Source: Hyphomicrobiales bacterium (GTDB lineage: Bacteria; Pseudomonadota; Alphaproteobacteria; Rhizobiales; Methyloligellaceae). Taken from it: DNA of 24,000 nucleotides. Positions 1 through 24,000 of this stretch are shown piece after piece; position 1 is the first letter of the stretch; the number at the start of each line of letters is the position of its first letter. Below the pieces are notes generated by a model. It ran no database searches. It was not told the DNA's origin and was given only the letters and a program-made list of their open reading frames with translations. Where the stretch lies: positions 81,728-105,727 of the forward strand of contig JAJFHN010000072.1 of NCBI GenBank assembly GCA_021775595.1, written 5' to 3'. The translations under genes were made by a program, and so were the position numbers.

Positions 1-95
1 AGGCCGCAAAACTCGGCAATTTGGTCGAAGGTGAGCGACGTATTGTCGACCAGCCATACGGCTGTCGCCTTCGGCATAAGTGGCGCGCGAGTCAT
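1..95 (-). CDS. DUF1013/TrcR-like protein, N-terminal fragment (gene runs off the left edge)
   Basis: The reverse strand has ATG at 95..93, preceded by GGAG. It translates MTRAPLMPKATAVWLVDNTSLTFDQIAEFCG, which matches the conserved N-terminus I recognise for the alphaproteobacterial DUF1013 family. It is absent from the ORF track because the frame is truncated by the window edge. Confidence 0.7.
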   Translation of the reverse strand, partial: MTRAPLMPKATAVWLVDNTSLTFDQIAEFCG

Positions 96-245
96 AGATG
101 CTCCTTCTGCGCTCTCAAACCAACAGGTCAGAGAGGTCTTCCTCATCCATTAAGTGGGGAATAGCGTCAATATAAGGTGCCAGCTGCCGTGAAGCAATCG
201 TGACGCGGAACTTGTTCATTGATGCTGGGCTGCTGCCCGCGTCCG

Positions 246-1241
246 TCAATCGACGGTCAGCACGATTTTGCCGATATGCGTGCTGGTATCCATCAATTGA
301 TGGGCCTCCACCGCCTCCTTGAGCGGAAACGTCGCGTACATGATGGGTTTGATCTTTCCGTCCGCAATGAGCGGCCAGACTTTCGTTTCCATGGTCCGGG
401 CCAGTTCCCCTTTGAAGGCGTTAGGGCGCGCGCGCAATGTCGAGCCGGTATGAACAAGCCGCTTCATCATCAGCAGCGTAAAATCCACCTCCGTCTTGGC
501 GCCCCCAAGAAAAGCGATCTGTACAATTCGACCATCAAGGGCTGCCGCCCGATAGTTGCGTTCGATGTAGCTGCCGCCGACCATGTCGAGAATAACGTCG
601 GCGCCGTGACCGTCTGTCGCCTCCTGGACCGCCTCAACAAAATCGGTGTCCCGATAATTGATGCAGCGCTCCGCACCGAGTTTTTGGCACGCGGCGCATT
701 TGTCATCGGAGCCTGCCGTAGCCAAAACCTTCGAGCCGAACGCGCTCGCCAACTGAATGGCCGTTGTGCCGATTCCGCTGGATCCGCCATGAACAAGCAG
801 CCATTCGCCTTCACGCAAAGCGCCGCGGTCAAACACATTGTGCCAAACAGTGAAATAGGTTTCCGGAAGTGCGGCGGCCTCAGCCATGCTCAATCCGGCT
901 GGAACAGACATCGCCGATACATCGGGCGCGACGCAGTATTCAGCATACCCGCCGCCATTGACGAGCGCACAGACCTGATCACCGACTTTGTGCATCTTTG
1001 CCTCAGCGCCGAGCGCAACGACCTCGCCAGCGACCTCGAGTCCGGGTAATTCCGATGCTCCCTTCGGTGGCGGATATGCGCCCATGCGCTGGAGAATGTC
1101 GGGCCGATTGATGCCTGCGGCAGCGACCTTGATCAGGATCTCGTCGACTGCCGGCTCCGGCACCGGCTGCGTGCAGGCCTCAAGCACCTCCGGTCCACCC
1201 GGTTGCGTGATCCGAATGGCTGTCATTTCTTGTGCTGTCAT
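246..1241 (-). CDS. qor: NADPH:quinone oxidoreductase (zinc-type alcohol dehydrogenase / MDR superfamily)
   Basis: This is a 331-aa ORF. It has the GroES-like N-terminus (ILIKVAAAGINRPDILQRMGAYPPP), the Rossmann motif LLVHGGSSGIGTTAIQLA and a C-terminal GKIVLTV typical of Qor/PIG3-type reductases. Confidence 0.9.
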   Translation of the reverse strand: MTAQEMTAIRITQPGGPEVLEACTQPVPEPAVDEILIKVAAAGINRPDILQRMGAYPPPKGASELPGLEVAGEVVALGAEAKMHKVGDQVCALVNGGGYAEYCVAPDVSAMSVPAGLSMAEAAALPETYFTVWHNVFDRGALREGEWLLVHGGSSGIGTTAIQLASAFGSKVLATAGSDDKCAACQKLGAERCINYRDTDFVEAVQEATDGHGADVILDMVGGSYIERNYRAAALDGRIVQIAFLGGAKTEVDFTLLMMKRLVHTGSTLRARPNAFKGELARTMETKVWPLIADGKIKPIMYATFPLKEAVEAHQLMDTSTHIGKIVLTVD

Positions 1242-1407
1242 TGTGTCAAACCGGTCTCTCGTTGATGAAGGCCAATGGAGCCGTCAAATAACTGCTGCGC
1301 CGACGACCGGCAAGACCATATGTGATTGGCTGTGGTTCTGGACACATTGAATCGATGCTAGCTTGGCGTGCCGATGCGGCCGTGTGGCTTGATGAGGAGC
1401 CTGTGTG

Positions 1408-1596
1408 ATGGATTTCGATGACCTCGACCCAGCAGAATCCACCGACTACACCGTCGGCGCCGATCTCTCGGAGCTGTCGGTGGATGAGCTGAATGACCTG
1501 ATAACCCTGCTGAAAGATGAAATCGGGCGTATCGAGCAAAACATGAAGGAAAAGGAAGCCCAGCTCAGCGCCGCTGACTCGGTGTTCAAGGCGTGA
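1408..1596 (+). CDS. DUF1192 family small coiled-coil protein
   Basis: The 62-aa product has the pattern LSELSVDELNDLITLLKDEIGRIEQNMKEKEAQLSAADSVFK, characteristic of alphaproteobacterial DUF1192. GAGGAG at 1394-1399 lies 8 nt upstream of ATG 1408. The track start at GTG 1405 is one codon upstream. Confidence 0.8.
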   Translation: MDFDDLDPAESTDYTVGADLSELSVDELNDLITLLKDEIGRIEQNMKEKEAQLSAADSVFKA

Positions 1597-1686
1597 TTGA
1601 ACATAAATTATTGAATAATAATGATAAAATGAGGAGCTTCCGGCGAGAAATGTTGAGGATTTGGTTAGGATAACAATGTGTGTCTC

Positions 1687-1723
1687 TTAACCATTTGTTA
1701 GCAAGTTAAGGGTTAAGGTTAAG
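1687..1723. promoter_or_regulatory. CtrA-box-like site (TTAA-N7-TTAGC) followed by three GTTAAG direct repeats
   Basis: TTAACCATTTGTTAGC at 1687-1702 matches the CtrA consensus TTAA-N7-TTAAC at 8 of 9 specified positions and contains the TTAACCAT 8-mer. GTTAAG occurs at 1705-1710, 1712-1717 and 1718-1723. Further TTAAC-type words are GTTAAC at 1779-1784 and TTAACC at 1834-1839. Confidence 0.45.
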
Positions 1724-1815
1724 TCATCCAGTCATCTGGATAACGAGTGGCTCCGGCCACTCTGTTTGACGCCTCCCTGTTAACTTCCAGAGCCGCTCAC
1801 GCGGCTCTTTTTTTT
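1724..1815 (+). ncRNA. Candidate trans-acting sRNA (three hairpins, single-stranded CCUCCC anti-SD motif, intrinsic terminator)
   Basis: Hairpin 1 is ATCCAG-tcat-CTGGAT (1726-1741). Hairpin 2 is GAGTGGC-tccg-GCCACTC (1745-1762). An unpaired GCCTCCCTG lies at 1771-1779, and the terminator hairpin plus T-run lies at 1789-1815. No ORF explains this stretch. The 5' end is not defined and could lie further upstream. Confidence 0.45.
1789..1815 (+). terminator. Rho-independent terminator
   Basis: AGAGCCGC-tcac-GCGGCTCT is a perfect GC-rich 8-bp stem, and its 3' arm runs directly into a run of eight T. It is the cleanest intrinsic terminator in the window. Confidence 0.8.
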
Positions 1816-1960
1816 ACCATAAGGCCAATGTCTTTAACCAAGGACGTGGTCTGTAAGGTGGAAATTAAGTCTCCTCCCGTATGCTCGTTGTACCTGGAAT
1901 GGGCCGTGGCGATTGGTAATTCGCCGCAGTAGGGGCCTGGTGTAGAGAGCGAGTGGTCGA

Positions 1961-2503
1961 GTGAGCGGTAATTCGAGCGATGATGGCAACAACCGCGAAA
2001 CCGCGGTAACCATCGATTTTGCAAAGAAATATGCGGAGTCCGAGCAGTTCAAGGCGGTTTTCCGTGAGGGAATGGCGCTGGTTGAAGCGACGGCTGCCTA
2101 TCTTGACGGTGATGGGCGCCGCGAGGCGCGCGCCCTGGAGCAGAATGCCGCTTTGGCCTATGCGAGCGAGAGCATGCGGCTGACAACCCGGCTGATGCAG
2201 CTGGCGTCTTGGCTTCTCATTCGCCGCGCCGTCACCGAAGGCGAAATGACACCGTTTGAGGCACTGGAACAAAATAACCGCATCGCACTGAAGCCATTCG
2301 ACGAGTCAGAGCGCTCGGCCCATTTCGAGGCTCTGCCGACATCGTTGAAGGATCTCATTGATACGACAAATCGCCTGCTGGTCCGGGTCGTTAAGATCGA
2401 CCACATGCTGAGCGATGAGCCCAACGACGACGTGCCAAAAATCGGCAATCCGCTCGGCGTTCAGATGGCACGCCTATCGGCTGCGTTCGACAACGACATC
2501 TAA
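1961..2503 (+). CDS. rcdA: Regulator of CtrA degradation RcdA (DUF1465 family)
   Basis: The 180-aa ORF contains FKAVFREGMALVEATAAYLDGDGR...AYASESMRLTTRLMQLASWLLIRRAV, the conserved RcdA/DUF1465 core. GTG 1961 is the only in-frame start upstream of the conserved block, and its SD is weak. Confidence 0.85.
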   Translation: MSGNSSDDGNNRETAVTIDFAKKYAESEQFKAVFREGMALVEATAAYLDGDGRREARALEQNAALAYASESMRLTTRLMQLASWLLIRRAVTEGEMTPFEALEQNNRIALKPFDESERSAHFEALPTSLKDLIDTTNRLLVRVVKIDHMLSDEPNDDVPKIGNPLGVQMARLSAAFDNDI

Positions 2504-2533
2504 GTCGACCTGACAGCGCGATCCGCGCTCAAG

Positions 2534-2755
2534 CTATTTGATGAAGCCTTCGTATTTCTTCTTGAATCGGCTTACGCGGCCGCCCCGGTCAACGAGATGC
2601 TGACCGCCACCGGTCCATGCCGGATGGGTTTTGGGATCGATGTCCAGCGTGAGCACATCGCCCTCAGATCCATAGGTCGAGTAGGTCTCAAACTCGGTCC
2701 CGTCGGTCATCACGACCTTGATCTTATGATAATCGGGGTGAATTTCTTTCTTCAT
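2534..2755 (-). CDS. rpmE: 50S ribosomal protein L31
   Basis: [50 protein letters not shown]...RFKKKYEGF is a canonical L31 of 73 aa with no Cys residues. The track ORF 2534..3130 is an upstream read-through of the same frame. The true start is ATG at 2755. Confidence 0.93.
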
Positions 2756-2940
2756 CGATGCCGCCAAAGGTTGATTTGACCCTCCTATATCTAAACACCA
2801 ACTACAACACAAGGCGTGCATATCGGAGTGAAGCTCATTAGACCTTGCTGCCTGCCGCCATTTTGGGGCGTCGGGCTTGCGCGGACTGCTCCCACTGGGC
2901 ATTCTCGGCTCGATCAAAACCGTTACCCAGAGTATCTCGA

Positions 2941-4776
2941 TTGACCTCAGCATCGCCACGCGACACGGAAGCTTCTGCCGATGCGACCGTCGATGATGTA
3001 TCCGAAGCGTCCGATAAGCGCGCCGCCCGCACGCTGCGTCCTCTGACGACATTTTGGCCGTATCTTGCGCGCCATCGCGCAATGATTGTCGTTGCATTGA
3101 TCGCACTTCTCGCCGCCGCTGCCGCCACACTGGCGCTGCCGATGGGTGTTCGGCGCATGATCGATATGGGTTTTTCGGGCGAGAACGCGGGCGTAATCGA
3201 TCAGTATTTTGCGATGATGGTTATGATCGGTCTGGTCTTAGCCCTGGCCAGCGCGGCGCGTTTTTATTGTGTGATGTGGTTGGGTGAGCGGGTCGTTGCA
3301 GACGTGCGCTCAGATATATTTGACCACATCACCAGATTGAGCCCGGCTTTCTATGAGACCACCCGTTCAGGCGAGGTGATGTCTCGGTTGACGGCCGACA
3401 CCACGCAAATAAAGTCGGCCTTTGGCGCGACGGCCTCGATGGCGCTGCGCAATTTCGTCCTCCTGATTGGCGCGATCGTCATGATGGTTATCACCAGCCT
3501 CAAGCTCTCCACATTGGTGCTCGTCGCCATTCCGCTCATCGTCGCGCCGCTCGTTGGTTACGGACGATTGGTGCGTAGGCTTTCACGCAGCGCGCAAGAT
3601 ACGCTGGCTGAAGCGTCGGCCTATGCCAGTGAGAACCTCTCGGCTGTGCAGACCCTGCAGGCATTTACCCATGAAGCAGCGGCCACCCGGCGCTTCGCCA
3701 GCGCGGTCGAGCTTTCATTCGACGCGGCAAATGCGCGCTCCAAGGCGCGCTCGGGCCTGACGGCGCTCGCAATTTTTTTGGTGTTCGGCAGCGTTGTCGG
3801 CGTCTTGTGGTATGGCGCGCAGGAGGTGATTGCTGGAACGATCACTGGCGGGCGCCTCGGGCAGTTCGTGCTCTACGCCGCGCTGGCGGCAAGCGCCATG
3901 GGTGTGTTGAGCGAAATATGGGGCGAAATGCAACAGGCCGCCGGCGCGGCCGAGCGTCTTGCCGAACTGCTTCACGCCAAATCAGCGATCGTCTCGCCGG
4001 CGCGTCCGGCGGACTTTCCCGAGCATGCTGAGGGCCGCATCGAGATGGACGCGGTCACATTCAGCTATCCTTCGAGGCCCGAGATAAAGGCTCTTGATGG
4101 CGTCTCCTTCACCGTCGAACCCGGCGAGCGCGTTGCTATTGTCGGACCGTCGGGCGCTGGAAAGAGCACAGTCTTTTCGCTGTTGTTGCGGTTTTACGAT
4201 CCCCAGTCGGGCTCGGTGCGGATCGATGGCGTGCCCGTGAACAAGGCCGATCTGAGGGCTGTACGCAGATCCATCGCCACGGTGCCCCAGGAGACGGCGC
4301 TGTTTGCAGACACCGTCGCCGAGAACATCCGCTACGGCGCACCGGAAGCAAGCGACAAGCAAGTTCACGCCGCAGCCAAGGCGGCATTGGCGAGCGAGTT
4401 TATCGAAGCTTTGCCCAACGGTTTCGATACCCAGCTGGGTGAGCGCGGCGTTATGCTGTCAGGAGGCCAACGGCAGCGCATCGCCATCGCTCGCGCGATT
4501 CTGAGAGATGCGCCAATACTTCTGCTCGATGAGGCAACCAGCGCCCTCGATGCCGAGAGCGAAAAGCTCGTTCAATTGGCGCTTGATCACGTCATGGAAG
4601 GCCGAACAACGCTGGTTATCGCTCACCGCCTGGCAACCGTGTTGCAGGCAGATCGCATACTGGTCTTGAGCGGCGGACGCATAGTGGAGGAAGGCAACCA
4701 CAAGGCGTTGGTCAAAAACAAAGGTCACTATGCACGGTTGGCCAAACTGCAATTTGACGTTCGGGCAGCCGAGTGA
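2941..4776 (+). CDS. ABCB-type exporter (fused transmembrane domain plus ATPase; MsbA/ATM1-like)
   Basis: The product has a six-helix TMD followed by Walker [10 protein letters not shown], the ABC signature LSGGQRQR, Walker [13 protein letters not shown] and the H-loop AHRL. The open frame extends to TTG 2845, but residues before 2941 are Cys/Trp/Arg-rich and do not look protein-like. TTG 2941 gives 611 aa, typical for the family. The start remains uncertain (2845, 2863 or 2941). Confidence 0.9.
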
Positions 4777-4819
4777 CCGCTTGATGCGTTCTCAAGTGCG
4801 GGTCATCAGAACTGCAACT

Positions 4820-5239
4820 TTATTTCTTGACCAAAGCGTCACGAATTTCCTCCAGCAGAACTTCTGACCTCGGCGGAACCGCCGGCGCCTCTTCCTTCTC
4901 GTGCTCCAACCGCTGCCGGGCTTCGTTCATCGCCTTGATCACCACAAAGAGTGCAAAGGCGACAATCAAGAAGCTGATCACCGAATTGACGAACAAGCCC
5001 CAATTGAGCGTCACCGCACCCGCTTCCTTTGCCGCCTCCAACGTCGGGCTGTCGGGTCCCTTGAGCGTGATAAAGAAGTTGCTGAAATCCACACCGCCGA
5101 GCGCTAGCCCGATCGGCGGCATCAGCATGTCATCGACAAGTGATTTAACAATGGTGCCGAAAGCGCCGCCGATGACGATGCCGACAGCCATGTCGACAAC
5201 ATTGCCGCGCATGGCGAAGTCGCGAAATTCCTTGAACAT
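4820..5239 (-). CDS. mscL: Large-conductance mechanosensitive channel
   Basis: [44 protein letters not shown] is the hallmark MscL N-terminus and TM1, in a 139-aa product. A strong SD (GAGGAGGG) lies upstream of the ATG. Confidence 0.95.
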
Positions 5240-5333
5240 AGTCCCTCCTCGGTTTGTCGATGATGGGTAAAACGACGCCCGTTTAACACGAGGGGGAAGC
5301 AGGAAAAATCTTTCGATGGCAAACTTATTGAAA

Positions 5334-6362
5334 TCAGCGCTCGGTCAGCTTGAGTTCTATGCGGCGGTTTCGACGCAGCGCGGCCGCACTGTCGGTCTTA
5401 TCCAAAGGTTGAAACTCGCCAAATCCGGCAGCCACCAAGCGTTTGGGCGAGACGCCGCGCGCAATCAGATATTGCACGACCGACAGCGCCCGTGCGCTGG
5501 AGAGCTCCCAATTTGAAGGAAACTGCTCGGTGGCAATCGGGTTTATGTCGGTGTGGCCGTCGATCCTGAGAACCCAATTGATTTCACCCGGGATGGTTCC
5601 CTCGAGTTGGCCGAGCGCGGCCGCGAGCTTATCCAATTGAGCGCGGCCGATCTCATTGACCTCAGCCGAACCTGAAGCAAAAAGCACCTCAGCTTGGAAG
5701 ACAAAGCGGTCTCCCACGATACGGATGTCTTGGCGCTGTCCGAGCACTTCACGCAGGCGACCGAAAAACTCCGACCTGAAGCGCGCGAGTTCCTGCACCC
5801 GCTTTGCCAGCGCGACGTTCAACCGCTTTCCCAAGTCAGCGATGCGTGTTTGGCTCTCCTGATCGCGCTTCTCGGAGGCTTCAAGCGCCTGTTCCAAAGC
5901 GCCGAGCTGGCGCCGCAGGGCCGCGATTTGTTGGTTTAGAAGTTCGACACGAGCCAATGCATCGGCGCTGATCGACTTCTGTTCGTCGAGATTCTCGCCA
6001 AACGACGTCGCCCGGGCGCGGTCTTTTTCAGACTTGTCGTTTTGTGTTTCCAGTAAGCCGCGCAACCGCGTGTTCTCAGCTTCGCTCGCAGCAAGCGTGG
6101 CCGACAATGCGCTCAAACCGTCGTCCACCGATTTCTTGCCCGATTGCTCGAGTGCCAGAAGTTCGGTCAGTTGGGCGATTTGCACATTGAGCCGCCGCAG
6201 CACATTGTCCTTGCCGCTGGCTTCCTGTGTGATGAAATATTGCGCTAGCATAAAGAGCGAGAGCAGAAATGTGACGACAAGCAGCAACGTGGCCATGGCA
6301 TCGACGAAGCCAGGCCAATAATCGGCGGCGAACCCGCGCCGGCGTGAGCGGCTCAACGCCAT
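5334..6362 (-). CDS. MotB-like stator B subunit: N-terminal TM helix with conserved Asp, long coiled coil, C-terminal OmpA-type peptidoglycan-binding domain
   Basis: The 342-aa product has a basic N-terminus followed by [20 protein letters not shown], where Asp21 occupies the MotB/TolR/ExbD position. About 160 residues of heptad-like sequence follow. The C-terminus has the OmpA-like motifs IDGHTD...NWELSSARA...NRRIELKL. Its start lies 2 nt after the stop of the upstream gene (TAAccATG). Confidence 0.85.
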
Positions 6363-6364
6363 GG

Positions 6365-7387
6365 TTATTTTCTCCCGCTCTGGCTGCTGCTGAGAGACTT
6401 GGCGCTGTCGCTGATTTGTTCGATCACCGTGGCCAGTTTTTGGTTCTTATCCGATTGCTCGTCGGCCCATTCGCGAATGATTTTTTGTTCATTGCGCATT
6501 TGGGTTACGAGCTTCTCGATGTTTTTTGCCAGCGCCTTAATGTCCTGCATCGCGTTGTCGTTGGCGCCATTCTTTTCGATCTTCTGGCCGAGATCGGAAA
6601 TGGAACGTTGGACGTCGACCAAAGCGAAGCGAATTTCGGGCTCACTATCGGGTTCGCTCTTGTCTCCGACGCCAATTTCCGTTGCACCGGCCAGCCAGTT
6701 TTCGAGCTCGTTGTAAAAACGGTTTTGCGCTTGGTTGGCTTGCAAATCGAGAAAGCCCAGGATGAGCGATCCGGCGAGACCGAACAGGGACGACGAAAAC
6801 GCCGTTCCCATGCCCGAGAGCGGCGCCTCCAGGCCAGCCTTAAGTTCCTCGAAAACAACGAGGCTGTCTCCGGCATTTGTGTCGAGCGCGGAAATTGTGC
6901 GGCCGACCGAACTGATTGTCTCAAGCAAGCCCCAAAAGGTGCCCAGCAGGCCGAGAAAAATAAGCAGCCCAACTAGGTAGCGCGAGATGTCGCGCGCTTC
7001 ATCCAAGCGCGAGGCAATCGAATCGAGGATCGATCGGGTAGAGTTGGTGGTCAGTGTGAACAGGCCCCGCCTGTCGCGCAGCATGGCCGCCATCGGCGCC
7101 AGCAGCACCGGTGCGCGCTGAGCCTTAAGACCTGGATCCGATACCCGAAAATTGTTCACCCAGCGGATTTCTCGATAGAGACGCAAGACCTGGCGGAAGG
7201 CGAAGATAATTCCGAAAATCAGAGCGCAAACGATCAGACCGTTGAGCCACATATTGGCCAGAAAAGCCCGCCAAATTTGCTCATAAAGAACCGCCGATAA
7301 AAAGGCGAAGAGAATGAGAGCGATCGTCATCCATTCCAGGTTTACCCGCGGATGCGATAGAGTTGGGTGCGGTTGTGATGCAGCCAT
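6365..7387 (-). CDS. MotA/TolQ/ExbB-family proton-channel A subunit with a C-terminal coiled-coil tail
   Basis: The 340-aa product has two N-terminal TM helices. The MotA_ExbB core follows (LLGTFWGLLETISSVG ... GMGTAFSSSLFGLAGSLILGFLDLQ). It ends in a hydrophilic E/K/Q-rich tail of about 125 aa (KALAKNIEKLVTQMRNEQKIIREWADEQ...). It is translationally coupled to the MotB-like gene. Confidence 0.85.
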   Translation of the reverse strand: MAASQPHPTLSHPRVNLEWMTIALILFAFLSAVLYEQIWRAFLANMWLNGLIVCALIFGIIFAFRQVLRLYREIRWVNNFRVSDPGLKAQRAPVLLAPMAAMLRDRRGLFTLTTNSTRSILDSIASRLDEARDISRYLVGLLIFLGLLGTFWGLLETISSVGRTISALDTNAGDSLVVFEELKAGLEAPLSGMGTAFSSSLFGLAGSLILGFLDLQANQAQNRFYNELENWLAGATEIGVGDKSEPDSEPEIRFALVDVQRSISDLGQKIEKNGANDNAMQDIKALAKNIEKLVTQMRNEQKIIREWADEQSDKNQKLATVIEQISDSAKSLSSSQSGRK

Positions 7388-7525
7388 GAGCGAGGTGAAC
7401 TCCTGCGTCTTTGGGCGCTCGCCCCCGCTGGCGCCTGAAATCTCAGGGTCTTTTTATGCGATCAGTTTGACATGATAACGGCACGAATATTCGATTGTTG
7501 AGACTGTCAAACGGCAGTTTTGCGC

Positions 7526-8311
7526 CTAATTTTTCAGGATTTTCGTCAATTCGCGGCTGACGACCTCATTTCCGGCAATTATATCGCCTGTTGCCAGCCA
7601 CTTCTGTCTGCCATCCGTGTCGGAGACAAAACCGCCAGCTTCGCGCACCATAATTGCACCGGCGGCGATGTCCCACGGGTTCAAGTTGCGCTCCCAAAAA
7701 CCGTCGAATCGACCGGCGGCGACCCACGCCAAGTCGAGCGCGGCGGCGCCACAGCGCCTGATACCTGCGACTTGCGGCATGACATCAGCGCACTCTTTCA
7801 AAAACAGCTCGTGATCCGGCCGGCCCCGATGTGGGATGCCCGTCGCAATCACGCAGTCGCCCATTTCTTGGCGTGCCGCTACGCGGATCCTGCGGTCGTT
7901 GAGAAACGCGCCACCTCCTCGTTCGGCCGTGAACAGCTCGCCCGATGCGGGATTGTAAATCAGGCCAGCGACAATCTCGCCATCGCGCTCAAGGGCCATC
8001 GAGATGGCAAAAAGCGGGATCCCATGCAAAAAATTTGTGGTGCCGTCGAGCGGATCGATGATCCAGCGATGCGATTTATCGGCACCTTCAACCACGCCGC
8101 GCTCTTCAAACAAAAAACAATAGCCCGGACGCGTTCGGGCCAGCTCTTGATGAAGAATTTCTTCCGAGCGCTGATCCGCGGCCGTGACGAAATTGGCTGG
8201 TCCTTTTTGCGATACCTGAAGCTGCTCAACCTCGCCAAAATCACGCGCCAGCGCGCGACCGGCCTTTCGGGCGGCTGCAGTCATCACATTCATTAGAGCA
8301 GATGCGGGCAC
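7526..8311 (-). CDS. suhB: Inositol monophosphatase family protein (SuhB-like)
   Basis: The 261-aa product has LMNVMTAAARKAGRALARDFGEVEQLQVSQKGPANFVTAADQ, the IMPase motifs WIIDPLDGTTNF and WDIAAG. Confidence 0.92.
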   Translation of the reverse strand: MPASALMNVMTAAARKAGRALARDFGEVEQLQVSQKGPANFVTAADQRSEEILHQELARTRPGYCFLFEERGVVEGADKSHRWIIDPLDGTTNFLHGIPLFAISMALERDGEIVAGLIYNPASGELFTAERGGGAFLNDRRIRVAARQEMGDCVIATGIPHRGRPDHELFLKECADVMPQVAGIRRCGAAALDLAWVAAGRFDGFWERNLNPWDIAAGAIMVREAGGFVSDTDGRQKWLATGDIIAGNEVVSRELTKILKN

Positions 8312-8350
8312 TGTTGTTTCGTTCTAAGCGTCTAGGGCTCCGAGCGCCGG

Positions 8351-8914
8351 TTAATCCGCGCGGCGCACGTAAGTGAGCTCGTTGGTGTCGACCACGATGT
8401 TTTCACCGGTTCCGACAAATGGTGGAACCATGACACGGACGCCATTTTCGAGCACAGCCGGTTTATACGACGAGGCCGCAGTCTGGCCCTTAACGACAGG
8501 CTCCGACTCGACAACTTTAAGCGTTACCTGATCTGGCAGTGACACGCCAATTGGCGTCGACTCGTGGCTCTCCACCATCACCTGCATTCCGTCCTGCAGG
8601 AACGTCGCGCGCTCGCCCAAAAGGTCTTTGGCAATTTGAATTTGCTCGTACGTATCCAGATCCATGAAAACCAGATTGTCGCCTTCGGCGAACAGGAATT
8701 GATGTTCCTTTTGTTCGAGACGAACACGCTCGACTGTTTCCGATGATCTGAATCGCTCGTTGAGCTTCGTGCCATCCAAGGCATTCTTGAGTTCAACCTG
8801 CGCATAGGCCGGGCCTTTGCCCGGCTTCACGTGCTGGGTTTTAACCGCGATCCATAGCGAGCCCTTGTGCTGCAACACGTTGCCCTGGCGAATTTCGTTG
8901 CCGTTTATTTTCAT
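8351..8914 (-). CDS. efp: Translation elongation factor P
   Basis: The 187-aa product has the beta3-beta4 loop [15 protein letters not shown] and the C-terminal [17 protein letters not shown] typical of EF-P. Confidence 0.95.
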
Positions 8915-9106
8915 GGGACTTGGACCCGTACCCTTTTCTCAAATCTCTGTGGAGACGAACGCGCGGTCACAAACCAGGCTGCCCGAATGCGCAGCCGATG
9001 TGGAGGAGGGCATAGATCATGACAGCGTGTCCCGCAAGCATCGCAGATAATGATGTGCGAGAACCGCTGATCTTTCGCGTGCAGCCCCGGTTGCGGCCGA
9101 CTTGCC

Positions 9107-10027
9107 CTACCGGCTGTTATTGCTGCGCCACTTGGCAGCAGCGGCGGTTGCCTCTTTGCGTTCGGCATCGGTCAAGCCGCCCATCAGCAGATCGAGGTTA
9201 AAGTCGCTGACGCCGGCCTCGCGCGCCAGCAGATGCCATTTGATCGCCTCGGTGGCATTAATTTTGACACCCAGGCCGCGGGCATAGAGCATTGCCAGTC
9301 TGTTTTGGGCGACCGGGTTGCCCTTATGGGCCGAGGATCGAAGATAGCCCGCCGCGCCAGACTCGTCTTTCGCCACGCCGCGCCCATTGAGCAGCATGAT
9401 CGCGTATTCGAGCTCGGCGTTCGGCAGTCCCGACTTGGCAGCACGGCCCGTCCAATGGGCCGCTTTGGCCTCGTCCTTCGCGACACCGCGCCCGAGTGCA
9501 TACAGGTTGCCGAGGTCATATTGAGCGTATGCGTGGCCGTCGTTTGCAGCCTTCTGCAGCAGTTCGGCCGCGCGTTTGAGATCTCGTTGACGGGCCTGAC
9601 CTTCAATATAGATCAGAGCCAAATTATAATGTGCATTGACGTGCCCCGCCTTAACCGCCTGATCAAATAGATCAGCAGCACGTTTCTTGTCCTTTTCGAC
9701 CCCACGGCCTTCGGCATAGAGAATCGCCAACGCAAATTGCGCCTCCATGTCACCGAGGCGAGCGCCGTTTTCGTAGGCCGCCACAGCCTTGGTGAAGTCC
9801 TGGGCGACGCCCAATCCTTCCGCGTGAATGCGTCCCATTAATGTGTGGGCGCTGGCCTCGCCGCGTGCAGCTGCCTTCTCGGCTTCGCTCAGAGCGGTGA
9901 GAAACTCGCCGCGCTGAAATGCGTCGAAGGCTGGATCCTTGCTGGTTGCAGACATAGACGTGATGGGCGCGCTCAAGAGAATAACGCCCGCCACGGTTGC
10001 AGCAGATTTTGCAAGAAACGAAGTCAT
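9107..10027 (-). CDS. Secreted Sel1-repeat (TPR-like) protein
   Basis: The 306-aa product has an N-terminal signal peptide (AATVAGVILLSAPITSMSA). It carries multiple Sel1 units of the form A.....G.GV..D...A..W..KAA..G. Its ATG overlaps the stop of the upstream gene (ATGA at 10024-10027). Confidence 0.85.
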   Translation of the reverse strand: MTSFLAKSAATVAGVILLSAPITSMSATSKDPAFDAFQRGEFLTALSEAEKAAARGEASAHTLMGRIHAEGLGVAQDFTKAVAAYENGARLGDMEAQFALAILYAEGRGVEKDKKRAADLFDQAVKAGHVNAHYNLALIYIEGQARQRDLKRAAELLQKAANDGHAYAQYDLGNLYALGRGVAKDEAKAAHWTGRAAKSGLPNAELEYAIMLLNGRGVAKDESGAAGYLRSSAHKGNPVAQNRLAMLYARGLGVKINATEAIKWHLLAREAGVSDFNLDLLMGGLTDAERKEATAAAAKWRSNNSR

Positions 10028-10674
10028 TGCGCGCGACTCTCGCCGTTGTCAGTCGAAGGCCCCAACAGGCAGTCTAAGCCATCGGCCATTGCATCTGCAT
10101 CAGACCAATACGCGACATCCAACGCCACGAAGTCAGCGCCGCTCTCGCGATATTGGCGGATGGCGTCGAGATTGCTTGGCTGCCATGCAACGCAAGGGAT
10201 CTCGAACAAGTCGCTCCACCAAGCGATCATGTCTTTCGTTTCCTGATCATGCGGTTGATCGCGCCGCTGTGATTGAGAATCAACGAATGCAACGTAATCG
10301 GCGCCCCGTTCGGCCATTTGCATCGCTTGATGACGCGACAATCCGCATGCAGCGCCAATTTGGATTTCCGATCCAAGCTTGGCGCGCGCGATATCGTAGG
10401 TCGCAGCGTCTGCTGCGATATGAAGGCCATCGGTGCGCAGATCCGCCGCCGCCTTCAGGTCGCTCTCGATTAGGAACGCAGTCTCGTGGCGATGACAAAG
10501 CTCCATCAATTTGCCCGCAGCGAGCACATCGTAAGGCCCGATGTTGGGGGCAGTCAGCAACAGACAAGGGATATCGGCGCGCTCGAACACTGCATTTACG
10601 ACATTAAGGCCGTGATCCAGCCCGTCGGCGGACACGGTGAGATAGGGCTGGCAGCGCTGCTGGACGGTGGTCAT
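10024..10674 (-). CDS. Thiamine-phosphate synthase (ThiE)-like TIM-barrel protein
   Basis: The ThiE-family pattern is present: LLLTAPN...LCHRHETAFLIESDLKAAADLRTDGLHI...IGAACGLSRHQAMQMAERGADYVAF. I prefer ATG 10674 (MTTVQQRCQPYLTV, 216 aa) over the track start at 10731, which would overlap the aldolase gene by 47 nt. Enzymatic function is not established from sequence alone. Confidence 0.7.
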   Translation of the reverse strand: MTTVQQRCQPYLTVSADGLDHGLNVVNAVFERADIPCLLLTAPNIGPYDVLAAGKLMELCHRHETAFLIESDLKAAADLRTDGLHIAADAATYDIARAKLGSEIQIGAACGLSRHQAMQMAERGADYVAFVDSQSQRRDQPHDQETKDMIAWWSDLFEIPCVAWQPSNLDAIRQYRESGADFVALDVAYWSDADAMADGLDCLLGPSTDNGESRAQ

Positions 10675-10684
10675 GCTGGGGTTG

Positions 10685-11704
10685 TCAGGCGGCCTTCTCG
10701 ACGTCCACCGTCCATCGACCCAGCGCTGCAAGACCGTTCATTCTGGCCCGATGGGAAAATGCTGCTTGCGCGGCTGCTTCGTTTTCAGGGCTGCCGCCCC
10801 AGGCGTGCAGAGCCGCGGCTTGCAATGCGCGTCCATACGAGAAGGAGAGTTTCCAAGGACAGTCGAACATCGCATTCATGGCTGACAAATGCGCAGTGGC
10901 GTCCTCGTCTGATTGTCCGCCCGACAGGAAACAGATACCCGGCACCGCGGAGGGCACGGTGCGCTTCAGGCAGGCGACTGTTTTTTCCGCAACCTCCTCG
11001 ACGCCTGCCTGGGTTTTACATTCAGTGCCAGACAGAACCATATTTGGTTTCAAGATCGTGCCTTCCAACTTAACGCGCTGCTCATGCAGCTCCCCATAGA
11101 CGGCATTGAGTGTTGCTTCGCTCACTTCCAAGCATCGATCGATGTCGTGGGGACCGACCATCAGCACTTCGGGCTCGACGATCGGAACGATGCCGGCCTC
11201 CTGAGCCAACGCTGCGTAGCGTGCCAACGCGTGGGCATTTGCCGAAATGCAGTATCGCGATGGGATATCCTCACCGATTGAAATGACTGCGCGCCATTTG
11301 GCGAAACGTGCGCCAAGCTCATGATACTCCGCGAGACGCTCGCGCAGTCCATCAAGGCCTTCGGTCACGGTTTCGCCTGGTGCGCCCGCTAAAGGTTTGG
11401 CGCCCATATCGACCTTGATGCCGGGCACAGCGCCGGCATCGCCTATGATCTGCGCCAACGGTGTGCCATCCTTGGCATTCTGGCGCAGCGTTTCGTCGTA
11501 CAAAATGACACCCGAAATACAGTCGCGCATGGCATCGGTAGCGCGGAAAAGCATTTCGCGATAATCGCGCCTGTTGTCTTCAGTCGATGTGGCGCCGATG
11601 GAATCGAAGCGCTTCTTGATTGTTCCGGTGCTTTCGTCAGCCGCCAAAATGCCTTTGCCATCGGCAACCATCGCCTGAGCCGTGCGATCGAGTTGCTCGC
11701 TCAT
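10685..11704 (-). CDS. fba: Fructose-bisphosphate aldolase, class I
   Basis: The class I aldolase signature is GILAADESTGTIKKRF...LFRA...GVILYDETL...PGIKVD...FLSGGQS. ATG 11704 (MSEQLDR) is preceded by GGAGAA at a 7-nt spacing. The track start at 11737 is 11 codons upstream. Confidence 0.92.
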   Translation of the reverse strand: MSEQLDRTAQAMVADGKGILAADESTGTIKKRFDSIGATSTEDNRRDYREMLFRATDAMRDCISGVILYDETLRQNAKDGTPLAQIIGDAGAVPGIKVDMGAKPLAGAPGETVTEGLDGLRERLAEYHELGARFAKWRAVISIGEDIPSRYCISANAHALARYAALAQEAGIVPIVEPEVLMVGPHDIDRCLEVSEATLNAVYGELHEQRVKLEGTILKPNMVLSGTECKTQAGVEEVAEKTVACLKRTVPSAVPGICFLSGGQSDEDATAHLSAMNAMFDCPWKLSFSYGRALQAAALHAWGGSPENEAAAQAAFSHRARMNGLAALGRWTVDVEKAA

Positions 11705-11844
11705 TGCCAGTTCTCCAAATCGGTTTTCAAATGCCAAAACTTCGACCCGAGTCCAACGCGACCGCGACCGAAGGTCAAGGGTGATCTGCCCCTATGGATA
11801 AATCTCTCGTCTCCAGTCGTCACCGGACTTGGGCCGCGCGATGA

Positions 11845-12852
11845 TCAGCCCAATTTGCCCATTGCCGATGCGGTGTCGCACATCCTGTTCGAGAAGCCCC
11901 ATTCATTGTCGTACCATGACAACACCCGCACGAGCTTGCCATCGACGATCTGGGTTTGCGTCAGATCGAATGTGGACGAGTTGGGATTGTGATTGAAGTC
12001 GATCGAAACGAGCGCTTCGTCAGTGACGCCGAGAACACCCTTGAGCTCTTGCTTGGCAGCGCTTTTCATAGCGTCGTTGATCTCTCCAACCGACGTGGCG
12101 TTCTGCGGTGAAAATGTCAGATCGATCAGCGAAACATTTGGAGTCGGCACGCGCACCGCTGTACCGTCGAGTTTGCCGTTTAGCTCGGGCAACACCAGCC
12201 CAACCGCCTTCGCTGCGCCGGTGGATGTCGGTATCATCGACGTGGCGGCAGCGCGGGCGCGCCGCAGATCCGAGTGCGGCGCATCAAGCAGTCGCTGATC
12301 ACCCGTATAGGCGTGGATCGTGGTCATGTAGCCCCGTTCGATACCGCACAAATCGTGAAGCACCTTGGCCACCGGCGCTAGGCAATTGGTGGTGCAGGAC
12401 GCGTTTGAGACAACCTCGTGAGAGGTTTCTAGCTTATCGTGATTGACGCCATAGACGACCGTCAGATCAGCGCCCTTGGCGGGGGCTGAAATGAGCACCC
12501 GCTTGGCGCCAGCTGCGATATGGCCGGCAGCCTTATCGCGATCGGTAAAGAACCCGGTGCATTCCAGCGCAATATCGACCTCCAGGTCTTTCCAGGGCAG
12601 TTTCGCGGGGTCGCGTTCGGCAAATATTTTGATGGGACCGGTACCGATATCCATCGAGTTGTCGCTGACTGAAATTTCACCATTGAAGGGTCCGTGTACG
12701 GAATCGTATCTGAACAAGTGGGCGCTTACATCCGGCGAAGTGAGATCGTTGACGGCAACCACCTCGATGTCATCTCGTTTGGTCTCGGCAATTGCCCGCA
12801 AGATGTTGCGGCCGATGCGGCCAAATCCGTTGATTGCCACTCGTGTCCCCAT
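11845..12852 (-). CDS. gap: Glyceraldehyde-3-phosphate dehydrogenase (type I)
   Basis: The 335-aa product has [14 protein letters not shown], the catalytic [12 protein letters not shown] motif and [12 protein letters not shown]. Confidence 0.96.
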
Positions 12853-13203
12853 GACATTCCTCCCAATATGGCCCTATCGAATACAATTCGGTCACTGCCC
12901 GCGCATGACTTGGCAAGCGCAGCTGCCCAGATCAACGATTTGGAAGATTGTTGTCTGTTTGGCAGGACGACAACCACATCGGTCAAACGGCAGCAATTAT
13001 GTCCAATTTGCCGCGTAACCTGCACAATGTGCCGTCATTTCGCGGCTCAAAATGATCGCATGCCATCAGAGAGTCAACATTGCGACGATAAGTTGTGGCT
13101 TGAACTTTCGGCAAACAGTTGACGCTCCATTTGGTGGCCGCCTAATGTTTGGGCGGCGGACATAGAGCCGATTGTGTGTTGCGTAATAATACGGCCATGG
13201 GAG

Positions 13204-13497
13204 ATGGAGTTGAGTAGTAAAGGTAGTAAACCGAAAATTATTGACGAAGCCACGACGCGACTGACTGAGGCCCTTCGAACTTTCGAAGCTGCGGTTGCGC
13301 AAAATCTCGATAAGGAAAAACAGGTCGAAGGTCTCGAAGAACACATACGCGCGCTAGGTGCTGAACAGGAGCGGCTGGCGGCGAGCTTGAACGTGGCGCG
13401 GCAACGCGCCGAGCGTTTGGAGACTACGAACGATGAAGTTTCGCATCGGCTTGATAACGTTATCGACTCAATTAAGACGATCGTGAAGGCCGGCTAG
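13204..13497 (+). CDS. DUF4164 coiled-coil protein (ZauP-like ZapA partner)
   Basis: This is a small all-helical protein (LTEALRTFEAAVAQNLDKEKQVEGLEEHIRALGAEQERLAASLNVARQRAERLE...) encoded immediately upstream of zapA, the usual alphaproteobacterial arrangement. The start is ambiguous among ATG 13204, TTG 13210 and the track start 13174. Confidence 0.7.
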   Translation: MELSSKGSKPKIIDEATTRLTEALRTFEAAVAQNLDKEKQVEGLEEHIRALGAEQERLAASLNVARQRAERLETTNDEVSHRLDNVIDSIKTIVKAG

Positions 13498-13530
13498 GAG
13501 CAGCTGCGACAAAGCGGGAGACGGGGAGCC

Positions 13531-13896
13531 ATGGGGCAAGTAACGATTACCCTGAACGGCAGAACCTACAAATTGGAATGCGATGATGGCGAAGAAAGCC
13601 ATCTGCAAATGTTGTCAGGTCAAATGGTCAAGCATGTTGAAAGCCTGACCGGCAAATTTGGCCAGGCGGGAGATGATCGCTTGCTTTTGATGGCGGGATT
13701 GCTTGTGGCCGACGAACTGTGGGAAACGCGCAAGCAGATTGACGAGCTCAATGCCAAATTGGCTCAAATTCACAATGATCACGCGACGGCGGATGAGCTG
13801 GTTGAATCGGCGCAGGAGGAGCTCGCGGGCATGATCGACGCTGCCGCAGAGCGGATTCAAGCCTTGAGCGCCCGCCTCGTGCAGTCGGGTTCTTGA
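13531..13896 (+). CDS. zapA: Cell division protein ZapA
   Basis: The 121-aa product has MGQVTITLNGRTYKLECDDGEESHLQMLSGQMVKHVESL...DDRLLLMAGLLVADEL, the ZapA N-terminal domain, followed by a coiled coil. Confidence 0.9.
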   Translation: MGQVTITLNGRTYKLECDDGEESHLQMLSGQMVKHVESLTGKFGQAGDDRLLLMAGLLVADELWETRKQIDELNAKLAQIHNDHATADELVESAQEELAGMIDAAAERIQALSARLVQSGS

Positions 13897-13924
13897 GGCT
13901 GGACTCTTAATGTTTGTGATCTAG

Positions 13925-14105
13925 AGTGCCGACGACAGAGCTGCAAGGTTCGTTAGAAACAAATTATCCCCAGGGCCTATTCGATTCTCTAGGGAGCTGA
14001 CCCTGGCTGGGACCGTGGTCCCAATCACTCGGCGCCCACCTACACTAGTAGGGACCCGGAGGGATCGACCGTTTCGACGGCCAAGCGGCTCTGTTATTGT
14101 CTTCA
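13925..14105 (+). ncRNA. ssrS: 6S RNA (candidate)
   Basis: This non-coding gap lies between zapA and the 5-formyl-THF cyclo-ligase gene, the classic conserved ssrS locus. The ends can pair into an interrupted closing helix: ACAGAGC at 13935-13941 with GCTCTGT at 14089-14095, CTGC with GCGG, and GAAAC with GTTTC. Internally, CCCCAGGG can pair with CCCTGG(c)TGGG, and GGGACC-gt-GGTCCC is a short palindrome. Boundaries are approximate (about +/-10 nt). Confidence 0.65.
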
Positions 14106-14173
14106 AGCTGCGCAAAACATCCGTGGAGCTGCGCTGGACGATGACATTGCTCCGCTCTCCGGCTTGACGCTCA

Positions 14174-14764
14174 ATGTCAGGTCCATCCGATTCCTCAATT
14201 GGCAAACCGGCGCTTCGGCAGGAGATGACCGAGCGGCGCGATCGGCTGGCAGGTGAGAGGCGCGTGAGCGCGGCTCGTTCGGTTGCAGAGGCCGGCTTAG
14301 AAATGATCGGACAGCTTGGCGCGCGCACCGTAGCGGGGTACTACCCGATTGCAAGTGAGTTAGACGTGCTGCCTCTGTTGGGCCTTTTGCACGGGGTGGG
14401 AACTGACCTGGCGCTGCCCGTGACTCCGACCGTGAGGGGGCCGCTTAAATTTCGCCAATGGAGTCCCTCCGATCAATTGATGCAGGGACGCTTTGGCATT
14501 ATGGAGCCGCTTGAAGAGCGCTTGGAAGTAGCGCCCGATGCGATACTGGTGCCTATGCTCGCTTTCAACCGGGCAGGCCATCGACTGGGCTATGGCGGAG
14601 GATACTATGACATGACGCTGCGATCACTTCGCGCGCGCGCAAAGGTCACAGCCATTGGCGTGGCGTTCGACGAGCAGGAAACCGATGCCCTCAACGATGA
14701 AGCCCATGACGAGGCTCTCGATTGGCTGCTGACACCCTCCAAGGCGCAACGGGTCGGGGAATAG
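14174..14764 (+). CDS. ygfA: 5-formyltetrahydrofolate cyclo-ligase
   Basis: The 196-aa product has KPALRQEMTERRDRL at the N-terminus, then YYPIASELDVLPLL, and the family motif GHRLGYGGGYYD near the C-terminus. Confidence 0.9.
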   Translation: MSGPSDSSIGKPALRQEMTERRDRLAGERRVSAARSVAEAGLEMIGQLGARTVAGYYPIASELDVLPLLGLLHGVGTDLALPVTPTVRGPLKFRQWSPSDQLMQGRFGIMEPLEERLEVAPDAILVPMLAFNRAGHRLGYGGGYYDMTLRSLRARAKVTAIGVAFDEQETDALNDEAHDEALDWLLTPSKAQRVGE

Positions 14765-14767
14765 TTT

Positions 14768-15595
14768 ATGCGTCTATTGTTCATCGGCGATGTGGTTGGC
14801 CGCTCGGGGCGCGAGATCCTTCGGACGGAACTGCCAGCATTGCGTGAGCGCTATGACATCGATTTGGCGGTTGTGAACGGAGAAAACGCGGCTGGGGGAT
14901 TTGGAATTACCGAAGCCATTTGCCAGGAATTTCTAGATGCCGGGGCCGATGTCGTCACAACGGGCAATCATGTCTGGGATCAGCGCGAGGCGCTGGTGTT
15001 TATCGAACGGCAAAATCGTCTTTTGCGTCCACTCAATTTCCCTGGCAATGCGCCTGGACACGGAAGCGGACTGTTCAAAGCCCGCAACGGCGCTGAGATA
15101 TTGGTGGTCAATGCCATGGGGCGCGTGTTCATGGCCGATCTCGATTGCCCGTTTCAGGCAATCGATCGCGTTCTGGAGGACTGCGAGCTGAAGAGCGGCG
15201 CCGACGCGATTCTCATCGATTTCCACGCCGAGGCCACATCAGAAAAACAGGCTTTTGGCTATTTCGTCGATGGCCGGGCAAGTTGTGTGATTGGCACCCA
15301 CACACACGTACCTACCGCCGACGATAAGATCCTGCCAGGCGGCACGGCTTATATCAGCGATGCCGGTATGACCGGCGACTACGATTCGATTTTGGGGATG
15401 AAAAAAGAAGAGCCGCTGTCGCGGTTTTTGACCAAAATTCCCGGTGGTCGGTTTGAGACGACAAAGGGGGAGGCGACACTTTCGGGCGTTGCACTGGAGG
15501 TGGATGATGCGACGGGTCTTGCAACTGCCATTTCGCCATTGCGCCTCGGCGGCGTACTGCGCCCGATCGCGCCAGCGTTCTGGGAGTCGAGTTGA
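14768..15595 (+). CDS. YmdB-family metallophosphoesterase (TIGR00282-type)
   Basis: MRLLFIGDVVGRSGRE...VVNGENAAGGFGIT...TTGNHVWDQ...IDFHAEATSEK...GTHTHVPTAD is the canonical YmdB motif series. It starts 3 nt after the preceding stop. Confidence 0.92.
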   Translation: MRLLFIGDVVGRSGREILRTELPALRERYDIDLAVVNGENAAGGFGITEAICQEFLDAGADVVTTGNHVWDQREALVFIERQNRLLRPLNFPGNAPGHGSGLFKARNGAEILVVNAMGRVFMADLDCPFQAIDRVLEDCELKSGADAILIDFHAEATSEKQAFGYFVDGRASCVIGTHTHVPTADDKILPGGTAYISDAGMTGDYDSILGMKKEEPLSRFLTKIPGGRFETTKGEATLSGVALEVDDATGLATAISPLRLGGVLRPIAPAFWESS

Positions 15596-15628
15596 AACAG
15601 CGGCAGGGCGTTCAATCAGCTCGAGCGG

Positions 15629-15961
15629 CTAGGCGCTCTCGGCTTCTCCGCCAGCATGCGTAATCGCGCATTTTGCACTGGTTGCGGTTATTTTCTGCAG
15701 GCAATCCAGCGCGGCGTCGAGCTCGAAGATCGCGTTTTCCGCGTCACTCGAATGTGAGAACAGCAGCCTGTTAGCCTCCGACAAATGATCGGCGGCCATG
15801 CCGCAAAGATGCACGACATCGCTGATTTTGGCAGTCCGCTTCGCACCGTTGCTGTCGGCTGTGTCGACAGCCTTTAGTGCGTGGGCGGCAGCAATCGCCG
15901 TTGCGGTGGTCGCGTCGGTCGCGCGAGCTCGTATTGAATTGGATTTTGCATCGCGGGACAT
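15629..15961 (-). CDS. Hypothetical small Ala/Thr-rich helical protein (110 aa)
   Basis: ATG 15961 is preceded by AAGGAGAAAGCC, a good SD with good spacing. The product is MSRDAKSNSIRARATDATTATAIAAAHALKAVD...DCLQKITATSAKCAITHAGGEAESA. I recognise no family. The track ORF extends 26 codons upstream to 16039 without an SD. Confidence 0.5.
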   Translation of the reverse strand: MSRDAKSNSIRARATDATTATAIAAAHALKAVDTADSNGAKRTAKISDVVHLCGMAADHLSEANRLLFSHSSDAENAIFELDAALDCLQKITATSAKCAITHAGGEAESA

Positions 15962-16204
15962 GGCTTTCTCCTTGCGACTGACTACCAGGCGCCACTGGTT
16001 GGCGTTCACTAAATCCAGAGGGAAAACCCTAGTCGCCACGTGGTTAACGTCGAACTAAGACGATGGAGTTGTCGATCATGGCAGGCACATTTGCGCCAGT
16101 TGGGGGATGGATTTTGCGGATCTAGCTGCCTATAAACCGGGGCAGCGAATCATCAATCGCGCTCTCCTTTAGGCGGGCGCAAAAGCAACGCGATCCGGTC
16201 CCGT

Positions 16205-16951
16205 ATGGCAGGCCATTCCAAATTTAAAAACATCATGTATCGCAAAGGTGCGCAGGACAAAAAGCGCGCCAAAATGTTCTCCAAGCTGGGGCGCGAGATT
16301 ACGGTGGCAGCTAAGCTTGGTTCCCCCGATCCCGATATGAATCCGCGGCTTCGCACTGCCGTGTTGGCCGCGCGCGCGCAGAACATGCCTAAGGACAATA
16401 TCGAACGGGCTATCAAGAAGAGCCTGGAGGCCGGCGGTGAAAACTATGAGGAAGTCCGATATGAGGGATTTGCCTTAGGTGGCGTTGGCGTCATTGTCGA
16501 AGCACTGACGGACAACCGCAATCGGACAGCCGGAGAAGTTCGCTCGACATTCGCCAAGCACGGCGGGAATCTTGGCGAAACGGGGTCGGTCGCATTCATG
16601 TTCGAGCGGGTCGGATCGGTCGAATTCGATGTATCGGTAAGCTCGGCAGAAGACATGTTCGAGGCGGCGATCGAGGCCGGCGCGGAAGACGTCGAGTCTG
16701 GAGAGGATGGACATACGCTATACTGCGATGCCGATTCGCTTCATCGGGTGGCCGAGGCCCTCGAACAGCGGTTTGGTGAGCCTCGGCAAACGCGCATCAT
16801 CTGGCGTCCGAAAACCAGCACCGATCTGGATGATGTTGAGGGCGAGAAGGTGCTTCGAATGTTGGACGCGCTGGAAGATTCTGACGACGTGCAAAACGTT
16901 TACGCCAATTTTGATGTTTCGGATGACGTGATCGAAAAGTTGAGTGCCTAG
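16205..16951 (+). CDS. yebC: YebC/PmpR family DNA-binding transcriptional regulator
   Basis: [39 protein letters not shown]...[13 protein letters not shown] is the invariant YebC N-terminus, in a 248-aa product. Confidence 0.95.
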
Positions 16952-17006
16952 GGCGGGGCAATCGCCACTTCGTTGCGGGCCGCGGGTCCGGCATGGAAGG
17001 CCTCAC

Positions 17007-17534
17007 ATGACGACGCCAGTCCGTATCGTGGGCATTGATCCTGGATTGAGGAACACCGGTTGGGGGGTCATTTCCAGCGAGGCGAACAGGCTGATCTATC
17101 TGGGCAGCGGAACGGTATCTTCGAATAAGAAATTCAGCTTGGCGGAGCGCCTGAAACAGCTCTTTTGCGGACTGAGCAGCGTCCTGGAAGAGTGGCAACC
17201 CGATGAGGCCTCTGTCGAGACAACTTTTGTCAACCGAGACGCCGGCGCAACGCTCAAACTCGGTCAGGCCCGCGGCATGGCGCTGGTGGTGCCGGCTCTC
17301 GCCGGGGTCGCGGTTTATGAATATGCACCGAATCTTGTGAAAAAGACCGTCGTGGGCGCTGGTCATGCTGACAAAGCCCAGATCCGGGCGATGGTTCAGC
17401 ATCTTCTGCCGCGCGCCGAACCAGACACCGAAGACGCCACAGACGCATTGGCATTGGCCATCACCCACGCGCACCATCGTGAGCGCGCCGAACTGGTGGC
17501 TGGGCTTGCCGCCAGAGAGGTCGCTGCACCGTGA
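17007..17534 (+). CDS. ruvC: Crossover junction endodeoxyribonuclease RuvC
   Basis: The product has [17 protein letters not shown] (catalytic Asp), EASVETTFV, and [17 protein letters not shown] 17007 is preceded by GGAAGG. The track start at 16944 overlaps yebC and is unlikely. Confidence 0.92.
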
Positions 17535-18148
17535 TCGGAAAACTAAAAGGCTTTGTGGATTCGATCGGTGATGACTGGATCATCCTCGATGTCGCTGGCG
17601 TAGGCTATGAGGTTACGTGCTCATCTCGGACACTCACTTCTTTACCCGCAACCGGGCAGCCAGTGACGCTGACAATCGAAACTCACGTCCGCGAAGATCA
17701 CATTCGACTTTTTGGATTTGGCAGTGAGGTCGAACGATCTTGGTTCCGATTGTTGCAAGGGGTTCAGGGCGTGGGTGCGAAGGTCGCTTTGGCGATTTTG
17801 GGAACCCTAAGTCCGCAGGATCTGGCCAATGCCGTTGCACTGCAAGACAAAGCTCAATTCACACAAGCTCCCGGCGTCGGCCCTAAAGTCGCCCAGCGCA
17901 TCGTGAGCGAACTCAAGGACCGCATACCCGCGCTGCTGTCGATTGGTGCAACGGGTCAGTCCATTTCCATCATTGCGACAGCTGAAAACGGCAGCACGGC
18001 GGCGATCGATGCGGTCTCGGCACTGACCAATTTGGGTTACAATTCTTCTGATGCCAGCGCGGCAATCGCCCACGCCGCCGCCAATGCCGGAGACGCGGCC
18101 CAGGCCGAGGATCTGATCCGGCTGGGTCTTAAGGAGTTGTCCCGGTGA
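17531..18148 (+). CDS. ruvA: Holliday junction branch migration complex subunit RuvA
   Basis: [28 protein letters not shown] is followed by the HhH motifs [16 protein letters not shown] and [13 protein letters not shown]. The GTG start overlaps the ruvC stop (GTGA). Confidence 0.94.
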
Positions 18149-19191
18149 GCACGCGTGCGGTTCAGCCGATAGAAATCGAAGGCGACAATCAGGAACTGTC
18201 ACTGCGGCCACAGACCCTGAGCGAGTTTATTGGTCAGCGGCGCTCGTGCGACAATCTGAAAGTCTTTATCGACGCAGCGCGCGCGCGCGGCGAGGCGCTC
18301 GACCATACCCTGTTCGTTGGCCCGCCCGGCCTCGGGAAAACGACCCTTGCTCAGATTGTTGCCCGCGAACTCGGGGTCAATTTTCGCGCCACATCGGGTC
18401 CTGTGATCGCCAAGGCCGGCGACCTTGCCGCGCTGCTGACGAATCTGGACGAAAGGGATGTCTTATTTATCGATGAGATTCATCGCTTGAACCCTGCGGT
18501 GGAAGAAATCCTCTATCCCGCCCTGGAGGACTATCAGCTCGATTTGATCATTGGCGAGGGCCCGGCAGCCCGTTCGGTCCGCATCGACATTGCCCACTTC
18601 ACCCTGGTTGGCGCCACCACCAGGTCTGGGCTTTTGACGACGCCATTACGCGATCGCTTTGGAATTCCGATACGGCTTGATTTCTATGGAGAGCCAGAGC
18701 TGGAGGAGATCGTGAAGCGGGGCGCCCGGGTGCTTGGAATTGCCATGAGTTCGGGTGGCGCCACTGAAATCGCGCGGCGCGCCAGAGGCACGCCGAGAAT
18801 TGCCGGGCGCCTTTTGCGCCGGGTGAGGGATTTTGCAACCCACGAGGGCGCCGATCAAATCGACAAAGAAATCGCCGACCGCGCCCTGGTTCAGCTTGAA
18901 GTCGATGTCCGCGGGCTCGATGCCCTCGATCATCGATACCTGCAATGCATTGCCGTCACATTCGGCGGTGGACCAGTCGGCGTCGAAACGCTTTCGGCGA
19001 CGCTCAATGAGCCGCGCGATGCGATAGAGGAAATCATCGAGCCATACTTGCTGCAGCAGGGGCTCGTCAGCCGAACGCCGCGCGGCCGCCTTCTAACAGG
19101 CGAGGCGTACAGGCACTTGGGACTGGACGTGCCCAAGCAGCCTAACAACCAAATCGCCTTGTTCGGTAACGAAGAGAGCGAGCGTGGCTGA
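18145..19191 (+). CDS. ruvB: Holliday junction DNA helicase RuvB
   Basis: The 348-aa product has [12 protein letters not shown], Walker [12 protein letters not shown], Walker [10 protein letters not shown], and sensor and arginine-finger regions. Its start overlaps the ruvA stop. Confidence 0.96.
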
Positions 19192-19657
19192 CGCCAAGGG
19201 CCCATGGCCCGACATCGCGGGCCGCGTCGATGACGGCCGCCACGTTGTGCCCGTTCGAGTCTATCACGAAGACACCGATTTCTCGGGGCTCGTGTATCAC
19301 GCGAGCTACATCCGATTCTTCGAACGCGGCAGGTCGGACTTCGTCCGCCTGCTGGGCATCGATCACGAAGATCTGATCGCTCCCAAGGACGGAGCCGAGC
19401 CAGCTGCTTTCGTCGTACGCCGCATTGAGATCGATTATCTGAAACCGGCCGCCATTGGCGATGTGTTGGAGGTGGTGAGCGAATGCGAGGAATTAGGCGG
19501 CGCAACGTTGACGATGAAGCAGGAGATCAGACGCGACGATCAAACGATTGTGCGCGCCCGCGTCAAGATCGTGCTTATTACAAAATCGGGAAAACCGCTG
19601 CGAATGGGTGCGCTGATACGGGGCGCATTTGAACGCTTCCTTAACCAAGACAGCTGA
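19184..19657 (+). CDS. ybgC: Tol-Pal-associated acyl-CoA thioesterase (4HBT fold)
   Basis: [35 protein letters not shown] is the YbgC/4HBT catalytic-Asp motif. The GTG start overlaps the end of ruvB by 8 nt. The gene lies immediately upstream of tolQ. Confidence 0.88.
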
Positions 19658-19748
19658 CCCTGCAAACAATCCAAATCGTGGAGCATTCACGCTTTGCCGC
19701 TCGGCAGAGTGATCGCATTTTGTCTGGTTAGGGATCAAAAAAGCCATC

Positions 19749-20462
19749 ATGACACCGACAGATATCGAGGTACTGGCACCAGTGAACACGGGGGCGGGCT
19801 TGTCGCTCGTATCGCTTTTCTTCAACGCCCATCTCGTCGTTCAGCTTGTCATTATAGGCTTGGCGCTGGCGTCCGTTTGGAGCTGGGCCATCATTATGGA
19901 AAAGCTGGTCTTGATCGCGAACACGCGCCGCCAATCGGACAGTTTTGAGAAGACATTCTGGTCGGGCCAATCTCTCCAAGAACTCTATCAATCCCTTTCA
20001 CAACGTCCCGACACCGCAATGGCAGGCATATTTGTCGCCGCGATGCGCGAATGGAAACGAAGCGTGGAAGACAGCGCCAAACCGTTGGCGGGCGTTCAAA
20101 TGCGAATTCAGAAAGTGCTGTTCGTCGCCATCAATCGCGAGGTCGGGCAGCTTGAGCGACGCCTGATGTTTCTGGCCACCGTCGGTTCGATCGCGCCTTT
20201 CGTCGGCTTGTTCGGAACGGTTTGGGGCATCATGTCGAGTTTTCAGGCAATTGCAGCCAGCCAAAATACAAATTTGGCGGTGGTCGCGCCAGGCATCGCC
20301 GAGGCCCTATTTGCCACAGCGCTCGGTCTGCTCGCCGCCATCCCGGCAGTGATCTTCTACAACAAATTCACCCATGACGTGTCCCATCACGCCCAGCGCC
20401 TGGAGGGCTTTGCCGACGAATTCTCGGCAATCCTGTCACGTCAGATCGACGCGAAGGGCTAA
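19749..20462 (+). CDS. tolQ: Tol-Pal system protein TolQ
   Basis: The 237-aa product has the MotA/TolQ/ExbB core FVGLFGTVWGIMSSFQAIA...GIAEALFATALGLLAAIPAVIFYNKF and sits in the ybgC-tolQRAB context. Confidence 0.94.
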   Translation: MTPTDIEVLAPVNTGAGLSLVSLFFNAHLVVQLVIIGLALASVWSWAIIMEKLVLIANTRRQSDSFEKTFWSGQSLQELYQSLSQRPDTAMAGIFVAAMREWKRSVEDSAKPLAGVQMRIQKVLFVAINREVGQLERRLMFLATVGSIAPFVGLFGTVWGIMSSFQAIAASQNTNLAVVAPGIAEALFATALGLLAAIPAVIFYNKFTHDVSHHAQRLEGFADEFSAILSRQIDAKG

Positions 20463-20465
20463 CGC

Positions 20466-20909
20466 ATGGCCCCCAACATGAATTTTGGCGAGACCGCCAC
20501 GCGCCGGCGGCGATCGCGCTACCGCCCAATGAGCGAGATCAACGTTACGCCATTCGTTGATGTCATGTTGGTGTTGCTGATCATATTCATGGTCACCGCT
20601 CCGTTGCTAACGGTCGGCGTGCCCGTCGATCTGCCCAAAACCCAGGCCAAGCAGCTCAACGCCCAAAAAGAGCCCCTGGTCGTGTCGGTAAATCGCGATG
20701 GGAAAATCTTTATCCAGGAGCACGGTGTCGAAGCCGATAAGCTTGCACCCAAATTGGTAGCCATCACCAATAATGGCTTCGATCGCCGCATCTTCGTGCG
20801 CGGCGACAAGACAGTGAATTTTGGCGCAATCATGAAAGTGATGGGCGCCATTAACGTGGCCGGCTTCAGGCACATTGCGCTGGTGAGCGAGCAGGAAACC
20901 TCACCGTAG
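20466..20909 (+). CDS. tolR: Tol-Pal system protein TolR (ExbD/TolR family)
   Basis: MSEINVTPFVDVMLVLLIIFMVTAPL carries the conserved TM Asp, followed by the periplasmic ExbD domain. The gene starts 3 nt after the tolQ stop. Confidence 0.93.
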   Translation: MAPNMNFGETATRRRRSRYRPMSEINVTPFVDVMLVLLIIFMVTAPLLTVGVPVDLPKTQAKQLNAQKEPLVVSVNRDGKIFIQEHGVEADKLAPKLVAITNNGFDRRIFVRGDKTVNFGAIMKVMGAINVAGFRHIALVSEQETSP

Positions 20910-20920
20910 GACCGATCTTA

Positions 20921-21751
20921 ATGCGTACCAGTTTGATGATGTCATGCGGATTGCATGCAGCCATAGTGTTGATATCATTCTATTCGCTCCGAATACCGCT
21001 TGGCCTCGAGGTTCCTGAGCCACAACCCATACACGTGGATTTGGCGACGGCAGCCGAACTGACTAAGCTTAAGGCAGGCGCCATGCGCGCCAAACAGGAC
21101 GTACCGGCCAGTGCACCCAAGCGTTCGCCGAAGGCCAAAACTCCAAAACGCAAAGTGAACAAAAAGGCGAAAGCCAAGCCCGTCCGCAAAAAGACTGCCG
21201 CGGTATCATCCAAGCACGAGGCTGAGAAAATCTTGGGCCTCGATCGGGCAAAAAAATCCAAACCTCGACCCAAGCCGACAAAGAAAGTGAAAACGACCAA
21301 GGCCGAGGCCGCTAAATTCGATGCGGATAAGATCGCAGCGCTGCTCAACAAGGTGCCAAAGAATTCCGCAGGCGGACCGTCGGCGCCCATGCCGGTTGCT
21401 CATCCCGAACGTCCTGCGCGCGGACAGGACGATGGCAGCGATTCTGCCATGACGATCAGCGAGATTGACGCGTTGCGCGCCCGCATTGCGCAGTGCTGGA
21501 GTCCGCCTGTTGCAGGACTCGGAGCCGCCTCGACGGCTGTTAAATTGCGGCTCAGATTAAATCCCGACGGAACGTTGACGGGTCAGCCAGAGCTGGTTTC
21601 TGCGAGCGCTTCTCCAATCTTTCGCGCGGCCGCAGACAGCGCGATCCGAGCGGTGTGGCAGTGCCAGCCCTATGTTTTGCCCGCCACGAAATACGCGCTT
21701 TGGCGGGATATGATTCTCAACTTCGACCCGAGAGAAATGATTGGCGGATGA
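20921..21751 (+). CDS. tolA: Cell envelope integrity protein TolA
   Basis: The product has an N-terminal TM anchor ([15 protein letters not shown]) and a long Lys/Ala/Pro-rich linker ([21 protein letters not shown]...). A C-terminal TolA/TonB-like domain follows (IAQCWSPP...[13 protein letters not shown]). It occupies the expected position between tolR and tolB. Confidence 0.85.
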
Positions 21752-23109
21752 CTTCGCAAATGCACAGAAATTGGCAGTCATGCAAAAGCTGGACTTTGCG
21801 CGCGGCGGTGTTCGCCACTTTGCTTGCGACCGGCTTGCATTTTTTTCCAACCACGGCATCTGCAGCTGTCGAGATTGATATCACAAAGGGCAACTTGCAG
21901 CCTTTGGCCGTGGCGGTGGCGCCCTTTGGCGGAGCCGGTGAACAAGATTCCAAACTGGGTGCTCAAATCGCCGATGTGGTGACTGCCGACTTGGAGCGGT
22001 CGGGCCTCTTTCGGCCAATCGACAGCGCTGCGTTTCTTCAGAAGTCGATCGACGTTGACGGCGCGCCGCGCTTTGTCGACTGGCGCATGATCAACGCGCA
22101 GGCGTTGCTGGTTGGAAGGGTCGAAAAGCTGAGCGACGGACGCCTGCGGACCGAGTTTAGGTTGTGGGACATTGTCGCCGGCAAGCAGTTGATCGGGCAG
22201 CAGTTCTTCACTCGCCCCGACAACTGGCGCCGGGTGGGCCACATCATCGCGGACGTCGTCTACCAAAGGTTGACGGGTGAAAAGGGTTACTTCGATACGC
22301 GAATTGTCTTCGTGGACGAGTCGGGCCCCAAGAATATCCGCAGGAAGCGCTTGGCGATGATGGATCAGGACGGCCAAAACTTGCAGTTTTTGACGCCGGG
22401 CGGGCCCCTAGTCCTCACACCGCGCTTCAGTCCCACAAGCCAGGAGATAACCTACTTGTCGTATGAGGATCAGCAGCCACGCGTATATCTGCTCAACATC
22501 GAATCGGGGCAGCGCGAGATCATCGGCGACTTTCCGGGAATGTCATTTGCGCCGCGGTTCTCGCCCGACGGTCAAAAAATCATCATGAGCAGGCAGCAAG
22601 GCGGAAACGCCAACATCTATTCGATGGATCTGCAATCGCGCCGCACGATGCGCCTGACCAACACGGCGGCCATCGATACCGCTCCATGCTATTCCCCCGA
22701 TGGGCAAGATATTGTGTTCGAGTCGGATCGATCGGGCAACCAACAGCTGTATGTCATGCGCGCCGATGGCTCCGAGCAGCGCCGCATCAGCCAAGGCGAG
22801 GGCCGGTATTCCACGCCCGTATGGTCGCCGCGCGGAGATCTGATCGCGTTCACAAAACAACTGGGCGGCCAGTTCCTGATAGGCGTCATGCGCCCGGATG
22901 GGTCAGAAGAGCGCATTTTGACCGAGGGCTATCATAATGAGGGTCCGACATGGTCTCCCAATGGTCGGGTATTGATGTTCTTTCGCGAGTCCCCGGGAGA
23001 AGCCGGCGGCCCCAAGCTCTATACGGTTGATTTGACTGGCTACAACGAGCGTCTTGTCGCAACGCCCTCGTTTGGCTCGGATCCCGCCTGGTCTCCGCTG
23101 ATTAACTAA
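21748..23109 (+). CDS. tolB: Tol-Pal system beta-propeller protein TolB
   Basis: The ATG overlaps the tolA stop (ATGA). A signal peptide ends at [22 protein letters not shown], the TolB N-domain, followed by repeated propeller blades ([28 protein letters not shown]). The track start at 21655 lies inside tolA. Confidence 0.93.
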
Positions 23110-23330
23110 TTGTATACCCGAATCGTGGCGAATTCTCTCTTTGTTCCAATGGCTTATCGGTAAATGCGCCAGCGCATCATTGGCATCGAAACGAGGGGTC
23201 AAAACGTGACATTTTGGCACCACGCATCGAGAAAATAGTGACAGAAATGCAGTCCGTTCTTGAATTGGGAGAGCCGCTGCGAGTAGATGCGAAGTCGGCA
23301 CTTGCCGTATTATTTGAAGGAGAGAAGACC

Positions 23331-23489
23331 ATGCAGGGTTTAAAGCGTCTTTTCGCTGCGGTTGCCATTATGGCTGTCGCAGCTGCGCTGGGGGGTTGTC
23401 TCCACGGGCACCATGCCAAACAGGTTACGCATAAGCCGATGAAGCTCGGCGCTGCGGACACCGTGATTGAGCAGGTTGTGCGCGTCTAA
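23331..23489 (+). CDS. Small predicted lipoprotein (52 aa precursor) with a His-rich mature N-terminus
   Basis: GAAGGAGAG lies 6 nt upstream of ATG 23331. The product begins MQGLKRLFAAVAIMAVAAALGG-C, a signal peptide with lipobox LGGC, followed by LHGHHAKQVTHKPMKLGAADTVIEQVVRV. The track ORF from 23214 would add 39 residues ahead of the signal peptide and has no SD. Confidence 0.55.
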   Translation: MQGLKRLFAAVAIMAVAAALGGCLHGHHAKQVTHKPMKLGAADTVIEQVVRV

Positions 23490-23709
23490 TTTAGACGGGG
23501 AGTTCAAACGGGGCTCTTTTGGAGGGGAAACCTTTCAATGATGGATAGCTGGATGCCGTGACGCTTGCGCAAACGCAAAAGCGTCCACGGCGTTCCAGCG
23601 CCGTCCATTCAACTACCGGACATCTGTACACGCCGCATCCACTAAGACTGCGTTAAGGATTCGCTCCTACGCTTCGGATTGGGGATTGTGTGTATAGGAG
23701 TTCTGCGTC

Positions 23710-24000
23710 ATGCGGCGCGTCGGTGGCTGGACCCATTACGGGTTCGTGGCAGGAGCAATTCTGCTTGCAGCGGCAAGTGCCGGCTGCGCAAAGAAACCTC
23801 AACATCAAGATGCTCAGCGACTTGCAGGTCGTGCGGACGCATCGGCTGAGCCAGGATCGCCGCGCGATTTTTCCGTGAATGTCGGCGATCGGGTGCATTT
23901 CATGACCGACAGCGCCGAACTCAACGCCGATGCGCGCGTCGTGCTAAATGGCCAAGCTCAGTGGTTGCACAATTATCCAAGCTACAACATCACCGTCGAG
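23710..24000 (+). CDS. pal: Peptidoglycan-associated lipoprotein Pal, N-terminal part (runs off the right edge)
   Basis: ATG 23710 opens a frame that stays open to position 24000, so it is absent from the ORF track. The product is MRRVGGWTHYGFVAGAILLAAASAGC (lipobox) ...DFSVNVGDRVHFMTDSAELNADARVVLNGQAQWLHNYPSYNITVE, the start of the Pal OmpA-like domain. It lies downstream of tolB. Confidence 0.85.
   Translation, partial: MRRVGGWTHYGFVAGAILLAAASAGCAKKPQHQDAQRLAGRADASAEPGSPRDFSVNVGDRVHFMTDSAELNADARVVLNGQAQWLHNYPSYNITVE

Follow-up and report, generated by a model that had tools for sequence, protein, structure and literature searches.

A probable housekeeping motor of the ion-driven 5:2 superfamily in Alphaproteobacteria, with an architecture closest to ZorAB

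Two adjacent genes of a Hyphomicrobiales bacterium, hereafter designated A and B, probably encode a housekeeping motor of the ion-driven 5:2 superfamily whose architecture is closest to that of ZorAB, with an output through the C-terminal tail of A and a role in the cell envelope (we give this reading a probability of roughly 0.6). The pair was found in a 24,000-nucleotide stretch of DNA, referred to below as the window, and its membership of the flagellar, Tol or Zorya systems is excluded. The observation made in a first-pass annotation of this DNA is confirmed and its interpretation is supported, each of its hedged claims having stood up to testing.

The gene pair and its locus

Both ORFs were checked on the sequence, and the positions, lengths and spacing first reported for them were correct. 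A (6365-7387, 340 aa) encodes a MotA/ExbB/ZorA-like channel-ring protein that has four TM helices and ends in a helical tail, and B (5334-6362, 342 aa) encodes a MotB/ZorB-like stator protein. These genes, their domains, the intergenic stretches on either side of them and the flanking suhB, efp and mscL are all located on the minus strand. The stop codon of A and the ATG of B are separated by 2 nt, at the junction AAATAAccATGGCG (TAAccATG). All motifs quoted earlier were present in the translations, namely LLGTFWGLLETISSVG and GMGTAFSSSLFGLAGSLILGFL in A, the Asp21 TM motif (FVD21...) and NRRIELKL in B, and FVDVMLVLL in the TolR of the window. Sequence searches returned at least 8000 matches for each protein. 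A and B are real genes rather than chance ORFs, since homologues were found down to E 1e-200 and Asp21 of B is invariant in 61 orthologues.

The housekeeping flanks described in the first-pass annotation were also confirmed by coordinates: suhB (7526-8311) lies upstream of A, efp (8351-8914) upstream of suhB, and mscL (4820-5239) 94 nt downstream of B. Other neighbours in the window include thiE, an ABC exporter, rpmE and an rgsF-like gene (9107-10027) with 38% identity to SMc03995. The 138-nt suhB-A intergenic stretch (7388-7525) contains one weak sigma-70-like site (TCAACA-18-TATCAT, 7501-7472), and two promoter-like sites were seen in the scanned region versus 1.6 expected by chance. A weak terminator-like hairpin (5292-5278) occurs in the 94-nt B-mscL intergenic stretch (5240-5333).

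The A subunit

Hydropathy and the AlphaFold2 model (mean pLDDT 86) place four TM helices in A, at residues 19-37, 46-66, 136-160 and 192-215. The earlier description of two extra N-terminal TM helices was overstated, since four helices are one more than in ExbB, TolQ and ZorA and the same number as in MotA. TM1 (7277-7333; model helix 14-33) is the additional N-terminal helix relative to ExbB, TolQ and ZorA. Profile alignment sets ExbB TM1 on TM2 of A (7190-7252) and not on TM1, a correspondence that is tentative because the match is not significant (E 0.9-2.1). The compact cytoplasmic loop that follows (residues 67-135; 6983-7189), of about 70 residues, is associated in the alignment with an invariant W76 and R127 and a near-invariant E130, R132 and R136. 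TM3 (6908-6982) displays the invariant core LGLLGTFWGL, including Thr150 (codon 6938-6940, checked), and is connected by a periplasmic loop (residues 161-191; 6815-6907; conserved F179, L182, G185, L186, P189 and L190) to TM4 (6743-6814; GMGTAFSSSLFGLAGS), in which F197 and S200 (codon 6788-6790) are invariant. TM3 and TM4 have a mean identity of 91% across 82 orthologues, and G149-T150-F151-W152-G153 is invariant.

Fold matches and the alignment of GTFWG/Thr150 are in keeping with the proposal that A carries a MotA/TolQ/ExbB channel core; the match of A to the Pfam model MotA_ExbB (PF01618) is below threshold (18.4 bits, gathering cut-off 22.9); 45 of 65 members of the A family match this model at E <= 0.01, the best at 3.6e-6. 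In hhalign comparisons, Thr150 pairs with Thr148 of ExbB and with the GTVWG motif of TolQ (GTxWG), and the probability is 57% for ExbB, 53% for TolQ and 8% for E. coli MotA. Searching solved structures with the TM-core profile recovered ExbB at E ~1 only, and no solved ZorA or MotA. Foldseek searches of the PDB with the model gave ExbB, ZorA (8vvn, 8qyd/h/k) and TolQ as best matches (probability 0.97-1.0), with target-normalised TM-scores of up to 0.57 and every E-value above 1e-3. These three proteins account for the top 40 matches except for one low-probability PomA, and MotA/PomA structures occupy ranks 39-50 with query-normalised TM-scores of 0.16-0.32. The modelled fold, in which long TM helices run into a compact cytoplasmic domain, is that of solved ExbB, TolQ and ZorA.

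The cytoplasmic tail of A (residues 216-340; 6368-6742) comprises 125 aa (E 10%, K 9%, Q 10%), and its composition and modelled secondary structure agree with the E/K/Q-rich helical extension of about 125 aa initially described. The model predicts a post-TM4 helix with QNRFYNELExWL, a variable linker (242-250) and two further helices (251-272 and 277-339). The most conserved motif of the tail (residues 292-312; 6452-6514; KLVTQMRNEQKIIREWADEQ) has the consensus MRxEQxxxRxWxxxQ in the 82 orthologues, and it is also present in the A orthologue of Sinorhizobium meliloti. Total lengths of A homologues range from 330 to 614 aa, with tails that vary widely in length, display repeated helical modules and reach about 400 aa in relatives.

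The B subunit

The basic N-terminus of B precedes a TM helix defined by hydropathy (residues 17-42; 6237-6314), with Asp21 (codon 6300-6302, checked) at the canonical position, as first noted. W16, P17, V20, D21, T25, L26 and L27 are invariant. The conservation of Asp21 in the 61 orthologues extends to S. meliloti and to a B that is 46% identical to that of the window and is encoded beside the most divergent A (34% identical).

Between the TM helix and the C-terminal domain, about 165 residues are modelled as a periplasmic helical stalk (residues 43-215; 5718-6236). AlphaFold2 predicts helices at 17-106 and 114-207 with low confidence in the stalk (pLDDT ~50-75) and a possible hinge at 107-113, and no proline occurs in 43-215. 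Two conserved blocks, SGKDxxLxRLNxQIxxLTELLxLE (49-72) and VELLNQQxAALRRQ...IADLGxRLNxALAxxVQELxRYRSxFFGxLR (139-204), are separated by a variable middle region (73-134). The length of B is nearly fixed at 342 aa in Hyphomicrobiales, with near-zero indels, and this includes the S. meliloti protein (57% identical). The heptad-like segment of about 160 residues noticed initially is partly upheld: long helices and the lack of proline fit it, but a crude heptad score is strong within 43-215 only at 132-169. The stalk may nonetheless be a coiled coil throughout.

The C-terminal part of B (residues 216-342; 5337-5717) is an OmpA/MotB-type peptidoglycan-binding domain, as originally annotated. It matches PF00691 (OmpA) with 60.4 bits (2.3e-16) and MotB, MotS and PomB sequences of the PDB at 1e-16, and Foldseek gave target-normalised TM-scores of 0.76-0.80 to MotS, the MotB-like protein DVU_2228, PA0833 and TssL. 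Its motif residues GHTD (269-272), NWELS (284-288), R291 and NRRIELKL (332-339) are invariant among orthologues, so that both the TM Asp and the peptidoglycan-binding residues are conserved. No match to MotB_plug (PF13677) was found in B by Pfam search, nor to ExbD/TolR (PF02472) by Pfam and NCBIfam searches. B matches over its entire length (residues 1-342 of 342) the NCBIfam equivalog NF006545 (PRK09039.1-4, 'peptidoglycan-binding protein') with 494.7 bits for a cut-off of 372. The name of this family carries no tested function.

Distribution and inheritance

The pair belongs to a family of 553 clusters at 50% identity, with members in Methyloligella, Rhodomicrobium, Hyphomicrobium, Sinorhizobium, Shinella, Sneathiella and a Rhodospirillaceae MAG. 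Of 80 related genome loci, 77 have B directly after A and the remaining three are interrupted by the end of a contig; the gap between the two genes is typically -4 to +6 nt. Hyphomicrobiales, S. meliloti and relatives that are only 34-47% identical all retain the arrangement efp-suhB-A-B, together with rpmE, ABC and DUF1465 genes. The GC content of the pair (56.8%) is close to that of the window (57.3%). No homologue was detected in 50,697 phage genomes, and IMG/VR yielded a single 25-residue match and no other viral relative of the pair. This order-spanning synteny, native GC content and lack of phage or viral relatives bear out the core-genome context suggested earlier, and the pair appears to have been inherited vertically with the core genome across Alphaproteobacteria. 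The doubt initially expressed over the adjacency to mscL was justified, as mscL follows B only in the closest relatives, and none of the 80 genome loci has it there.

In S. meliloti, the orthologous pair is located at 3,084,024-3,086,161, and its genes are the inferred orthologues SMc03993 and SMc03992. Neither was present in the part of the essential-gene tables that was searched, and no functional study of the pair or its orthologues was found in the literature. Many homologues of A carry the PGAP label "flagellar motor protein MotA", and the JGI name for B is 'chemotaxis protein MotB'.

Proposed mechanism and envelope-related alternatives

In the proposed complex, the TM helices of two B subunits would be surrounded by five A subunits arranged as an inner-membrane ring. 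Protons would pass from the periplasm along Thr150 in TM3 of A and a TM4 serine to Asp21 of B, whose protonation and deprotonation would drive stepwise movement of the A ring about the B dimer. B would be the fixed part, its stalk of about 165 residues and near-constant length in Hyphomicrobiales bearing the MotB-type OmpA domain that would bind peptidoglycan. The moving ring would carry a C-terminal helix bundle into the cytoplasm, with one tail per subunit, as the likely output or signalling element, and this bundle may act on a partner encoded away from the pair. The role would most likely be to monitor or maintain the link between inner membrane and cell wall, and not motility, Tol function or phage defence.

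The output could be periplasmic rather than cytoplasmic, given the strong conservation of the stalk sequence. The pair would then be a periplasmic force transducer in the style of Tol, Ton or GldLM, transmitting rotation or a pulling force via the B stalk to peptidoglycan, for instance to set or adjust how far the inner membrane lies from the wall where cells grow or divide, and the A tail would only regulate or localise it. We regard this as rather unlikely, though several observations are in its favour. The stalk is no loose spacer, with highly conserved blocks at 49-72 and 135-207 and the length of B nearly fixed across Hyphomicrobiales. An RgsF orthologue is encoded two to three genes upstream in Hyphomicrobiales (52 of 80 loci), and RgsF, a Sel1-repeat growth and septation factor, co-purifies with the RgsA/RgsB network that includes TolQ and TolR (PMC7327166). 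In addition, a fragment bound by ChvI, an envelope-stress regulator, was mapped within SMc03993 (PMC3687685). However, the Rgs/Tol pull-down tables list neither SMc03993 nor SMc03992, rgsF is separated from the pair by housekeeping genes, and distant relatives with efp-suhB-A-B have no rgsF nearby. Moreover, known motors (MotB, PomB, ZorB) use the OmpA domain as a static anchor, and the variable, modular A tail suggests a lineage-specific function on the cytoplasmic side.

It is improbable that the pair is a static peptidoglycan tether or a gated ion channel, which would anchor the membrane or leak ions under stress with no productive rotation. An OmpA anchor on a long stalk is compatible with a structural tether, and mscL adjoins the pair in the small clade of the window. 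Yet this adjacency is missing in all 80 genome loci, and the strict invariance of Asp21 and GTFWG/Thr150 in more than 60 diverse sequences is the signature of an ion-coupled mechanism and not of a passive tether.

Relationship to Zorya and other 5:2-type motors

The resemblance of A to ZorA that was first suggested on architectural grounds is supported by profile searches with PADLOC models. All 65 diverse A homologues match two ZorA3 models as well as PDLC00597, a ZorA1 model, and the other two ZorA3 models are matched by 64 of them, with best ZorA E-values of 1e-16 to 1e-12. In the window, A matches ZorA1 at 5.7e-14 and ZorA3 at 9.2e-12, and B matches ZorB3 at 1.7e-20; these ZorA and ZorB matches (1e-10 to 1e-20) are confined to the TM core or domain. 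ZorA1 and ZorA3 are the best HMM matches of the A TM core in any library searched. As in ZorA/ZorB of Zorya types I-III (E. coli 8QYD, Shewanella 8VVN), the A and B genes are adjacent, A has an ExbB-like compact cytoplasmic domain followed by a helical C-terminal tail whose length varies, a property reported for ZorA tails (PMC11946911), and B has a single TM helix with an essential Asp and an OmpA-type domain, MotB_plug being undetected in B of the pair. The two systems also differ in several respects. A has four TM helices versus three in ZorA. Its tail of about 125 aa (up to about 400 in relatives) is much shorter, as had been noted, than the roughly 500 aa of E. coli ZorA (residues ~223-729), and long tails have been reported for every Zorya type (PMC11946911). 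B carries a stalk of about 165 residues, but no linker separates the domain from the TM helix in the E. coli ZorB structure (PMC11946911).

A degenerate or minimal Zorya anti-phage system, with ZorAB retained and effectors encoded elsewhere or lost, is very improbable. In HMM searches A and B match ZorA and ZorB models best, and the helical cytoplasmic tail of A is ZorA-like. Against this, the differences in tail and stalk length are accompanied by remote scores, A reaching 20.5 bits for antiphage_ZorA_4 (NCBIfam cut-off 500) and 18.2 for ZorA_2 (cut-off 100). No ZorC, D, E, F or G-like gene was found near the pair, in agreement with the first-pass annotation; the neighbours are housekeeping genes such as suhB, efp, mscL, the ABC exporter and rpmE, and such genes surround the pair in related loci as well. 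Its vertical-looking inheritance and order-spanning core-genome synteny contrast with the patchy distribution of defence islands, and native GC content and the lack of phage or viral copies also speak against this origin.

A further flagellar stator, which the PGAP name would imply, can be dismissed as the least probable reading of the pair: the NCBI and JGI names, the four-TM topology of A and the MotB/MotS-like domain of B (NCBIfam MotD at 7.6e-33, below cut-off) are outweighed by an hhalign match to E. coli MotA limited to the TM3-loop region, by the position of MotA/PomA near the bottom of the fold matches, by a TM2-TM3 loop of only about 70 residues with no MotA similarity detected outside the TM core, by the lack of any fli, flg or flh gene in the window or related loci, already remarked for the adjacent genes, and by the coexistence in S. 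meliloti of the orthologous pair with a canonical motA (712,900-713,739; 43.9% identical to E. coli MotA) on the same replicon, at a distance of 2.37 Mb. With MotA/MotB and PomA/PomB, flagellar stators being known as the 'FIT' group (PMC12505986), the pair shares a four-TM A, a B with an Asp-bearing TM helix and a MotB-type domain, and tight coupling of the two genes. It differs from them in the lack of a recognisable torque-generating cytoplasmic domain in A and of a flagellar context, and in a B stalk that is far longer than the MotB linker.

The Tol motor was considered and rejected, since the window contains a separate tolQR (PF01618, 125 bits; PF02472, 99.6 bits). The canonical ybgC-tolQ-tolR cluster (19184-20909), followed by ORFs taken as putative tolA and tolB, has tolQ at 19749 and tolR at 20466, about 12.4 kb from the pair, in line with the 12 kb first given. 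ExbB and TolQ resemble A as top fold matches, in the aligned Thr of GTxWG and in the compact cytoplasmic domain built from extended TM helices. In contrast to ExbD and TolR, B gives no PF02472 match and has an OmpA domain instead. A differs from ExbB and TolQ by one additional TM helix and by its tail, and no TonB or TolA partner gene adjoins the pair.

Other non-flagellar 5:2-type motors include GldL/GldM (PorL/PorM), which serves gliding and type IX secretion, and SiiA/SiiB. In GldLM, the B-like subunit forms a dimer with a long periplasmic extension; GldM is not known to carry an OmpA domain and extends as far as the outer membrane. SiiAB, from the Salmonella SPI-4 type I secretion system, has a B-like subunit with a MotB-like peptidoglycan-binding domain and is encoded in a secretion-system locus. 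Neither is known to have a tailed A subunit or the gene context of the pair.

Implications

A broader form of the preferred reading, that of a housekeeping ZorAB-like motor, is put forward only tentatively. The pair may represent a class-wide, vertically inherited alphaproteobacterial motor, a housekeeping sister or ancestor-like relative of the Zorya sensor module, in which the B stalk, of nearly fixed length within Hyphomicrobiales, would serve as a ruler or strut to the peptidoglycan and a PMF-driven A ring would report or correct the state of the membrane-wall connection via its cytoplasmic tail bundle. The classes of 5:2-type motors have been listed elsewhere (PMC12204202). If true, this proposal would add a new functional class of 5:2 motor beside those of motility, Ton, Tol, gliding/type IX secretion, SiiAB and Zorya.

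A conserved gene pair for a probable ion-driven motor in a core-genome setting

The A gene (6365-7387, minus strand; 340 aa), which encodes a MotA/ExbB/ZorA-like channel-ring subunit, and the B gene (5334-6362, minus strand; 342 aa), which encodes a MotB/ZorB-like stator subunit, are a real and conserved member of the superfamily of 5:2-type motors. The pair is a variant outside the flagellar, Tol/Ton and Zorya families, closest in design to ZorAB, the membrane motor of the Zorya anti-phage system, yet housekeeping and vertically inherited. Both ORFs were recovered as the first-pass annotation had described them, with 2 nt between the stop of A and the start of B (AAATAAccATGGCG), and the two genes are translationally coupled. 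The flanking genes that it had named are all present on the same strand, with suhB (7526-8311, minus strand) and efp (8351-8914, minus strand) upstream of the pair and a co-oriented mscL (4820-5239, minus strand) 94 nt downstream of B. A complete ybgC-tolQ-tolR cluster starting at 19184 agrees with the view that tolQR is a separate locus; we take the ORFs after tolR to be tolA and tolB. The other genes of the window belong to the core genome (gap, fba, thiE, a Sel1-repeat gene, zapA, 6S RNA, ruvCAB, rpmE and an ABC exporter), and the GC content of the pair (56.8%) matches that of the window (57.3%). Together with the synteny kept in relatives, these data bear out the core-genome setting proposed for the pair.

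Several other features of the window were recorded. A 6S RNA (Rfam RF00013, 67.9 bits) is located at 13935-14095 (plus strand), between zapA (13531-13896) and a 5-formyltetrahydrofolate cyclo-ligase gene (14174-14764); the ORF at 13921-14328 (minus strand) that overlaps this RNA has no Pfam match and is probably spurious. The alphaproteobacterial sRNA BjrC1505 (Rfam RF02356, 79.7 bits) occurs at 1677-1814 (plus strand), upstream of a DUF1465 gene (1961-2503). The mechanical ORF calls for rpmE (2534-3130, minus strand) and the ABC exporter (2845-4776, plus strand) overlap. Since the L31 domain covers just residues 126-194 of the rpmE ORF (198 aa), and relatives have a shorter rpmE (73 aa) and a shorter exporter (564-608 aa versus 643 aa in the window), the true starts are internal to both overlapping ORFs.

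Relationship to known 5:2 motors

No Pfam-A or NCBIfam model scored the A subunit above its cut-off: the Pfam MotA_ExbB model gave 18.4 bits with the window protein (threshold 22.9), matching 45 of 65 A homologues at E ≤ 0.01, and NCBIfam returned two weak ZorA matches only. In PDB searches, the single A sequence yielded a chance talin match alone, and the TM-core profile only ExbB at E ~1. The full-length profile mostly returned coiled-coil proteins, although ZorA (8vvn) was among its matches (E 0.054). Sequence alone thus does not place A among solved structures, and a fold search and family HMMs were used. In PADLOC, the ZorA1 model PDLC00597 and two ZorA3 models were matched by all 65 homologues and the remaining two ZorA3 models by 64, with best matches of 1e-16 to 1e-12 and with the ZorA3 matches spanning the TM3-loop-TM4 core. 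Foldseek ranked ExbB, ZorA (8vvn, 8qyd/h/k/y) and TolQ at the top and MotA and PomA at the bottom for the A model. Only about 80 residues of A are alignable with MotA, PomA, TolQ, ExbB, ZorA, AglR and GldL, and A was placed by ranking HMM and hhalign scores; the hhalign probabilities were 57% for ExbB, 53% for TolQ and 8% for MotA. The likeness of A to ZorA, raised at first on architecture, is therefore borne out by both the ZorA models and the fold ranking.

The B subunit matched the PADLOC ZorB3 model (1.7e-20) from just past the model TM helix to the model end, a span implying some 135-150 extra residues between the TM helix and the domain of B relative to that model. It is also a full-length member of NCBIfam PRK09039.1-4 (494.7 bits; cut-off 372), whose name, "peptidoglycan-binding protein", has no tested function behind it. 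In the vocabulary of a published classification, the pair is a "GIT"-like, non-flagellar A combined with an OmpA-bearing B, an arrangement described there only for excluded, remote Zorya systems (PMC12505986).

Architecture of the two subunits

Hydropathy and an AlphaFold2 model (mean pLDDT 86) assign four TM helices to A (19-37, 46-66, 136-160 and 192-215), with a cytoplasmic segment of about 70 residues modelled between TM2 and TM3. Past TM4, the modelled chain extends into the cytoplasm (216-241) and, beyond a variable linker, forms two tail helices (251-272 and 277-339). The first-pass annotation had counted two extra N-terminal TM helices; compared with ExbB, TolQ and ZorA the surplus is one helix, and MotA has four as well. 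In the profile alignment, TM1 of ExbB falls on the second TM helix of A, tentatively making the first one the addition, since this ExbB match was not significant (E 0.9-2.1). Among 65 homologues down to 34% identity, invariant residues are found in TM3 (L145-G146-L147 and G149-T150-F151-W152-G153-L154) and TM4 (F197, S200, G203 and L204), and hhalign placed Thr150 onto ExbB Thr148 and the equivalent TolQ residue.

The B subunit has a basic cytoplasmic N-terminus, a single TM helix (17-42) bearing Asp21, and a C-terminal OmpA domain (Pfam, 60.4 bits). The peptidoglycan-binding assignment of this domain holds, its closest solved relatives being the peptidoglycan-binding domains of MotS, MotB, PomB and TssL. 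Asp21 and the motifs GHTD, NWELS, R291 and NRRIELKL are invariant in 61 B orthologues and in Sinorhizobium meliloti, and the same Asp21 and OmpA motifs are kept without change in a 46%-identical B encoded beside the most distant A found. The functional residues on which the motor assignment had been made to depend are thus conserved throughout this sample.

Between the TM helix and the OmpA domain lies the stalk, a helical periplasmic segment of about 165 residues (5718-6236, minus strand). Residues 43-215 are without any proline. This stalk is no loose spacer: its conservation is strong at residues 49-72 and 135-207. B is 341-344 aa long in nearly every one of the 120 best database matches, and the S. 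meliloti protein (342 aa, 57% identical) aligns with that of the window with essentially no insertions or deletions. This near-fixed length in Hyphomicrobiales, despite such a long stalk, suggests selection on stalk length. More distant lineages have a B of 368-442 aa, the extra length falling inside the stalk in the one distant protein aligned. AlphaFold2, working from a shallow input alignment (at least 65% identity), modelled helices 17-106 and 114-207 with low confidence (pLDDT about 50-75). As one continuous helix, residues 43-207 would measure about 24 nm, far above the inner membrane-peptidoglycan distance of about 9 nm in E. coli (PMC11946911), so the stalk may be hinged at the variable region 107-113 or oblique.

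The tail of A (6368-6742, minus strand), its C-terminal helical extension, varies more than any other part of the protein: its mean conservation is 34%, versus 91% for TM3 and TM4. Its architectures are lineage-specific and fall into three forms (represented among others by homologues P0153, P0161, P0208 and P0131-P0268). The short form of Hyphomicrobiales (about 125 aa) carries a conserved MRxEQxxxRxWxDEQ motif, and the long form (about 170-190 aa) has PAYxxALLEQTA, RxHLRNID and a C-terminal EIRLLARTIA; the very long proteins (581-614 aa in total) contain tandem repeats of an RxHLRxLD helical module. A heptad scan with a simple a/d-position score flagged nothing in this tail and only residues 132-169 in the stalk of B; so coarse a score can neither establish nor dismiss a coiled coil.

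Proposed mechanism

An ion-driven A5B2 motor would account for the coupled genes, the invariant Asp in B, the invariant Thr of the GTFWG motif in A, the ExbB/ZorA-like fold and the MotB-type wall-binding domain. By analogy with the solved MotAB, ExbBD, TolQR and ZorAB complexes (PMC11946911), from which we infer stoichiometry, ion type and rotation, B2 would be fixed to the peptidoglycan and A5 would turn around it. A modular helical tail on the ring is common to ZorA and A, and the tail is probably an output or signalling element, which the A ring would carry round. Alternatively, the stalk itself might transmit force to the wall, in the manner of Tol or GldM; its conservation and nearly fixed length speak for such a role, which we consider rather unlikely beside that of a wall-anchored, ZorAB-like motor with its output through the tail.

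A flagellar function is less likely still. Many A homologues are named "flagellar motor protein MotA" by PGAP, and B is named "chemotaxis protein MotB" by JGI. The S. meliloti record CP090106.1 carries a canonical motA at 712,900-713,739 (43.9% identical to E. coli MotA) and the orthologous A/B pair at 3,084,024-3,086,161 on the same replicon. Given this separate motA and the position of MotA and PomA at the bottom of the rankings, the idea that A is the MotA of a genome without any other stator was rejected. This suggests that the MotA/MotB database names are over-annotations, and the flagellar stator name is probably wrong.

Distribution and gene order

The family comprises at least 8000 clusters at 90% identity and, at 50% identity, 553 clusters at E ≤ 1e-30 or 1645 at E ≤ 1e-10. 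Named members come from Methyloligella, Methyloceanibacter, Rhodomicrobium, Hyphomicrobium, Sinorhizobium, Shinella, Sneathiella and a Rhodospirillaceae MAG. No homologue was detected in 50,697 phage genomes, and IMG/VR gave just one match, of 25 residues. In 80 genome loci, mostly from Hyphomicrobiales, B directly follows A in 77, the other three ending at contig ends, and the gap between them is mostly -4 to +6 nt; suhB lies upstream of A in 71 loci, and a convergent ABC exporter follows the pair in 50. The S. meliloti order is thiE, Sel1 gene, suhB, A (368 aa), B (342 aa), convergent ABC gene and rpmE. A 34%-identical relative keeps rpmE ... ABC-efp-suhB-A-B, and a relative with a 612-aa A keeps efp-suhB-x-A-B.

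The gene mscL is a lineage-specific insertion into this otherwise conserved order: it lies between B and the convergent exporter only in the closest relatives (loci L084-L086; A 90% and 68% identical) and follows B in none of the 80 genome loci. Early doubts over the meaning of its adjacency were justified, and mscL was rejected as a functional partner.

CP090106.1 (locus L081) is labelled "S. meliloti strain Ak57 plasmid pSymB" in PLSDB. Its size (3.72 Mb) and content, which includes purEK, suhB, motA and genes for ribosomal proteins, suggest a chromosome mislabelled as a plasmid, as seems to be the case for the Shinella and Sinorhizobium sp. records of 3.5-4.6 Mb.

The S. meliloti orthologues

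From gene order in strain Ak57, beside SMc03995 (RgsF, 381 aa) and SMc03994 (suhB), A and B would correspond to SMc03993 and SMc03992. A DNA fragment (F10) bound by ChvI, an envelope-stress response regulator, was mapped inside SMc03993 (PMC3687685), which hints that ExoS/ChvI regulates either the downstream B gene or both genes. Searches of the open-access literature gave this fragment alone for SMc03993 and nothing for SMc03992, and neither gene is listed in the searchable tables of essential genes or in those of the Rgs/Tol pull-downs. The same literature yielded no assigned role for ZorAB-like, PRK09039 or stator-like alphaproteobacterial pairs, and a 2025 list of 5:2 motor functions has no such system (PMC12204202). 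These sources therefore revealed no orthologue with an experimentally assigned role.

The Sel1-repeat gene of the window (9107-10027, minus strand; 306 aa, four Sel1 repeats) is an orthologue of RgsF/SMc03995 (38% identity, E 2e-52). In rhizobia, RgsF is essential and acts in growth and septation; it co-purified with RgsA and RgsB, and the same pull-downs recovered TolQ and TolR (PMC7327166). In 52 of the 80 loci, rgsF is found upstream of the pair at a distance of two to three genes, in the order thiE-rgsF-efp-suhB-A-B; distant relatives that retain efp-suhB-A-B lack it there. This neighbourhood points weakly to an envelope or growth-zone role of the pair.

Significance

The 5:2 motors power flagella, Ton/Tol transport, gliding and type IX secretion, one type I secretion system and Zorya defence (PMC12204202), and many other homologues are grouped under "unknown function" (PMC12505986). 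The pair adds to these a large, well-defined family in the conserved core of alphaproteobacterial chromosomes, including that of S. meliloti and other genetically tractable species. Should the pair prove to be a motor anchored to the wall and acting through its cytoplasmic tail, the ZorAB design would not be limited to phage defence, a route to the origin of Zorya would be offered, and a directly testable housekeeping envelope function would be revealed.
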